Made by a program: the position numbers and the translations under genes. Shown one piece after another: positions 1 to 64,000 of a DNA stretch of 64,000 nucleotides. The DNA comes from an uncultured virus (IMG/VR IMGVR_UViG_3300010342_000399) (Duplodnaviria; Heunggongvirae; Uroviricota; Caudoviricetes): IMG/VR virus record IMGVR_UViG_3300010342_000399. One strand, written 5' to 3'. How positions within the stretch are numbered: the first letter of the stretch is position 1; each line of letters starts with the position of its first letter. The notes under the pieces were generated by a model that saw only the letters and a program-made list of their open reading frames with translations, was not told the origin of the DNA and did no database searches.

Positions 1-177
1 CGGGGTGTTTCTGGAACCCAAAATTATTAAAAAATAATTACCACCCCTGCGGGGTGTTTCTGGAACCCAAAATTATTAAAAAATAATTACCACCCCTGCG
101 GGGTGTTTCTGGAACCCAAAATTATTAAAAAATAATTACCACCCCTGCGGGGTGTTTCTGGAACCCAAAATTATTAT
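1..177. repeat. Tandem array of an identical 49-bp unit (3 full copies plus a partial; may continue left of the window)
   Basis: cggggtgtttctggaacccaaaattattaaaaaataattaccacccctg starts at 1, 50, 99 and 148. Confidence 0.97.
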
Positions 178-251
178 ATCTCTCAATTTCTGTGTTTTAA
201 ACCACCCAAATCTCATAAATCTATGATATACAATATAATATATAAATTTTT

Positions 252-317
252 CGGGTTCCAGTATACCCCGCCAGGGGTAATTTCTCGGGTTCCAGTATAC
301 CCCGCCAGGGGTAATTT
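252..317. repeat. Two 34-bp direct repeats, inverted relatives of the GC core of the 49-bp unit
   Basis: cgggttccagtataccccgccaggggtaattt at 252 and 286; reverse complement of the 49-mer core is gggttccagaaacaccccgcaggggt. Confidence 0.9.
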
Positions 318-650
318 TTCCGGATTTTTAAAAAAGTGTTTCGAGATTCACACACAAGACAATCCCCGGCCGGGTCCTCATTACTGGAATTTAAAATAGA
401 AGTTCCTATAAATCTGTGATATTAGTGATATAAAGATATAAAGTTTATAACTTTATATTTTACGGCAAAATATGGTGAAAAGTAGATTAAAGTGGGGTTA
501 TTATCCATCAAGTCTATTTAATTATCTCAAGAATTATCAAATTGATTTTCCGCAGTTTGTTCCATCAGAATTGTGGTGAGTTAGAAATTTGTTTAAAATA
601 TTTACTGGTATCATTGATTCATTGTGTAAATTCATAATATATATTATTTT

Positions 651-1091
651 TTAATTATCAAACCAGAATACTATCATTACTTCATTTTGTTTCTTATTTT
701 CAAGTTCTCTCATTAATTTAAGAAGTACTTTATACTCTAGAGGTGGTTTGGATTTTGTTTGTTCTCTATACCATTTCAAAGCTTGGTTATATTCATCAAC
801 AGATAAATAATTATGAGAATGTGAGTCGGGATTAATTACATCGTCTCTGTTACAGATATTATGTTTATCATTGTAAATTGGGTTATGTAAATCCTCTTCG
901 ATAGTTAGTGAGATTTTGTTTGGTAGTCCGCGAGGATTAAATGATTTATTCCAATCAGTTCTTACGCCGGATGCTAGTATTCCAAACATATCATAATTTC
1001 TGCCAGGATTTATTCTTCCGCCAAAGTTATTCCAGGATTCATCATATTTTTTGTTTTTATATTGGATATACATATGAATATCGCAACCCAT
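651..1091 (-). CDS. Conserved phage hypothetical protein
   Basis: MGCDIH start, RNYxxFxxLA, HSH and FWFDN end; a pattern common in phage hypotheticals. Confidence 0.8.
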   Translation of the reverse strand: MGCDIHMYIQYKNKKYDESWNNFGGRINPGRNYDMFGILASGVRTDWNKSFNPRGLPNKISLTIEEDLHNPIYNDKHNICNRDDVINPDSHSHNYLSVDEYNQALKWYREQTKSKPPLEYKVLLKLMRELENKKQNEVMIVFWFDN

Positions 1092-1236
1092 AATTTTAGT
1101 TTTTAATTATATTATATATCAACAGGGAATTTTTCTTTTTTTGGATCATATCAAATAAATTTTAATAATTAATTTTGATGTAAAGCTAAAAACTTTTTTT
1201 ATAATTTCCAAATATTTAGATAAAAAAATATTGGGA

Positions 1237-1554
1237 TTAATTTTCGAGATATATTATATAATCTATATTTGACCATCCGCCATGAGCGGTTACTATATGT
1301 ATATTTCGTTTGCAGTATTGAGAAGGTAATTGAGAAATTAGTTTATCGTTATCATATTTTAAATTCAGGGGATTTTCGATTTGAATAGTGATATTGCCCC
1401 ATTCATTTCTTTTTAATATTTCTTTTATTAGTTCTTCCACGGTGCATGGTTTATCAATTTCCACATGATATCCCATTGTGCAATTTTCTCCGTATTCTAC
1501 AAGTGTTAATTGTCTCATTATGATATAAATATATCTCCTTTTATGTCTGGTCAC
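1237..1554 (-). CDS. Hypothetical protein (true start probably the internal Met)
   Basis: ORF ending in GGWSxxDY motif. Confidence 0.65.
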   Translation of the reverse strand: MTRHKRRYIYIIMRQLTLVEYGENCTMGYHVEIDKPCTVEELIKEILKRNEWGNITIQIENPLNLKYDNDKLISQLPSQYCKRNIHIVTAHGGWSNIDYIIYLEN

Positions 1555-2311
1555 ATTTTTCTTAATTCTTCCACGATATAATCAATCTATAATAACGAGG
1601 TCTGGGCATTTTATATCAGAAGGTATTTGATCTATATTATCGCAACTTTCAAGAACAAGGTCGTCAGTAACAGAATGAAAAATCGTCATCAATATTTAAA
1701 TCATCTTCATTTAATTTTGTGCCTAACAACTTCAAGAATTTTAAAAAGATAATGTACAATAATTTTGGAAAAAATCATTAACAACATTCCTATTAAAAGA
1801 GAAACAACCATAAGTTTCCAATCAATAAAAATGCGTTTTATGACTGGCAATCCATATAATATATATGGTATAAGTAATATAAAAAAAACCACGAGCTCAA
1901 GTAAATACTTGACAAAAAGTTTGTCATTTATAATCGATTTTTTCATACTCATTTTTTTAATTTTAATTATTACAAATATAAGAAAATTTATAAAAAAAAC
2001 AAAAAATATAATTAACAACAAAGTAAGTTACAAATATGTTAAATTATAATTTAATTTTGATTATTTTTGTGTGATGTGTCTTTAAATTATGTTCACCTAT
2101 TATACTATCAATCCATTCTTAAATATTAACGTTTCCATCTTTATCAACATGGGCTGGTTTACCAATCCTGTCAATTTGCTTATCATCTTTTAAAACAGTA
2201 ACTGGCCAAACCATGCCATACGGGTTATTTTTGGTGATAGATTTCTTTTGCAACCGTTTTAAGGGATTTTTTTGTGGTTTAATAAATATGTCACACATAA
2301 ACCAATGTGAA

Positions 2312-2671
2312 TTAATCATTTTTGGTGTAATAATATGTTTTGGTGATATCATTGCCAAACAATAATTTTGAAAGTGTTGAATTATTGGCTGTGTCATGAG
2401 ATTTTATTTCAATTTCTAATTTCTTTTTCTTACTATGTTTAAGTTGTTCAGCAAAATGTTCGAGAATTATTTTTTCATCTTTTTCTGTAATTATTTGATC
2501 CATGACTTCGTTAGCCCTTTTATTTGATCTAATTAAAGATGCGGCAGTATATCCCAGGCCAATTAATGTTCCGACAGGACCCAGAAATGTAGTTAATGCT
2601 GCTATGACGAGGCTACCGCTAACTACAGAACCCTCATATGCGGATGTATGTATTTCTGCTTTAATTCCCAT
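2312..2671 (-). CDS. Hypothetical membrane protein
   Basis: Gly-rich hydrophobic hairpin; abuts the upstream ORF. Confidence 0.6.
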   Translation of the reverse strand: MGIKAEIHTSAYEGSVVSGSLVIAALTTFLGPVGTLIGLGYTAASLIRSNKRANEVMDQIITEKDEKIILEHFAEQLKHSKKKKLEIEIKSHDTANNSTLSKLLFGNDITKTYYYTKND

Positions 2672-3007
2672 TTATCTTATTTTTATTGTAAGAAGTTTAG
2701 GTTGTATTCTGAAAATTCCTCTTTCTTCGCCATAAAGTTCCAAATCCCAGTTTGTTTTTCCTGGATTTTCTTTAATTGTGGTTATAAAGGATTCTTTTGC
2801 GCTTCGAATTTCTTCGATTCTTTTATAGATTTTAGCGAGTTCAATGTTTGTTTCGTTATTTGAATAACTAATTCTTTCATCAAATTCGTTTTTGGGGGAG
2901 TAGAGTAATTGTGGTGTATTATACCACGAGGAGACCGTAGGTAAAAAATTGTATTCTGAATCTTCATCGGCGAATCTCCTGAAACGGGGTGATAAATCGG
3001 GTATCAT
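2672..3007 (-). CDS. Hypothetical protein
   Basis: 111-aa ORF with upstream GAGGAG. Confidence 0.6.
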   Translation of the reverse strand: MIPDLSPRFRRFADEDSEYNFLPTVSSWYNTPQLLYSPKNEFDERISYSNNETNIELAKIYKRIEEIRSAKESFITTIKENPGKTNWDLELYGEERGIFRIQPKLLTIKIR

Positions 3008-3128
3008 GACTATTCCTCCTCATAATTTTAATTTAAATTCGTCTATATATAATTATCATAATCAATATCAAATATAAGAAAAATATTTAACATTGCAATA
3101 GTATTTTTGATAATTTTATATATTTTCG

Positions 3129-3563
3129 TTAAATTTTAATTTTTTTCAATTCTTCAAAAAGTTCTTTTTCATCAAAAAAGACATTTTTTGCAAATTGATA
3201 CATAACATCCCATCTTTCAGGTTCTTTATCAAAAAACACAAAACATAATTTACCTTGGCCAATCATATATCCTAATTCGAGATGTGCTGATTTTCCTGCT
3301 GGCATTACGAGAATACCAACGTTAGCTCTGTCAATGTGATATTTATCGAATTCGAAAATATGTTTTCCTGCCCAATTATTTAGAGCTTGTTTATAGGTGC
3401 TTCCACGAACTTTTTCATATTTTCTCCAGAAATCATCGGCTTCTGGGCCAGGACTAAACCAATCATCAAAAACCTCAAATCCTATTTCTCTGATTTTTTT
3501 GGCAATATGTGGTATTTTCTCATTTTTAAGGCTTCCAATAATATATATTATCGGGTTTTCCAT
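3129..3563 (-). CDS. Nucleoside 2-deoxyribosyltransferase-like protein
   Basis: IYIIGS start, D..HID.A, and GKSAHLELGYMIG motif with the catalytic-type Glu. Confidence 0.75.
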   Translation of the reverse strand: MENPIIYIIGSLKNEKIPHIAKKIREIGFEVFDDWFSPGPEADDFWRKYEKVRGSTYKQALNNWAGKHIFEFDKYHIDRANVGILVMPAGKSAHLELGYMIGQGKLCFVFFDKEPERWDVMYQFAKNVFFDEKELFEELKKIKI

Positions 3564-3569
3564 AATTAT

Positions 3570-3842
3570 TTATATATCATTATCATCAAATTCAATTTCA
3601 AAATCTTGTTCTAGTGGTAAGGGGGCGATATAATCCAATTTGAATTCTTGATAACCCTCAGGACTATCTCTAAGCTCTAGCATAATAGCGAGAGCCAATT
3701 GAGCTGGCCCAGATCCGGCGTATCCATGAGAAAATCCATCAGGTGAATGATTCCTGTATGCTTGGCTTCGTTTGGGATCAAGTATTTTTCCATCTAGCCA
3801 GTAAGTGTTAGTTTTTTTGTTACATCTTAATATGTGCTTCAT
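3570..3842 (-). CDS. DUF6166-like protein
   Basis: HSPDGFSHGYAGSGPAQLALAI motif. Confidence 0.7.
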   Translation of the reverse strand: MKHILRCNKKTNTYWLDGKILDPKRSQAYRNHSPDGFSHGYAGSGPAQLALAIMLELRDSPEGYQEFKLDYIAPLPLEQDFEIEFDDNDI

Positions 3843-3885
3843 TTTTTTATTAATTAAGTTTAACCGTCAGGAATAATTTTAAGTT

Positions 3886-4845
3886 TTATATATGACAATC
3901 AAAAAGGCTCAATAGTGTGTCATCTGGAAGTTTATCAAGAAGTTTATCAAATTTTTGATACCAGATATCATCACTTTTTCCATTCTTTTCATCCCACTTA
4001 CCATCTTTAAGAATGGCAAATGTGCTTATATGTGAGTGTTTTTTAATATATTCTTCCCGTGTTTGAGGAATATATTTTTTAGGATTTTTACTTGTATTTT
4101 CTATTCCAAATTTAAAATAATACGTAATCGGATCAAAATTTTCGGATTGTCTAGCTTTTTCAAATTCATCATAATTTTTAGATGAAACTTCAAATGCTTT
4201 TTGTCTCATTGCATCAAAATCAATGTCTTTTTTATAAGCCTGATCTGCGGTGCCATATTTAGCTCTTCTATCTGAAACAAAACTATATTCTCCAATAACT
4301 CCTTTTGCATGTGGTTTCAATATGAAAAAACCGGTCCATCTTCCGCCAAGTTGATACCAATTCCATTTTGCCTGTGGATTAAAATAATAACCTTGTTGAT
4401 TAGTATCATCTATATTATGCCAATATTTAAGATAATCTTCATATTTTGGATACTTATCTTTAATAGACATTTTTTTTGGTGCTGCTATTTTTCTAATTAG
4501 AAATTTATCATTTGTTAAAACTTCATCAACTTCAAACCATGAGTAATTTTTAGATATTATTCCATTTTCTAAAATACAATATGTTTTAAATTTATCATTC
4601 AATTTGGGTTTATCTTCTTTAATATCAATAATGGCAACACGACCCACTTTTGAATTTTTAAGTTCGTCAAATAATTCTTTTGTGATTATTATTGAATTTG
4701 ATGAATAAAATTGATATGTTTTACCTTGCTCATATTGTTGTTGAAATTCTTGTGTTTTGTCATAAAATTCCACACTAAGATTTTCATCAAATGGTGCTAG
4801 TTGTTTTTCAGGATTTTCTCCTATAACAAGTACTGTAAAATGCAT
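3886..4845 (-). CDS. Conserved phage hypothetical protein
   Basis: HFTVLVIG, NPQAKWNWYQLGGRW and terminal DCHI motifs. Confidence 0.8.
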   Translation of the reverse strand: MHFTVLVIGENPEKQLAPFDENLSVEFYDKTQEFQQQYEQGKTYQFYSSNSIIITKELFDELKNSKVGRVAIIDIKEDKPKLNDKFKTYCILENGIISKNYSWFEVDEVLTNDKFLIRKIAAPKKMSIKDKYPKYEDYLKYWHNIDDTNQQGYYFNPQAKWNWYQLGGRWTGFFILKPHAKGVIGEYSFVSDRRAKYGTADQAYKKDIDFDAMRQKAFEVSSKNYDEFEKARQSENFDPITYYFKFGIENTSKNPKKYIPQTREEYIKKHSHISTFAILKDGKWDEKNGKSDDIWYQKFDKLLDKLPDDTLLSLFDCHI

Positions 4846-4868
4846 GGTTTAACAAGTTTAATTTTTTA

Positions 4869-5411
4869 TTATTTTTTAAAAAATATTTGACCAAGAAACT
4901 TTCCCATATCTCTACCAAAATTCAAAGCGGCGCTATCTTCTTCACCCTCATTTGAAAAAAAACTTTTTGATTTGGGTTTTTTAACTATTTTCGAAAAATC
5001 GGGTTTTTCGGAGAAATTATTATTTTCTTCACTTGAAGATGGAATATATGTTGATTCAGCATCTTTGAATATTTTCGAAAAATTAGGTTTTTCGAAAAGA
5101 GATTCTTGTTTTACTTTGGGTGATTCTATTCTATCATTATATATGTAATTTTCATTTTCTTTATCATAAGTAAGTTTAGATATTATTCTATAATTTCTAA
5201 GAATTTGATATCCCAGTCTTTCTTTTCCCATGTGTCTGCCTTCAACAACATATGCAGGATTTTCAAGATCTTTTGAAATAGATATACAGGCATGATATGA
5301 AAGAGATGGAATAATTATTTTTACAAAATTATCTTCAATAATGGCTTCATAAACATATATTTGTTCTTCCTCTGGTAAAGGTTCTCCAAATTTAATGTAT
5401 ATTTTTTTCAT
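4869..5411 (-). CDS. Hypothetical protein with a short internal duplication
   Basis: FEKPNFSKI and SEKPDFSKI. Confidence 0.7.
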   Translation of the reverse strand: MKKIYIKFGEPLPEEEQIYVYEAIIEDNFVKIIIPSLSYHACISISKDLENPAYVVEGRHMGKERLGYQILRNYRIISKLTYDKENENYIYNDRIESPKVKQESLFEKPNFSKIFKDAESTYIPSSSEENNNFSEKPDFSKIVKKPKSKSFFSNEGEEDSAALNFGRDMGKFLGQIFFKK

Positions 5412-5440
5412 GGCTTTATTAAGTTTAATTTATTTCTATA

Positions 5441-5473
5441 ACAAAGATATGTATTAATCTTTAAAGTGCCAAA
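5441..5473 (-). promoter_or_regulatory. Bacteroidota housekeeping-sigma-type promoter (representative copy)
   Basis: Minus strand TTTG..N..TATCTTTGT; similar sites near 8416, 10262, 15413, 20419, 37229 and 42687. Confidence 0.7.
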
Positions 5474-5539
5474 TATTTTTAAATTTTTTAAGAATATTAT
5501 ATTTGAAAAGAGAACTGTATTAACTTCCATTTATTTAAA

Positions 5540-6019
5540 TTAGAATTTAACTATGGCGCCCATTAAAATTATTGGTGCTTTATTTGTAAAATTATATCCA
5601 CCGCCAACATTTACAAAATCCATAAATGTAATTGTTCCCGCGGCAGTAAGATTTGCTGTGGATATTTCGGTCCAATTATATCCAACAAGAAGAAGAGCGT
5701 TAACACCGAAGTTACAATATGGTTCTCCATTATACTGAATATAATGACGATATCCAATACCGGGGCCGGCAGAACTAAGAGGGCTTGAGACCCATTTTTT
5801 ATCGGTTTTAACATATTCAAGTTGTACTGCTGTAATTTCAGCATTAAACTTGAATAACCATACTCCTTGAGTGGGATCAATTATACCTCTATATTTCATT
5901 ATGTCAGGATTAGTGAACAAATCTTTTTCGACGGGTTTAAAAAATCCCTTAAAAGGATTTTGTGCTAATACTGTGACAGAACCAAGAACAAATAAACATA
6001 AAATAATAATTTTTTTCAT
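5540..6019 (-). CDS. Secreted or outer-membrane beta-rich protein
   Basis: Signal peptide MKKIIILCLFVLGSVTVLA-Q; C-terminal Phe. Confidence 0.65.
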   Translation of the reverse strand: MKKIIILCLFVLGSVTVLAQNPFKGFFKPVEKDLFTNPDIMKYRGIIDPTQGVWLFKFNAEITAVQLEYVKTDKKWVSSPLSSAGPGIGYRHYIQYNGEPYCNFGVNALLLVGYNWTEISTANLTAAGTITFMDFVNVGGGYNFTNKAPIILMGAIVKF

Positions 6020-6295
6020 TTTTTTATGTTTAAATTAATATTAAAATATAATTAAAAAAATCAAAAATTTTCTTTTGGAACGATCTTCTCTAGCTTTTTG
6101 TATTAGTTTCATCTTTTATGGTATTAAGATGTTTGTAATTGTTAATATTATTTTCATTTAAATTATTTTTTTGAAATTCAATAAATTGTATTTTTATTTG
6201 AAGTTCTTCAATTTTTGATATTATTCTATCAACAACAAATGTAATATTATTAACATGATTTTTAATAGGTGCTTTTCCACGGCAACATATAATAT

Positions 6296-6565
6296 TTAAT
6301 TTTTTTCATTATTTTGTTTGTAATCAAAATATAATGAAATTCCATAACTTATAATTCCAATTGCAGCAAAAATTAATCCTATAGATATACCTAAATCAGT
6401 AATTTTAAGATGTGGGTTTGAAATTAATAAAAAAGATAGTATAGTGCCCGATATTAATATAAATGAAATTGAAATTGTATTAAGTATTGTAAATTTATCT
6501 TTCATTAATATATTTTTTAAGGAATTAAATCTTTTTTCGAGATATTTTTCCCAGTTTTTCTTCAT
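6296..6565 (-). CDS. Small two-TM membrane protein
   Basis: Two hydrophobic segments. Confidence 0.6.
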   Translation of the reverse strand: MKKNWEKYLEKRFNSLKNILMKDKFTILNTISISFILISGTILSFLLISNPHLKITDLGISIGLIFAAIGIISYGISLYFDYKQNNEKN

Positions 6566-6600
6566 TTTTCGATTTTATTAAAATAGAGTTTAAATTTAAT

Positions 6601-7128
6601 TTATCCACTAAAACCAAAACATTTTGAATTGGTGATGATGTAAAGGTAAAAACTTTTTTTGTAATTGCCAAATATTTTGGTAAATATTTTAAGAAATAAT
6701 GTTCGGGATCTATTTGGTATTTGTTTAATCATTATCTTTATGAACCATGCTGGCGGGCTAATGAATCCATATTTGGCGACAAGAATATTTGATAACCTTT
6801 TGGGTATTAATCCCCATATTGGAGCATTGGTGGACATCATTTCATCCATACCTTTTGCGATTCCACTAAGAGTGCCCGCAACTCCTACCATTTTAACTAG
6901 TCCGCTTCTTTGTTTTCTAACGGCAACGAATCCTTGATTTTGATCTCCGTAAAATGTCCAGTTTCTTGCTCGTCATGGGATAAATTGTAATATTGGAATT
7001 CTTCATTTATTGGCTGTGAAAGATTATTAAGGTTTTCAACCAATAAATCTAACATCGGAATATTTTTTTTTACCGTCGGCTGGTAAATTAAGATTTTCTG
7101 CTTGTTTTTCGTTGATAAGGAGTTTCAT
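6601..7128 (-). pseudogene. Frameshifted or deleted hypothetical gene
   Basis: ATG at 7128 (MKLLINE) after a TATTTAT motif; RARNWTFYGDQ..VAVRKQRSGLVKMVGVAG lies in a different frame. Confidence 0.5.
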
Positions 7129-7182
7129 AATAATAATAAATATTAACCAAATGAATTCCTTATCTTTAAAAAATATTATTAT

Positions 7183-7428
7183 TTATTTCTTTTTAAATCC
7201 TGTTTCTTCGTCATTTAATTCTTTTAACGCTTTGACATATCTATCTGGAAGATAATTAATATTATGATCCCACTCTTCTTCGGTCAAATAAGAAACGGAC
7301 ATTGGTATAAAAAATTTTCTATTTAAAATATCAATAAAAAAATAGTATCCATCATATATGGATATTCCTTCATTAGAAAGGGCATAAGTGTCACCATAAC
7401 CTGGTGTACAATAATAAATGAGTTTCAT
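7183..7428 (-). CDS. Hypothetical protein
   Basis: ATGA overlap with the upstream ORF. Confidence 0.65.
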   Translation of the reverse strand: MKLIYYCTPGYGDTYALSNEGISIYDGYYFFIDILNRKFFIPMSVSYLTEEEWDHNINYLPDRYVKALKELNDEETGFKKK

Positions 7429-7670
7429 TTTTCAGTTTTATTAAAATAAGGTTTAAATTTAATTTTTCCACATTCTGAACATTTCCATTCACTTTTAGGG
7501 ATTTCAGATTCGTAAACATTTCTTATGAAAATTAAATTATGTTTAGGGCATTTTTTTACAATTTTTTTATTTTGTATTTCAGCCACTCTTTCAATTAATC
7601 TAATATATGTCATATCTTTGCCACCCCATTTGAGATCATCATTTGAAAAATCTTCAATTTTCTTTTTCAT
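7425..7670 (-). CDS. Small zinc-ribbon protein
   Basis: CPKH..CSEC. Confidence 0.65.
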   Translation of the reverse strand: MKKKIEDFSNDDLKWGGKDMTYIRLIERVAEIQNKKIVKKCPKHNLIFIRNVYESEIPKSEWKCSECGKIKFKPYFNKTEK

Positions 7671-7776
7671 AATTTTATTGCGGTAATTAATAGATAAAAT
7701 ATAATAAAAAATATGTACGAGACTAATAATGTTGTGATTAATAATGATCTTCCAAAAGTATGAATAATTTCTTTCA

Positions 7777-8334
7777 TTATTTTCTCCAACGAATTGATTC
7801 TAAATATGCTTTTGTGTAATCGGGGGCGTCATCGGGAGACCACACCATTAGCTTATCTCTTACCATAATAACAGAATATGTAGTAGTACCAAAATTACTC
7901 AGTCTATTACATTTGTTAGTTTCCATTCGTAAATTTCTTAGTGTAATTTTTTCATTTGCTTCATCGTATGTATATTTTCCTTTTGCTATTAAATGGGAAA
8001 CATCACTATTATTTGATTTTACTTTAAATGTCTGAACAGATAAAAATTTTACAATACGTATATCAAAATGATAATTATCTATTAACCATTTTGTTGCAAT
8101 TATGGATGAATCATTTAATGATGATAATGATGATAATGATGATAATGAAACCATAATTACTGGTCGATTTATATTTTCAGGTTGTATACTTGGAATATTC
8201 AATGGCACTTGAAATGCAATAATACATACGGATTCAGACGACCATTTTCCTTTTATTTGTCTAAGAAGAATGTTTTGTCCATAAGTTTCTATCGAAATTA
8301 CTATAAGTATAACTAAAAATAGTGCCCTTTTCAT
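7777..8334 (-). CDS. Secreted lipocalin-like hypothetical protein
   Basis: Signal peptide, IKGKW motif, SLS microsatellite insert. Confidence 0.6.
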   Translation of the reverse strand: MKRALFLVILIVISIETYGQNILLRQIKGKWSSESVCIIAFQVPLNIPSIQPENINRPVIMVSLSSLSSLSSLNDSSIIATKWLIDNYHFDIRIVKFLSVQTFKVKSNNSDVSHLIAKGKYTYDEANEKITLRNLRMETNKCNRLSNFGTTTYSVIMVRDKLMVWSPDDAPDYTKAYLESIRWRK

Positions 8335-8451
8335 TAATCGTTTATTTATTTGAAAATAAATCTTTGAGTAGTTTTTCTTTCATGATATTAAATTTAATGT
8401 GTGTTCATTGAACTTACAAAGTTAAAAACATTTTTAGTAATTATCAAATTT

Positions 8452-8844
8452 TTAATACATTTCTTTACCGCAAAATTTACAACAATATCCTTCAGTCGGA
8501 TCTGAAGAACATGCACATGGATGATGTTTACCATCTGGACTTTTTTTACATTCTATTTTTCTTCTGAAATGTTTTAATTTATTTTGTTCCATTAAACGTT
8601 CAATTTCGAAAACAAATTCTAACATAATTTCATGAAGATTATCTCTCATTGTTTCATCACAATTAGGATAATATTTGTTAATTATTGTATCAGGAATAAA
8701 GTTGCCATTATTTTCAAATTTGTTTCGATAAATTTTGTCAAAGTATTCTATTAATGGCTGGGCGGTTAGTTTTTTTGAACATTTAATGGCAAGCAATATT
8801 ATATCTTCCTGTTCTTCGGGACTGAATTTTCTTAATATCATCAT
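8452..8844 (-). CDS. Hypothetical protein with a C-terminal Cys/His zinc site
   Basis: C..SPDGKH..CCKFCG. Confidence 0.7.
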   Translation of the reverse strand: MMILRKFSPEEQEDIILLAIKCSKKLTAQPLIEYFDKIYRNKFENNGNFIPDTIINKYYPNCDETMRDNLHEIMLEFVFEIERLMEQNKLKHFRRKIECKKSPDGKHHPCACSSDPTEGYCCKFCGKEMY

Positions 8845-9018
8845 ATTAAATATTTAATCATCTTATGATGTAAATATAATAAAAATATTTTAGACGGCAA
8901 AATTATTTTAAAATTATTATGTGTTTTATGATTTTTTATAAAAGAGTTCTAATTCTTTTCATCTCTTCTTTAAGACTATCTTTGAAATTATATTGATCAA
9001 TATAATTTTTAATGGATG

Positions 9019-9612
9019 TTAATGGAATTTTAACTTTTCTGGTGGGTTCAATATCATATAATCATTACCTGATTCTATTAAATTTATATATTCTTCTATA
9101 TTATCCATTAGTACATTAATGTCCTTAAAACCAAAAACTTTTTTCATAAAACTGCGTTGTTTTTCTCGTGGTAATTGTTCAAATTTTTGGGCAAGAACTT
9201 TAAATGTTTGTTTATTTTGAAGTAATTGATTTAATTGTTGTTTTAATAATGGAGATATTTGATTATATAGTCTTTTATGTGATCTTTCACTTTATAAATA
9301 TTCTATATCTTTTTTTAACTTAGCAAACGAATCATATTCTACAACTGGTTTTGGTAACTTATTAAGATATAATTTATTTTCTCGAAGAAATTTATGAAAA
9401 TTTTCAATATCAGGTAATGGTATCCCATCTCTAAAATAAAATTTAAGAAGAAGAAATGTATATCCGTCTCCTTTAGTTATATTAACTATATCATCAAAGA
9501 TTTTTTTTCCTATAGGATTTGTTGTAGGATTTAAATTTCTATCTTTTAAAAATCTAATTGCTTGATTAGGATTTTCATTAAGTAACTCTTCAAATAATAT
9601 AGATATATTCAT
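9019..9612 (-). pseudogene. Late-type hypothetical gene with an in-frame TAA
   Basis: The frame stays open for 90 more codons after the TAA at 9292-9294. Confidence 0.55.
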
Positions 9613-9651
9613 AATAAGTCAATTCTATTATAAATATATCTGAATAGTACA

Positions 9652-10221
9652 TTATTTTGAAATTTTTATTCGATCAAGTTTTTCTTGTTCTATTAAAATT
9701 TTTTGTCGACATCTTCGAATAGTTCCAGTTACTGTATTAATGGGTATATTTAATTTATTAGCAATTTCTTTACATTTTTTGTTTTCTTCAATTCTCATGA
9801 ATAATATTTTTTTATATTTTTCATTTAGATTCTCAATTATGAAATCAAATATTTTCTCGCGTTCTTTAGCAATTAATTCATCTTCAGGATTAGAATTATA
9901 CGGCATTGTATCATCCAATTCAACTAATCTTGCCCGAATAGATTGGAATCTAATATAATCAATTGCTAAATTTCTAGCAATTTTAAATATCCATGTAGAT
10001 AATTTATAATTAGGAACAAAATTTTTAATATTTGTGAACGCTTTTTCAAATGTTATCATTGTTAAATCCTCAGCAGTAGTAATATCGTTTACTATATTAT
10101 ATACTATATAAAATACATTAAATCTATTACGATTGAATATTTCAATAAATGCTTTTTGATCATTATGTTGGGCTCGTTTTAAAAGATCTAGTTCTTTCAA
10201 TTTTTCATTTTTAGACGACAT
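9652..10221 (-). CDS. ECF (sigma-70 group 4) sigma factor
   Basis: AEDLTMITFEKAF and STWIFKIARNLAIDY (region 2); EIANKLNIPINTV (region 4 HTH). Confidence 0.92.
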   Translation of the reverse strand: MSSKNEKLKELDLLKRAQHNDQKAFIEIFNRNRFNVFYIVYNIVNDITTAEDLTMITFEKAFTNIKNFVPNYKLSTWIFKIARNLAIDYIRFQSIRARLVELDDTMPYNSNPEDELIAKEREKIFDFIIENLNEKYKKILFMRIEENKKCKEIANKLNIPINTVTGTIRRCRQKILIEQEKLDRIKISK

Positions 10222-10316
10222 AATTTTAATTATTTTTATATTTTTACTTATAAATTTAAAAACAAATATAAAAATGATTTAATTAAAATCCAAATTATAC
10301 TGATGTTAATTTAAAA

Positions 10317-10853
10317 TTAAAAAAAGAAAAATTTATTATCATCTTTGTTTAATTTTTTTGATGTAATTTTTTTGAAGATGGTATTAATTTCTGACATGTC
10401 TTTTAATATCCCATTTTTCTCTACTCTTTGTATAGGTAATATTCCATCTAAATGGTCCATTTGATGTGAAATCAATTTCGCGTCAATACCATAAAATATA
10501 TCTGTATGATATTCTTTATTCTCATCATACCATTCAAGTTCTAATGATATGGGTCTATTAATATAAAATTTGTGTCCCGGATATGATAAACATGATTCTT
10601 TATATCCTTCTACATATTTGCTAACTTTGATTATTTTAGGGTTAATAAAAACATGATAATCATCTATAAACATAATAAAAACACGCTTATTAATACCCAC
10701 AATAGGTCCATTAATAGCTACGCATGGAGTGGCGACATTCAATGTATCATCAAGATTTTTAATAATATCAGGTAATAAAGGATCATTTAAATCAATTATA
10801 TTTCCACCTAAAGATAATATTGGATCATTATAAGTATATATTGGTAATATCAT
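10317..10853 (-). CDS. def: Peptide deformylase homolog, degenerate active site
   Basis: FINPKI, ESCLSYPG, HQMDHLDG (HEXXH Glu replaced by Gln). Confidence 0.85.
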   Translation of the reverse strand: MILPIYTYNDPILSLGGNIIDLNDPLLPDIIKNLDDTLNVATPCVAINGPIVGINKRVFIMFIDDYHVFINPKIIKVSKYVEGYKESCLSYPGHKFYINRPISLELEWYDENKEYHTDIFYGIDAKLISHQMDHLDGILPIQRVEKNGILKDMSEINTIFKKITSKKLNKDDNKFFFF

Positions 10854-10909
10854 GCGTACCTCTTTATATTAAATACGCATTAATGTTATAATTTAAGATT
10901 GTTTTTTTA

Positions 10910-11107
10910 TTATTTTGGGCTTTTCTTATTTTTTTTTGATATATTTTTTCTATAATTCTTAGGTGGTTTATAGACGCCTTGATTTCTGGCATACTCACAC
11001 TTTTCTAAAAGCATTAAACCTCTTCTTTCTGTATATCCATGCCGTCTAGTTTCGTAGCACCCAGAAAAGAAAATACCACACAATAAAATTATAAATAATT
11101 TCCTCAT
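10910..11107 (-). CDS. Small lipoprotein
   Basis: Signal peptide ending FSGC. Confidence 0.65.
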   Translation of the reverse strand: MRKLFIILLCGIFFSGCYETRRHGYTERRGLMLLEKCEYARNQGVYKPPKNYRKNISKKNKKSPK

Positions 11108-11303
11108 ATATAATAAATACTCAAAAAATGAGGCAATATATTATAATATGAGAAACTATCAATGAATTAATATTATTCTTTTTTCTTTGTAGGTAAAAGT
11201 AAAGAAACAACTAATAGTACCACAATTATGAATAATGGTAATAACACATTTTTAACCAATATTAGATCATTCATTTTATGTATTATTTTAAATTAATAGA
11301 AAA

Positions 11304-11567
11304 TTATTTTGATTTAATCCATTTTATATATTTTTTAACTTTGATGTGTCTTTTTAATTTTTCTAATGTGTTAAAACTTCTTCCTAATTCTTTTTCAGAT
11401 ATCAATTTATGGATTTCTTTATGGCAATCTTCTTTACAAATATAGATACCGTTATTTAATTCTTCTTTTGTATAATTTTTTTTGAACCATTTATTTTTAT
11501 GAAGAGAAACAGGAATAAGATGATGAAAGGTTAATACATTTTCTCTTTCACACAATTCACATCTCAT
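11304..11567 (-). CDS. Small HNH-family protein
   Basis: CELC..TFHHLIP..CKEDCHKEIH. Confidence 0.8.
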   Translation of the reverse strand: MRCELCERENVLTFHHLIPVSLHKNKWFKKNYTKEELNNGIYICKEDCHKEIHKLISEKELGRSFNTLEKLKRHIKVKKYIKWIKSK

Positions 11568-11762
11568 ATTTAAATTTATTTTTAAAATTTATTTAATTAT
11601 CCACAATATATTTCGGATCCTCTTTATATATAATTTCTTCTCTGGGTTTTTCAATCTTTTTTTCAAATTCTTTTTTTTGTTCTTTTGTATCAATAAATGA
11701 ATTATGTGTGGCATTCAAATTATCAAGACCTTCTTCAAGTATTTTTAATCTTTTATTCATAA

Positions 11763-12920
11763 TTAAAATGTTTTAATTTTTTCCCATGGCGCAGATGGAT
11801 TTAAAAAATGACCACCTTTCGCTATTTCGTTATATTTAACAACATTAAAATCAGTTAATTTTAAATAACTAATTATTCCTTTTGGTGATAAATCAAAATT
11901 ATTTTTAATTAATTTTACCAAATAATCTTCAGGATATTTACTATCTGAATTAACTGAAATACTAAATGGTTGTGTTTGACCAATTGCATATGATAATTGA
12001 ACAAGAACTTCATTAGCATAATCATTTACAACTAAACTTTTAGCAATGTGTCGCGCCATATATGAAGCTGATCTATCTACTTTAGAAGGATCTTTACCGC
12101 TAAAAGCCCCACCACCATGAGGAGCAAAGCCGCCATAAGTATCGACTATTATTTTTCTGCCAGTTAAGCCCGCATCACTTTCAGGCCCACCAATCCAGAA
12201 CGGCCCGGCAGAATTTATAAGAATTTCAATATCTTTTTCTTTTAATATACTTTTCTCATAATATCCTAATATTTCATCAATAACTTCTTTTTTTAAAATT
12301 TGTCTAACTTCTTCAACTTCTAATTTTTTATTATGAAAAGAAGATAAAATAATTTTATCAATCCATATATTACCATTTTGATAATAACAACAAACTTGTG
12401 ATTTATTATCTGTATAGATTCCATCTAATTTTCCTGCCATTATTTTATTATTCAACAGATTTAAAATATCTGCAGCTACTACATATGGCATTGAAAGATA
12501 TGAACTTTGTCCGAATCTTTCCATTTCAGATGTTGCATAGCCAAACATAATTCCTTGATCTCCCGCACCTATATCACCATCAGATTTATCTACACTTTCA
12601 TGTATGTTTAATGATTGTGGTTTAATATAAATTGAAATATCAAGATTTCCATCTCTAAATTGACATGGAACGTTTGAATTATAACCGGCATTAATAACAG
12701 CATTTGTTATTGTACCATTAATAAATTCGGGAGGAAACATTACAGTACTAGTTATTTCACCAGCAACAATAAGTTTATTACCTGAAACAAGTGTTTCTGC
12801 TGCGACTCTTGCAGATGGATCTTTACTAAGATATAAATCAAGAATAGCATCCGATATTTGATCAGCCACTTTATCTGGATGTCCTATTCCAACATATTCT
12901 GAACTTATATGCCTATTCAT
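11763..12920 (-). CDS. metK: S-adenosylmethionine synthetase
   Basis: GHPDKVADQISD, GAGDQG, GLTGRKIIVDTYGG, GGGAFSGKDPSKVDRS. Confidence 0.98.
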   Translation of the reverse strand: MNRHISSEYVGIGHPDKVADQISDAILDLYLSKDPSARVAAETLVSGNKLIVAGEITSTVMFPPEFINGTITNAVINAGYNSNVPCQFRDGNLDISIYIKPQSLNIHESVDKSDGDIGAGDQGIMFGYATSEMERFGQSSYLSMPYVVAADILNLLNNKIMAGKLDGIYTDNKSQVCCYYQNGNIWIDKIILSSFHNKKLEVEEVRQILKKEVIDEILGYYEKSILKEKDIEILINSAGPFWIGGPESDAGLTGRKIIVDTYGGFAPHGGGAFSGKDPSKVDRSASYMARHIAKSLVVNDYANEVLVQLSYAIGQTQPFSISVNSDSKYPEDYLVKLIKNNFDLSPKGIISYLKLTDFNVVKYNEIAKGGHFLNPSAPWEKIKTF

Positions 12921-12924
12921 GTAA

Positions 12925-13263
12925 TTAAAAAGGAATGTTATTTTTTAAATTAAATAAACTAATTAAATCGTTTTTTGTTAATTCATTAAACTTAGAAACG
13001 ACATCATTAAAGTAAGTATAATCGTTTCTTTCTGATACAGTCAGATTTAATTTACCACCTATATGATTTCTTTGATTTAATAATCTTCCACTAGAAATTA
13101 CTCTACCTATAAATCTCTGAAACTGATCATATTTAGAACAAACAGCAATTCCAAGAGAAAGTATATCATTTTCAAATAACCCAGCAATGGTATATCTAGT
13201 ACCATCAATAGTTTTACCATGAAAATACATTATATCTATATTATTCAATTGTTTAGTTTTCAT
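12925..13263 (-). CDS. Hypothetical phage protein
   Basis: GIAVCS.xDQF...GR motif. Confidence 0.7.
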   Translation of the reverse strand: MKTKQLNNIDIMYFHGKTIDGTRYTIAGLFENDILSLGIAVCSKYDQFQRFIGRVISSGRLLNQRNHIGGKLNLTVSERNDYTYFNDVVSKFNELTKNDLISLFNLKNNIPF

Positions 13264-13574
13264 ACTTTATTAATATATAAAAGGTGAATAAAATGTTTAT
13301 ATATAGGATTTTGCTCATTAAAATATTCAAAAGCAATTTTATTTGCTCGTTTTTTTGACGTAGTAATTACCATTACTTTTTTTAGCCACTTCACGGTATT
13401 TGTTATTTCTATTGTCGGTTTATTTTTCTTTAAATAAATTAAACCTTGAATTACATATGGTTTAAAAAAAAACTTTCGAATGGAATATATTATATGTTTA
13501 TCAGTAGGTTCTTCTAAAATAATTTTATCAACAGAAACATTTTTATTTATTTCTTTTTCATATCGATATCTCAT
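13260..13574 (-). CDS. Hypothetical protein
   Basis: ORF from ATG 13574 with ATGA overlap downstream. Confidence 0.55.
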   Translation of the reverse strand: MRYRYEKEINKNVSVDKIILEEPTDKHIIYSIRKFFFKPYVIQGLIYLKKNKPTIEITNTVKWLKKVMVITTSKKRANKIAFEYFNEQNPIYKHFIHLLYINKV

Positions 13575-13615
13575 AACATTTATATTTATATAAAAAATAC
13601 AAAATATTTTTGATT

Positions 13616-14569
13616 TTACCAAATAAAATTACCAGTTTCTTCAACATCGTGTCCTTTTCTTCTTCCAAATTTAAACCATTTCTTTTTAAATTTATATGAA
13701 ACAGGCATTTCATCTGTACATACCGTTTTTAACATTTCAATCATCTCTGGCTGTGGATGGATATCACTTTTATCTTTACGATATGAAGTATGTGACCATA
13801 ATCCGGGTTTTCCGCCAACAGCTTCTTCAGAAAAATTAAATATAGAAGGATTATAATATAATGGTATATTATATTTATTTCTCCAAAATAAAATTAATTC
13901 GCCTACAGTTCTTATCTGTGCATTTGTATATTTTTCAAAATAATTATAACCCCTATATTTTTCGGGATAATATTGTATATCTTGTGGAGAAAGATTAACA
14001 CTATTCCCATATACTGTATAATATTTACCTGTTGCAGTATATATTAATCTTGGACTACCATCTTCATTTTTACCAAATTGTTTATTTGTTCCGTCACCTA
14101 ATATCAATCCACCCCAATTATCGATTTCAATACCTATTGAATGTTTATCCAAACTATGATCTCCAGTTCCTAAATGATAAGCCCAATATTTTGATGAAAA
14201 TAGTTGCCATGGAGTACCTTCCCTGTCAATTATAATCGCAACACCAACATTGTATTTTCCATTTATCCAAGTTTGAATATCGCCATCAATTGACATTCCA
14301 GAAACAGTATGATGTAAAACTATTTGTGTTTTGGGATATTCGTTATGATAATATTTTTCTTGAGGAAATGGATATAATTTAATTTTTGTAAGATTTATTG
14401 GTGATAAATTTATCCATAGATTTTCATTAATTTTTGAAACATTACTACTAGTGCTAGGACTAACACTAGGATTTAGGGTAGAACTAGGACTAATCACAGG
14501 AATGGAGCTAGGACTGGGACTAGGACTAATCATAGATGGTTTTTTAAAAATATTAATACAAGTAAACAT
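13616..14569 (-). CDS. N-acetylmuramoyl-L-alanine amidase (Amidase_2), endolysin-like, with Ser/Pro-rich N-terminus
   Basis: IVLHHT, WAYHLG, SIGIEI, YTNAQI, SH..RKDKSDIHP. Confidence 0.88.
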   Translation of the reverse strand: MFTCINIFKKPSMISPSPSPSSIPVISPSSTLNPSVSPSTSSNVSKINENLWINLSPINLTKIKLYPFPQEKYYHNEYPKTQIVLHHTVSGMSIDGDIQTWINGKYNVGVAIIIDREGTPWQLFSSKYWAYHLGTGDHSLDKHSIGIEIDNWGGLILGDGTNKQFGKNEDGSPRLIYTATGKYYTVYGNSVNLSPQDIQYYPEKYRGYNYFEKYTNAQIRTVGELILFWRNKYNIPLYYNPSIFNFSEEAVGGKPGLWSHTSYRKDKSDIHPQPEMIEMLKTVCTDEMPVSYKFKKKWFKFGRRKGHDVEETGNFIW

Positions 14570-14605
14570 ATGAAAGACAAATTTTAAATATTAATATACA
14601 TTATT

Positions 14606-15103
14606 TTAAAAATGATGAAAATCCATTTCTCTAATGCCCATTGATTGCCTTTTATATTTTGCCATTTCTTTACAAAACATAGCCCATTGATCACCATCAC
14701 GTATTGCATAAAGAACTAAATATGGCTTAAATGGTTCGGATGTGGCTATATGCACATTTGAGATACCAACTAATCTCATAAAAAATGGTTTAGACACTCG
14801 TACCGATTTTATTCTGAAATATTGAATCTGAACTGTTGTTACTGAAAAAACACCCTTTTCTTCAATAATTATTTCTGAATCTTCATCCATATAAAAACTC
14901 CAACAATGGATTTTTAAAGTTTTCCATATCCACTTAACGAAGGGTATTAAAAATATCCATGTAACAACAATAATGTTAGGGTGTTCTTTACCATATTCAC
15001 CAAATGTGATTACTGCAAACAAATAACCACATCCAAGTGCAATAAGTAATAATGGAAAATTTACCCATTGTGATGGTTTAAGAGTTACTTTAACTTTTTC
15101 CAT
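14606..15103 (-). CDS. Membrane protein with a bacterial PH (bPH_2) domain
   Basis: Two TM helices then EKGVFS..IQYFRIKSV..FFMRLVGI. Confidence 0.75.
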   Translation of the reverse strand: MEKVKVTLKPSQWVNFPLLLIALGCGYLFAVITFGEYGKEHPNIIVVTWIFLIPFVKWIWKTLKIHCWSFYMDEDSEIIIEEKGVFSVTTVQIQYFRIKSVRVSKPFFMRLVGISNVHIATSEPFKPYLVLYAIRDGDQWAMFCKEMAKYKRQSMGIREMDFHHF

Positions 15104-15589
15104 GATTTTAAATTTTAATTGGTTATAACTTAATTTCTGAAATATAAGATGAGCACGGACTTATACATTTTTTAATATCAATGTCAAGATTTAGATATCT
15201 ATTTTATTTTCGACATTTATTGAAAAATTTACAATTATGGAGAAAATTTTCGGATTCTTCCTTTATTTTGTTTGCTTTTTTAATATTATTACCATTAAGA
15301 TAATAAAGTGCATCGTTAAGATTAATGTGAGATTTAAGATAATTTTCTATTTCTTCAATTGTAAATAATTCTTTCATTTTTATTAACCTTATTTTAAACA
15401 TCTAATTATGTACAAAGATAAAAATTTTATATGAATTTACCAAATTTTTTTGAATATAAATTAATATTTTGATAAAAAAAAATAATTCCGTAATATTTTC
15501 ATAAATTTTACGAAATTAATTTAACACCACACATTAATTTTCATCTTATTTCCGGAAGTTCTAGCAATTTTTCAGGATAAATAAAAAAA

Positions 15590-15835
15590 ATAAGTTACCT
15601 AGTGGTAAGGCATATAGATAATATCAAAAACTATGTCCATGTCAAAGTCCCTCTTCTACCACAAGGACAAGGACAAAATCTAAGTCTTTATTATAAAAAA
15701 AATACTTAAATTTGTAGATTGTAGAAGAGGTGATGTAGAATTCACGATTATCTATTATTTTAAAGAACCTTACCACTAAATGTAAAGAAAGATAAAACTC
15801 GGCTTGTGCTTTGTTTACCTTTCACCTTATTTTTT
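15590..15835 (-). ncRNA. Candidate structured ncRNA downstream of the 308-aa gene
   Basis: Three nested perfect helices: 15600-15610/15768-15778, 15614-15622/15747-15755, 15650-15659/15721-15730; hexamer repeats in the loops. Confidence 0.6.
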
Positions 15836-15840
15836 TTTAA

Positions 15841-16767
15841 TTACTCCTTAATTTGATCTGAAAATATATCAATAGTTTTCTGAAATCTTTTATCGACACT
15901 TATACGCATTGATACTATTTCTTTAATGCGAGCTTGACGAGTTTTTTCAAACTCTGCTTTAAGAGTTTGAATTTTTTCTGTGGCTTCTGCAAATGCGACT
16001 TGATACTGATTGTATCTATCTTTGTTAATCTTTTCTGCTTCATTCTGTGCATCTGCATTAAGGTTGGCGATGCGAGCATTCTCTTCAGTAACCAAGTTTT
16101 TAACCTTAGCTTTAAAATAATTAACTCTCTGCTCAAATTTGCGATGAATGATAGCGAGTTTTTCGTGAATATTGAGAAGATGCTCAGAAGTGTGATGAAT
16201 ATTAATTTTGACCGGACTTTTAGATCCATCACCTTTAATATTCATCCACTCAATGTCAGGTATATTTGGAAGTTCTTCTCTTAAAGTGTCGAGAATGGAA
16301 CCATCATGAATAAATTGACCAATATGTGAAGCATATGCTTCCGCTTCAATATATTCATTTATTTCGGCAACGGTGAGTTGTTCCCAACCCCAATTTTCAT
16401 CAACCTGTGGAATTATGTTAGGCTCCTCTCTTACCCAATCTTCGGGAAATTTAACTTGAGAAAGATCTGCCGTCATATTTTTAGCCTCATTCAACATGTC
16501 ATCCTTCGCTTTAATGTTTTCCATAAGGAATCCTTGGCAAGCATGAAGATCTCCCTTCTCTATAAGAAGATCAACAATATTAGAAGGAAGTTCACGTCCT
16601 TTGACGATTATATGTTCTTTTCCATCAATTTCTACAGATTTACTGGCATTATTAATAGAAGCCAAAAGATTATTAATTTCGATAGCTCTTTGATAACAAA
16701 GATTAGATATTGACTGAGCCTGTGAAAGACTTAAACCGTTATTTGGAGTAAGTGAATTCTTTTTCAT
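15841..16767 (-). CDS. Conserved coiled-coil phage protein
   Basis: GLSLSQAQSISNL and EAYASHIGQFIH motifs; helical C-terminal half. Confidence 0.85.
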   Translation of the reverse strand: MKKNSLTPNNGLSLSQAQSISNLCYQRAIEINNLLASINNASKSVEIDGKEHIIVKGRELPSNIVDLLIEKGDLHACQGFLMENIKAKDDMLNEAKNMTADLSQVKFPEDWVREEPNIIPQVDENWGWEQLTVAEINEYIEAEAYASHIGQFIHDGSILDTLREELPNIPDIEWMNIKGDGSKSPVKINIHHTSEHLLNIHEKLAIIHRKFEQRVNYFKAKVKNLVTEENARIANLNADAQNEAEKINKDRYNQYQVAFAEATEKIQTLKAEFEKTRQARIKEIVSMRISVDKRFQKTIDIFSDQIKE

Positions 16768-16852
16768 GTTTGTAAGTTTTTAATTAATGATTGTAAGCAT
16801 AAAAATATGTATTATTTTTTAAACTGCCAAATATTTTTTAATTTTTTTATGA

Positions 16853-17749
16853 TTAAAGTTTATTTATATATTTTTTAATACCATCTTCTAGTTCAATAAA
16901 TGGTTTTTGATATCCAACTTTTCGTAATTTATCTATTTTTGCTTCTGTAAAATATTGATAATTATTTCTTATTTCAAGTGGAATATCAATATAATCAATA
17001 TTAATTGGTTTATGATTAAAAACAGCTTTTGCAAGATCTTTAAATGTTCTTGCTTTTCCCGTCCCTACATTATATATTCCTGATTCAACTACATGTTCAA
17101 ACATCCAAATACAAACATCTACAATATCATCAATATAAATAAAATCTCTTAATTGTTCACCATCTTTATATTCGGGGTTATGTGATTTAAATAACTTAAC
17201 ACGGCCATTCTTTTTTATTTGATTATACATTTGAAATGCGACTGATGCCATATTATCTTTATGACTTTCATCATATCCATAAACATTAAAAAATTTTAAA
17301 CCATACCAATATGGTGGATGAATGTTATTTTTAGCGGAATATCTAGTATATAAATCAAATTCTTGTTTGGACCAACCATATCTATTAAGAGGTGCTAAAT
17401 TACTAATATCGCATTCATCATCAAATCCATTTTTTCCATCACCATATGTTGCGCCCGTACTTGCGTAAATTAACGGTATTTTATAGGTACTGCAAAGATT
17501 CCATATTTCTACTGATGATGAAAAATTATAAAGATAAAACATGTTTTTATCTGTTAAGATGGTATCAACAATTGCGCCCATATGGAAAATTCCTTTAATA
17601 TTTTCCTGATGTTTAGATATATAATCATAAATATAATCTAATGATTGTGTTTTAGTATCTAAAGATATAACATCAGAATATCCACGTTTAACTAATTCAT
17701 TAATTAGAGCCTTACCAATAAAACCTTGTCCGCCAGTTACTATTATCAT
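16853..17749 (-). CDS. hldD: ADP-L-glycero-D-manno-heptose 6-epimerase
   Basis: IIVTGGQGFIG, YASTGATYG, PLNRYGWSK, FFNVYG..E.HK..MASV, GEQLRDFIY. Confidence 0.93.
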   Translation of the reverse strand: MIIVTGGQGFIGKALINELVKRGYSDVISLDTKTQSLDYIYDYISKHQENIKGIFHMGAIVDTILTDKNMFYLYNFSSSVEIWNLCSTYKIPLIYASTGATYGDGKNGFDDECDISNLAPLNRYGWSKQEFDLYTRYSAKNNIHPPYWYGLKFFNVYGYDESHKDNMASVAFQMYNQIKKNGRVKLFKSHNPEYKDGEQLRDFIYIDDIVDVCIWMFEHVVESGIYNVGTGKARTFKDLAKAVFNHKPINIDYIDIPLEIRNNYQYFTEAKIDKLRKVGYQKPFIELEDGIKKYINKL

Positions 17750-18150
17750 GATTTCTTAATTTTTTCAATTATTTTACTTGAAGATCTATTATCTTTTGGA
17801 AAAAAAACTACATCATTTTTAGAAAATTCTCTGCAAAATATATTTTTATCTTTATATTCATCACCTATCATCATATAATCAATATTAAAACTTTTTATAT
17901 AATTACACATTTCTTCCTGTGTATCGTAAATAACAACTTTATCAACCATTTTTAAAGATTCCAATAATCTTTTACGGTCATTTTCATTATTAATTGGTCT
18001 ATCATTTCCTTTTAATTCTTTAACTCGTTTATCACTATCAATTCCAACATATAAGATATTTTTTTTATTTTTATATTTTTTTGCTGCTTGAAGTAAATTT
18101 AAATGTCCCACATGTAAAATATCAAAACAACCATTAACCCATATATTCAT
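17746..18150 (-). CDS. Heptose-1-phosphate adenylyltransferase (HldC/RfaE2-like)
   Basis: NGCFDILHVGH, GIDSD..VKELKG..RPIN, SSSKII. Confidence 0.9.
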   Translation of the reverse strand: MNIWVNGCFDILHVGHLNLLQAAKKYKNKKNILYVGIDSDKRVKELKGNDRPINNENDRKRLLESLKMVDKVVIYDTQEEMCNYIKSFNIDYMMIGDEYKDKNIFCREFSKNDVVFFPKDNRSSSKIIEKIKKS

Positions 18151-18154
18151 AATT

Positions 18155-18991
18155 TTAATCTCCTTTTTCTATTCTTATTGAATCATCATCAAAATCTGTT
18201 GTTGATACCTCTATAATAATTGAATTTGTAAGTGCCATTAACTGATGTTCGATATTTGGCATAATTTCAATTTTATCTCCCTTTTCAAAAATTCGATATT
18301 TGAAAAAATTATTATTATTAATAATACATTCAAATTTTCCCCACGCACAAAACCATAATTCTTGTTTAATTATATGTTTATGCCAGCTAAATTTCATACC
18401 TTTAAAGAACACCAAATATTTTAAACAATATTTTTCATTATTAATAAAATGTATCTCAAATCCCCAGCCTTTCTTTACAATTTTGGAATTTGAATTTAAT
18501 CCGATAAAAGTCTGAGTCCAAAATTCTTTATCAAAATTAGTAATATTGTGACACTTTTTACATAATGTTATTAGATTATTCTCCTCATTATTTTTTTTAT
18601 TATAATCAATGTGATGCACTTCTAATTTATTTTTAGAATTACACATTACACAAGAATAATTGTCTCTTTTTTTAATTTTATTTTTTAAAAATTTATTAAA
18701 TCGGTTTTTATGAAAATGACTTAAATTAGTTTCTTTATTGTTAAATTTGTTTCTTGCACAATTTAAAGAACAAAATATTTTTTCTTGTTCTATATTTGAT
18801 TTTTTTCTTATATATTCAAATTCTTTCCCACATACTATACAATTTCTTTTTTCTTTATTATTGTTCCATGCAGGATTATTATCATTTAATTTTAATTGAC
18901 TTATATATTGAGATAAACAATTTTTTGAACAAACAACATTTTCTTGGTAATTTATAATTTCATTACCACAAATTTTACAAGGAGTAGTCAT
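18155..18991 (-). CDS. HNH endonuclease fused to a C-terminal sugar-isomerase-type cupin
   Basis: CxxC repeats, RDNYSCVMC..LEVHHIDY..NLITLCKKCH; then KGWGFE..SWHKH..K.E..H..EVST. Confidence 0.85.
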   Translation of the reverse strand: MTTPCKICGNEIINYQENVVCSKNCLSQYISQLKLNDNNPAWNNNKEKRNCIVCGKEFEYIRKKSNIEQEKIFCSLNCARNKFNNKETNLSHFHKNRFNKFLKNKIKKRDNYSCVMCNSKNKLEVHHIDYNKKNNEENNLITLCKKCHNITNFDKEFWTQTFIGLNSNSKIVKKGWGFEIHFINNEKYCLKYLVFFKGMKFSWHKHIIKQELWFCAWGKFECIINNNNFFKYRIFEKGDKIEIMPNIEHQLMALTNSIIIEVSTTDFDDDSIRIEKGD

Positions 18992-19791
18992 TAGTTATAG
19001 CCATTATTTTCTAATTTATCCATACTAACAATAGCAACGCCTTTTTGAGTTACTGCCCATGCAGCGCACCTATTAGCAAATTTTATTGATTTATCTAAAT
19101 TAAAATCATTGGTTAAATATCCATATACTAATGCGGCTAAAAATGTATCCCCAGCGCCAGTTAAATCACGAACAGGATGTTCACGTTTAATCGGAAATTT
19201 TTTTTCAATCAATTTATTTTCGTGATTAGTAAAAACTAATTTTGCTCCGTTTTTACCTGTTGTTACAATAATATTATTTTTATATTTTGTTGTTAAATAT
19301 TTAGCATTATCCCAGAATTCCTTTTCATTAATTTTAATATATCTAATATTTTGTGCCCAGTCATCTATTTTTTTCTTACTATCCATAAAAATTAAATCAT
19401 GTGATTGACTAATGAATTTAATTTGATCAGCATTTAAAAAACCTTTATTATAATCACTAATTATTACGGCATCATAAGAATTATATTTAATTTCTTTTAA
19501 TTTACTCCATTTAACTGGTGAAATAATATCATTTCTATCCACTCTAATAATAAGTTGATTAGATGCTTCGTCAATGTATCTTATTTTAATGGGTTTACTA
19601 TCATTAGTAACTATATCACATAAAATACCCAATTCCATTAAATTTTTACTTACATTCATTGACATTCCAAAATTTTCTTTTTTGTGTATAGGTATAAATG
19701 CGGGAACAGGGGCTTCGGGACACATTCTTCGACAATCACCATATTCAAATACATCAAGGCAACTATCACCAATTACTAAAACTTTTAACAT
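18991..19791 (-). CDS. Heptose-7-phosphate kinase (HldA/RfaE1-like, PfkB family)
   Basis: LVIGDSCLD, R.CPEAPVP, ISDYNKG, DLTGAGDTF. Confidence 0.92.
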   Translation of the reverse strand: MLKVLVIGDSCLDVFEYGDCRRMCPEAPVPAFIPIHKKENFGMSMNVSKNLMELGILCDIVTNDSKPIKIRYIDEASNQLIIRVDRNDIISPVKWSKLKEIKYNSYDAVIISDYNKGFLNADQIKFISQSHDLIFMDSKKKIDDWAQNIRYIKINEKEFWDNAKYLTTKYKNNIIVTTGKNGAKLVFTNHENKLIEKKFPIKREHPVRDLTGAGDTFLAALVYGYLTNDFNLDKSIKFANRCAAWAVTQKGVAIVSMDKLENNGYN

Positions 19792-20545
19792 TAATTATCG
19801 GATTCATCTTTTTTTATGGCATCGATGGCCGAATTATTCTCACTATAATTAGGTGGATATCCAATTTTTCTTAGTGTTTTATGATACATAATTGTATTAA
19901 GTACACCAACAAAAAAGTGTGTAAGAATATATAAAAAAACCATGGATCCTAACCAAACCCAAAAACTACTAAATATAAAATCTAAAATATCTATCATTTG
20001 GGGTATACTTTTATATTTTTGTGATCTATCCAAAAAATTATTAAAATCCACATTACTATACAAATACCCGATAAAATAGGAATCCATATAGGACTAATAA
20101 TCCACCACCAGTGCCATTTAATAACTCCAAAAACTTTTAATATTATCAATATTAATGTTGGTATTGCAATCCAATTAAAAATAATTCGCATAATAATTTA
20201 TTTAATTCTTTTTACACCATTAAATTGAACAAGCTTAGTATTTTTAAATTTAAAACTATATTCATATAGAATTCTGTGTTTCTTTTTGGCTATTTCAATT
20301 TCAGATTCATGATATCTATCTCCTTTAAAAATTGTCGAGTTACCAAGATTTTTACGGATTTCTTTATCTTCTATTGGTGAATAAACCTTTACTGTTTCCA
20401 TTTTTTATAATTTAATAGACAAATATAACACTTATTTTTTAAAAAACAAATTGTACTGAATCTTGAATAGCAAATTTATTTTAATCGTTTTATTTGATCT
20501 GAATTAACAAATGTTTTGGGAGTTTTATCTCTTAATGTTTTCATT

Positions 20546-20935
20546 TTATAAAGAAATTTCAAAACGATTTTTCATTTTATCTATTATTTCATCAGGTACA
20601 TTATGAATGTTTATTCCGCCATGACGATTTTCCACAATTATAGAAAATATTTTATATCCATATTTTGTTGCTAAATTATAATATGGATTCATTTCTTTAA
20701 TTGTTGTTGAAGTATTGGCAATAATAATTTTTGGTGATTCTATTTTCATAAGGCTTTCACATTTTTCCTGACATTTTTGATGGGCTATAGAAACATTTTC
20801 TGGTTTCCAATCATATTTATCTTCAACCATGTGATAATCATCTGCAGTACAAATATGTGCGTTTTCGAATAGTTCAGCAACTGTTGATTTTCCGCTTCCT
20901 GGTAATCCTCTTATAATAATTAATGATTTATTCAT
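20546..20935 (-). CDS. P-loop kinase (AAA_33, polynucleotide-kinase-like)
   Basis: RGLPGSGKST, ADDY, NT, HNVP. Confidence 0.85.
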   Translation of the reverse strand: MNKSLIIIRGLPGSGKSTVAELFENAHICTADDYHMVEDKYDWKPENVSIAHQKCQEKCESLMKIESPKIIIANTSTTIKEMNPYYNLATKYGYKIFSIIVENRHGGINIHNVPDEIIDKMKNRFEISL

Positions 20936-21002
20936 ATTTAAATCAAATTATGTTGCAAACATAATATTTTTTTTCGAATTTCCAAGAATATTTTTATAAT
21001 TT

Positions 21003-21371
21003 TTATTGTTTACCATGAAATACATATTTCAACCACGCAAAATGTTTCCTAGTTTTTAAGTAATCAAGATCATATTCATGAATATATGCTTCTCTTTCAT
21101 AACTTATTCGATAATAAGATTTTTTCCATGGTGGTAAAATAATTTTAATTAACCATTCTACCAAATACCATATATAAAAAAATATTATTAACATTTCCAA
21201 CTGTTGATGCCAATGTATTTTTTCGTGATTTATATCCACTTTATTAGATAATTGTTGTTTTTTCTTAAAATATATTCCAAATGGGGCAAGAGTTATACCA
21301 ATAGCCCATCCAAATGTAATAAATTTTACAAACCAATTCATAAGTTTAATTTTAGGATCATATAAACTCAT
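21003..21371 (-). CDS. Membrane-associated HExxH protein
   Basis: NHEKIHWHQQLE and ISYEREAY. Confidence 0.75.
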   Translation of the reverse strand: MSLYDPKIKLMNWFVKFITFGWAIGITLAPFGIYFKKKQQLSNKVDINHEKIHWHQQLEMLIIFFYIWYLVEWLIKIILPPWKKSYYRISYEREAYIHEYDLDYLKTRKHFAWLKYVFHGKQ

Positions 21372-21634
21372 ATTTTTCTGAAATTAGTTACATATTTTAA
21401 TTCGTTATTTATATATATACCATCAACAAGCACTTCATATTCATAATTATTCTTTTTGGAAACAGATGTTTCTTTTAATATATTAAACAATTTTGTTCCT
21501 TCAATTGTTTTAAGTTTGTGTTTATGATTTTCATTTTCAATAATATATGAACAATATGTGAATGGCGTTCTAGTACTTTTATATCCTGATCGTCTTATAA
21601 ATTTCCATGTTACTCGAAGTGTTTCTCTCCTCAT
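21368..21634 (-). CDS. Hypothetical protein
   Basis: ATGA overlaps with its neighbours. Confidence 0.6.
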   Translation of the reverse strand: MRRETLRVTWKFIRRSGYKSTRTPFTYCSYIIENENHKHKLKTIEGTKLFNILKETSVSKKNNYEYEVLVDGIYINNELKYVTNFRKI

Positions 21635-21924
21635 TTCATTCTATTTAATATATTAATGATGATATCCGCTTCTTCTTTTGTGATAGACATATGTTGAAAT
21701 GAACCATGACTTCCACATTGAGTTATATCATAACCACTTTTATTTCCCCATTCTGTTATTTGAATAGTACTGCCCCAATTAACACAATCTTCAACAATTG
21801 TTTTAACAAAAAGTTCATTAGATGACGCATCTAATTCCATAACACTTTCATATTCTCCGGTTTCGAGAATTTTGGGTGTTTCCGTAACTTTTATTCTAGT
21901 TGGCATTTTCTTCTTCATAATCAT
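21631..21924 (-). CDS. Hypothetical protein
   Basis: EWGN..GYDI motif; coupled to the helicase gene. Confidence 0.65.
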   Translation of the reverse strand: MIMKKKMPTRIKVTETPKILETGEYESVMELDASSNELFVKTIVEDCVNWGSTIQITEWGNKSGYDITQCGSHGSFQHMSITKEEADIIINILNRMK

Positions 21925-24562
21925 TTTCCTCGTTTATTAATATTGTTGCTGATGTTGTGGGTCTGGTAAATGACGTATATTTTAATTGATTTCTTTCTTT
22001 AATAATTCGATTTAAATCTATATCATTTTCCATGACAAATACATGAGTATATGTGCTACCTTGAGAATTATGAACAATAAAGCCATCAGCTACATATTGA
22101 TGAATATTTTCAATTTCTAAATCATACATAATTTTTTCATCAATTTCTTCAATTTCAACTATTTTATCATAAAAATATTGATTTTCTAATATTTTTATAA
22201 AGAAATGATCTATACCTACTTTATTTGAATTATAAATTTGAATAATATCTTGAAGATGAGAATATGTTAATTTTTTATTTTTCAGATAATATAATAATTT
22301 TTTTTGTTCTTCACTTGGCATTTTTATTTTATCTCTTTTTATCATTTCTATAATTTTATGCCTAAATGGAATAATATCGAGATTTTTATCGTTTATTGAG
22401 TTACAATTATCTATATCATTTTTCTTTCTATTAAGTCTACATGATATGTATTTTCTATAAATTAAACTATTCTTTCCTGATATAGATAATATGTATGATT
22501 CTTGATTTTTAGTATATGATGAAATTATTCCAAATTCTAATAACAAATTTTGAACTTGTTTAGTTAAAGTATATGATTTATTAATAAAATTAATTGTGCC
22601 ATTTTTATTAATAGTTCCATTTCCATCAAACAACCCAGCAATAAAATCAGATTTTTCTTGATATGTACCATTTAATACTAAAAATGGAACAGATTTTTCA
22701 TTATGATTTTCATACTTTAAACCAATACTATGTAAAAATGTTCTCCATTCTGCGTTTGTGACAATAATGGTTGTTACGCCATGTTCTTTATCTATATGCT
22801 CGCCAAAATATAATCCTCTTCCATTATAAAACTGTTTTATAAAATCAATATTATCAGTATCATTGATATCTATTGTTATTGATAATGTAAATTTTTCATT
22901 TATATTATTATAATATTCATCTGCTATGAGTAACCCCATATAATAATGTATCTCACGATTAGATAAGGATAAAGATGTTTCCAAAGAACATCTATTTATT
23001 GGGATAAAATCACCAATTTCATATTTTTTTAATTCTTGAAACTCATTATCAATATTTAATATTTTATGATCTTGCGAGCACTCAATTTCGTAACCATATT
23101 CGGTTTTTATTTTATATGCTTTCTTATAACCGACATAAATTTTATCTATAATTTTTTCAAAATTATTATTACCGGAACATACGCTATCGCCAATGTTTAT
23201 ATTCTTTATTTTAACAAATCCATTGCGGGTTAATACTTCGGCATCTTCTGATATACATTTATGTGCTGTAATAGCCATACCATAGTCCATATCTTTTACT
23301 ATTATTTCATGTTTATTTCTTGATTTACCATCTTTAAATTTCATAATTGTTTTCATAAGAATGTTATTACGTCTAAAATCATAATATTCATTCCATGCTC
23401 CTATTCCATTATGTTTTTTACCATAATCTTTATAGAGATCATGTAATTCTGCATATCTATATAAATTATCATGATCTTTAATATCTATTATGAATATATT
23501 CTTATATTTAAATTTACCATGAGGAAGATCTTCCCGTATTTGAACAAACCAACCTTTAATTTTATATTTATTTTCTGTAAGATCCGATTTTTTAACAACT
23601 CTATAATCAGCAGAATTTTCAATAATATTATATCGTGAAGAAACTGATCTTATGCTTCTATACGCCATTAATATATCACCAATTTCAATAACATCCGCAT
23701 TATCTCCAAATAATGTTGTTCTGATAACCTTATTCGCTCCTTGTACTGTTTTATTTCTCCATGCAATTACTTTAGCAAAATCTGTATTCAATTTAAATTC
23801 ATCGGATGTATATTTTTTAAGGATTTCATTTTTAAATTCTATTTTATCACTTATAAATCTAATACCTTCTCCTAGGTCATTCATTTCACTTTTTCTAACA
23901 AAACCGCCATCAGGTTTATTTAAATTATTTCGAAGAACATTTGAGATATTAAAAAGCGGATTGGATTCACTTTGCCTTTCGATTTTAGTTAACTGATAAT
24001 ATTCGTTTTTGAACTGATTAAATACAACACTTTCTTTTTCTCCAACAGGTGGTATTTGTGCAGGATCACCCATAAAAAGAACTTTTGTTTGTGTATTTTT
24101 AGTTTCATCAACAATTATATTATAAAGATCTTCATTAATCATTGATGACTCATCTATAATAACAAGATCATAATCCGTAATTTTTGGAACAGCAATTGGG
24201 GCAAATTCAGGATCATTTGGATTAAAATTATCTAGATCTACATCAGGACGAAGTCCAAGTAAGGAATGTAGAGTTTGAGCATTCATATTTGTTGTGCTCA
24301 TTAAAACTTTTTTAGCTTTATGTGTTGGCGCACTCACAACAATCTCATGAGGATATTCATCAATAATTTTTTTTATACATGTAGTTTTTCCAGTACCTGC
24401 ATGTCCGGCTAGCGTGAAAAATGTATCACCATTTTTTAACCAATAACGAATTTTATTAATAGCTTCATATTGTTCATCATTGAATGTAATTATTTTTCCT
24501 GTTGGTAAAATTAACTGATTTTCTTCAATACGTTTAGTTTTTTTATATTTTTTTGACATCAT
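21896..24562 (-). CDS. Dda/RecD-like SF1B DNA helicase containing an intein
   Basis: GHAGTGKT, APTHKA, IDESSM, GDPAQIPPV, TAHK|SQGSTY split by the intein. Confidence 0.93.
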   Translation of the reverse strand: MMSKKYKKTKRIEENQLILPTGKIITFNDEQYEAINKIRYWLKNGDTFFTLAGHAGTGKTTCIKKIIDEYPHEIVVSAPTHKAKKVLMSTTNMNAQTLHSLLGLRPDVDLDNFNPNDPEFAPIAVPKITDYDLVIIDESSMINEDLYNIIVDETKNTQTKVLFMGDPAQIPPVGEKESVVFNQFKNEYYQLTKIERQSESNPLFNISNVLRNNLNKPDGGFVRKSEMNDLGEGIRFISDKIEFKNEILKKYTSDEFKLNTDFAKVIAWRNKTVQGANKVIRTTLFGDNADVIEIGDILMAYRSIRSVSSRYNIIENSADYRVVKKSDLTENKYKIKGWFVQIREDLPHGKFKYKNIFIIDIKDHDNLYRYAELHDLYKDYGKKHNGIGAWNEYYDFRRNNILMKTIMKFKDGKSRNKHEIIVKDMDYGMAITAHKCISEDAEVLTRNGFVKIKNINIGDSVCSGNNNFEKIIDKIYVGYKKAYKIKTEYGYEIECSQDHKILNIDNEFQELKKYEIGDFIPINRCSLETSLSLSNREIHYYMGLLIADEYYNNINEKFTLSITIDINDTDNIDFIKQFYNGRGLYFGEHIDKEHGVTTIIVTNAEWRTFLHSIGLKYENHNEKSVPFLVLNGTYQEKSDFIAGLFDGNGTINKNGTINFINKSYTLTKQVQNLLLEFGIISSYTKNQESYILSISGKNSLIYRKYISCRLNRKKNDIDNCNSINDKNLDIIPFRHKIIEMIKRDKIKMPSEEQKKLLYYLKNKKLTYSHLQDIIQIYNSNKVGIDHFFIKILENQYFYDKIVEIEEIDEKIMYDLEIENIHQYVADGFIVHNSQGSTYTHVFVMENDIDLNRIIKERNQLKYTSFTRPTTSATILINEENDYEEENAN
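22067..23257 (-). mobile_element. 397-aa intein with a LAGLIDADG homing endonuclease domain
   Basis: Begins CISEDAEV, block B CSQDHKI, GLLIADE and AGLFDGNG motifs, ends YDLEI..IVHN followed by Ser. Confidence 0.95.
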
Positions 24563-25161
24563 ATAATTTGTTTATAATACCATTCGTTATTGGCAAAGCC
24601 TTCCATATAATACACCATTGCATCGCCAATTCTTCGATTATGTCCAAATGACCATTCTAATTCATTTATTGAAAAATCATGCCATGACATCCATTTAACT
24701 AATGATGTCTCATTTGATGTATAATTTTCAATATGTTTTGGAAATTGATCTATACTTGCTGCACTAAAATCTAATACTATTACATAATTGTGTTCAATAT
24801 TTTGTCTTTTATTGTAAATAGAATTAGGGTTAGAATCAACAAAAAATGGTTGTTTATTATTATCAAATATAATGTAATCGTCATAATCAGGAATATACAA
24901 AGATGTTTCTTCATATATTTCTCTAAGCATGGCTTCATATAATGTTTCATTCCAATCAAGATAACCACAAGGTACTCCAAATTTATTTGGTTCAGTATCC
25001 ATGTTTTCACTTCTTTTAATAATTAAGATATGCATTTGTTCAGAATTAATCTTTTCTGGCATTAATGCAAATATAAATCCTTGTACTGAAGTGCATCTAG
25101 ATTTCCAGTAATCATCGCTAATATATTTATTAGGAATGTTTTTAAATATCGGTTTTCTCAT
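24559..25161 (-). CDS. Nudix hydrolase
   Basis: PCGYLDWNETLYEAMLREIYEETSL Nudix box. Confidence 0.9.
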   Translation of the reverse strand: MRKPIFKNIPNKYISDDYWKSRCTSVQGFIFALMPEKINSEQMHILIIKRSENMDTEPNKFGVPCGYLDWNETLYEAMLREIYEETSLYIPDYDDYIIFDNNKQPFFVDSNPNSIYNKRQNIEHNYVIVLDFSAASIDQFPKHIENYTSNETSLVKWMSWHDFSINELEWSFGHNRRIGDAMVYYMEGFANNEWYYKQII

Positions 25162-25162
25162 T

Positions 25163-25680
25163 TTATAATTTTAGTATTTTGTTTTTTAATGACCAAATTC
25201 TCATTGTGCCTAAATGAACAATTTTTAATTTTTCATTATCTGTTAATTTTCTAGCTAATTTATTTTTGACAGTGCCTCTTTTTCTCCATACATTTATATC
25301 CCATTTCTTATTCCAACTATTAAACCACTTATCACAAGTTAATATTCCAGTATCTTTTGGCATTAAATCTTTACATATTTCATAAAGTGATTCGGGGATG
25401 GCATAATAAAATTCTTGTATTCTATTTAAATCATCTTGATGTTTATGTTTCTTTTTAAAATCGGCTATTAGATCTGATTTATTTGTTTTTATTTCAATTT
25501 CAATGGCGTAACCATTTTTTTCACAATAAAAATATCTGATTCATGATTCATAAATCCCCAAGATATGTTGGGAACTATAATATTTTGTCGATACCCAAAA
25601 TACTTGGAAATGGCAATTTCCATTTCTATTGTTAATATTTTCGATTTCTTTGATTTTGTTTTTTTAAATTTTATAGACAT
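25163..25680 (-). pseudogene. PD-(D/E)XK (MmcB-like) nuclease gene split by a frameshift
   Basis: HESDIFIVKK joins NGYAIEIEIK..SDLIADFKKKH..FYYAIP and then MPKDTGIL if one A is added to the A7 run at 25515-25521. Confidence 0.75.
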
Positions 25681-25766
25681 TATTTACCATATATTTTTAC
25701 AAGTATAATAAAAAATATTGATATTATTGATATAAATTGTAATTTTTTTATAATAAATTCAATTTT

Positions 25767-26060
25767 TTAGACTATAATTTCTTCTTTTTTTATTCGAAAC
25801 GATTTACCGTCTTTTTTGGCTTTTGATTTAATTTTATCTTTTAATTTGTGTCCTATTTTTTCTGCCGCTAATTTAGCATCAACACAAGTTTCTAAACTAT
25901 CATCTTCATATGTCTTTCCATTGACAACAGCATTACCTACATAAAGATTTTGAAATGGTTCTACCACCCCATCTCTTAATATAAGATTAACAGAGACTAA
26001 TATTTCTTTTACTTCTTTATTAACAATGTATGTTAATTTATATGTACCTTTTAAATTCAT
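25767..26060 (-). CDS. Hypothetical protein
   Basis: 97-aa ORF. Confidence 0.65.
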   Translation of the reverse strand: MNLKGTYKLTYIVNKEVKEILVSVNLILRDGVVEPFQNLYVGNAVVNGKTYEDDSLETCVDAKLAAEKIGHKLKDKIKSKAKKDGKSFRIKKEEIIV

Positions 26061-26233
26061 GATAATTAAACTTTGAACTATATGTGATTGCCTTGAGAAA
26101 ATTTATTGCTTATCAAAATAATATATTTTATTTATTTCTTTATTTAAAATATTTCTATTATGTTGATATAAAGATAAAAATAATTTTTAACATTTCAAAA
26201 TAATTTATCATATATTTATATTAAAACATCCTA

Positions 26234-26737
26234 ATGGCACACATTAAGTTATTTCCAATTGCTAAAAAAATAGAACTGGAAAATTCTATATCAACTAAAA
26301 TTTTAAAACGCGTTCCATTTTTAAAATCATATGATATAAAAATTTATGAAAAAGATACGTTATTCTTACAAAAATCGGCTTATTATGATGCTAATGCGGT
26401 AACAGAAAATACCGTAGCTTATTTTAGGATTTTTTTATATTCAGATTTTAGATATAGTGAAAGAATAATTAATAATAATAAAATTTACAATTTCAACTTA
26501 AAAAATACGTTATATATTCCGCCGGTAACAACTGATTTACCTGAATTAACAAGGCATGCAAGTAATATAATATGTCGTCATGAAGGTAAAAAAACGTCAT
26601 TTAATAAAGATGTTATAATTAAAAAGAATGAAATTATAAGCGATTCCGAACTCAATGAAATAATTAATATGATAAATCAAAAATTTTTTGAGTTAGAAGC
26701 ACTTGCTGAAAAACATCATATTGATTTATTTAATTAA
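26234..26737 (+). CDS. Hypothetical late-type protein
   Basis: ORF preceded by TATTTATA. Confidence 0.7.
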   Translation: MAHIKLFPIAKKIELENSISTKILKRVPFLKSYDIKIYEKDTLFLQKSAYYDANAVTENTVAYFRIFLYSDFRYSERIINNNKIYNFNLKNTLYIPPVTTDLPELTRHASNIICRHEGKKTSFNKDVIIKKNEIISDSELNEIINMINQKFFELEALAEKHHIDLFN

Positions 26738-26765
26738 ATAAATATTTATATAAAAATATCTTACT

Positions 26766-27623
26766 ATGAAAACAATATCTAATTGGTTTAAAAAAATATT
26801 TGGTCACAAGCCCAATAAAAATAGTAAATTAGGATGGAAACGAGATCTTCCGGATCCTAGAGACCATAAATTTAAAATTATTCAACAAGTTAAATTACCA
26901 TTAATTGTTGATATGAGGGATAAATGCCCACCTGTATATGATCAAGGACAAATTGGATCTTGTACAGCTAATGCAATGGGTGGAATTTTTCAATTTGAAC
27001 AAATGAGACAAGAAATTCCTAATTTTATGCCATCAAGACTGTTTATCTATTATAACACTAGGGCAATAGAAGGAACGATTAATGAAGATGCTGGTGCCAC
27101 ACTTAGAAATACAATGAAATCAATGGTTGAATTCGGTGTGTGTCCAGAAAAAATGTGGGGTTATGGAAGATGTTTTAAAAGAAAACCATTTAATAATTGT
27201 TATGTTGAAGGCGAAAAAAATCAAGTTCTTGAATATCTTAGGGTTACACACTCAATGTATGATATAAAATTTACATTATCTGAAGGATACCCAGTTGCTT
27301 TTGGTATGATGTTATATGAATCATTCATGAGTGATGATGTTACTAGAACTGGAAAAGTACCAATGCCTATACTTTCTCAGGAATCATCACTTGGTGGACA
27401 TGCGGTAATGTTGGTTGGATATAATGATACAAAAAGAGAGTTTATAGTTAGAAATAGTTGGGGTAGAAGTTGGGGAGATCATGGATATTTTTATCTTCCA
27501 TATGAGTATGTTGAAACACCAAATCTAACCGCAGACTACTGGACTATTAAATTAGTAGAAGGACCCGAGCCTAAAACACCAGAAAAAAAAACCAGAAAAA
27601 AAAGAACAACTAAAACTGAATAA
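26766..27623 (+). CDS. Papain-like C1 cysteine peptidase
   Basis: DQGQIGSCTANA, GGHAV, VRNSWG..WGDHGY. Confidence 0.95.
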   Translation: MKTISNWFKKIFGHKPNKNSKLGWKRDLPDPRDHKFKIIQQVKLPLIVDMRDKCPPVYDQGQIGSCTANAMGGIFQFEQMRQEIPNFMPSRLFIYYNTRAIEGTINEDAGATLRNTMKSMVEFGVCPEKMWGYGRCFKRKPFNNCYVEGEKNQVLEYLRVTHSMYDIKFTLSEGYPVAFGMMLYESFMSDDVTRTGKVPMPILSQESSLGGHAVMLVGYNDTKREFIVRNSWGRSWGDHGYFYLPYEYVETPNLTADYWTIKLVEGPEPKTPEKKTRKKRTTKTE

Positions 27624-27652
27624 TTAAAAAAATATTTGGTAATCAAAATAAG

Positions 27653-27684
27653 AAACCCCGATATAAAAATGTCGGGGTTTTTTT
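27653..27684 (+). terminator. Intrinsic terminator
   Basis: aaaccccga...tcggggttt followed by a T-run. Confidence 0.85.
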
Positions 27685-27757
27685 GTTCTTTAAATATTGA
27701 TTGCATAGCTCAATTGATGGTTATGGTAGACATAATTATCTACCATATTCTACCAAA

Positions 27758-28150
27758 CTATCTCTTGATTTGCAAGATGACCGGCTGTTGTTTTTTATTT
27801 TCAATCCAATCAACAACAACACCAACAAGAAGTTGAATTAGGCCTTTAAATAATAAACCTTCTGATTCTTCATCAAGCCCCGGCACATCAATTAACATAT
27901 TAATAACATCTGCTGCCAATGTTTCTGCTCTTTCAAGATCCACATCTAAAACAGCATCAACTAGTTCTCCTAATTTAATCTTAATTTCAACTTTGATCTT
28001 GTCTCCAAATTTATCATCAAGAAATGTAATAAGAGCTTTGAATACATATCCATCAATAAGTTCTAGAACACCTTTTAATTTAATTACGTCATCTAGTAAT
28101 TCGGCTAATTTTTTTTCCTGTTCAACAGTTAAAATACCCTTTTCTTCCAT
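27758..28150 (-). CDS. Hypothetical helical protein
   Basis: 130-aa ORF, TATTTATA upstream, ends in TAG. Confidence 0.75.
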   Translation of the reverse strand: MEEKGILTVEQEKKLAELLDDVIKLKGVLELIDGYVFKALITFLDDKFGDKIKVEIKIKLGELVDAVLDVDLERAETLAADVINMLIDVPGLDEESEGLLFKGLIQLLVGVVVDWIENKKQQPVILQIKR

Positions 28151-28396
28151 TTTAATAATTTTTAATTTGTTTATTTTTATCTATTATAAATATATGAAAA
28201 AAATATAATTCATTTAGTTTAAAAAGTAAAGATAATAAAATATTGTTGGTAAATTATTATAACCACTTGGAGCAACAGCCATTAAAATAAGATGGATATT
28301 TTCAACATTAATAAAATAATTTTTTGAAAGTTGATGATAATTTTTTTACTCTAAAATACAAGGTTCGAGTCCTACTACCTCCGCTTAAAAATTTAT

Positions 28397-28490
28397 TTGG
28401 AAATGATATTTTATCATGGTATATCTGCCTGATAAGCAGTAGAAAGAGTAGTTTTGGTTATACGAAGGTTCAAATCCTTCTATCCGACCA
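28397..28490 (+). tRNA. Degenerate tRNA-like element (GAT anticodon, long variable region)
   Basis: ctgc-ctGATaa-gcag arm, gaagg-ttcaaat-ccttc T-arm, 3' CCA; weak D and acceptor stems. Confidence 0.45.
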
Positions 28491-28642
28491 ATATAAATTA
28501 ATCATAGAGACGGTATATTCAGAAATAAAATTAACAACCCAGTTTATCCTTATATTTTATTTTATTTTAATTTATAATATTTATAAATATATTTTGAAAA
28601 TTCAATAATTATTTATATTTTTGTACATTATATTTATATAGT

Positions 28643-29287
28643 ATGAGTGAGGAAATGAGAATGCTTATTAATGAATTCAAAGAATTCAATAAGCACAGAA
28701 GAATATTTACAGAAGCTAAATTAAGTAGAATATGGCAATATATTCAAGATGATTCAAGATCTTTTGGTATAATATCCGCATATCGAAATGAACGTAGCAA
28801 AGAAGAAAATGAAAATAAACACTTATTACTACGTAAAAAAATAAGATCAATGAATTATGGTTATATTGAGCTTAAAGGTGGATATGTTGAAATTGATGCG
28901 AAAGGAAACCATATACCAGTGGAGGAAGAATCATTATTTATCCCATCTATCAAAAAAGATGAGTTATTAAAATTAGGAATTGAGTTTAATCAAGATTCTG
29001 TTATTTATAAGAATAAAAATGAATTTGTAATATTATCAACCAATGAAAAAGATGGAATTGGTACTCCTTTACTTGATTTCATTAAAAATGGGTGGGATAA
29101 AAATTATACATTTGATTCCGAAGAAACGAAAAAAGTTTTTTCAAGTCTTGCAAAAGGTAGTCATAGAGGTAAAAAATTCGCATATAATGTTAAAGAATCA
29201 TTTCTTTACGAAGTGGTTGGATATACTAGCCTAGATGCATATAGAGGAAAAAAATATGAAGATACTGATTTAATTAAACTTTTATAA
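28643..29287 (+). CDS. Conserved phage protein (DUF3293-like)
   Basis: FGIISAYR, GGYVE..EESLFI, LG.EFNQDSVI. Confidence 0.7.
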   Translation: MSEEMRMLINEFKEFNKHRRIFTEAKLSRIWQYIQDDSRSFGIISAYRNERSKEENENKHLLLRKKIRSMNYGYIELKGGYVEIDAKGNHIPVEEESLFIPSIKKDELLKLGIEFNQDSVIYKNKNEFVILSTNEKDGIGTPLLDFIKNGWDKNYTFDSEETKKVFSSLAKGSHRGKKFAYNVKESFLYEVVGYTSLDAYRGKKYEDTDLIKLL

Positions 29288-29467
29288 TATTTAATACTAC
29301 ATTACAAGGATTCAAAAATATTATTATTGATGGGCATATTTTTTTTCTTCACTATATATAAATCATTAAAAAAATATTTAAATAGGTAGCATTACTAACC
29401 AGATCCCAATAATTTTAATGTTCAATTAATAGTACCAAAATAGTATTCACGATATTATTTATGGTAT

Positions 29468-29619
29468 AGATCCTAGGTGCATAAGACGCTGTCCTAATGT
29501 TCAGGAGGGAAACCGAGGTTAGTGAAGGGCATCATGTTAAGCCACGGAAGAACTGAGAGACATTGAGTATACCTGTAATGGTTTCGGGAATCGTGAGTAA
29601 AAGGCTCACACTAGGATCT
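29468..29619 (+). ncRNA. Candidate ~150-nt structured RNA abutting tRNA-Phe
   Basis: GC-rich island closed by agatcctag/ctaggatct; internal gtgag/ctcac hairpin. Confidence 0.55.
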
Positions 29620-29623
29620 TTTT

Positions 29624-29698
29624 GGAGTGGTAGAGCAGTTGGTCAGTTCGCATCGGATTGAAAATCCGGAAATGGTGGTTCGATTCCACCCCATTCCA
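29624..29698 (+). tRNA. tRNA-Phe(GAA)
   Basis: ggagtgg/ccattcc acceptor; tcgga-ttGAAaa-tccgg; 2 extra nt before the anticodon stem. Confidence 0.8.
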
Positions 29699-29758
29699 CA
29701 ATATTCGGTTCGAGTCCGATTGGTTACACAATTGATATTTATAGTTATATATTTAATT

Positions 29759-30613
29759 ATGAAAAAAGTGGTTCTTACTCTAATATTAATTTTTATCACA
29801 ATTTATGCGCTATCACAAGATATTGTATATGATTCTCTAATAGGAAACAAAAATTATTGGAGAAGAATAAAAGTTGGTGAAAATGAAACAATTCTTAACA
29901 CTTATTTCCAGAATCAAGGAATTATAAGTAAATCTAAAATTCTAATGGCTGCCGGTATTTGGGATGGACTTGTGGAAAATATTGATTATAAAATCATTCC
30001 TTTAGATTATGAAGTTTTAACAATTGAATTCAAATCAGATGAAATGTTAAATTTGATTCTTTACAAATACCAATATAATGAAAATTATTCATATAATTTC
30101 TTGGGATTAAGAAAAGCCAAATCTGGGGATGATTTATTTACTGGAAAATATTTATTTGTTTGCCCCATTCCATTAGATTCAAAAATTTCTGTTTATAATG
30201 GATTGGGATCCAAAAGAAAGTTGTTTCTGTCAATGAATGGAGATGAAATAGATGAAAACTCATATACCGATTATAATATAAATAAAGAAGTTACGTTTAA
30301 AATAATAAACGGTAAAAAAAGACTAATGCAACCCATAGTTAAAAATTTTATAATTAATGAAAACGATTATGAAAGCCGTATAGTTGCTTGGCCAAATCCT
30401 GTTAAAGATATGTTACATATCAAAATTTTAGAAAATCCGGGACTTATTTTAAGAATTCACACATTAACTGGTTTAACAAGATATGAATCATTAATAAATT
30501 CAGAAATAACTGATATTAATTTATCTTCATATGTGCCTGGAACATACGTTCTAGTTTTTACAGATAATACTAATACGAGTATTTTACATACAATTAAAAT
30601 AATAAAAAGGTAA
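29759..30613 (+). CDS. Secreted protein with a T9SS type A C-terminal sorting domain
   Basis: Signal peptide from ATG 29759; WPNPVKD..I..LTG..INLSSY.PGTY..KIIKR. Confidence 0.88.
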   Translation: MKKVVLTLILIFITIYALSQDIVYDSLIGNKNYWRRIKVGENETILNTYFQNQGIISKSKILMAAGIWDGLVENIDYKIIPLDYEVLTIEFKSDEMLNLILYKYQYNENYSYNFLGLRKAKSGDDLFTGKYLFVCPIPLDSKISVYNGLGSKRKLFLSMNGDEIDENSYTDYNINKEVTFKIINGKKRLMQPIVKNFIINENDYESRIVAWPNPVKDMLHIKILENPGLILRIHTLTGLTRYESLINSEITDINLSSYVPGTYVLVFTDNTNTSILHTIKIIKR

Positions 30614-30801
30614 TATTATGTTAAAACTTTTACTTATTTTTTTGTCAATTATAATAATATGCTGTTTTTGCATTTTTATAATTGGTATAATGATCCCTCC
30701 TATTTTATTTGCATTTTGTGTTTTAACTAATTATATAAAATGTATAAAAAAACAAATTGCTAATAATAAAATAATATCATCTATTTAACTAAATGATATA
30801 T

Positions 30802-30875
30802 GCCTGATTAACTTTAATTGGTAGAGTGCCACACTTGTAATGTGGAAGTTGAGGGTTCGAGTCCCTCATCAGGCT
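30802..30875 (+). tRNA. tRNA-Thr(TGT)
   Basis: gcctgat/atcaggc; ccaca-ctTGTaa-tgtgg. Confidence 0.93.
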
Positions 30876-31117
30876 CTTTTTTTAATTAAATTCAAATTAT
30901 TAGCATATTTATTGAAATGAAATGTAAAAAAAAAAGATTAATTGGCGTTACATTAAAAAATTGTTTAAATGTAATCTAAGCAAAAAACGTAATAATTTAA
31001 ACATTGATGAATTTTTTATTAAAGAAAAAATTAAAAAAGTTCTTTAATAACTTATATTTATTCAATAACAAAATATAGTAAAAACAAACATTAACTATCA
31101 AAACATGGAAGAGTGTA

Positions 31118-31345
31118 ATGAAAATAATGAAGAAAAAAAATATGGAATCGTTATTCCTAATTCTAGGGACATTCTTCAATCCATTAGGATACGATGCGCT
31201 TTTAAAATGGGTAATGAATATGACTGGTAGTTATTGGTTTTCAATATTAATTTTTTATCTAATATCCTTATTTTGTTTTATAATATATTTTTTCTTAGCT
31301 AAAATCAATCCATTTTCTATATTAAAAAGAAAAATAAAATTTTAA
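31118..31345 (+). CDS. Small membrane protein
   Basis: FFNPLGYDALL..TGSYW motif, hydrophobic. Confidence 0.6.
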   Translation: MKIMKKKNMESLFLILGTFFNPLGYDALLKWVMNMTGSYWFSILIFYLISLFCFIIYFFLAKINPFSILKRKIKF

Positions 31346-31354
31346 ATAAGATTT

Positions 31355-31429
31355 GCCTCTGTAGCTCAATTGGATAGTAGCATCAGATTTCTAATCTGAG
31401 AGTTATGAGTTCGAATCTCATCAGAGGTA
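31355..31429 (+). tRNA. tRNA-Arg(TCT)
   Basis: gcctctg/cagaggt; tcaga-ttTCTaa-tctga. Confidence 0.9.
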
Positions 31430-31442
31430 CATTTAAAACAAA

Positions 31443-31465
31443 AATCCCCTCTTAAAAGGGGATCT
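31443..31465. terminator. Hairpin between convergent units
   Basis: atcccct..aggggat preceded by an A-run. Confidence 0.65.
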
Positions 31466-31547
31466 TAGTAAATTACGTTTACCATTCGGCTATTTTTTAA
31501 CATCAATGTGTTTTTTAGTTTTTATATATTTTATTTAAAATAGCCCA

Positions 31548-32162
31548 TTATATCCAGTATGGTGCCGTTTGAAGGCCAAAATTTTTCTTTGTAACTGGTT
31601 TAGGTTGCTCTGCATTTGCAGAAGACATCATTACATAGTTATTTTTAGGTGGTGGTTGTGTTTTTTGTCCTGGCATAGAATACCTATTTAAAGGAGTTTT
31701 ATCTTGAGCAGTAATATCTGTCATATATTTAATCTTTGCTTGTTTAGATATAAGTTTTTGCGTTTCCTCATCAGCAATCCCTGTAGGTCGTAAACCATTA
31801 TTTTGTTGAAAACGTTTTACTGAATCTTGAGTTATTGGTCCATATTTCCCATCAGCGCCTGTTCTACCAAGACGATATCCCAAAAATCTTAATTCTTTTT
31901 GAAGTTGAAGAACCTTCGAACTATAATCACCATATCTTAAATCAGTTCTTAACATATTTGGTTTTGAATATGTTGATTTTGGAATTGGTTTTTTTTCTGT
32001 ACTAATATTACCAGGAATTGTTATTGGTTTCGAGCCTAATTTAGATGCTGTGGTAGAAACAATATCTGGTGCTTTATATGTTGTTGAAAGTGGAGCTTCA
32101 TTTATTACTTCTTTAATGATCTTTTTAAGCTCATATTCTGTTAGTCTTATAATTCTTTTCAT
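31548..32162 (-). CDS. Peptidoglycan-binding (PG_binding_1) protein with a virion-type N-terminal leader
   Basis: LRYGD..V.QLQ..L..LGY..ADGKYGPIT..VKRFQ..NGL..TGIAD. Confidence 0.88.
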   Translation of the reverse strand: MKRIIRLTEYELKKIIKEVINEAPLSTTYKAPDIVSTTASKLGSKPITIPGNISTEKKPIPKSTYSKPNMLRTDLRYGDYSSKVLQLQKELRFLGYRLGRTGADGKYGPITQDSVKRFQQNNGLRPTGIADEETQKLISKQAKIKYMTDITAQDKTPLNRYSMPGQKTQPPPKNNYVMMSSANAEQPKPVTKKNFGLQTAPYWI

Positions 32163-32860
32163 ATTAAATATTTTAATATAAATATATAATAAAGATAAAA
32201 AAAAATGGAATAATAAGGATAATATTCCATTTTTAATTTTTTTATTTTTTTTATTTGCTATACACTTCCAACTACTAATGGTGAAACATCTTCAATTGGG
32301 GCGACAGCAGAATCAGGAACAACAACCGTTGGTATCGAATCATTTTCTTTGTCATTCACAACGGATCTTTTATTATTACATAATGCAATAGCAACCGCAA
32401 TAACAATCATAATTACAAAAAATATTTTCTTCATTTTTTTTAATTTAATATAAATATAAATTTAATTCAAAAAAATTATATTGCTCCATATTTTTTAGCC
32501 AATGTCGCAATTATTTCACAATCTTCTTTTGTTATATTATACCACGAATTTTTTAAATGCGTAATATTTTTATTAAATAAACGTTGGCTTTCACTTCTAA
32601 CTCTTTTATCGTAAGCATCATCAAGATCGTAATCAATTTTCATACTGTTATAAAGTTCTAATAATTCATTCTTAGAACATCGTTCTAAGAATTTCCGTAT
32701 ATAAAACATTGACATGATTTTAAATTTTTAATTGTTTATTATTTAATTTTGTTCTTTTTGTTAAATACCATTTTTTAAACGTCCACAAAATTTATAAGCT
32801 ATCATCAGACAAAATTATGTAAAAAAATTCAATTTACCAAATTATTTTTTAATAATTAAT

Positions 32861-33448
32861 TTAAGGACAATAAAGTAATGTACAATTATCTTTATGAACA
32901 TCTATATTTGAAAATCTAGTTTTAAATTGATGTAAATTAAATGGTCTAGTAATAATATGTGAACCATTTTTAGTGGGAATTTGTATTATCATAGGTTCTT
33001 TTTTTGCATCAATTTGTAATTCTATTAAAAAATCAGATAAATCTTTAAACACAATATTTTTATCGTTATCTATATCAATAATCCATTTTTTATCAGGATC
33101 TGAATGGAATTCTCCTGCAACAGAATTAAAACAATTTCTTAATGCTTTACAATTTTCTGTAAAAACAATATCAACAACTTTTTTAAGCATATGCTTAGCA
33201 AGTACATTATAATTTCTTTTATTAATACGAAGATATGCCCTAGCATTTTCCATATTACAAAGATTAATCACATATGGTAATTTTTTATCATAATCTTCTA
33301 ATGAATCAATATAAAAGCTATCAATTATTATTTGATCGCGGTCCATTTCTATATTGTCTTTTCTTCTCTTGAATATTTGTCCAAAATAGAAATCATCCTT
33401 AACACTAAAATTTAACATCGATTTTATGATATGTAAATTATTTACCAT
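32861..33448 (-). CDS. Conserved phage hypothetical protein
   Basis: RRKDN, ARAY, WIIDID, PTKNG.HIITRPF, LLY motifs. Confidence 0.75.
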   Translation of the reverse strand: MVNNLHIIKSMLNFSVKDDFYFGQIFKRRKDNIEMDRDQIIIDSFYIDSLEDYDKKLPYVINLCNMENARAYLRINKRNYNVLAKHMLKKVVDIVFTENCKALRNCFNSVAGEFHSDPDKKWIIDIDNDKNIVFKDLSDFLIELQIDAKKEPMIIQIPTKNGSHIITRPFNLHQFKTRFSNIDVHKDNCTLLYCP

Positions 33449-33830
33449 ATATTTTTTCGTATGTATTAAATAATGACGTAATATTTTGTGCTCCAATAAT
33501 ATTCATTGAATGAATTAAAATTATTTTTGGTAAATCTAATTTATTATCTATACAATAATTAATTAACCATTTAGCACAATCATATCCAGTTTTTTCAGTA
33601 TATTGATCATATGGTATTTCTTCTGGTTTAGTATATTGATGAATATAATGTTCCATTCCCAAATCATGATCAAATGATATAATATTTGGAATTCCATTTA
33701 CTTGAATTGTTTCGACAAATTCATCGTAATTTTTAACAACTTTCCATTCTTTCTCTAAATAAAGATATCGAAATGTATATTCATATACCTCTTTTGGATT
33801 ACGAATATCATCAAGAAATAAATTATACAT
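33438..33830 (-). CDS. Cyclic-phosphate-processing receiver-domain protein
   Basis: LFLDDIRNP, ISFDHDLG, TGYDCAKWL, HSMN. Confidence 0.85.
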   Translation of the reverse strand: MYNLFLDDIRNPKEVYEYTFRYLYLEKEWKVVKNYDEFVETIQVNGIPNIISFDHDLGMEHYIHQYTKPEEIPYDQYTEKTGYDCAKWLINYCIDNKLDLPKIILIHSMNIIGAQNITSLFNTYEKIYGK

Positions 33831-33849
33831 AATATAAAATTTTAACCAA

Positions 33850-34251
33850 TTAAAATCTGTAAATTAATTCATTATCTCTATTATATATTGATATAACAGT
33901 ACCTTTTCCATGTATCCATGAAAACGTCCATCCTTTATATAAAATTGTTCGGCTAGGTAAAATTTTAGCTAATGTATTGGGTGGATCTATTTCTTTACCA
34001 TCTGCTTGAACAATATCTAAAATAGTATAAAAAATTCTAGTAACATCATGTTGATTCGATTTTTTATTAATTAAATTCTCAAATCTTTTTATGTCTTTTT
34101 CTATTATCTGGTTCATTAACTGATCAAATGATTTATCATCATGATAAAGTTTTTTTACTCTGTTCATTTTTAATATTTCATTAGATTCTTTTTTAATCAA
34201 ATAATCCATTAAATCATCTAGAGTTAATGATTCTTTTTCTATTATACACAT
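33850..34251 (-). CDS. Hypothetical protein
   Basis: 133-aa ORF in the operon. Confidence 0.65.
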   Translation of the reverse strand: MCIIEKESLTLDDLMDYLIKKESNEILKMNRVKKLYHDDKSFDQLMNQIIEKDIKRFENLINKKSNQHDVTRIFYTILDIVQADGKEIDPPNTLAKILPSRTILYKGWTFSWIHGKGTVISIYNRDNELIYRF

Positions 34252-34263
34252 AATAATTTAATT

Positions 34264-34734
34264 TTAAAGTGAAAGTTTTTTCAATTCATTAATTGTATTA
34301 TCTACCGATATGTGTTGAATTCCTATACCACCAGCATTTTTCCATTGTTTAATATTTGTTTCGTTATCATCAATTAAAATAGAGTTAGGTGACGCAAATT
34401 CGGATTTATGTTGTGCTGATCTTAAAATTAATTGGGTTCCGGGAAGTTCTCTTTTCACCCAATCATGTTTACCTATTCTTGAATCATCTTGTTTTGATGG
34501 CGCTGATAGAATTTGTGGGTTATATTTTTTAATATAATTCCATAACTTTTTACCATCATCAGTCCATTCAAGATTTATCCAAAAATCATATCCTGCTTTA
34601 TTTATAGGTTCCCAAAACTGTTTATCATCATAATGATGTCCTATAATATCGATGCCAGTTAGTTCATAATATCCTTTAATGAAATTGGTAAGTACACCAT
34701 CTAAATCAACAAAAATTTTAAATTCTTTTTCCAT
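34264..34734 (-). CDS. HAD-family 5'(3')-nucleotidase
   Basis: DLDGVL, ILS, K..W, LIDD. Confidence 0.88.
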   Translation of the reverse strand: MEKEFKIFVDLDGVLTNFIKGYYELTGIDIIGHHYDDKQFWEPINKAGYDFWINLEWTDDGKKLWNYIKKYNPQILSAPSKQDDSRIGKHDWVKRELPGTQLILRSAQHKSEFASPNSILIDDNETNIKQWKNAGGIGIQHISVDNTINELKKLSL

Positions 34735-34736
34735 GT

Positions 34737-35816
34737 TTAAAAATCTCCATCTTCATCATTTTTAATAAATGGTTTTTCATATTTAGGATATAACATATCC
34801 CAAATTAAATGTGAATAATCTTTATTATCATACATATTAAAAAATATAGGATGATACTGTTTTTTGTGCTTCAAAATTTTTTCTGCAACTTCTTTTCTTG
34901 TTGATTTATCCGTTGGCATAATATCAGATTGATAAATTATTTGACATTCTCGTTTTAATGTTTCGAATGATGTCGTCATTTCGTCTAATATTTTTTTAAT
35001 CCATTTATCAAATTCATCGGGGACATTGTCTAAAATATTATCTATTGATTTATTATTTTTCAAATATTCCCAGATAGTTCGGCTCGAAAATTTGGTTAAC
35101 ATTGAATGTAAACGACAATATTCAGCCCCCTTTATCTTCATTCTAAATCCCGATTTAAATCGTACAACATAACCCTCCGCATCATCCGATATCATTGATT
35201 TAAGTACAGTAAAATCGTTTATTCCATCATATTTTTTTACAATATTAAATCCTGCCAAATTTTGAAAATCATTACCATGAATATTAATTTCAAATCCATA
35301 AGGAATATTAATACAACCTATAAGAATTAAATCTTCAAAATCATATTTACATACAATTCGTCCTTCTTTAAATATTATTTCAAAAATATAAGTATATTGC
35401 GTATTAAGTTTTTTATATTCATATTTTTGTAATAATTCCCAGCCCTTTTGAGCATATTTTGATGTAAATGATCCACGAGAAGCAAATATCCATTCTCCAT
35501 CATAAAAAAATAATAGACCTAACTGCCCATCCATTTTTTCCGTAATCTCAAATGGTTCATTAGGAATTTCAGATGGATCCAATTCACTATGGTTAAAAAA
35601 TTTTTTGAAGCACCTGCTGATTATTTTCCCATTCTCATCAACCACGAGTCCTCTACAGGAAAGTGTTATTTTGTCCCATATCTTTTCGTATTGACACTTT
35701 CGGGCATAATTCAGTATCCATATATTCTTGGTTGGGTGTTTTTGTGATATTAACAACCTATCCTGAAGATATTCATTAATCGTTGCCCACGGCAGGCTGA
35801 TAAGTCCTTCTTCCAT
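34737..35816 (-). CDS. RNA ligase, T4 Rnl1-like
   Basis: CRGLV, KKFFN, EKMDG, SRGSF, FEII, EGYVV, KIK..EY. Confidence 0.92.
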   Translation of the reverse strand: MEEGLISLPWATINEYLQDRLLISQKHPTKNIWILNYARKCQYEKIWDKITLSCRGLVVDENGKIISRCFKKFFNHSELDPSEIPNEPFEITEKMDGQLGLLFFYDGEWIFASRGSFTSKYAQKGWELLQKYEYKKLNTQYTYIFEIIFKEGRIVCKYDFEDLILIGCINIPYGFEINIHGNDFQNLAGFNIVKKYDGINDFTVLKSMISDDAEGYVVRFKSGFRMKIKGAEYCRLHSMLTKFSSRTIWEYLKNNKSIDNILDNVPDEFDKWIKKILDEMTTSFETLKRECQIIYQSDIMPTDKSTRKEVAEKILKHKKQYHPIFFNMYDNKDYSHLIWDMLYPKYEKPFIKNDEDGDF

Positions 35817-35904
35817 TTTTGATGTTATATGTTAAGACGTTCATTTTTTTTATCAATACTATAACAATATTGTCCCTTTGGAATTACACTAGTATCTTTC
35901 ATAT

Positions 35905-36578
35905 TTACTCAAAATTATTAAGAATTTTATCACCGTGATGATCATAAGGTAAGTCAAAATCAATTGGCCTTTTTAACATTATTGGAATAACTTCATTTAA
36001 TAAATTATACGGTCTAAATTCGGGATGACCATCAATTCCTATATCCATACTTCTACCTTTTCCAAATCTTCGTTCACTCATAAAATGAGTATGCCCGTGA
36101 AGATGAATATTTCCTTCTCTCATATTTTTCCATGATAAAATAGGATAATGAGACAAATGAAGAATATATTTATCGATTTTATAATCTTCATTAGCATTAT
36201 CAACAGATAAAAATAATTCACGAATATTGCCTTTATTTTTTTTTATATGATGATCATGATTTCCTAGAATAAGAATAATGTTTTTACATGTTAATCTATC
36301 ATAAAACTCTTTAATAGATTCAAACCCACCAAATGACCAGTCTCCCAGATGAATTAATATATCATCAACCATAACAACATTATTTATATTATTCACCATC
36401 ATATCATTCATTTCATCTAATGTAGAAAAATCCCTAGTTTGTTCAATTGGTATACTCCCATCTGGATTTCTCCATTTTGTAACACCACGGCAAATGTTCT
36501 TATGATTATAATGTGCTAAGTGTCCGAGGTAATCCACACGTTTTGTGAGGGTACCTCGGACATATTAATTTTAAACAT
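35905..36578 (-). CDS. Calcineurin-like metallophosphoesterase with a 5-nt discontinuity in the first motif
   Basis: ATG 36578 gives ..VWITSDT then TAG; HYNH, HLGD, GNHD and HGHTH follow in another frame. Confidence 0.8.
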
Positions 36579-36700
36579 TTTACTTTCTTATTAATATTTT
36601 ATATATAAAAAACACAATAAATTAGGAATTAAAAGTCCAACAGCGCCAATAACTGCAATAATTAATACTCAAATTTAATTAAACATAAAAAAAAGTTTTA

Positions 36701-37195
36701 TTAACAAAAATCATCGTGAGGTGAAACAACAAGTCCGTCAATTATTTTACAATAATGTTCTGACATATTGAATAACGCCTCTGTAGGATGCGATTTAACA
36801 TAATTTTCATTATATATAAGTCCATTGGGCTGTTCCCATTCAAGAGCATCTTCAATAAATTCTTCATTTGGTATTAATCTACCATATTCATCCACAACCC
36901 TTCCACTTCGAATAAATTCGAAAAGATCTTCTTTACTAGAATAATAACGATTTTTATTAAAATTCCAAACAAATTTCCATCCATGACTTCTTTTTCCTAA
37001 ATGAATTTTTGTGCCATTAAGAAATTCGTCCCATGGACTCATTTTATTCCAATCATTCTCATTAATTGAAATGTAATTAAAATCACTTTCAATATTTTGT
37101 GAAGTTAATTCCATATCAACTATACGGTCAATAAGCGCTTTTTTTCGATGTAACATTTCTTCTTCCATTGGTGTTCTATAAAAATTAGTTCCCAT
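36701..37195 (-). CDS. Conserved phage hypothetical protein
   Basis: MGTNFY, IHLGKRS.GWKF, DEYG. Confidence 0.8.
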   Translation of the reverse strand: MGTNFYRTPMEEEMLHRKKALIDRIVDMELTSQNIESDFNYISINENDWNKMSPWDEFLNGTKIHLGKRSHGWKFVWNFNKNRYYSSKEDLFEFIRSGRVVDEYGRLIPNEEFIEDALEWEQPNGLIYNENYVKSHPTEALFNMSEHYCKIIDGLVVSPHDDFC

Positions 37196-37329
37196 AGATA
37201 TAAGTTTTATAAAAATAATATTATTGAAACAAAGATATAAATTATTTTTTAATTATCAAAAAAAAATATAAAAAATCCCTGTGATTATTATTCAACAGGG
37301 ATGAAATTATATAATTGATTGATAAGGAA

Positions 37330-37575
37330 CTAAAAATTATATAAATCATATTTTGATCTAATTTTCATTATTTCATCGCAATCGGGATGATTATCCTTAC
37401 CTTGACACCATATCATACCAAGATTTATTAATAGTTTCAATTCACTAATTGGTATGTTTACATTTTCATTTTGCTCTTTCTGATATTTTGTAATTATATC
37501 ATCATATCTTTGCTCTTTTATTATATTAAGTAGAGTTTGATATTGATTTTCGTTTAAAATAAATTTTTTTGCCAT
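37330..37575 (-). CDS. Hypothetical late-type protein
   Basis: LNENQY..LLNIIKE leader. Confidence 0.7.
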   Translation of the reverse strand: MAKKFILNENQYQTLLNIIKEQRYDDIITKYQKEQNENVNIPISELKLLINLGMIWCQGKDNHPDCDEIMKIRSKYDLYNF

Positions 37576-37576
37576 A

Positions 37577-39037
37577 TTAAAATTCTCCTTTTTCTATAAA
37601 TACATTACTAATGTTTTCTGGGTTTAAAAGTCTTGATATTGTTGTAAGTACAACATTAGGATCAATTTTATTTATAATTTCTTCACCTAATTTATTCATA
37701 AGATTCTGAAATATACCACGACTACTTCCAACACCATATGGTCCGGTTGTTCCGATAACGCCAAAAAATTCTTTATTATTTCTAATAGTCATTTCTTCTG
37801 GATCTATATTTTGCGGTAATGGAGCAATAACACTAGCATATATAGGCGTAATTAAATTCTTAGTATTTTTACCTAGTTTTTCATCAGCTGCCCTAAAATT
37901 CATTTCTGCCTCAAATTTACATCTAAGTACATAATCATTATCACGAATATCGCCCTCAATAGTTAATATGCTTTCAGTATTAAATCCAACCCGGCCTTTT
38001 TGAATATTTTTTTTCAAAAGTTTTAATATTTTTGTATATTCACCAGCTTTTTTAAATTCAGATTCATCATATATTCTTTGCAAAGCAGACCAACGTGCAT
38101 TTCCAGAATATGTTCTAGGCATAAATTTAGAACGATATCTTTTTCTTGCTTCTATACTGTTACCATTTTCTAATTCCAAACGAATATTGATAATATCATT
38201 TAGTGCTGCCGCTATACCTGGTATAATTGTACCATCTTCTAATATTTCGTCTTCAAAATCTCTAACTGCATTATATTTTAGATTTATAGTTGGTCTATTT
38301 CCCCCAAAACTAAACAATATTTCACGATTTGTTGTTCTTTCGGTTCTTAATGGGCCCGCCCAAATTTCTGGTATGAGGCTAAGATCTAGTGTGTTTAATA
38401 TATCTGGTCTACTAAATAAATTATTAATTGATGGATTAATTACATAATATTTAGCCCATCTTTCATTATTTGAAAAATCTTTATTTTCTCTGGTTTTCAT
38501 TCGTCTTTCATTTTCTCCCGGCACCGGTATTGAATAATCTGGTTTTCGATATTCTGTTCCCCATCTTTTTGATCTGGGTTCATAATGTGAAAAATATTTT
38601 TCAGGTAAAACAACCCATTCTTTTGCTTTTTTTGGTCTATCACTATTTGATTCCCCAGCATAATTTTGAAATTTAAGACATTTTAAACCTTCTGGTCTGG
38701 TATTACTTTCTAATATTACAATTTCATCACCAATAATAACGCCATTTACTAATTCATTTGTATCTGGATCTAATGATATAATTGGCGTTCGTATTTTTGA
38801 TGTGGGATCCAAATCTACCACAGGAATTCTCATGGGCTGATCTAATTTTATAACTTGAGCGTTTAGTCTTTTATTTGCCATTTCATCTATTTCGCCATAT
38901 GGTAATTCTTGGGGCAAATCAAAATAATTTATAATTTCACCTAGTGATTTAAAATACATTGGTTTATCAAGTTGTGGTATCCTATTAATTTGTTCTAATA
39001 TTCTAGATACCAATTGATTTATCGTTATTATTGCCAT
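37577..39037 (-). CDS. Hypothetical 486-aa late-type protein
   Basis: Long ORF preceded by TATTTATA. Confidence 0.85.
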   Translation of the reverse strand: MAIITINQLVSRILEQINRIPQLDKPMYFKSLGEIINYFDLPQELPYGEIDEMANKRLNAQVIKLDQPMRIPVVDLDPTSKIRTPIISLDPDTNELVNGVIIGDEIVILESNTRPEGLKCLKFQNYAGESNSDRPKKAKEWVVLPEKYFSHYEPRSKRWGTEYRKPDYSIPVPGENERRMKTRENKDFSNNERWAKYYVINPSINNLFSRPDILNTLDLSLIPEIWAGPLRTERTTNREILFSFGGNRPTINLKYNAVRDFEDEILEDGTIIPGIAAALNDIINIRLELENGNSIEARKRYRSKFMPRTYSGNARWSALQRIYDESEFKKAGEYTKILKLLKKNIQKGRVGFNTESILTIEGDIRDNDYVLRCKFEAEMNFRAADEKLGKNTKNLITPIYASVIAPLPQNIDPEEMTIRNNKEFFGVIGTTGPYGVGSSRGIFQNLMNKLGEEIINKIDPNVVLTTISRLLNPENISNVFIEKGEF

Positions 39038-39139
39038 ATATTAAACATTTATTCTATAAATATCTTTAATTTTAAGTGAAGTACAAAAATACAAATATTT
39101 TTTAATTATTACTAATTTTTTGTAAGTTTTCTTGAACAG

Positions 39140-39403
39140 TTAAGAAACCCCACCGTTGTAATGTATTGCCTGTGGTTTAAACGCATTGTTAATATATTTT
39201 CTCCACTCCACATCTTTAGTATTCTTAACCAATAAGTCTAAATCACCATGAGATTTTTTAGTGTGGTATGATAACACATGTGTCGAATGGATATTCAAAT
39301 CGGTAAATATTCGTGTTTGTATTTCCGACATTATTTTGAAATATTCAGCACTATCAATTCTTTTAGTGATAATACCATATTTATTTAATGCTTTACCTCC
39401 CAT
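39140..39403 (-). pseudogene. Truncated nucleotidyltransferase-like gene
   Basis: MGGKAL..K.SHGDLDLL motif, ending after 87 aa. Confidence 0.55.
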
Positions 39404-39471
39404 GATTATAAAGATGAAATTATTTTTTACAATTATACGAAAATAATTTCATGTCGTTACAAAAAAAAGAA

Positions 39472-40242
39472 TTATTGTTCACTTGGTGTGCCACTTAATT
39501 GTGATAGAGCATGTGAACCGCCTTCAACAAACCAATTCGCAATATCGGAACGTCGATGGACGACATTAAGCATTTGGTCGAGAAGTACAAGTTTTTCTTC
39601 TGGGGATTTTGCTTTATGAACTTGTTCAGCCAATTTAACTAATGGTTTTAACCCATAATCACTTATAAATCTACCCATTTCACTTTTGCTGTCATCCATG
39701 TAATAATAATAGAAGTTATCTAATATTTCCTCATATAAAAGTTTATAAAAATCCTCACGAGTCATTTTATCTTCATCATATTTTTCATTATAAATTTTTT
39801 GTGCAAATGGATGAATTTCAACTTTACACGCTTCGGGATTTTTAAGTGGTATTAAACAATTTATTTGTTCTTTAACCCAAACTCCAATGGTATCATCAAG
39901 AGTTTCTTGGTCTTCTCATTCAGTATGACCAGCCAACGTTGTGAGAATGTTTATTTTTCTGGTGTTGTCGAGCATAATACCCTCAATCATATCTAAACCA
40001 CGTTCATCTTTAACAAAACCAAATTGCATATAATCTTCCCATATTTTCTTTAATCTGGCAAAGGGAATCACTTTCCAAGGAATGTGTTTTGTAAAATCGG
40101 GATTGTTATTATAGAGAAAATCACTCATGATTTCCCATTTTAATTCATCTTCCCGCTCATAATAAACCCAATTAATATTATTATCATATTCACGTAAGAA
40201 TTTAACAACCTTTTCTCTGATTATACGATATAATTTGTTCAT
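39472..40242 (-). pseudogene. Single gene interrupted by an in-frame TGA
   Basis: ORF 39916-40242 continues stop-free in frame into ORF 39472-39765. Confidence 0.7.
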
Positions 40243-40452
40243 GTTATTCTATCACCTAATATAAATATCTAAATATTCGTTAATTTAAAAGATTTTAAAC
40301 GATATCGTATTATCAAAAACTACACAATTCATAGCAAATATGCAAGACTTTTTTTTGGGGGGGGGGGTGTATTAATGAAATCAATGCAGCAATAAAAAAT
40401 TATCAAAAACATGTTGCTGCGGTAATGAATCACTATCGCATCATATTTAGAT

Positions 40453-40482
40453 AAAAAAAGGGGGGCGCTTACCCCCTTTTTT
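40453..40482 (-). terminator. Intrinsic terminator closing the tRNA/Pth2 unit
   Basis: aaaaggggg-loop-ccccctttt with flanking A/T runs. Confidence 0.85.
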
Positions 40483-40819
40483 ATTTTTCCCCCTTAACTG
40501 GAACTTCTTCGAGATACTTATACCCCTCTAAAATTCTATCAATTGATTTCTGAAATTTCTGAAGTGGATGATTTTCTTCAGGATAATGATTTTCAATCTG
40601 GGAAAAACTTTTACCTCTGGCGATGCCATAGACTGCATACATAATACATAATTTCTCACGATTTATTAAATGCTGTCTTGTGGCTTCATTTGCATCCATC
40701 AATCTGTCACCTTTAATGTGAACAGTTTTTCTTTGATTTTTATAAAATTTCTGAATTTCGGCTGCTTTTTTAATGCCGTCTTTCATTGCTGCGATGTTTA
40801 TTTTAATTAAAGTTTCCAT
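40481..40819 (-). CDS. Basic hypothetical protein, last gene of the suppressor/Pth2 unit
   Basis: K.QRK..H and Y..ARGKSFSQIE motifs. Confidence 0.8.
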   Translation of the reverse strand: METLIKINIAAMKDGIKKAAEIQKFYKNQRKTVHIKGDRLMDANEATRQHLINREKLCIMYAVYGIARGKSFSQIENHYPEENHPLQKFQKSIDRILEGYKYLEEVPVKGEK

Positions 40820-40982
40820 AATAATATGAATTTAAATTTATAATAATTTTTGTGTAAACAATTTTGTTTATTTTTATGATTTATGTTACATGTTTTATGT
40901 AAAATTATTGCATATTGCGATTTACGATATGTTTATATGATTTGCAATTCGCAAATCATGCATCGTATTGATAATAACATTA

Positions 40983-41018
40983 TTATGGAGGTCTAATTCG
41001 TGCCTATGATTTTTTCAT
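40983..41018 (-). CDS. Mini-ORF MKKS-(TAG)-ARIRPP-stop, candidate arrest peptide
   Basis: ATG AAA AAA TCA TAG GCA CGA ATT AGA CCT CCA TAA, 4 nt after the Pth2 stop. Confidence 0.6.
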
Positions 41019-41022
41019 AATT

Positions 41023-41352
41023 TCAATTTTTTAGTGCTAAATCTAATTTACTTGTGTATTTACACATTTCAGGTGTTCCATAAAAACAAAAAGCTGTCAT
41101 CTGGTTTTGAACATCTGGCTCATAAAAAGCAACTATGTCAGCACCATAATACTGCAATTTATTATATAGGTCTTTGAGAGATTCTTCATTACTGGTAGAT
41201 AGAGAAATCAAATAATTTGATTCTTTTTTCCAGTAAATGAATTGAGATGGGAATTTTTGTGCAAATTCAGCAATTGCGTGTGCTGATTGGACAAGTTGAT
41301 AACCTGCGGAAAGGTCTTTACGAGTTACGGTTACTAATTTTACCTACTTCAT
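41023..41352 (-). CDS. Pth2-family peptidyl-tRNA hydrolase with amber codon 3
   Basis: ATG AAG TAG GTA.. gives MK*VKLVTVTRKDLSAGYQLVQSAHAIAEF..W..EESL..FYEPD..TA..KLDLAL (109 aa). Confidence 0.82.
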
Positions 41353-41432
41353 AATGTTTATTTTTAATAAATACTGTTGTTTCATAAACAATTACAATAC
41401 CAATTAATTTATCCGTCATTTTGTCACTTTTG

Positions 41433-41503
41433 TGATTCCTGTGGGATTCGAACCCACGAATACTTTTTTAGAGAAAGCCGTTTTACCACTAAACTAAGGA
41501 ATC
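41433..41503 (-). tRNA. Amber suppressor tRNA (anticodon CUA)
   Basis: gattcct/aggaatc acceptor; gttt/aaac D-stem; gcttt-ctCTAaa-aaagt; gtggg-ttcgaat-cccac. Confidence 0.9.
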
Positions 41504-41649
41504 TTAATCATCTGCTAATTTATATATTTTTTTTCGAATTATTTCGTAGTTTTTAAAACACAGACACATTGTTTTAAATGTTTTTCCGTTCGCTTTTTTT
41601 ACTTTTGATTTTAAGCACATATTTATGATTTTTCACATAAATACTTTAG

Positions 41650-41721
41650 TACCCCCGACAAGAATCGAACTCGTATCTTATGGTTCGTAGCCACACGTTT
41701 TATCCGTTAAACTACAGGGGC
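41650..41721 (-). tRNA. tRNA-Arg(ACG)
   Basis: tgtgg-ctACGaa-ccata; canonical cloverleaf. Confidence 0.88.
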
Positions 41722-41772
41722 AAATGTTATTCTTAAATTACATATAAAATGACAATAACAAGATAATTTTTG

Positions 41773-41844
41773 TACTCCCAGAGGGAATTGAACCCCCATC
41801 AAAAATTTAGAAAATTTTCATTCTATCCATTGAACTATGGGAGC
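41773..41844 (-). tRNA. tRNA-Arg(TCT)
   Basis: aaaat-ttTCTaa-atttt; gctccca/tgggagt. Confidence 0.82.
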
Positions 41845-41870
41845 AGGCTTGAATAGTTATATTTTATTAG

Positions 41871-41944
41871 TACCCTCGATGCGACTCGAACGCATAACTC
41901 ACAGATTAAAAGTCTGTTACTCTGTCCAATTGAGTTACGAGGGT
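41871..41944 (-). tRNA. tRNA-Lys(TTT)
   Basis: acaga-ctTTTaa-tctgt; accctcg/cgagggt. Confidence 0.92.
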
Positions 41945-41965
41945 ATTATTTTTTAATAATGATTG

Positions 41966-42038
41966 AGCCAACAGTGGGACTCGAACCCACGATTGCCACT
42001 TTACGAAAGTGGTGTTGTAGCCACTGAACCATATTGGC
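41966..42038 (-). tRNA. tRNA-Thr(CGT)
   Basis: ccact-ttCGTaa-agtgg. Confidence 0.88.
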
Positions 42039-42111
42039 AATAAGACTGCAGTAGAACACTATCTACCTTTCCTTTCGATGACTTATGGTTTATAGTCGAT
42101 ACGGTCATTTG

Positions 42112-42185
42112 AGCCTGATGAGGGATTCGAACCCCCAACCCCCTGATTACAAATCAGGTGCTCTCCCAATTAAAGCTAATCAGGC
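42112..42185 (-). tRNA. tRNA-Thr(TGT)
   Basis: cctga-ttTGTaa-tcagg; gcctgat/atcaggc. Confidence 0.92.
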
Positions 42186-42193
42186 ATGTTTTT

Positions 42194-42550
42194 TTATTCT
42201 ACAATATGACCAATTTGTTCTCGAATATGTTTATTATAATTTTCTGTTTTACGAACAGTACCTCTGGTTGCTGGGTGATAGATAAATTCATGCTCGATTT
42301 GATGCTTTTTAAGCACTTTTTTAACCGTTCTTCCGTTCTTCTCATTGCTATAACAGTTCCATCAAAAGATTTAATGTCGCAAATATCGTCTTCAAATACG
42401 TTTAAGAAGGCACAATCATTCCAACATATTCCAATTTCTTTTAATGGCTTTGTATAGAGGTGCGGCTGCGAGACGTTTATCTTTCCAAGTAACGTTCATT
42501 TTTTTTGCAAGTTCACTACGCTGTTCACCGACAAATAGATATTTTTTCAT
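42194..42550 (-). pseudogene. Frameshifted uracil-DNA-glycosylase-like gene inside the tRNA array
   Basis: MKKYLFVGE.., FLNVF..VIAM and IYHPA.RG found in different frames. Confidence 0.5.
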
Positions 42551-42725
42551 ATATTACGAAATTTAATGGATTTTAATTTTGATTTAACCACAACAAATTT
42601 TATTAAATCACATGCTTTTGTAAATTCTTCGGGTAAGACTTTTGGAAAATTCTTACTACATTTCATAATAAAATTTTAAAATAAAAACAAAGATAATAAG
42701 AATAATTTATTATGCAAATATTTTG

Positions 42726-42798
42726 CGCCCCAGACAGGACTTGAACCTGTAACCAATAGATTAACAGTCTACTGCGCTAACCATTACGCTACTGAGGC
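42726..42798 (-). tRNA. tRNA-Asn(GTT)
   Basis: gtaga-ctGTTaa-tctat; G73. Confidence 0.9.
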
Positions 42799-42804
42799 GT
42801 GAAG

Positions 42805-42877
42805 TAGTGGTAGAGGGATTTGAACCCCCAATCTTTTGGATATAAGCCAACTGCGTTCACCGTTACGCCATACCACT
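42805..42877 (-). tRNA. tRNA-Ile(TAT)
   Basis: ttgg-ctTATat-ccaa; agtggta/taccact. Confidence 0.82.
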
Positions 42878-42889
42878 ATTAATATTTAG

Positions 42890-42961
42890 AGCAGGTAGCG
42901 AGAATCGAACTCGCATCCTCAGCTTGGAAGGCTGACGCACTAACCATTGTGCTATACTTGC
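42890..42961 (-). tRNA. tRNA-Gly(TCC)
   Basis: tcagc-ctTCCaa-gctga; U73. Confidence 0.9.
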
Positions 42962-43007
42962 AAAACGCACTTCCTTTCTTCGTTTAGTGCTAACCGTAGG
43001 TGGGGTG

Positions 43008-43079
43008 TGGAACGAGCAGGATTTGAACCTGCGACCAACAGATTTTCAGTCTGTCACTCTACCACTGAGTTACCCTTTG
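43008..43079 (-). tRNA. tRNA-Phe(GAA), probably pseudo
   Basis: D, anticodon and T arms intact; acceptor caaaggg/tcgttcc largely unpaired. Confidence 0.6.
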
Positions 43080-43153
43080 TTGTCCTGAGTGGATTTGAAC
43101 CACCGACTCCTACATTATCAGTGTAGTACTCTAACCGACTGAGTTACAGGACA
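43080..43153 (-). tRNA. tRNA-Ile(GAT)
   Basis: ctaca-ctGATaa-tgtag; tgtcctg/caggaca. Confidence 0.92.
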
Positions 43154-43158
43154 ATGAG

Positions 43159-43230
43159 AGAAGGCGACAGGATTCGAACCTGCATAAGATGGGTTGCAGC
43201 CACCTACCTAAGCCATTCAGACACGCCTTC
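43159..43230 (-). tRNA. tRNA-Cys(GCA)
   Basis: ggtgg-ctGCAac-ccatc; U73. Confidence 0.9.
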
Positions 43231-43382
43231 ATATGTAAACATTTGGTCAATCCATAGATTGTGCAGTAATCACCACGTGCAGGTAGTTTATCTTGATTAC
43301 CATCCAGCATGTCAAAGAACCCAATTATCGTATTGTAAGCCGATAATTATTATTTATCGGTTGTTAAGCCGATAAGATTTTG

Positions 43383-43453
43383 AGCCAAGTACAAGAATTG
43401 AACTTGTATTTTCTGAATACCACACAGAGGTTTTACCGTTAAACTAACTTGAC
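43383..43453 (-). tRNA. Atypical tRNA, most likely Thr(GGT)
   Basis: gtcaagt/acttggc; tctgt-gtGGTat-tcaga with a U-U closing pair. Confidence 0.6.
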
Positions 43454-43477
43454 GTATGTAAAGAACGTTTTTAAAAC

Positions 43478-43562
43478 AAAAAACTCGAAACTTTGTGGAT
43501 TTCGGGTTCTTGATTTTATTTCAGTTTATTTTATTCCTATTCCATAATAAAACCTGAACCCA
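43478..43562 (-). promoter_or_regulatory. Transcription attenuator (terminator/antiterminator) ahead of the tRNA array
   Basis: Terminator aacccgaaa..tttcgagtt+U-run; alternative pairing gggttcaggttttatt with aataaaatcaagaaccc. Confidence 0.7.
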
Positions 43563-43665
43563 TATCCGTGATATTATTTCTGCCGAAATTAATACATGAT
43601 GTACCTTCTCCATTGCGACTGGTGGTCGAGTGTGATGAAGCTACTATGTAAGATATTCGTTTCAT
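43531..43665 (-). CDS. 42-aa leader peptide ending GAA-TAG-GAA-TAA
   Basis: MKRISYIVASSHSTTSRNGEGTSCINFGRNNITDMGSGFIME*E*, overlapping the antiterminator. Confidence 0.6.
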
Positions 43666-43987
43666 TGATTCAAATGTTTTATTATTATACATTCATTTTA
43701 CTTAAATACGATGCTAATATATAAAATATTACATCATAAACAAAAAAAAAATACAAAAAATTATAAAATATTTTTTATATTTCATGTAATTTAATGATTC
43801 ACAATGCGTTTGCCATTATTCATAATTACGACACCACTATTAGATATTGATTTTTTTATTTGTGGGGGTGTTTCAAGAAAATCGAATGGACCCACACCTA
43901 CGGAGATGAGTGGATTTTACGCTCGTTTCATATAAAATTTTGACAAATATAACAAAAAAAATATAATAACAAAAAAATTATTTTATT

Positions 43988-44803
43988 TTAGTGTAAATAT
44001 GAAAAAGGAGTATAATTGTAATATAGATATTCTGTTTTAATTTTGGGAGTAAAATTACCACTTATTGTTTTAACATCAAAACTTGATTTGGTGAAACCAT
44101 TATCAATTAATTTATCATATAATTCACAATGATAACCACTTATTAATATTTTTGCTTTAGTTTTTATTGCTGCATTTAAAAAATCTATATGTCCATTTCT
44201 GTCCATATCAATATTATATCGAGTAGATGTTCTCGTTGACTGCTCATATGGTGGATCGCAATATAAAAATACGTTAGATGTATTATATTTTTTAATTAAA
44301 TTAATTCCATCAGTATTTGTAACAATAACTCTAGATAATCTATTATGAAGTTCTTGTAATCGATCAATAGATGAAAGAAAATCTGAAATAGATTTACTCA
44401 TACTTCTTCTAATATACATATTTTTGGAAAATCCACCAATGCCATTATGCGATGTTCTATTTACATAAAAAAAATAAAACGCCCTTTCAATAATCGAAAT
44501 ATCCGATTTCTTTAAATTTTCTTTAAATTCGGACCGTAAATCTTCAGAATATAAAGCTATATCACATTTTTCTTTAAAAACTTTAAACATGTCAGGATCA
44601 GATAAAACTTTATATAAAGAATATACATTTTTATCTAGATCATTATATATTTCAATTTCAGTTGGTTCTTTCATTAATCCCACACTAAACGATCCTGCAA
44701 ATGGTTCAATATAAACATTATAACTTTCGCGAGATGGAAAATAATAAATTATATTATTAAACATTGTTCCTTTACCACCAAAATATTTAATAGGAGCTTT
44801 CAT
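43988..44803 (-). CDS. DNA adenine methyltransferase (D12/Dam family)
   Basis: YFGGKG, EPFAGS, NDLD, YCDPPY. Confidence 0.93.
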   Translation of the reverse strand: MKAPIKYFGGKGTMFNNIIYYFPSRESYNVYIEPFAGSFSVGLMKEPTEIEIYNDLDKNVYSLYKVLSDPDMFKVFKEKCDIALYSEDLRSEFKENLKKSDISIIERAFYFFYVNRTSHNGIGGFSKNMYIRRSMSKSISDFLSSIDRLQELHNRLSRVIVTNTDGINLIKKYNTSNVFLYCDPPYEQSTRTSTRYNIDMDRNGHIDFLNAAIKTKAKILISGYHCELYDKLIDNGFTKSSFDVKTISGNFTPKIKTEYLYYNYTPFSYLH

Positions 44804-45024
44804 TAAATTAAATTATTTTCTATGATTTTATTCATCGCCATTTTTGGTGAAATTTTTCTACTACACTCAAAATTTTTATTTTCTGGGCAAAACGAATTAT
44901 GATAGCAAACTAATTTATCAGCATGTGCTTTTGAATTAAAACAACCAGTACACACATCATAATTTTTTACTCTTATACAATCTTCTTGAAATTCATACCA
45001 ATCTTCTGTAAATCCATTAATCAT
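44803..45024 (-). pseudogene. C-terminal fragment of a TibC/AAH-like heptosyltransferase
   Basis: INGFT..VCTGCFN..CPENKNFECSRKI parallels the end of 47077-49818. Confidence 0.7.
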
Positions 45025-45111
45025 TACTGTTTTTTTCCTATTTATATCATCACCTAAAATTTCAAGAGATGCTCCATCATTATAATCAGTTATAAATTTA
45101 GTTTCTTTTAT

Positions 45112-45363
45112 TTATACATCAGACTGATTTGGTATATTAGTTTCTTTATTAAAATTATCTACACAATATTTAACAACATTTAAACATTTATACAAACAAT
45201 ATGCTTCATTTAAATTAAATAACCCATTTTTCATTCCATATTCAATGGATCCTTCAATTATTTTTATTGCATTTATATAATCTATATTTTCGATAAAGTT
45301 ATTTAGTTTCTCTTGACTTTCAAACTCTATCATTCCGCCAAGTATTTGATTTTTCATAAACAA
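45112..45363 (-). CDS. Hypothetical protein
   Basis: 83-aa ORF with a promoter motif upstream. Confidence 0.6.
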   Translation of the reverse strand: MFMKNQILGGMIEFESQEKLNNFIENIDYINAIKIIEGSIEYGMKNGLFNLNEAYCLYKCLNVVKYCVDNFNKETNIPNQSDV

Positions 45364-45406
45364 AATATATGAAATTTTATTAAAATTTCCAAATATTTAT
45401 GATATT

Positions 45407-45781
45407 ATGTATGTTATTATTAATAATCAAAAGTTTCCTGCAGAATATCTATCAACACCAGAAGAATTATCACGCGGAATGATGGGTAGAGATAAATTAG
45501 ATGGTTGCATGGTATTTAAAATAAATAAAGGATATCATAGCTTTTGGATGAAAAATACATTAATTCCTTTAGATATTATATTTGTTTTAAATAATCGAAT
45601 TAATCGTATTCATCATAATTGCCCAGTACCAGAACCAGAAATGCAAGAATTACCTAGATATAGCGGTTTAGGAGATCATGTTATCGAATTTCCTGCCGGT
45701 ACGGCATTAAATTGGAAAATCGGAGATAAAGTTTATTTTGGATCACCATTAAATCCTGTAAATAATTCAATGAATTTTTAA
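45407..45781 (+). CDS. DUF192-family protein
   Basis: RGMMGR..M.F..FWMKNTLIPLDIIF..VIE. Confidence 0.9.
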   Translation: MYVIINNQKFPAEYLSTPEELSRGMMGRDKLDGCMVFKINKGYHSFWMKNTLIPLDIIFVLNNRINRIHHNCPVPEPEMQELPRYSGLGDHVIEFPAGTALNWKIGDKVYFGSPLNPVNNSMNF

Positions 45782-46021
45782 TTTTCTAATTGTTTTGTTT
45801 AATACTTCTTTTGATGGAAATGGTTTATCCATCTTTTTTTGAGTATCAATAATTTCTTTTTTTGTTTTAATATAACTTAAATTATCTAATGACTTTTTTC
45901 TTTCGCAATCTTTACAGTTAGATTCATAAACAAATTTTTCACCACTTTTAAGATTAAAATCAGAAAGTGGTTTTCTAATCCCACACATTACACAAACTTT
46001 TGTATTTATTACCGATTCCAT
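45767..46021 (-). CDS. Small zinc-finger protein
   Basis: CVMCG..KPLSDF..CKDC. Confidence 0.6.
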   Translation of the reverse strand: MESVINTKVCVMCGIRKPLSDFNLKSGEKFVYESNCKDCERKKSLDNLSYIKTKKEIIDTQKKMDKPFPSKEVLNKTIRKLKIH

Positions 46022-46107
46022 TAATTATAAATACAATTGATTCATGAATTTCACCTTTTTTGTTTTTAATAAAAATATCATCAACACTCTTCCTATAATA
46101 CATATTT

Positions 46108-46752
46108 TTAAAACAAATATTTTACTTTTGGACTTACTTTTTCAAATACCCAAAAATAAGAATGATATTTTCTAGCATGTTCTTGTTTCGTCCATTTTGT
46201 GCCAAAACTATTTAATCTCATTTTAGCCAATAAAATAAAAAGATCTCGCGGATAAAAACCTATCTGTAATGCCATATTCATTACCATAACATGAGTAAAA
46301 TGATTTTTTCCCCCAGATACGGTATCTTGACATTTCATAATAACAAATCCATTATCTTTACAAACACGATATAATTCTGTTAATGTATTAAAGTAATTTT
46401 CGGTCAATTTTTTATATGATTCATATCCTTCAAATCTTTTTGCAATCTTTGAACTACCATCCCTATTTTCTTTATAGGTTTTTCCTGCAATTACAAATGG
46501 GGGGTCATACATTATACTACCAATACTATTATCATCAAATGGTAAATTTTCAGAATTAGCTAAAATTATATCATTATTAATAGGATATAAATCAGATTTT
46601 ATTTTAGGTTCAGGTAAATTTTTCCAAAACGCTCCTTTAGAATAAGTACAATCTAAATCAAATTGTTCAATTTGATAAAGTTCCATAATATTTTTAATAA
46701 CTTCATAATTTGAATTATATACACTTTTTATCACATTAATTTCTTTTTCCAT
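46108..46752 (-). CDS. Phage DNA (amino) methyltransferase-like protein
   Basis: DCTYSKGAFW, YDPPF, KCQD, HARK.HSYF. Confidence 0.85.
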   Translation of the reverse strand: MEKEINVIKSVYNSNYEVIKNIMELYQIEQFDLDCTYSKGAFWKNLPEPKIKSDLYPINNDIILANSENLPFDDNSIGSIMYDPPFVIAGKTYKENRDGSSKIAKRFEGYESYKKLTENYFNTLTELYRVCKDNGFVIMKCQDTVSGGKNHFTHVMVMNMALQIGFYPRDLFILLAKMRLNSFGTKWTKQEHARKYHSYFWVFEKVSPKVKYLF

Positions 46753-46862
46753 TAACTTTACTTTTAATATTTTTTTAATTAATTTTGTGCAAATATATAA
46801 TAAAAAAAATATTTACCAAACTATTTATAAAAAAATAAATTAAAAAAGATTATAACATTAAG

Positions 46863-47099
46863 ATGGGATGTGGATGTAAAAAAAAGAGAATAGTATCAAA
46901 TGGGCAAATACCATTGGACCAGCCAGTTCCGCCACTAAAGCCTCAGCCAACCACTGCATCAATGGCGAAAAGTAGATTTATTATAAGAGAAAATCTATCA
47001 CATGCTCCATTTCCACTACGTAAGCCACAACCACCAAAAAATGATGCGGATATTTTAATGGAAAAGTTTAAAACATTTACTCCTTTAAAACCAACTTGA
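46863..47099 (+). CDS. Small protein with an MGCGCKK N-terminus
   Basis: ORF after TATTTATA. Confidence 0.6.
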   Translation: MGCGCKKKRIVSNGQIPLDQPVPPLKPQPTTASMAKSRFIIRENLSHAPFPLRKPQPPKNDADILMEKFKTFTPLKPT

Positions 47100-49818
47100 T
47101 TTCATTTATAACTTGTTCAGATGTAATTGATTTACTGCATTCAAATTGCCGTTCAGTATTTTTATGCACTGGACACCAATTCCAGTCGCCAGGATCAAAA
47201 ACATAATTACTCCAACATCCATGGCACACATCTTCATTTATAATTCTTCTAATATTATTTAATGGTTCACAATTTCTATTTGTAAATCCTGATATCAATA
47301 TTGTTTCAGTACCTGATGCCCAAGCTAACCAAGATAACCCACCACTAATACCAATGAATAATTCGGATTCTTGAATATGTTTCAATGCATCTTCTATTTT
47401 TGGTGTGGGTGAAAATGTAAGACCATCAATATAAAAGTTATTACCCATATATTCATACCCCTCGGTTGATAATAATCTAACTTCATAATTTCTTTCTTTT
47501 AAATAATTAATAACATCTTTCCATCCTGTAGGATTGTTCCAATATTTACATTGAGCGGTTCCATGAACGCCAATTGATACCATCTTTTTTTTATCAACCG
47601 ATAAAATTGGTAATCTTGGTTTTAATTCAATATAATCTAATCCTAATATATCTGACGCAACTTTCATTAATGGTTCCTTTTTAGGATCAATAAAATGTTT
47701 TGTATTATCCCATTTATTATTATTTATGAATATCCCAAGTCTAAAAAGTGCATATATACCATATGTTATTTTACCTGGTTCAATAAATTCAATATTAGGA
47801 TATTGTTCTTTAAATAAATTATTATAGAATGTTGAACATACAATATTGCATTTTCTTTCTTGTTGAAATTTTTCTACATATGGTATCCAAGCTAGTGTAT
47901 CTCCAAGAGATTTTGATTCAAAACTTATTAAAACTTTTTTACCTTCAGGATTGAATATATATTCATTATAATAATCATTATCAATTCCACTCACTTTTAT
48001 AATCCAATCAACACAATATTTTTTCGTACATCTTGCCCAATTATTATTTTCCATATTCAATTGATATTCAATTGTATTATTTTTACTATTAATAAATTGA
48101 ATATTATATGTTTTTTTCGTGTCTTCTAAAATCTCTATAAATGGACCATCTACAAAATTAATATTTACTTGTTTAGGTATATGATCCATTTTTATTTTTT
48201 TAATTTCTTTATTTGTTAATTTATTTAATTTTCTAAATTCATTTATATGATCACCTAGAAATTCTTTAAAAACTTCCTTTCCCTCACAATAAATCTTAAC
48301 ATAATATCCTTTTTGGTATTTACCAATATTATGAATACTCATTGTACCTTTACCTAAATGATGAAATTTTTTATAATTTCTATAATTTACTTCGACCAAA
48401 TAATCGCGATCAGCCGGTATTCTATAATATCCTGAAATCATATGCACATATAAATTATCAAGATCATCAACTGCTAGATATACCTGGAAATATGGCCCAT
48501 TTAGATGCATTCCTTCTCTATTCCATACAGCTTGAGTATTAAGCTGTTTATCATTATCTATATAATCAGTTATATATATATCATTTGTTACTTTTCTTAA
48601 TTGTTCTAAAAAAACTATTTCTAGTTGCCAACCTTTAGGTTTATTACAAAAAAATTCTTCTTTACTTTTTATTTGATCAATAACCTCTATAGCTATTTCG
48701 GTTTTTATTGAAAAAATATATGTTGCACAATAATTTCCTAAATGTGTATTAATGGTAGATTCTTTATGATATTCATAAATTACTGCGTCATGGTATGGTA
48801 TTTTTTCCATAAAAGCTTGTCGATATTGTATAGCATCGGGAATGTTATCATATTCCATAAAATGTATTATATTTTTTCCCAGATATTTACAAAAATTAAA
48901 AGCATTTCTCATTGACACCCATATTGCATAATCATGATGAAACATATTTTTATTATCAATTCGTGTTTCATCCATTACTGACCATCGTCCACTATTCACC
49001 TCATATTTATTAAATTCGGTATAATGTAATATTGGATTATTTTTATCAAATATATAATAGTCAACCATTTTCTGAATTTCAGGCTTTAATGGATAATGAC
49101 TACTTATTAAAATTGGTACATTAAATATTTTTAATATTTTTATTTGTGAAATTAAATCATTTTCTTTAGACTCATTATCGGGCCAACAATCTATTACAAA
49201 TATGTGACCATCAAAACGTTCTTTTGAAAATTCTGGCACAATTGAATTTATTATATATTTTCCACCACCTTTTATGCCATAAAAATATAAGTCAATAGGA
49301 ACGCCATTTTCAAATCGATATTGAAACTCTCCATCAGGAAATGCATTATCAAAATTTACAATCTTTCGAATATCAGACTCTGTAAGATTTTTATAATAAT
49401 CAGACCATTCTTCAGATATTTGTATAAGTAATGGTGCATCAATGGGACTAGTTCTTCGTGTTCCATGTTCTGGCCTTCCTGTTGAAGCGCATGTGAATAA
49501 AAATAACCCACCGGGCTTTAACATTTTTATAATATTCATAATTGTTTTTTCATAAAACATATCGTGTTCAAAAGCCTCACATGATACGATTATATCAAAA
49601 TAGTCGTCAGGGGCATCATATAAATGTCCACTTCCGACAACATCAACATTTTTTCCTTCACCAACATCAAGTCCTATATATATACAATCATCAAAAAGAT
49701 CGCGAATGCTACCATTGATATCTAATGATCCAATATCAAGGACTTTTTTATTTTTAAAATAATGTGGATATTTTTCTTTTACTTTAAGACAAAAATCTCT
49801 TTGCTCTTTATGTGCCAT
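47077..49818 (-). CDS. SAM methyltransferase fused to a TibC/AAH-type (autotransporter) heptosyltransferase
   Basis: N-term VLDIGS.DINGS; C-term SKSLGDTLAW, KYWNN..GW, FIG.S.GLSWLAW, ISGFT, CHGCW..CP.H..RQFEC. Confidence 0.85.
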   Translation of the reverse strand: MAHKEQRDFCLKVKEKYPHYFKNKKVLDIGSLDINGSIRDLFDDCIYIGLDVGEGKNVDVVGSGHLYDAPDDYFDIIVSCEAFEHDMFYEKTIMNIIKMLKPGGLFLFTCASTGRPEHGTRRTSPIDAPLLIQISEEWSDYYKNLTESDIRKIVNFDNAFPDGEFQYRFENGVPIDLYFYGIKGGGKYIINSIVPEFSKERFDGHIFVIDCWPDNESKENDLISQIKILKIFNVPILISSHYPLKPEIQKMVDYYIFDKNNPILHYTEFNKYEVNSGRWSVMDETRIDNKNMFHHDYAIWVSMRNAFNFCKYLGKNIIHFMEYDNIPDAIQYRQAFMEKIPYHDAVIYEYHKESTINTHLGNYCATYIFSIKTEIAIEVIDQIKSKEEFFCNKPKGWQLEIVFLEQLRKVTNDIYITDYIDNDKQLNTQAVWNREGMHLNGPYFQVYLAVDDLDNLYVHMISGYYRIPADRDYLVEVNYRNYKKFHHLGKGTMSIHNIGKYQKGYYVKIYCEGKEVFKEFLGDHINEFRKLNKLTNKEIKKIKMDHIPKQVNINFVDGPFIEILEDTKKTYNIQFINSKNNTIEYQLNMENNNWARCTKKYCVDWIIKVSGIDNDYYNEYIFNPEGKKVLISFESKSLGDTLAWIPYVEKFQQERKCNIVCSTFYNNLFKEQYPNIEFIEPGKITYGIYALFRLGIFINNNKWDNTKHFIDPKKEPLMKVASDILGLDYIELKPRLPILSVDKKKMVSIGVHGTAQCKYWNNPTGWKDVINYLKERNYEVRLLSTEGYEYMGNNFYIDGLTFSPTPKIEDALKHIQESELFIGISGGLSWLAWASGTETILISGFTNRNCEPLNNIRRIINEDVCHGCWSNYVFDPGDWNWCPVHKNTERQFECSKSITSEQVINEIKLVLKE

Positions 49819-50477
49819 TATCTTTTAGTTATAATAATTATACCGTTTAAAAAATTTATAGATTCAATATCTACTCTACAATATGGCTGTACTTTCTCAG
49901 AAAGCGGAATTAGAACAGATTCTTTTCTATATGTATCGCCAAGATGTGTTCTTAAACCTCTAAAATTTACATCATCAACTAATCTTTTAAAATATTCTAT
50001 AGTTGAATCACTTTTTAAATATCCACCACCGAAATCCTCCCAATATGATGTCGCACAATCTTCAACAATATATACTCCACCAGATTTAATTGATTCAAAT
50101 AAATGTACAAATGAAAATATTACATCACTACTACGATGTGTTCCATCATCTAGTATCATATCAAATAATCCGTGTTTTTCAGATACTTGTTTTAAAAATT
50201 CAAAATCATTTTGAGATCCAATTTCAATGGATATCCGATCATCTTCGTATTGTTTGCATTCTGGTAAAATATCAATACCAACTATTTGTGAACGATAATA
50301 ATAATCTTTCCACATTTTTAAAGATTTGGCGTGTAAAACACCAATTTCTAATATCTTTAAATCATCATATCTGTTAAATGGAAGATATTTCTCGTATTTA
50401 ACGCAATAATTATGGCAATTTGATGATTTATTTGTTCCATTTAATTTTCCTAAAATATCTAATGTGCTCATCTCCAA
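49818..50477 (-). CDS. Class I SAM-dependent (sugar O-)methyltransferase
   Basis: ILEIGV..SL.MW, GIDI, ILDDGTH, GGVYIVED. Confidence 0.88.
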   Translation of the reverse strand: MEMSTLDILGKLNGTNKSSNCHNYCVKYEKYLPFNRYDDLKILEIGVLHAKSLKMWKDYYYRSQIVGIDILPECKQYEDDRISIEIGSQNDFEFLKQVSEKHGLFDMILDDGTHRSSDVIFSFVHLFESIKSGGVYIVEDCATSYWEDFGGGYLKSDSTIEYFKRLVDDVNFRGLRTHLGDTYRKESVLIPLSEKVQPYCRVDIESINFLNGIIIITKR

Positions 50478-53185
50478 AAATATATTAATTGTAAATTATT
50501 GTCATTTCCTAAAAACAAAAGATATGAATTAAAACCTAAATTATTCAATCGAGTTATGAAATTCAATCTTAATTCTTCATTATAACCCATATGACTATGA
50601 TGATACTCCATAGCTATAGTTTTTACTTTCATTAAATTATCATCAGATATACCATTAAAAATTTGGTGTTCCGCTCCCTCTACATCAACTTTTAAAAAAT
50701 CTATTTTATTTATTAACCCAGTTTCAAATAAATAATTTAATGTGTATGTTCTAACAGAATATTTATTTATTCCTGTAATATCCAATACTGTTGATCCTCC
50801 AAAATGATTTGTTTCGTGTAATATTATTTCACCTATTGAATCGCTCATAGCTGCATTAAATAATATAGTACGAGGATCAGCATTTAATTTAAGTAATTTA
50901 AAATATCTACGATCTGGCTCAAATGATATTACTTTACTTGCCCCTTCTCGATATGCCCATCGTGTAAATACACCTATATTTGCTCCTAAATCAACAACGA
51001 TATCACCATCATGTATCCTTTTTTCTCGATTATTATAATATTCTCTTAAATTATATATTTCATGAAATACTGCATATTCCCATCCATATTTTCTAGCTAT
51101 ATCTATAGTACTTCCAGGCATTTCATATATATTTCCAAAATTTTCCAATTTATAGATATCAGTATAAAAATACATTGATTGATGGAAATTATTATCTCTT
51201 TTTAATTTAATGAATTGAATCATTTTATCAGACATTTCCATGTTTTTATTTCCATGAAACCAAATTATATCAGATTTATTTTCTGGTATAAATTGATATC
51301 CATATATTCGATTAAAATTTTGTGGGCCGGATTCATTCCAAAATTTATAAAAATGATTCAAAGCATCTTCAGTAAATCCAACATCACCATCATATGATGA
51401 AGTATCAAAATTAGATAATGGTAAATGCCTCTTAAAGCCATATTTCCATCTCATTACATTATCAATTGTTTCATCATTCCATAATAGATATTTTTTATAA
51501 TCTTTTAAATCTATTGATTTATAATTTTTAATAATTTCCTCAAACCACCATTTACATTTTTTATTATAAATAAATAAACACACGTGCATATATGGCCATG
51601 AACGTGAAACACCCCATAACTCAGATAATTTTTCTGAAAAATATTGTGTCTTATTTTCACCTTTTTCTTGATATATTCCAAAAAATTCTTTTTGTACATG
51701 AATGTCAGATAAAGGATAATTTTCAATTTCTCTAAAATATTTTTGAATCGTATTTATATTATAATTAACAATAGAATCTCCATCTATCCAGACAAAATTT
51801 TCATATTTTTCATTTATAGAAGCAATGCAAGCATAGTGTTTCCAATACCATTTATCGTATTCTGAATGTTCTGGCGGAACTATTTTACGTTTAATCATAT
51901 TTGGCATATCAAATGGTACCTCACAATTTATACCATATACAATAATCTTATTTTCAGAAAATTCATTTAATGATTCAACTAATTTTTGAATAATTCCCAT
52001 ATATGATAAATTTCCTGCTGTTACAAAAACAAATGATTCAATTTTCTTTTCTAAAATTTTAGAAGCCAATTTTGCTGCATTATCCCATTTAAATTCATTT
52101 CGTATTAATACAGATTCTTCTAATGCCTTTATTTTATAATATCCATAATACATATATGCGTTAATCATTTGCTTAGATAAATGATTAAAATCAGGCTCAC
52201 AATATTCACCATCAACAACATCATTACCAATAATGGCTGGCCTAAGATGTGATATATTTACTGGAATACCTTTACCTTTAGCAAATTGAAGTTGAGCTCC
52301 CCAATTAGAATAAATCGAAGGTGTACCACAACTCATTGATTCACAAAGAGGAAGATTCCACCCCTCACTTCTCGCACATGAAACAAAAACATTACCTTCT
52401 TGAAGATATTTAATATAATCTTCACGAGGAAGAAATTTTATAAATTTAATATTATCATAATGTATATCATATTTATTTATTCTATCCTCTGTTGATCTAG
52501 TTTCATCATATGGATATGGATTTTCAACACAGCAAATTAATTCAACATTTAAATTATTCTTAAATGTTTCACCAAATGTTTTTAAAATTTCAGTCGTTGA
52601 TTTTCTATAATCCCATCTACCAAAGTGAATAAATCTAAATTTATCTCTTTTTGGTAATTCATTAATCGGTTTAAAAATATCACCATCCACACCTTCAGGC
52701 ACTATGTGAATTTTTTCTTTTGGATATCCTTGTTCTATTAACGAATCATATTGCCATTGGCTTGGCACCCACATTTCATCAAACATTAACAATCTATTAA
52801 AAAAATTTTCAGGATACCTTGTAGATTCCCACACATTATACGCTATTTTATATCCGTCATAATCATCATAAAAATAATAACTATTATGCTCTGCTAGAAT
52901 AATATGTATATCTGGTTTAAAATCACCATTATAATTGTACATTGGATAATCACTTCTTGATTTATCCTCATTAAATAATGTCTGAAGAATTAACATTTCC
53001 TTCATTTCTTCAGTAAAATAAGGTTCATCATTATGTGGTTCATTTGACATTCCTTTCCAGGAATTTCCGATAGTTAAATTTCTAACTTTAACTTCATGAT
53101 ATTTATTCAAGGCACAAAAAAAAGACCTAGCATGGTTGGCATAACCGGTTGTTCCAATAAAAGAGGTGTGTGCAAGTATTTTCAT
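50468..53185 (-). CDS. Multidomain GT4 glycosyltransferase / GT-A-like / FkbM methyltransferase
   Basis: EGWNLPLCESMSCG (GT4); WIDGD (DxD); VDLGANIG..FEP..KVDVEGAE (FkbM). Confidence 0.88.
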   Translation of the reverse strand: MKILAHTSFIGTTGYANHARSFFCALNKYHEVKVRNLTIGNSWKGMSNEPHNDEPYFTEEMKEMLILQTLFNEDKSRSDYPMYNYNGDFKPDIHIILAEHNSYYFYDDYDGYKIAYNVWESTRYPENFFNRLLMFDEMWVPSQWQYDSLIEQGYPKEKIHIVPEGVDGDIFKPINELPKRDKFRFIHFGRWDYRKSTTEILKTFGETFKNNLNVELICCVENPYPYDETRSTEDRINKYDIHYDNIKFIKFLPREDYIKYLQEGNVFVSCARSEGWNLPLCESMSCGTPSIYSNWGAQLQFAKGKGIPVNISHLRPAIIGNDVVDGEYCEPDFNHLSKQMINAYMYYGYYKIKALEESVLIRNEFKWDNAAKLASKILEKKIESFVFVTAGNLSYMGIIQKLVESLNEFSENKIIVYGINCEVPFDMPNMIKRKIVPPEHSEYDKWYWKHYACIASINEKYENFVWIDGDSIVNYNINTIQKYFREIENYPLSDIHVQKEFFGIYQEKGENKTQYFSEKLSELWGVSRSWPYMHVCLFIYNKKCKWWFEEIIKNYKSIDLKDYKKYLLWNDETIDNVMRWKYGFKRHLPLSNFDTSSYDGDVGFTEDALNHFYKFWNESGPQNFNRIYGYQFIPENKSDIIWFHGNKNMEMSDKMIQFIKLKRDNNFHQSMYFYTDIYKLENFGNIYEMPGSTIDIARKYGWEYAVFHEIYNLREYYNNREKRIHDGDIVVDLGANIGVFTRWAYREGASKVISFEPDRRYFKLLKLNADPRTILFNAAMSDSIGEIILHETNHFGGSTVLDITGINKYSVRTYTLNYLFETGLINKIDFLKVDVEGAEHQIFNGISDDNLMKVKTIAMEYHHSHMGYNEELRLNFITRLNNLGFNSYLLFLGNDNNLQLIYFWR

Positions 53186-53523
53186 TGTTTTTGTATTATA
53201 ACATTAATATTAGACCAGATGTACGAGATGTTTTTGCTTTGGGCATGAGATAGTTTAATGTCAAATCCTCCGCATCAACAATACGAGATGCTATTTTCAG
53301 CATTAGCTTAAATAGTCTCTTATCCATATGGTGGTCATGAAGTCTGTCGATATTTTTCGTTTTAACTGTTATCATGATTAATCAAATCTTTTCCTATGCT
53401 TTATTTTTTGGGTATAGTTCTTCTTACTACGATGAACCCTATGCTTGGCTTTCCATCCGTTCTCAAATGAAAGTTCGGCATCCCCGCTTCCCTTTCTATT
53501 AGCTTTTATGTAATCATCGAGTT

Positions 53524-53766
53524 TCATTCTAATTCATATGCAATTTCGGTAACATATAATGTCGTACCGTCATGACCAACATTAAGATGCTTTAATACAT
53601 AAATATTAAAGTACCCATAAGTATCTTCCCTTTCTGAATTAAACATATAATCATAATCAGTAGGAAAATTGTCATGATTGGTGAAATCTGCAACCATAAT
53701 CTTTTCATCGAAAATACGGCTTACTTCAGCACTTAGGCTTTTTTCCGAAAATCTTCGTCCAACCAA
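53524..53766 (-). CDS. Hypothetical protein
   Basis: ORF ending LYVTEIAYE. Confidence 0.55.
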   Translation of the reverse strand: MVGRRFSEKSLSAEVSRIFDEKIMVADFTNHDNFPTDYDYMFNSEREDTYGYFNIYVLKHLNVGHDGTTLYVTEIAYELE

Positions 53767-53910
53767 ATTTTTTAATTGATTAACTACTTCTTTCTGTCTT
53801 GTGGTATGATATTTCTTCCATAATAGCTACCCGAATCTTTGTCAAAGGCCGTAATTTCTGCGTATATGTTTTTCATAGTTTTAATCGTTATTGGTTAATA
53901 CTATCTATTA

Positions 53911-53936
53911 TACGAAAAAAAGCCAGAATTATTACA
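53911..53936 (-). promoter_or_regulatory. ECF-type promoter motif TGTAAT-N16-CGTA
   Basis: Same motif and spacing at 54440-54465, 54957-54982 and 39436-39461. Confidence 0.65.
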
Positions 53937-54031
53937 TTCTGGCTCAAAAAACTGGATGGTTTTTCATTTCGTATCCGCAGCACCCAATCCAGTCAGAATA
54001 AACTGCGCTATCTTTAATTTCTTTGCCAAAG

Positions 54032-54406
54032 TTAATCAATTATTTTGAACGACCCAAACATTTCCTCACCCATGCCAGTTTTAATTTCGGCATACCTGTT
54101 TCCACCGCCTGTAAAGTCCTTATAATCCTTTGCAGTCCTATACAAGAGTTTGCCAGTACTTGGTCTATTCAGCCAATATTCCATACCCCTGACATCATTA
54201 AGTGAGAAATACCATGCCTGACCATTAATAGTACAGAAACCTGAAACGTAAAAATGACCTCTGCTAAATACAATATCGGTTGCACCAACAGATTTCAATT
54301 CTTTAGTGAACTCTGACTTGAAAGTCCGATAAAATTCTGCAAACTCAGGAGTAAGAGTTGATGAACTTTTAAATCCTCTTTTTAACATTTCGATTGATTT
54401 TTTCAT
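54032..54406 (-). CDS. Conserved phage hypothetical protein
   Basis: GHFYVSGF, SLNDVR, LYRTAKDYKDFTGG.N. Confidence 0.8.
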   Translation of the reverse strand: MKKSIEMLKRGFKSSSTLTPEFAEFYRTFKSEFTKELKSVGATDIVFSRGHFYVSGFCTINGQAWYFSLNDVRGMEYWLNRPSTGKLLYRTAKDYKDFTGGGNRYAEIKTGMGEEMFGSFKIID

Positions 54407-54734
54407 TGTCTCGCTGTTGTTGGTTAATACTATATATTATACGAAAAAACCCCCAGAATATTACATTTTGAGGGCAAAAACTTTAAACTAAGAGCAAACA
54501 AATTTAAAAACTATATCTGTCAATCTTTTCAATCCTGTCATCAATCCAGTCAGTAATGTTTCAATTTACATTAGCAAAATTCAAAATATCTTTGCTTGTG
54601 CTTTTCTTTTCTTGTATAGGCATTATCTGACTTATGTACTTTGTGCTTTGCAGTCCAACCAGTTTGATTTTCCAGTTCAGCTTCCCTGCTGCCTCTGTGG
54701 ATTGCTTTCATGTAATCATCAAAACAAAAATGTT

Positions 54735-54923
54735 TCAATCTATATTCAAAATAAATTCCCTGTGTGCAACATTAAACGCAATCGGGTCATGCTTTTTTAG
54801 CCAATTACCATATTTAGCATAATCAGGAATACGACCGCCGTTACTTTTTTTGTCGTCTTTAGGCACACCAATCTCATTAAGATAATCTATAAAATATCTG
54901 ATTGTTAATGTTTCTTTTTTCAT
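54735..54923 (-). CDS. Small hypothetical protein
   Basis: DPIAF motif; downstream of the ECF-type motif. Confidence 0.6.
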   Translation of the reverse strand: MKKETLTIRYFIDYLNEIGVPKDDKKSNGGRIPDYAKYGNWLKKHDPIAFNVAHREFILNID

Positions 54924-55009
54924 TGTCTTGTTGTTGTTGGTTTAACTACTTAGTTATACGAAATTAAAACAAAAATGTTGCATCCACAAGTGAGTAATAT
55001 ACCCACAAT

Positions 55010-55460
55010 TCAGACATTTAGTGAACGAATAAACTCATACATTCTTTCCATGTACATTTGAGCATATTCCTTTGTACCAAAGTTTTCTTCAATAGGCTTC
55101 TCATGCTCCATGTAATATTTTGATGCTTTTTGTAGCATCTCAATCGCTTCTCTAGCTGCAACTTTTCGTAGTCGTGCCGACAGCCATGTTTCGGGGATGT
55201 CAACGATGTCTTTTAAAAGAAGGACTTTACTTGCTTTCTCAGGATTATTCCAAAAGTATTGAATGAAGATATTAACGACCTTCCCGTATTCATTGAGAAT
55301 GGTTATTAAATCCATCATTTTCTTCTGTGTGCTGAACTTCAAACTACATTTGGTTGACCTGATTAGTTTCATGATTGCTATATTTTCATATATTATTTTC
55401 TTTTAATTTCTGTTCTTTTCTTCTCATTGCACTTCGTGAGCCATATAAACTCTTTATCAC
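55010..55460 (-). mobile_element. IS607-like remnant (tnpA tail plus truncated tnpB)
   Basis: LYGSRS..KENNI* followed by MKLIRSTKCSLKF..EY..VN.FI..W..WLSARL. Confidence 0.6.
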
Positions 55461-55782
55461 CTTCATTAAATAATTTACGGCTTTTTTCAATAAGTTCTAT
55501 ATTGATATCAATACTTATCATCTTACCATTTGTTTTCGCTGCTATATGACCTAGAAATAAACCAAATAAACCACCTTCACTATTAAAAGATACGCCGGTT
55601 TCTAATACATTTAATTTATCAAAATTAAAATTTTCATTTAAGGTATTAATTACTGATTCTATTTGTAATCTTCTCGTTATAAAATGATAATGATTTCAAT
55701 AATCGCATATATTTTTCTCCATATAATTATTATATTCATTATATGTTTGATTAAATATTTTTTTCAAGTCATCAAGTTTCAT
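55461..55782 (-). pseudogene. Class I methyltransferase pseudogene (TGA, truncated at the IS remnant)
   Basis: ATG 55782, TGA 55696-55698, LNVLETG..SIDIN. Confidence 0.6.
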
Positions 55783-57004
55783 ATAAAATTGAATATAAAT
55801 GTTTTTTTAAGTCATTATCATCATCTTTGATAATTTGTTTCGCATATAACCATCCATTTGGAATATATGAACATAATGCAAATATTTTCTGAAGTTCAAT
55901 AATTTCTCTTTTTCTTCCATCAGAATATTTTAAAACTGTTTTAGTGAAAAATGTATCATCAATATCGTCATTATTACCATCATATAAACCGTTACTAACA
56001 CAATATTCTCCTAATACTGTCCCTCTATATGGCTGAAAAATACTAGTCCATGCTATTGTTGGTTTAATTTCACAATTCATTTTTAATAAATTTAATTCAT
56101 CTTCAAAAGATGTATTTGGAAGTCCTAACATTTGTTCAGTACGTAATTTAATACCATTTGATAATAATTTTTTACAGTTTTTTATTATAACTTCATTTTT
56201 CATTTTTCTTCCAAGAATTTTTTCTCGATATTCTTCATTATATGTTTCAATAGCTATTGTTGCACTAACGCACCCACTTTTAATCAATAATTCTATTTTT
56301 TTATTATCAAGAGATTCAATTCTAAATTGAGCATGATATGGCCTTTTATTCCATTTTTCATTAAATTCTGTCAACCATTTTTTATTAAATCCAAAAAAAT
56401 CATCTTGAAAAAATATTAATTCTGCATTTATTGTTTTGGCTTCTTCTATTACTGAATTAACAGACCTTAATCTTACTTTAATATTTGGATATATTAATTT
56501 ATAACTTGAATTATAACAATATGTACAACTAAACGGGCATCCAAAAGAAGTCATAATATTTTTAATTCTATTATTTTTATGTTCTAACGATTGAGAATAA
56601 AATCCTTCTCTATCAGGAAGTAAAATATCAGGATCAACCATTGGATATATTCTAGTATCATCTATATTAGGAAATGATAGTACACTTTCACCACGAAATA
56701 CGAAATCAGCATATTTTTTACATTCTTCATAGAAAAATGATGCATGCGGCCCACCTATTGCTGTTTTTATACCTAATGCACGTAAAGTTTTACAAGCGTC
56801 ATATACTTCTATATGATTTCCAGTATATGTGCTAAATCCTATTAAATCATATGAAAAAAGATTATCAACTTCATTAAAATCAATATTTTTGGTTTTATAT
56901 AAATAATAGTCAACATCATTACCTTTATCTTTCATTGCTTTACCAAGAATCATTAATCCTAATGGCTCAATAATGGAGAATTTATGGACTAATAAAATTT
57001 TCAT
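55772..57004 (-). CDS. B12-binding-domain radical SAM protein
   Basis: PLGL, IGGPHAS, GCPFSCTYC, FQDD.F. Confidence 0.9.
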   Translation of the reverse strand: MKILLVHKFSIIEPLGLMILGKAMKDKGNDVDYYLYKTKNIDFNEVDNLFSYDLIGFSTYTGNHIEVYDACKTLRALGIKTAIGGPHASFFYEECKKYADFVFRGESVLSFPNIDDTRIYPMVDPDILLPDREGFYSQSLEHKNNRIKNIMTSFGCPFSCTYCYNSSYKLIYPNIKVRLRSVNSVIEEAKTINAELIFFQDDFFGFNKKWLTEFNEKWNKRPYHAQFRIESLDNKKIELLIKSGCVSATIAIETYNEEYREKILGRKMKNEVIIKNCKKLLSNGIKLRTEQMLGLPNTSFEDELNLLKMNCEIKPTIAWTSIFQPYRGTVLGEYCVSNGLYDGNNDDIDDTFFTKTVLKYSDGRKREIIELQKIFALCSYIPNGWLYAKQIIKDDDNDLKKHLYSILYET

Positions 57005-57056
57005 ATCATAAAAGATACTGAAAATATATTAGAAAAGAAAATAAATATGTTTTTAT

Positions 57057-57284
57057 TTATATTAATTTTTTAAATTTTACATCAATTTTGCTATAATCAA
57101 CAAGATAATATCCATTTTTATCCATTATAACAGCATTTTCAAATTTAGTTCCTAATAATTCTTGAGCTATTACACCTTCATATAAACCAGGCATATTTTG
57201 CGATTTAATATATCTGAATTGATAAATATTAATACCAGATAACGATTTTCTTATGAACTTAATATTTTTCTTAAGATGCTCTTC
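57057..57284 (-). other. Peptidase S74 (tail-fibre intramolecular chaperone) domain, +1 out of frame with the upstream gene
   Basis: EEHLKKNI..SGINIYQFRY..GVIAQEL..YYLVDYSKIDV. Confidence 0.75.
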
Positions 57285-60200
57285 TTGATCTTGTTGGCGT
57301 TCTTGATGGCGTTCTTGATGGTGTTACAGTTGGGCTTGTTGATGGTGTTGTTGTTGATGTTGGAGATGGACTAGGCGGTTGATAACATGGACGGCCACTA
57401 CCACTATTATATAAATATGCAACTTCTAATGATGTTATAACTCTATCCCACATAGCAACCTCATCCATTGTTCNNNNNNNNNNNNNNNNNNNNNNNNNNN
57501 NNNNNNNNNNNNNNNNNNNNNNNNNNNNNNNNNNNNNNNNNNNNNNNNNNNNNNNNNNNNNNNNNNNNNNNNNNNNNNNNNNNNNNNNNNNNNNNNNNNN
57601 NNNNNNNNNNNNNNNNNNNNNNNNNNNNNNNNNNNNNNNNNNNNNNNNNNNNNNNNNNNNNNNNNNNNNNNNNNNNNNNNNNNNNNNNNNNNNNNNNNNN
57701 NNNNNNNNNNNNNNNNNNNNNNNNNNNNNNNNNNNNNNNNNNNNNNNNNNNNNNNNNNNNNNNNNNNNNNNNNNNNNNNNNNNNNNNNNNNNNNNNNNNN
57801 NNNNNNNNNNNNNNNNNNNNNNNNNNNNNNNNNNNNNNNNNNNNNNNNNNNNNNNNNNNNNNNNNNNNNNNNNNNNNNNNNNNNNNNNNNNNNNNNNNNN
57901 NNNNNNNNNNNNNNNNNNNNNNNNNNNNNNNNNNTTCGTTGTTGTTAAATCATGCCCATTTTCTGTACTATCATAAAATGTGCCACTAGCCTCTTCAAAA
58001 TCCCAACATGCAACTAATCCACTAGTAAATGGATTGTGAATTGGTGATGGTGTTATAGATGACGTTCTCGATATTGATATACTTGGTGTACTGGATACTG
58101 ATAATGATGGTGTTATAGTATTAGATACAGATAAACTGGGCGTATTTGATACAGATAAACTTGGTGTATTAGATACAGATAAGCTTGGAGTATTTGATAT
58201 AGATAAACTAGGCGTATTTGATACTGATAATGATGGTGTTATAGTATTAGATACAGATAAACTGGGCGTATTTGATACAGATAAACTTGGCGTTCTAGTA
58301 TTAGATACAGATAAACTGGGCGTATTTGATACAGATAAACTTGGCGTGTTAGAAACTGATAAACTTGGAGTGTTTGATACAGATAAGCTTGGAGTATTTG
58401 ATATAGATAAACTAGGCGTATTTGATACTGATAATGATGGTGTTATAGTATTAGATACAGATAAACTGAGCGTATTTGATACAGATAAACTTGGTGTATT
58501 TGATACAGATAAACTTGGCGTGTTAGAAACTGATAAACTTGGAGTGTTTGATACAGATAAGCTTGGCGTGTTAGAAACTGATAAACTAGGCGTATTTGAT
58601 ACTGATAATGATGGTGTTATAGTATTAGATACAGATAAACTTGGAGTATTTGATACTGATAATGATGGTGTTATAGTATTAGATACAGATAAGCTTGGAG
58701 TATTTGATATAGATAAACTAGGCGTATTTGATACAGATAAACTTGGCGTTCTAGTATTAGATACAGATAAACTGGGCGTATTTGATACTGATAATGATGG
58801 TGTTATAGTATTAGATACAGATAAACTGGGCGTATTTGATACAGATAAACTTGGTGTGTTAGAAACTGATAAACTAGGCGTATTTGATACAGATAAACTT
58901 GGCGTTCTAGTATTAGATACAGATAAACTGGGCGTATTTGATACTGATAAACTTGGTGTTCTAGATATAGATATTGATGGTGTTGTTGTTGGTGTTGTTG
59001 TTGGCGTTATTGATGGTGTTACAGTTGGGCTTGTTGATGGTGTTGGCGTTGGTGATGCTGGCATACATGTAATGCCATTTCCATTATTATATAAATAAGT
59101 TATATCGGTTTGATTTAATTCTCTAGAAAATATCGCAAACGCATCTACATATCCATATAAGCTATGAATTAAGTCCAAATCATTTCCAATCATTGTATAT
59201 GTTGTATATGATCCGGTATATGATGGCGCATTACTAAAACTTAGAGTGTCAATATAATATCCATCGCCATAAAATTTTAATTCATAATTATTATTAAAAG
59301 TAATGACTATATGATGCCATAATTGATCCATTACAATATTTATGGCTTTTTGATCTAATACTCCATCATTTATTATACTAAAATATATACTACCTTCAAG
59401 TTCATTATTAAGAACTAAAAACATATAAAAACCACCAGACATATCTTCTTTTATACGACCATATAGTAATCTTATACCTGTTGAACCAGTCACAACTCTT
59501 AACCAAAGAGATATTGAAAACTCTTGTAAGTCAAGGCTATCACCTATAGTTCCGGCATTTCCAATAACAGAATTATTACTAAGGAAACCAATGGAATAAT
59601 TATCAACTATTCCAGACGCCTGATAAGTAACATTTATTGAAGCATCTAAATCATTATGATAAGCTGTAGAATCATAAAGTGTTCCACTTGCTTCTTCACA
59701 ATTCCAACAAGCTATTAATCCACCTAAATATGGATTAGTGGGTATCGATGGCGTTATCGATGGTGTTCTTGAAATTGACAAACTAGGTGTATTTGATATC
59801 GACAAACTAGGCGTATTTGATATCGATAAACTAGGTGTATTTGATACAGATAAACTAGGTGTCTGAGTATTGGATACAGATAAACTAGGTGTATTTGATA
59901 CTGATAAACTAGGTGTCTGAGTAATGGATATAGATAAACTAGGTGTATTAGATATTGATTCACTTGGTGTATTAGATATTGATAAACTAGGTGTGTTTGA
60001 TATTGATATACTGGGCGTTTGAGTATTGGATACAGATAAACTAGGCGTATTAGATATTGATAAACTAGGCGTATTTGATACAGATAAACTTGGTGTATTA
60101 GATACAGATAAACTTGGAGTATTTGATATAGATAAACTTGGCGTATTTGATATTGACAAACTAGGCGTCTGAGTATTAGATACAGATAAACTTGGCGTAT

Positions 60201-62085
60201 TTGATACAGATAAACTTGGTGTATTAGATACAGATAAACTTGGTGTATTAGATATAGATACTGATGGTGTTTGAGTGTTAGATACGGATAAACTTGGCGT
60301 TTGAGTATTGGATACAGACAAACTTGGTGTATTAGATATAGATACTGATGGTGTTTGAGTGTTAGATACGGATAAACTTGGTGTGTTAGATACAGATAAG
60401 CTAGGCGTATTTGATATTGATATGCTTGGTGTTATCGAACTAGATACAGATAACGATGGTGTTATAGTTGGTGTTGGTGTCAATGATAACCCAGGTGTCT
60501 CAGACATCGATATCGATGGTGTCATAGTACTAGATATTGATAAACTTGGTGTATTAGAAATTGATAAACTAGGTGTCTGAGTATTGGATACAGATAAACT
60601 TGGTGTGTTCGATATTGATTCACTTGGCGTTTGAGTATTAGATACAGATAAACTGGGTGTATTAGATATTGATAAACTAGGTGTGTTTGATACAGATTCA
60701 CTAGGCGTTGAAGTATTAGATACAGATAAACTAGGTGTATTTGATATCGACAAACTAGGTGTATTTGATATTGATACACTAGGCGTGCTTGATATTGATG
60801 AAGATGGTGTCTGAGTACTAGAAACAGATAAACTTGGTGTACTAGTAGGTGATACCGATCTTGTTCTAATTGGAGTAAATGATGGTGATGGTGTATTAGA
60901 ACTCGAAATCGATATTGATGGAGTAGCCGTTTGAGTTGGAGACATAGATGGTGTTGTAGTTGGCGTCTTTGTTCTCGTTGGTGTTTGTGTTCTCGTTGGT
61001 GTTCGTGTTGATGATCTTGATGGTGTATGTGTTATTGTTGGTGTTACTGTTGGAGATACCGAAGGTGTTGGTGGACGCCTTGATGTCGATGGTGATATAC
61101 CAGTACTTGGCGTTGTTGTTCTCGATACTGATGGTGTTTGTGAAATAGATGATGATACAGATAATGATGGTGTTCTTGTTCTTGATGGTGATGGTGTTAT
61201 TGATGGTGTTCTCTGTGGTGTATGTGATGTTGATGGTGTTACTGAACGTGACGGGAATGATGGTCGATAAAGTGTACTTTCCGCAACATTTGATGCATAA
61301 AATCTAACAGGAGAATCACTACATCCAATTCTAGTATTACTATTATCTTCATAAATAGTATATGTATAATTAGTTTTATCTATTACTACTTTATGATACA
61401 TGTCATTTTCTTCATTAAATGACTGTACATAAGATTTATTGGAATTCAAAAAACTCATTGTACTGCCGTCTAATGCATTAAAAAACCTAGCAGTCATGTA
61501 AAATGTGTTTCCTGAAATAGATGTACCATCAAGAACAGTATCATCCTGAAACCAATATATATACATGTTTTCTTTGTTTCTATAATTTGAACCCATGAAA
61601 ACCGGTACATATACATATTCACCTATTGGTGTATAAAAAATTTTTTCACCAAAAGGTATTGGTAAATGTTTTGTAAAAACTAATTTTCTATTAATACTAC
61701 TTGGTTTTTCCCCATCAGGAACTTTATAAAATTCTAATCTAAAAAAACTTGTATTTTCACTTCTCAAAAGTTTTGAATTTGCTTCTGGTGACAATCCTAC
61801 ATATTCATAATCTAGAGAATATTGTGGTAAATAATTTCCATCAAAAAAGTAAAAATAAAACCAAACATCACATTGTATAATTTCTTCACCATTTGTAGTA
61901 ATAACACAATTATTATGACTATATCTAACAGTTTCAAAATTTACGGCAGGATTTATTATTGACTTGAGAGTTTCGATCTCAAATTGTTGCATAGATTCTT
62001 CCCATCCTACATCTAATCCAAATTTTGTTTCTTGATTTATAAGAATGGTACTATTAGTATTTGTTGTTTGTTGACGAACTCTCAT
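57271..62085 (-). CDS. Large virion-type fibre protein: N-terminal domain, Ser/Thr/Pro repeats, two LamG-like domains (spans an N gap at 57474-57934)
   Basis: TPSLSVSN repeats; GLIACWNCEE.SG, FSISLW, WHHIVIT, G..D..AIF.R.L. Confidence 0.85.
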   Translation of the reverse strand: MRVRQQTTNTNSTILINQETKFGLDVGWEESMQQFEIETLKSIINPAVNFETVRYSHNNCVITTNGEEIIQCDVWFYFYFFDGNYLPQYSLDYEYVGLSPEANSKLLRSENTSFFRLEFYKVPDGEKPSSINRKLVFTKHLPIPFGEKIFYTPIGEYVYVPVFMGSNYRNKENMYIYWFQDDTVLDGTSISGNTFYMTARFFNALDGSTMSFLNSNKSYVQSFNEENDMYHKVVIDKTNYTYTIYEDNSNTRIGCSDSPVRFYASNVAESTLYRPSFPSRSVTPSTSHTPQRTPSITPSPSRTRTPSLSVSSSISQTPSVSRTTTPSTGISPSTSRRPPTPSVSPTVTPTITHTPSRSSTRTPTRTQTPTRTKTPTTTPSMSPTQTATPSISISSSNTPSPSFTPIRTRSVSPTSTPSLSVSSTQTPSSSISSTPSVSISNTPSLSISNTPSLSVSNTSTPSESVSNTPSLSISNTPSLSVSNTQTPSESISNTPSLSVSNTQTPSLSISNTPSLSISSTMTPSISMSETPGLSLTPTPTITPSLSVSSSITPSISISNTPSLSVSNTPSLSVSNTQTPSVSISNTPSLSVSNTQTPSLSVSNTQTPSVSISNTPSLSVSNTPSLSVSNTPSLSVSNTQTPSLSISNTPSLSISNTPSLSVSNTPSLSVSNTPSLSISNTPSLSVSNTQTPSISISNTPSLSISNTPSESISNTPSLSISITQTPSLSVSNTPSLSVSNTQTPSLSVSNTPSLSISNTPSLSISNTPSLSISRTPSITPSIPTNPYLGGLIACWNCEEASGTLYDSTAYHNDLDASINVTYQASGIVDNYSIGFLSNNSVIGNAGTIGDSLDLQEFSISLWLRVVTGSTGIRLLYGRIKEDMSGGFYMFLVLNNELEGSIYFSIINDGVLDQKAINIVMDQLWHHIVITFNNNYELKFYGDGYYIDTLSFSNAPSYTGSYTTYTMIGNDLDLIHSLYGYVDAFAIFSRELNQTDITYLYNNGNGITCMPASPTPTPSTSPTVTPSITPTTTPTTTPSISISRTPSLSVSNTPSLSVSNTRTPSLSVSNTPSLSVSNTPSLSVSNTPSLSVSNTITPSLSVSNTPSLSVSNTRTPSLSVSNTPSLSISNTPSLSVSNTITPSLSVSNTPSLSVSNTITPSLSVSNTPSLSVSNTPSLSVSNTPSLSVSNTPSLSVSNTPSLSVSNTLSLSVSNTITPSLSVSNTPSLSISNTPSLSVSNTPSLSVSNTPSLSVSNTPSLSVSNTRTPSLSVSNTPSLSVSNTITPSLSVSNTPSLSISNTPSLSVSNTPSLSVSNTPSLSVSNTITPSLSVSSTPSISISRTSSITPSPIHNPFTSGLVACWDFEEASGTFYDSTENGHDLTTTXXXXXXXXXXXXXXXXXXXXXXXXXXXXXXXXXXXXXXXXXXXXXXXXXXXXXXXXXXXXXXXXXXXXXXXXXXXXXXXXXXXXXXXXXXXXXXXXXXXXXXXXXXXXXXXXXXXXXXXXXXXXXXXXXXXXXXXXXXXXXXXXXXXXXXXXXXXTMDEVAMWDRVITSLEVAYLYNSGSGRPCYQPPSPSPTSTTTPSTSPTVTPSRTPSRTPTRSRRAS
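58040..58975. repeat. Degenerate 24/30-bp coding tandem repeats (TPSLSVSN), block 2
   Basis: Recurrent gatacagataaact(a/t/g)ggcgtattt. Confidence 0.95.
59745..61250. repeat. Degenerate 24/30-bp coding tandem repeats (TPSLS(V/I)SN), block 1
   Basis: Same unit, diverging toward 61250. Confidence 0.93.
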
Positions 62086-62108
62086 TATAATTTATCCGTT
62101 TCTTATAA

Positions 62109-64000
62109 TTATAATCTTTCTGCAATTTTAGTAAACATCCACCAAGCCGCATATGCTTTCATATTAGCATTAAGTGGCTGTGAATGTGATGAAGCACAAT
62201 TATACCAATCCACATTTACTGTATGTGAATTCTGCCAATTTATGGCCCAGTTTCCACCATCGTAATTACACCCATCATCTGCACCAAGATTTAAATAATC
62301 AACGCCATTAGGATCATACCTTTCAATATCAGCGAAATCAAATAAAATCCGATTGTTTGTTGCACAATGTGCTCTAATTTGTTCATTTCTTTGATGTAAA
62401 TTACCTGATGAACCAGTACCATCAAGATGTCCTGTCATATATACAAATTTAACAGGACGACTAGCATATTCATTTTCAAGACTAGCCATTAAACTTAAAT
62501 AATTTGACATAACAACAGAAGATGATAAATAACTTAATTGCCCACACCATGACCACATTACAACATTGCAATTAGGATGAGAATTAAGATATGCCCGCGT
62601 TTGATTATAAAACGCAGTATAATCGCCACCACCACCTAAATCTGCTCCGCCTCCACCATAAATTCCATGATCATGAATAGATAATCTATTTGCACTATGT
62701 ATATCAGAATTTATAAAATCAAATTTAGGCGAGCCACCCATCACACTATTCATAAGTCCAGTCATACCTTGAATAATTTGTTCACCATGAGATGTATGTT
62801 CATATGCGATTAGTAATTTAGATTTTGCATTAGATATAGACACATCACTAAGGGTATTTAACACAATATATCGCGAAATTGTGTGATTCGCAATAATTGA
62901 ACCACCAACAATAGTTGGAGGACTTTGTGTTGGTGTTCTAGATAACGATATTGATGGTGTCCTAGATAATGACATTATTGGTGTTCTACTTTTCGACGGT
63001 GCTGGCTGTGATGCCGATGGTGTTCGTGAATTTGATGGTGTACTCGGTGGCGATACACCTGGTGCTAATGTTTCATATGCTCCTATATCTGGTGCCCCAA
63101 AAATACTTCTACCTTCAATATCATTACTGAATCCAAGATATGCTCCAGCGTTAATTGCTGGTGAACCAGATTGTAAATGAAAATCATTACCAGAAACAAA
63201 AAGAGGATCTGCACTTATTGAATTTATATCTTGTGTTGGATATTTTGCTCTCCATTGTGCAAAAGTAGTATATGTTCCATCATCTGTATATGCTAGAATA
63301 GCTACATTATATAAATTATTATCAAATGTAAACTTAGGTGTCATATGTGATGGATTGCCATATCTTATTGCTGGATTTGAACATGTTTTAAAAATATTAT
63401 TTTTTATTTCACAGTTAATGATATTTCCGCGATCTACCCATATCATAACATGACGAGCATTAGATGAATCCGGTCTTTGATTTACACTCCATGAAGTCGC
63501 GTTAACACAAGTATTATTATAAAAATTCACATTTTTCATTGTTACACTTGAATCTTCTGCCCATGTTTCATATTCATAATAACAATTCCATATTCTATTA
63601 TATGACATTTTCACATTGCTCTGGGTAAAGTTTACACCGCCTTGTGGCGAAATACCAGCATCATAACAATCATGTATATTATTATATCTTATTTTAAGAT
63701 CATTTACTCGTTGCCACATTTGAACACCATTACCCATTCTATACGATGGATCACTTGGCACCCACATACCCCCAATCCAAGAAATATCACAATATTCAAC
63801 AATTCCATGACTACATCCATTAATGAATATAATTCCGTTATTACCGCTATATCTCACATCTAAATTACGGAGAATAATAAAATCAGAATTTGAAACTCGT
63901 ATAACTTCTTCAGTTGAATATCCATCAGCACAAATATATGCTCCACCTATTTCAATATGTGAATAATACGATCCCGGATTTGATGTTGAATATAAATAAA
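62109..64000 (-). CDS. 5'-truncated beta-helix protein with a TPS linker and a C-terminal SGNH-like domain
   Basis: Frame open to the window end; YNNIHDC/YNNTCV coils, DFHLQSGSPAINAG..PDIGAYE, HTSHG..WSWCG..FDFADIE. Confidence 0.85.
   Translation of the reverse strand, partial: YLYSTSNPGSYYSHIEIGGAYICADGYSTEEVIRVSNSDFIILRNLDVRYSGNNGIIFINGCSHGIVEYCDISWIGGMWVPSDPSYRMGNGVQMWQRVNDLKIRYNNIHDCYDAGISPQGGVNFTQSNVKMSYNRIWNCYYEYETWAEDSSVTMKNVNFYNNTCVNATSWSVNQRPDSSNARHVMIWVDRGNIINCEIKNNIFKTCSNPAIRYGNPSHMTPKFTFDNNLYNVAILAYTDDGTYTTFAQWRAKYPTQDINSISADPLFVSGNDFHLQSGSPAINAGAYLGFSNDIEGRSIFGAPDIGAYETLAPGVSPPSTPSNSRTPSASQPAPSKSRTPIMSLSRTPSISLSRTPTQSPPTIVGGSIIANHTISRYIVLNTLSDVSISNAKSKLLIAYEHTSHGEQIIQGMTGLMNSVMGGSPKFDFINSDIHSANRLSIHDHGIYGGGGADLGGGGDYTAFYNQTRAYLNSHPNCNVVMWSWCGQLSYLSSSVVMSNYLSLMASLENEYASRPVKFVYMTGHLDGTGSSGNLHQRNEQIRAHCATNNRILFDFADIERYDPNGVDYLNLGADDGCNYDGGNWAINWQNSHTVNVDWYNCASSHSQPLNANMKAYAAWWMFTKIAERL

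Follow-up and report, generated by a model that had tools for sequence, protein, structure and literature searches.

A stop codon, its cognate suppressor tRNA and a short leader peptide form a candidate read-through switch next to a Pth2-like gene in tailed phages

The DNA analysed here, hereafter called the window, is a stretch of 64,000 nucleotides from an uncultured virus of the Caudoviricetes (IMG/VR record IMGVR_UViG_3300010342_000399). A suppressor tRNA gene, a gene for a Pth2-like protein, a mini-ORF hereafter called the leader, and a gene for a protein of 112 residues, P112, follow each other on its minus strand and are closed by a terminator-like hairpin (Table 1). This is the layout that the original prediction had read from the letters alone. 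The tRNA that it placed at 41433-41503 was found by ARAGORN at 41432-41503 on the minus strand (anticodon CTA), and the 109-codon Pth2-like ORF starting ATG-AAG-TAG indeed lies about 80 nt downstream of it. The mini-ORF ATG AAA AAA TCA TAG GCA CGA ATT AGA CCT CCA TAA begins four nt past the Pth2 stop codon, and one more gene precedes the hairpin with its T-run. The Pth2 ORF reads ATG AAG TAG GTA, with the in-frame TAG, hereafter the gate, at 41346..41344 and a G as the next base. The leader has 11 codons, the fifth being its own TAG (41006..41004), and ends with a TAA (40985..40983). The 163-nt spacer between the leader and P112 includes another hairpin as well as an A+T-rich block that is conserved. 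The stem of the terminator-like hairpin is G+C-rich, with G-C in five of its six pairs.

Table 1. Features of the locus in the window (positions are those of the whole 64,000-nucleotide stretch)
Feature	Position	Strand	Basis and remarks
Suppressor tRNA gene, anticodon CUA	41432..41503	(-)	ARAGORN and Rfam tRNA; last of a 13-tRNA array
PTH2-fold gene, 109 codons + TGA, TAG at codon 3	41023..41352	(-)	ORF, Pfam, PDB profile, AF2, Foldseek
Leader mini-ORF M-K-K-S-[TAG]-A-R-I-R-P-P-TAA	40983..41018	(-)	Sequence and conservation in relatives
Regulatory helix, 5' arm (TCCATAATAATGT)	40977..40989	(-)	MFE fold, helix scan, pair counts
Spacer hairpin/palindrome, perfect 9 bp, 5-nt loop	40937..40959	(-)	Sequence, folds
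Regulatory helix, 3' arm (ATATTATTATGGA), contains the P112 ATG	40815..40827	(-)	MFE fold, helix scan, pair counts
P112, gene for a 112-aa protein	40481..40819	(-)	ORF
Intrinsic-terminator-like hairpin and T-run, closing the unit	40451..40476	(-)	Stem 40476..40461, then CTTTTTTTAT

A DNA contig of run X9, possibly the source sample, is letter-identical to the window over 40400-41600, and the same letters are found in four loci at 99% Pth2 identity (L070-L073, three ERZ assemblies and one JGI contig). A megablast of 40300-43500 against the phage collection gave no match, and a search of the genome collection returned two matches, both on MAG contigs. RNA-library contigs cover just 40561-40789 and 41011-41197; they show no transcript ends and may represent DNA carry-over. 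Independent assemblies and distant relatives share both the early stop codon and the mini-ORF; the two features are more than chance and not an assembly error. Artefacts of assembly, a pseudogene or a chance mini-ORF might be suspected from the Pfam score of the window protein, barely above its cut-off, and from a frameshift in the Pth2 copy of one relative (L060). Nevertheless, the features are present in more than 140 loci of separate assemblies as well as in cultured phage genomes, and the strand and shuffle controls given below oppose chance. For practical purposes this explanation is refuted, and we grant it next to no probability.

We compared the ORFs of the window under different codes. 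The ORF lists are nearly alike under table 11 and with TAG read as Q, and the Pth2 gene is the single long ORF that requires TAG read-through in these 64 kb. An early TAG followed by at least 60 open codons occurs behind an ATG in five cases, among which the ATG at 41352 is the only one without an ordinary in-frame start right after the TAG; the pattern ATGNNNTAGRT as such is not enriched in the window (9 observed and 7.3 expected occurrences). The signature of code 15, i.e., many genes with in-frame TAG and a low table-11 coding density, is absent from the 64-kb window, and the predicted lack of general recoding thus holds over this length.

The window tRNA reaches 69.4 bits with the Rfam tRNA model, whose gathering score is 29. 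It has a canonical cloverleaf and a stop-complementary anticodon in the loop CUCUAAA, with G1-C72 as the first pair and A73 as the discriminator; CCA is not encoded. None of the other tRNAs of the window appears to be its parent, the best one being identical at 48 of 72 positions. Acceptor stems and discriminators vary among 46 unique suppressors. The suppressor is presumed to be charged.

The match of the window protein to the Pfam PTH2 signature (PF01981) is marginal (E 7.4e-05, 23.4 bits for a cut-off of 23). A profile of its family gave a firmer result, matching five Pth2 entries of the PDB with E values from 3e-07 (2zv3_A) to 2e-03, which bears out the proposed assignment of the read-through ORF. 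The AF2 model (pLDDT 96.3, pTM 0.89) retrieved PTH2-type proteins at Foldseek ranks 1-12 (E <=2e-04, TMq 0.72-0.82, probability 1.00), and the window protein therefore has both the family sequence and the whole-domain alpha/beta fold. Like archaeal and eukaryotic Pth2 (PF01981; PDB 2zv3, 3erj, 1wn2, 1q7s and 1xty), with which they share the full-length fold (TMq 0.76-0.82), the phage proteins keep the R-x-D, Q..H and D...T positions; the Q..H and the E-P-D Asp do not vary among them. They differ in being phage-borne, in carrying a gate in the N-terminus and at the G-K motif of the archaeal enzymes, which aligns with G-Y/Q in the phage family, a Tyr or a Gln occupying the Lys position. That Lys, together with the Asp, is what we take to be the active site of Pth2, and the catalytic activity of the phage family may differ because of its replacement. 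Activity as an enzyme is a prediction.

To follow the gate across phages, 150 homologous Pth2 loci were clustered at 90% identity, yielding 95 clusters; the query alignment for the metagenome scan was built from five closer sequences. An in-frame stop codon lies at codon 2-10 (ATG plus 0-8 codons) in 88 of the 95 clusters, at codon 3 in 56 of them, and sense codons at that site are therefore not the rule. The gate is a TAG in 86 clusters, which span 23% to 63% G+C, a TAA in one and a TGA in one. Among the 88 clusters, the next base is always a purine, namely A in 59 clusters and G in 29. As a control, we counted long ORFs gated by each stop codon on the two strands. The gene strand carries 117 TAG-gated ORFs and the opposite strand 7, and 110 of these 124 are Pth2-like; the corresponding strand counts are 12 and 25 for TAA and 11 and 8 for TGA.

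Suppressor tRNAs were sought in the 2.5-3 kb of flank fetched for each locus, many contigs being short. They were found for 59 of the 88 gated clusters versus one of the seven ungated ones (Fisher p 0.009), which substantiates the synteny of tRNA(CUA) and early-TAG Pth2 across phages that the original prediction had suggested looking for. In every gated locus where the strand was read, the suppressor is on the gene strand. All 59 are cognate to their gate, so that each has a linked gene whose in-frame stop codon it would read, and this extends to the two exceptional loci, with a TAA gate and a tRNA(UUA) in L060, and a TGA gate and a tRNA(UCA) in L102. No suppressor was seen in the fetched 2.5-3 kb, often on short contigs, for the remaining 29 gated clusters; in three cultured phages without one in the flank, a same-strand tRNA(CUA) lies 3.1, 3.3 and ~13 kb off. 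In two megaphage records with a TAG in both Pth2 and the leader (LR745206 and LR756504), a narrow anticodon-loop/T-arm pattern, which would miss many tRNAs, found no suppressor. L039 has two CUA tRNAs, yet its Pth2 is ungated.

It could be argued that no suppression takes place, ATG-x-TAG being a start-stop uORF behind which Pth2 begins at the next codon (ATT, ATA, GTG and others) by reinitiation or non-canonical initiation, with an unrelated tRNA(CUA). The codon after the stop is mostly ATT, ATA, GTA or GTT, some of which are near-cognate starts, and in Bxz1 it is a GTG that serves as the annotated start. Canonical starts soon past the stop, as in Bxz1, are present in six gated clusters, where initiation behind the stop may occur. 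In the other 82, including that of the window gene, there is none between the gate and the domain, so that a Pth2 start downstream of the TAG, which would have undermined the prediction, would be confined to a few clusters as far as canonical codons go. Moreover, AGC, ACA, ACT, AAA, GAA, AAC, AAT or GGA follows the stop in several clusters, the stop of a mini-ORF should be mostly TAA in A+T-rich genomes rather than TAG in 86 of 88, and the gate covaries with the tRNA anticodon. Leaders also share the gate, though nothing need start behind it. We consider initiation without suppression very unlikely.

Alternatively, both TAGs might be plain sense codons of a genome recoded to code 15, throughout or in its late genes, and have no regulatory role. 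The nearest database relatives of the window Pth2 do include uncultured phage genomes of 460-735 kb, in one nearest relative (L008) a second TAG interrupts the body of Pth2, and a further TAG is found there in 4 of 55 viral loci. Recoding has been proposed as a regulator of late genes in phages (bioRxiv 10.1101/2021.08.26.457843), and the window represents 64 kb of its genome, with possible recoding elsewhere. Nevertheless, a single long ORF of the window needs read-through, and a sense codon would be expected to drift to CAA or CAG instead of staying within the first 10 codons over 86 clusters of such diverse G+C content. Reading TAG as sense brings no greater gain in local ORF coverage than reading TGA as sense, although little can be concluded from loci of 5 kb. 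Finally, the module also occurs in cultured phages whose annotation uses the standard code, among them Bxz1, ME3, GAP32, Arash and pT24. Ordinary recoding is thus highly improbable as an explanation. The hosts of the cultured carriers include Mycobacterium smegmatis, Salmonella, Cronobacter, Erwinia, Acinetobacter, Ralstonia and Tenacibaculum. The gated Pth2 gene is 'none' or shortened in GenBank records; gene callers drop or truncate it, which is why the target has been overlooked so far.

We then turned to the leader, whose general form is M-x(0-4)-TAG-x(n)-[R/K]-P-P-TAA, with a length of 7-15 residues. We found 71 copies on the strand of Pth2 and none on the opposite strand, for 0.75 expected in shuffled sequences. 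Among 50 unique leaders, Arg or Lys precedes Pro-Pro in 46 and the terminal stop is TAA in 49. Arg is spelled by six different codons and Pro by four, with synonymous changes between relatives. In L060, the locus with the tRNA(UUA), the two stops of the leader are swapped, TAA being the gate and TAG the end. The predicted amber mini-ORF is therefore a peptide under selection, restricted to the gene strand; it is conserved at the peptide level and hence, by this comparative argument, translated. Its end had been likened to RxPP-type arrest motifs, a label that did not survive closer inspection. RAPP/RxPP motifs have the Arg two residues before Pro-Pro and halt the ribosome ahead of the addition of the second Pro, whereas in those 46 leaders Arg or Lys directly precedes Pro-Pro and the stop follows. 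As the [R/K]PP-stop differs from the published spacing, ribosome stalling at the leader end may be proposed by analogy. Rfam searches at permissive thresholds gave no match for the leader or for the hairpins of the spacer and of the L001 type described below.

The leader might chiefly respond to another signal at the [R/K]PP-stop, such as the supply of Pro-tRNA, EF-P, release factor or Pth activity, the TAG merely setting a baseline. Pro-rich ends and Pro-Pro-stop are contexts of poor termination. The strong conservation of [R/K]-P-P fits this reading, and in one clade Pth2 itself would be the gene under leader control, as feedback on Pth activity would predict; Pro-rich ends are also known arrest contexts (PMC10951233 and PMC12992588). 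On the other hand, the gate is as conserved as Pro-Pro and, in L060, switches to TAA together with the tRNA, indicating that the suppressor is an essential input of the leader. We hold a different main signal to be unlikely, while giving it a real chance; the two readings of the leader are mutually compatible.

MFE folds and a helix scan indicated that the end of the leader pairs with the start codon region of P112. In the window, the 5' arm runs from the third base of the first Pro codon through the second Pro codon and the TAA to six bases beyond. Over 21 leaders, 93.9% of the cells are paired, versus 27-57% when the arms are slid. Compensatory changes affect three pairs and ten cells, with a covariation score reached by none of 500 shuffles, and the arms are spelled differently in L090, L109, L146, L037, L031, L065 and L027. 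In 11 loci of the L001 clade and in L027, the leader end instead provides the 5' strand of a hairpin that resembles a terminator and precedes Pth2. RNA structure thus overlaps the leader end in both arrangements, masking a start codon or forming a terminator. In the spacer, palindromes related to the hairpin at 40937..40959 are found at the same place in relatives. The conserved A+T-rich block might be a promoter, in which case some P112 mRNA would lack the leader.

In 43 of 69 pairs of a leader with its next gene, that gene is P112. It represents a family of mostly helical proteins (AF2 pLDDT 92.1) with homologues in 798 clusters; the 120 listed are all 'hypothetical' or unnamed, and none of them has a Pfam domain. 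P112 itself matched neither Pfam nor PHROG, and the protein atlas yielded low-score unnamed clusters only. Foldseek found no match in the PDB at E 0.001 or better, and VIA-align wide returned helical-hairpin look-alikes only (Z <=6.1), without a convincing fold match. Its position and the helix suggest that P112 is the gene controlled by the leader, a claim that we regard as probable together with the switch as a whole.

Taken together, these data lead us to propose that the module is a suppressor-tRNA-dependent gate coupled to an attenuator, with Pth2 and P112 made only upon stop read-through; we believe this reading to be the likely one. The original prediction had gone as far as a self-contained switch in which competition between tRNA(CUA) and termination would govern Pth2, an RPP-stop peptide and possibly the downstream gene. 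Its structural parts are in place, and comparison supports the gate codon and its covariation with the anticodon of a cognate tRNA, the translation of a gene-strand leader, and the helix with its compensatory changes; the RxPP spacing had to be given up. As for the ON/OFF behaviour suggested by this architecture, the input would be the phage tRNA(CUA), made from the tRNA array just upstream. Translation of Pth2 would proceed beyond codon 3 only if this tRNA outcompetes the release factor at the UAG and, as the gate would be passable only by UAG suppression, the yield of Pth2 would track suppressor activity. Without read-through in the leader, the ribosome would exit at the UAG in codon 5, too far upstream to disturb the 12-13 bp helix, and the AUG of P112 would remain masked because the helix ties its AUG region to the final Pro codon and the UAA of the leader and to the bases that follow them. 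With read-through, the ribosome would reach R-P-P-UAA, where it probably lingers, since Pro-Pro-stop is a poor termination context, and it would then cover the 5' arm of the helix and free the AUG of P112. In the sister clade, a similar leader would act as the 5' arm of the terminator-like hairpin before Pth2 itself. Our best guess is that the module serves as a feed-forward device, by which translation helpers are made only if the infected cell reads through the stop codon, and to the extent that it does so.

A related possibility is that the Pth2-like enzyme acts on the suppressor tRNA, in its aminoacyl or short peptidyl form, the gate being a sensor in a negative feedback that keeps read-through tolerable. 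The linkage between the tRNA and the gated gene is tight across very distant phages, including ones in which no other gated gene was seen. Short peptidyl-tRNAs of the first codons are prone to drop-off, and the gate lies within the first 10 codons, where peptidyl-tRNAs are short; the departure of the phage family from archaeal Pth2 at the G-K motif would also be in keeping with such a substrate. However, a loop acting on itself alone needs another suppressor target, and none was found here. In the clade with terminator-type hairpins, the leader would turn Pth2 on with read-through, which fits either sign of feedback. We consider such a homeostatic role improbable and favour the feed-forward one.

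The proposed switch has parallels among known systems. The window type resembles the translational attenuation of ermC and cat in that the last codons of a short upstream ORF lie in a helix masking the next start codon, and the L001 type resembles the transcription attenuation of trp and tna in that the leader end lies in a terminator-like hairpin. As in both, a ribosome held at the leader end would open the helix, but the input would be stop read-through by a phage tRNA rather than an antibiotic or an amino acid. In the autoregulation of prfB (RF2) and in tnaC, an in-frame or terminal stop codon is the sensing point, and TnaC ends with Arg-Pro-stop. The phage module would likewise take its regulatory decision at a stop codon; prfB and tnaC, by contrast, sense release factor or tryptophan and have no dedicated tRNA, and prfB works by frameshift. 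Lambda bar minigenes release peptidyl-tRNA and burden Pth. Without read-through, ATG-AAG-TAG would similarly be a two-codon minigene, a comparison offered as a lead only, codon 2 of the phage gates being variable (Lys, Thr, Ser, Leu, Asn and others).

Arrest peptides of the RAPP/RxPP type, such as ApdA, ApdP and their relatives, conserve an Arg and two Pro residues according to PMC10951233 and PMC12992588. Like them, the phage leaders are short regulatory ORFs with an Arg...Pro-Pro end upstream of a regulated gene; unlike them, they are only 7-15 residues long and contain a gate stop codon, Arg or Lys abuts Pro-Pro, and a stop replaces the Pro codon in the A site, so that stalling is predicted by analogy. 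In Lak, crAss-like and other recoded phages, genes that carry in-frame TAG or TGA wait for a phage suppressor tRNA able to read these codons (bioRxiv 10.1101/2021.08.26.457843). In the present case, the DNA is otherwise standard-coded and contains a single gated gene and a single gated leader, with a tRNA-linked gate in the first codons. A word search of the same preprint found neither 'hydrolase' nor 'leader'. An analogue has been engineered, TAG having been placed into tna and trp leaders (PMC6412442, section 6). Among the papers searched, we found no natural leader gated by stop read-through with a phage tRNA, nor any account of the switch itself.

Suppressor tRNAs occur in many standard-code jumbo phages, and authors report that no target could be identified for them, for example in XacN1 (PMC5852040), phiKp24 (PMC8386662) and Atu_ph07 (PMC6102473). 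We considered the Pth2-like gene of XacN1 as the target of its two CUA tRNAs and rejected it. That homologue is the ungated C-terminal part of a longer ORF and therefore does not account for the XacN1 suppressors. The Pth2 homologues of CM1 and RaK2 are also ungated.

The gated Pth2 gene and leader provide a concrete and conserved target for a large share of orphan phage suppressor tRNAs. The arrangement recurs in many jumbo phages and may explain why stop-reading tRNAs are retained under the normal code. It would constitute a natural regulator with a stop-reading tRNA as its signal and with two wirings. One places the gate in the first codons of the regulated ORF, and the other places it in a leader whose translation would unmask a start codon or open a terminator. 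Such logic had earlier been assembled by hand in synthetic biology. The P112 family, with its 798 clusters, is now tied to translation control, and the occurrence of carriers among cultured phages makes the module testable in culture. More speculatively, and with a rather low probability in our eyes, the tRNA, Pth2, the leader and P112 could be the kernel of phage code change, a small regulon that gauges suppressor tRNA against release factor and then commits the cell to reading the stop as sense. Its outputs would reinforce read-through, for instance against the release factor, or clear its side effects; genome-wide TAG recoding in megaphages would be the expansion of an ancient two-target regulon, whose regulators would be the orphan suppressors found in standard-code jumbo phages. 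The module may represent a first step toward stop-codon reassignment in phages.

At the locus under study, the module consists of a tRNA(CUA), a Pth2-like ORF with an early stop codon, an amber mini-ORF, one further gene and a terminator. It lies entirely on the minus strand of the window, and the coordinates and letters given in the original prediction all proved correct, including the CUA anticodon, which ARAGORN also called. The window has a G+C content of 27.6% and encodes phage and tRNA-repair functions (gp5-like spike domain, T4-type RNA ligase, phosphoesterase, intein-bearing helicase and DNA methylases). The ORF lists obtained with table 11 and with TAG read as Gln are nearly alike. 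An ATG with an early TAG and then a long open frame occurs five times, and in every case but that at 41352 an ordinary start lies behind the TAG. TAG does not, therefore, serve generally as a sense codon within these 64 kb, to which extent the earlier claim that there is no genome-wide recoding holds.

Features of the minus-strand module and other features observed in the window
Feature	Coordinates	Strand	Remarks
tRNA, anticodon CUA	41503..41432	-	ARAGORN; Rfam tRNA 69.4 bits; closes a 13-gene tRNA array
PTH2-fold ORF	41352..41023	-	ATG AAG TAG GTA..., 109 codons, then TGA; ~80 nt downstream of tRNA(CUA)
Leader mini-ORF	41018..40983	-	ATG AAA AAA TCA TAG GCA CGA ATT AGA CCT CCA TAA; 4 bases past the Pth2 stop
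Spacer		-	between leader and P112 ORF; 163 nt, A+T-rich
Palindrome or hairpin	40937-40959	-	perfect, 9-10 bp; between leader and P112 ORF
P112 ORF	40819..40481	-	112 aa
Terminator-like hairpin, then T-run	40476..40461	-	
Run of 11 G after 8 T	40357-40367		just downstream of the module terminator
Weak HDV-like ribozyme match	43235-43301	-	RF02682, 23.4 bits (gathering 44); directly 5' of tRNA-Cys (43230..43158)
T4 Rnl1-type RNA ligase adjoining a metallophosphoesterase	34737-36537	-	~5 kb from the tRNA array
Superfamily-1 helicase	21896-24562	-	split by an intein that carries a LAGLIDADG domain
ORF with type IX secretion C-terminal sorting domain	29627-30613	+	exactly at the Pfam cut-off (27.0)

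We collected homologous Pth2 loci from a phage collection, IMG/VR (55 loci) and metagenome contigs (the best 80 of 164 relatives), and with the window these 150 loci were grouped into 95 clusters at 90% protein identity, which are not strictly independent lineages, the counts ignoring kinship. The TAG predicted at codon 3 of Pth2 is present in the window, and such an early in-frame stop, hereafter called the gate, recurs in 88 of the 95 clusters, where 0-8 sense codons separate it from the ATG. It is most frequently codon 3 (56 clusters), followed by codons 4 (13), 5 (9) and 2 (3), with codons 6-10 accounting for the other 7. TAG is the gate codon in 86 clusters, with TAA and TGA used in one each, and the base after it is always a purine, A in 59 clusters and G in the other 29. 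A purine after a stop codon favours suppression over termination, and the bias is consistent with such context effects. In 82 of the 88 clusters, no ATG, GTG or TTG is found between the gate and the conserved domain. The distance of the gate is maintained relative to the start codon but not to the domain, from which it is separated by 1 to ~30 codons, and the gate is kept across 23%-63% G+C. At the level of sequence comparison, these loci show selection on the gate codon as a stop. Seven clusters are ungated, and ungated homologues include those of XacN1, CM1 and RaK2.

We also scanned the 150 loci for ORFs of at least 70 open codons, without a start in the first 15 and preceded by an ATG and an early stop. 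TAG-gated ORFs numbered 117 on the gene strand and 7 on the opposite strand, the corresponding figures being 12 and 25 for TAA and 11 and 8 for TGA. As 110 of the 124 TAG-gated ORFs are Pth2-like, the early amber gate belongs to the Pth2 family and is not a general genome habit. Two longer ORFs that begin with ATG-x-TAG-purine were observed in loci L016-L018 (at 1704) and L135 (at 433), with 257 and 325 open codons; since each has a Met deeper inside the frame, they are probably ordinary genes.

Suppressor tRNAs, i.e., those with a CUA, UUA or UCA anticodon, were found within the fetched 2.5-3 kb in 59 of the 88 gated clusters versus one of the 7 ungated ones (Fisher p 0.009), and as many contigs are short, the lack of a tRNA in a flank means little. 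In phages GAP32, pEa_SNUABM_50 and RsoM2USA, whose flanks are without tRNA(CUA), a same-strand copy is located 3.1, 3.3 and ~13 kb off. The suppressor is on the gene strand in every gated locus whose strand was read, and its anticodon is cognate to the gate in all 59 cases, including locus L060, with the gate ATG ACG TAA GTA and a UUA anticodon, and locus L102, with an 8-codon lead followed by TGA GGA and a UCA anticodon. That the gate is matched to the linked tRNA is thus shown by comparison. The 46 distinct suppressor tRNAs share a common anticodon loop, with varying acceptor stems and discriminators, and the amino acid inserted at the gate probably differs among phages, in keeping with the position of the gate in an N-terminal stretch that is not conserved. 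The TAA-gated Pth2 copy of L060 (2486-2811) changes frame near codon 75, owing either to misassembly or to decay of the gene.

The assignment of the gated ORF to Pth2 was borne out, the Pfam PTH2 match of the window protein being just above the cut-off (23.4 bits for a cut-off of 23). A profile of 8 family members aligned over the full length of the solved Pth2 chain 2zv3_A (E 3e-07), and a Foldseek search with the AF2 model (pLDDT 96.3) returned Pth2-type entries at all of ranks 1-12 (E <= 2e-04, TMq 0.72-0.82). The PTH2 fold is thus assigned to the gated protein. Invariant positions in the family are R11, D13, G17, Q19, Q22, H25, W41, E78-P79-D80 and T86. Archaeal Pth2 enzymes have G-K where the phage family has G-Y/Q at the aligned position, so that the classical activity may or may not be kept.

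The predicted amber mini-ORF ending in RPP-stop is present as described. To find similar leaders, we searched the 150 loci for an ATG, up to 8 codons, TAG, at least one codon ending in P-P, then TAA or TGA. This yielded 71 leaders on the Pth2 strand, in 70 loci representing 40 of the 95 clusters, versus none on the opposite strand and 0.75 in shuffled sets. Among the 50 unique leaders, the residue before P-P is Arg in 33, Lys in 13 and another in 4, the Arg codons being AGA, CGA, CGT, CGC, AGG and CGG; 49 terminate with TAA, and a purine follows the TAG in 48. Leaders are 7-15 residues long, and the commonest form (25/50) is the 11-residue one seen in the window, M-K-x-x-TAG-x-x-x-R-P-P. In an 82%-identical relative, the leader is present further downstream, past an inserted gene. 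Comparison shows such conserved leaders to be translated. In the L060 leader, ATG ACG TAA GTA AAT AAA CCA CCG TAG, TAA serves as the gate and TAG as the terminal stop. No other single argument for decoding of both stops by the linked tRNA is as strong as this three-way covariation between the tRNA, the Pth2 gate and the leader.

The genes behind 69 leaders code for homologues of P112, the 112-residue protein of the window, in 43 cases, for Pth2 itself in 13 and for other proteins in 13. Most of the latter belong to an uncharacterized family of ~140-155 residues ending in ...EKGDFYK and often starting with M-E-T-T (L008, L022, L040-L047, L060, L088, L089, L093 and L109). P112 homologues form 798 clusters at 90%, on contigs of up to 372 kb. 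Searches of P112 against Pfam and PHROG gave no family. The 120 homologues listed carry no Pfam domain, and those with a name are all called 'hypothetical'. P112 is confidently modelled (pLDDT 92.1) as a helical hairpin with short strands, for which fold comparison gave no convincing match.

The minimum-energy fold of P112-type leaders is always closed by one long-range helix, between the last Pro codon, TAA and next bases, and a segment that leads up to and takes in the AUG-G of the gene behind the leader. The two arms in the window are TCCATAATAATGT (40989..40977) and ATATTATTATGGA (40827..40815), and the UAG sits 15-17 nt upstream of the helix. In an alignment of 21 leaders anchored by hand on both arms, 93.9% of helix cells are paired, versus 27-57% with the partner slid by 1-3 columns. 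Compensatory changes affect 3 pairs (10 cells), and the covariation score was reached in 0 of 500 shuffles; pairing is kept between differently spelled arms in the more distant loci L090, L109, L146, L037, L031, L065 and L027. In the clade of locus L001, which has Pth2-type leaders, CCUCCUUAA makes up the 5' side of a long hairpin; a U-rich tract comes after its 3' side, UUAAGGAGG, and the entire structure resembles an intrinsic terminator ahead of Pth2. Comparison of aligned leaders thus shows their 3' ends pairing with the next start codon or forming a terminator arm, and gated leaders would serve for translational and, apparently, transcriptional attenuation. The RNA evidence consists of fragments in contigs from RNA libraries. 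The 163-nt spacer may contain a promoter. Its palindrome, with TTCGCAA/TTGCGAA-like words, is found at the same place in L061, L082, L083, L089, L095 and others, and may act as an operator or as a hairpin in the RNA.

Elsewhere in the window, the HDV-like match may represent a small ribozyme of the kind reported beside phage tRNAs, and the ligase and metallophosphoesterase are likely a tRNA-repair pair. The type IX sorting domain hints at a Bacteroidota host; as the listed GTG start of its ORF overlaps tRNA-Phe (29624-29699), the true start is probably later.

Cultured carriers of the gate span very different hosts, and in most records the gene is unannotated or started too late. They include Mycobacterium phage Bxz1 (ATG TAG GTG, with tRNA(CUA) 656 nt downstream), the only one whose gene start was read among the 201 Mycobacterium phage records matched by a first tblastn, Tenacibaculum pT24 (ATG AAA TAG ATA), Acinetobacter ME3 (ATG ACT TAG ATT), Erwinia pEa_SNUABM_50 (ATG ACG CAC TAG AAT), Cronobacter GAP32 (ATG GCA CAA TAG AAT), Ralstonia RsoM2USA (ATG TTG TAG ATT) and Salmonella Arash (ATG CTG TAG AAC). 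The Pth2 homologue is also unannotated in relatives of pEa_SNUABM_50 from Yersinia and Serratia, and the gated gene is unannotated or N-terminally truncated in several jumbo-phage GenBank records (the L010, L066, L067, L068, L152, L153 and L154 set). The records of Bxz1 and ME3 list the tRNA(CUA) as 'tRNA-OTHER', and that of Arash as tRNA-Phe. With one genome per prokaryotic species, only 2 matches were obtained, both on MAG contigs. Full-text searches of open papers found no description of an amber-gated Pth2 or leader, and a word search of a recoding preprint (10.1101/2021.08.26.457843) found neither 'hydrolase' nor 'leader'. In jumbo-phage papers, the authors report being unable to name targets for suppressor tRNAs (PMC5852040, PMC8386662, PMC6102473), and a review mentions an engineered equivalent, TAG put into tna/trp leaders (PMC6412442).

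Mechanistically, the tRNA would be charged and compete with the release factor at the gate. A ribosome stopping at the leader UAG should leave the helix closed, and one with UAA in its A site would, given the usual ribosome footprint, cover the whole 5' arm. Lingering of the ribosome at [R/K]PP-stop would then turn on the downstream gene. The analogy with published arrest motifs is loose, since those have Arg two residues before P-P (PMC10951233, PMC12992588), whereas in the leaders R/K directly precedes it. The leader may also sense the state of Pro-tRNA, EF-P or the release factor, which is a live alternative, as is a homeostat in which Pth2 would act back on the suppressor. We favour a feed-forward device, in which the output of Pth2 and P112 would scale with read-through.

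Follow-up and report, generated by a model that had tools for sequence, protein, structure and literature searches.

What decides whether a phage transcribes its tRNA genes? The question is raised by a locus in the window, by which we mean the whole stretch of 64,000 nucleotides from an uncultured Caudoviricetes virus (IMG/VR IMGVR_UViG_3300010342_000399) that was analysed. Here a Dam methylase gene (43988-44803, minus strand) is followed by a small open reading frame, two hairpins that share a strand, and an array of tRNA genes (Table 1). A sequence-only reading of this DNA had seen in the arrangement a leader peptide that controls the array. Our analysis suggests that the core of this idea is probably right: we consider it likely that the unit is a ribosome-mediated (leader-peptide) transcription attenuator heading a phage tRNA array.

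The window has a G+C content of about 25%. Among phages, its Dam methylase is most similar to proteins of two uncultured phage genomes (635 and 595 kb), with 51% and 35% identity. Between 43453 and 41432 its minus strand carries 13 tRNA genes, and the CUA suppressor is one of these 13 and not an addition to them, as had been counted before. A Pth2-like ORF sits directly 3' of the suppressor tRNA. Its match to the Pfam PTH2 family has an E of 1e-4 and 22.9 bits (the cut-off is 23), and an ORF of 112 aa lies downstream of it. Reading TAG as Q alters few other ORFs in the window; recoding looks partial or confined to particular genes. The strong bidirectional terminator further downstream is likely the end of the transcription unit, and on the minus strand from 43481 to 40457 we found no terminator candidate other than this site (40457-40479). 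It had been claimed that the attenuator controls all the tRNAs, the suppressor and the Pth2-like gene. For the first seven tRNAs, which would be gated directly, this claim may stand. As a claim of sole control it is not supported, because there is an internal promoter-like site at 42718-42688. This site may also drive transcription of block 2, the suppressor and the Pth2-like gene, which hence need not depend on the attenuator.

Other stretches of the window are also worth noting. The 151-nt gap between tRNA-Thr and tRNA-Cys (43231-43381, minus strand) contains two repeated hairpins (UUAUCGGCUUA..) and has a fold z-score of -2.1. A weak HDV-ribozyme-like match at 43235-43301 (23.4 bits, E 0.35) stays under the gathering score. 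Directly 5' of tRNA-Phe (29624), in a second tRNA cluster, lies a G+C-richer stretch (29455-29623, plus strand). A long-range helix of 9-11 bp (AUCCUAGG.. / ..CUAGGAU) closes it, and UUUUU comes next. This stretch matches no Rfam family, its fold z-score is only -1.2, and no leader ORF was found before this tRNA cluster. At 57474-57934 a masked run of N lies within the region of a 1604-aa ORF.

Table 1. Positions of the features in the window, followed by leader stretches of units in distant huge phages with the tRNA genes that they precede.
Feature	Position	Strand	Description
Promoter-like box	43703..43744	-	TTTG (43744-43741), 19-nt spacer, TATATTAG (43721-43714), GTATTTA (43709-43703)
Leader ORF MKRISYIVASSHSTTSRNGEGTSCINFGRNNITDMGSGFIME	43537..43665	-	42 codons + TAG (43539-43537), ATG at 43665
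Candidate regulatory codons, residues 14-33 TTSRNGEGTSCINFGRNNIT	43567..43626	-	17/20 amino acids with array tRNA
Antiterminator hairpin A	43504..43561	-	5' arm 43561-43546 (codons G-S-G-F-I), 3' arm 43520-43504
Terminator T	43473..43509	-	Stem 43509-43481 with C.A mismatch; U-run 43483-43473 (U6GU4)
tRNA block 1	42725..43453	-	Thr(GGU), Cys(GCA), Ile(GAU), Phe(GAA), Gly(UCC), Ile(UAU), Asn(GUU); ARAGORN + Rfam
Internal promoter-like site TTTG-N19-TATCTTTG	42688..42718	-	Exact pattern match, in the array's 539-nt gap
tRNA block 2	41432..42185	-	Thr(UGU), Thr(CGU), Lys(UUU), Arg(UCU), Arg(ACG), CUA suppressor (41432-41503); ARAGORN + Rfam
Pth2-like ORF	41023..41391	-	Open only if one in-frame TAG is sense
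Bidirectional terminator, strong	40440..40480 (near 40457-40479)	both	dG -14.5 (-), -16.1 (+)
Leader MTTTQQIQQQQINQTD (QQIQQQQ stretch)			Before tRNA-Gln x3
Leader MKTINNTSKSSSRSSSMSEIRLYS (SKSSSRSSS stretch)			Before Arg + Ser
Leader stretch ..APVNPQPQDQDP..			Before Pro, Asp x4, Pro
Leader stretch ..SYESYYEEG..			Before Glu/Tyr
Leader stretch ..THKNFSKSHKWF..			Before His, Phe, Trp, Lys
N/L/T/M/V/I-rich leader			Before Asn, Arg, Leu, Val, Ile, Thr, Met

Upstream of the leader, the promoter-like motif that had been placed at 43707-43733 matches a box that is conserved in five relatives. The window's box aligns with TTTG-N19-TACCTTTG..GTATTTAG in these relatives, and the invariant columns are present. 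The relatives' box reads TTTG-N19-TAnnTTTG followed by GTATTTA, from which the window's leader site departs by one mismatch. Exact matches to TTTG-N19-21-TAnnTTTG occur 14 times in the window (3.4 are expected), mostly before genes. We take a box of the TTTG-N19-TAnnTTTG type to be the Bacteroidota promoter consensus, and because of this resemblance a Bacteroidota host is suggested for the phage. A sigma-70-type scan of the leader strand found no site at the leader. On the other strand, at 43940-43967, a perfect sigma-70 consensus (TTGACA-16-TATAAT) faces the end of the Dam gene in antisense orientation. Another pattern, TGTAAT-N15/16-TCGTAT, is found four times in the window against 0.15 expected. 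Two cassette copies at 53910-53936 and 54439-54465 (minus strand) have TGTAAT..TCGTATAAT in the loop and U-run of a terminator hairpin, and in both AGTATTAACCAA and then a gene start follow; each looks like a terminator and promoter module.

The 42-aa ORF that had been described is present on the minus strand (43665-43537), and its frame ends in TAG GAA TAA, with the second stop at 43533-43531. The ORF listing gives a longer form of 51 aa (43537..43692, minus strand). The ORF ends 84 nt before tRNA-Thr. Its ATG has a start context within the top 1.7% of 2724 non-start ATGs. Shine-Dalgarno motifs are absent from the window's genes, so that their absence before the leader is uninformative. By length the ORF is not unusual: same-strand ORFs of at least 42 and at least 51 codons arise in 24% and 12% of 2000 intergenic shuffles, respectively. 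Its codon-usage log-odds are ambiguous, at the 8th percentile of real gene segments and the 91st of spurious ORFs. Near-identical DNA is present in 17 sequencing runs from wastewater, digester, sludge and soil, and a variant in contigs from these runs (43642 T>C) changes no amino acid of the leader. Contigs from two RNA libraries cover parts of the tRNA array and 43889-44059, with 43306-43806 uncovered.

The last codons of the leader do pair with a segment that overlaps the 5' arm of the terminator, as had been proposed. In hairpin A, GGGUUCAGGUUUUAUU (43561-43546) pairs with AAUAAAAUC..GAACCC (43520-43504). The hairpin is stable (dG -12.6, or -14.1 with one extra pair; pair probabilities 0.90-0.99), both stop codons of the frame are located in its loop, and its energy is matched by 2.8-3.3% of 58-nt windows. 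The motif GAACCC is common to the 3' arm of A and the 5' arm of T. The stem of T consists of GAAC-C-CGAAAU and GUUUCG-A-GUUU, and its last pairs draw on the U-run. Its dG is -5.8 to -7.9, varying with the portion of the U-run that is counted. The hairpin ends at 43481, 27 nt before tRNA-Thr (43453), and its U-rich tail stops some 20 nt short of this gene. A consensus terminator scan of 41000-45000 returned three terminator-like sites, and T was not among them. In a Rfam scan of 40000-45000 nothing was found in 43455-43990; elsewhere there were only tRNAs and weak, chance-level matches.

A and T are thermodynamically exclusive. The probability of T, P(T), is about 0.02-0.06 in the free RNA; masking the distal ORF raises it to 0.7-1.0. 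Of 200 shuffles of the upstream sequence, 9.5% sequester T as strongly as the native sequence does, and in 9.5-24% the weak T loses to what lies upstream. If we move a ribosome along the leader in folding calculations, hairpin A stays intact as long as the ribosomal A site is at codons 1-28, and P(T) is 0.0 at first but 0.9 when the A site has moved beyond about codon 30. In equilibrium folds of the full-length relatives, strong terminators form at any ribosome position. Hence, our model needs kinetic, co-transcriptional control. The state at the decision can be approximated by folding RNAs that are truncated just before the 3' arm of T. In these truncated RNAs the 5' arm of T is held by the distal leader segment in all four units tested (P 0.6-0.8). 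It is freed only with a ribosome on the distal codons, again in 4/4 units, and the codons that match the array lie upstream of that zone.

These folds lead to the following model. Transcription would start at the Bacteroidota-type promoter-like box near 43710, and the 42-codon leader would be translated as RNA polymerase advances. Pairing of GGGUUCAGGUUUUAUU with AAUAAAAUC..GAACCC would form hairpin A and sequester the 5' arm of T, so that naked or slowly translated RNA would read into the tRNA genes. A ribosome at codons ~30-42 or at the stop codon would melt the 5' arm of A. GAACCC would then be free, T would form, and transcription would terminate about 20 nt before tRNA-Thr. If instead the ribosome stalled on codons read by the array (residues 14-33), A would stay intact and the array would be transcribed. 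The outcome would be a demand-driven supply of tRNAs with negative feedback. We infer here that the leader is translated, that ribosome and polymerase are coupled, and that the switch runs in this direction in vivo.

Taken by themselves, the ORF, A and T of the window are within chance; it is their conservation in relatives that makes them real. These relatives were not reached by every route. Exact 25-26-mers from the terminator and from tRNA-Thr had no matches in viral contigs. With the single leader peptide as query we found no relatives in viral contigs and only the peptide itself among 5.8 billion proteins. A blastn search of the region against phage records gave no match, and a longer query gave single-tRNA matches only. 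Synteny with Dam did not lead to relatives of the unit either. There were no tRNA genes in the flanks of four viral loci, one phage-record locus and 12 metagenome loci with Dam (17 loci were fetched and 16 scanned, viral locus L006 being left out), and no leader DNA similarity at the Dam-linked loci. The tRNA block thus appears to be an insertion at this Dam-adjacent place in the window's lineage only.

A closer relative, an IMG/VR contig of 43.7 kb with a Dam that is 75% identical and with 27 tRNA matches, holds a homologue of the leader in one gap of its array. There, too, we find the pairing of GGGUUCAGG with GAACCCG and a strong terminator, and the unit precedes Cys, Asn, Ile, Ile, Ser, Ser, Ser. 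A motif search gave a third homologue, and a profile of the three leaders gave 11 loci, which together with the window make nine distinct units. The window leader is 43-45% identical to the two distant homologues and 72-73% to eight loci. In eight of nine loci examined tRNA-Thr(GGU) and then tRNA-Cys stand behind the unit, in the order of the window.

What is conserved in these units is both the frame and the switch. The frame is open over 40-49 codons in all nine distinct units, indels between leaders are whole codons, and pN/pS is 0.12-0.90 and below 1 in each of eight pairs, with a synonymous-site divergence of up to about 57%. Fourteen residues are invariant in the alignment of three leaders. 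Most of these either have a tRNA in the array or are specified by the antiterminator arm, where GGU UCA GG encodes GSG. Hairpin A with the stop codon inside and T directly behind it is present in 9/9 units (A -14.1 to -22.0; -16.7 to -22.0 in the eight relatives), and in every one of them the same GAACCCG forms the 3' arm of A and the 5' arm of T. The inner helix of hairpin A occurs in four unrelated sequence solutions. We did not use a whole-switch MAFFT alignment for pair counts in hairpin A, as it is out of structural register for three distant sequences.

For T, the covariation in relatives that had been named as a check is observed. Across seven distinct sequences 96.1% of 77 cells pair, and three of 11 pairs carry double compensatory changes. 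The covariation score is matched by one in 500 shuffles, and if the partner is slid by one column pairing falls to 61-70%. At pair 5-27 the sole broken cell is the window's own. Because of this C.A mismatch the window's T is weak (-5.8 vs -13 to -16 in the eight relatives), and this copy may be a leaky or poor terminator.

The arrays of the relatives show further features that we note in passing. In locus L035 (reverse complement) several array spacers of 190-370 nt, among them those after Lys(UUU), Phe(GAA), Gly(UCC) and Gly(UCC)/Met, have a high G+C content and seem to be structured. They may represent introns, tRNA-like pieces or RNAs that have gone unrecognised. ARAGORN reports odd anticodon loops, AC in L035 and GTAG, ACAT, AAGA and GAAA in the arrays of other relatives. 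By eye, L035 (reverse complement) also contains a second, non-homologous unit at about 1190-1345, with the leader MRTINKYFVSKSYKMYLMGIGRDLFNC, a strong terminator, and then Lys, Lys, Tyr, Lys, Met.

If the leader senses the tRNAs that follow, then its codons should correspond to the array. In the window this correspondence is moderate. Each of the array's 12 sense tRNA species has a cognate codon in the leader, which has a probability of 0.002 under gene codon usage, 0.015 under the regional base composition and 0.03-0.07 under the ORF's own composition. The 17 of 20 served residues between positions 14 and 33 have a scan-statistic P of 0.003. Over the whole leader 25 of 41 residues are served (0.46 expected, p 0.04). 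The match is not specific to the window's own array, for which the leader's z-score is 1.9 against 2.4 and 2.0 for two foreign arrays. Serine makes up seven of the 41 leader residues after the start Met, and tRNA-Ser is missing from the window's 16 tRNAs. Since the arrays of relatives carry tRNA-Ser, the Ser-rich composition of the window leader may be inherited. Cysteine occurs at an invariant position of the three-leader alignment and in each of the seven distinct leader peptides, and tRNA-Cys is found in all the arrays.

In distant huge phages the tie between codon enrichment and regulated product is strong. In LR745206.1 (61 tRNA matches) a shared promoter-like box, an ORF of 16-38 codons and a terminator of -12 to -20 kcal/mol stand before the arrays. 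In most units 8-25 nt separate the end of the terminator from the tRNA block, in a few 77-105 nt. Searching for tRNA genes after a gap of at least 120 nt with a terminator and an ORF that ends within 100 nt of it, we found units at seven of 15 tRNA blocks in LR745206.1, six of 15 in an IMG/VR contig of 385 kb and one of seven in the window. The same pipeline found leader and terminator units at none of the 36 tRNA blocks of LR756511.1. The 13 leaders in these two distant phages are not homologous to that of the window, and they are rich in the amino acids of the tRNAs that they precede (Table 1). We scored each pairing of leader and array by a z-score that counts the leader residues served by an array tRNA. 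No other among the 5040 permutations in LR745206.1, or among the 720 in the 385-kb contig, scores as high as the true pairing. Nearly all amino-acid matches are codon-anticodon matches as well. Eight homologous and 13 non-homologous units hence lend support to the earlier claim that a ribosome reaching the end of the leader would favour termination, while an early stall would open the tRNA genes.

One could also argue that the ORF encodes a small trans-acting protein. T would then be its leaky terminator, or one shared with upstream genes, and the tRNAs would be reached by read-through that senses nothing. A peptide with 14 invariant residues and pN/pS below 1 is what one expects of such a protein, and the weak terminator of the window fits as well. 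Yet 13 non-homologous leaders that match their own tRNA blocks are left unexplained. A trans-acting protein also gives no reason for the stop codon to lie always within a hairpin that has GAACCCG in common with the terminator, or for most invariant residues to be array amino acids or encoded by the antiterminator arm. Furthermore, the leader peptide matches no Pfam family, and the 11 loci of the profile search are all at tRNA arrays. We consider this explanation unlikely.

Alternatively, the precursor of the tRNAs could carry A and T in its 5' leader as signals for processing, stability or pausing, with the ORF left untranslated. Both hairpins are conserved, and the length of the window's ORF (12-24% of shuffles) and its codon usage would fit a chance frame. 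A chance frame, however, would hardly stay open in nine of nine units despite a synonymous-site divergence of up to about 57% and whole-codon indels. It would not be expected to accumulate more synonymous than non-synonymous changes in eight of eight pairs, or to have a start context like that of real starts. The matching of array amino acids, too, makes sense only if the frame is read. An element made of RNA only is thus quite improbable.

A third possibility concerns the amber codon at the end of the window's leader. The sequence-only reading had suggested that the UAG could provide feedback from the suppressor tRNA, so that the operon's suppressor would tune termination. Some observations favour the idea: TAG ends the leader, yet only two of 60 long ORFs in the window; a CUA suppressor is part of the array; and the neighbouring Pth2-like gene needs TAG read-through. 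It is not supported by the comparison of stop codons, which in the nine distinct units are TAA (seven), TGA (one) and TAG (one, the window). Read-through would add only two codons before the TAA that lies 6 nt further on, still within the loop of A, and the ribosome would cover the same arm. By simple arithmetic, about a quarter of chance stops are TAG at the base composition of the ORF. Amber feedback therefore has, in our view, a rather poor chance of being right. Mere coincidence of an ORF with an AU-rich hairpin and with a second, weak hairpin and its U-run is extremely improbable. At 25% G+C each feature alone is within chance, yet eight other distinct units keep all of them together and show compensatory changes.

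How does a ribosome-mediated attenuator of tRNA genes relate to known systems? trpL, hisL, pheL, leuL, thrL and ilvL are leader-peptide transcription attenuators of amino-acid operons, and thrL and ilvL are multivalent. Like these, the window's unit has a short leader (by inference translated) with many of the relevant codons. An intrinsic terminator stands directly 5' of the genes that would be regulated, and the antiterminator, which is predicted to be controlled by the position of the ribosome, shares sequence with the terminator's 5' arm. The thr and ilv leaders come closest, as the unit would, like them, sense several amino acids jointly. The window's unit differs from all of them in its targets, which are tRNAs and not biosynthetic enzymes, in its carrier, which is a phage, and in the breadth of its codons, which correspond to up to 12 tRNA species.

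There is also a difference in geometry. Of five testable features of leader-peptide attenuators four are found here, and the 1:2 hairpin is not. The geometry had been called classical before; this cannot be upheld. Neither the minimum-energy nor the ensemble folds of the window contain a pairing of region 1 with region 2, and hairpin A is the default (P 0.99). What we find is a switch made of two hairpins, and naked RNA is predicted to read through by default. Unlike in the trp type, untranslated RNA should read through, which makes the unit default-on. A 1:2-like pairing occurs in one distant unit, L021.

Attenuation of pheST through the pheM leader and T-box riboswitches control genes of aminoacyl-tRNA synthetases. 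As is proposed for the window's unit, the supply of translation components is linked to the tRNA pool through transcription termination. pheM differs in that it controls a synthetase where the window's unit would control tRNA genes. A T-box binds uncharged tRNA directly and needs no translation, and the Rfam scan gave no match to a T-box covariance model in 43455-43990.

What tRNA arrays do for phages has long been asked. Among the roles that have been proposed for phage tRNA arrays are codon compensation and escape from tRNA-cleaving defences (PMC10264068, PMC11464382). In what a full-text literature search returned, we found no publication in which leader peptides are joined with phage or viral tRNA genes. 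One may speculate that in giant phages each tRNA block is metered by its own "test peptide" that samples those very tRNAs. Such a sensor would register failed decoding array by array and switch on replacements when the host's tRNAs run low or are cleaved by anticodon nucleases. The amber stop of the window, with a suppressor tRNA and a Pth2-like gene containing TAG close by, would then also tie the sensor to a switch of the phage to TAG as sense. We regard this extension as doubtful.

The likely attenuator itself has consequences for how phage tRNA arrays are understood. If arrays sit behind codon-matched attenuators, then the phage itself reports what its tRNAs are for: they would be made when those codons are decoded slowly. 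If this is true, leader-peptide attenuation would not be confined to amino-acid biosynthesis but would also act on tRNA supply, and it would occur in viruses as well. The leaders would then be natural, compact and tRNA-specific sensors, one per tRNA set.
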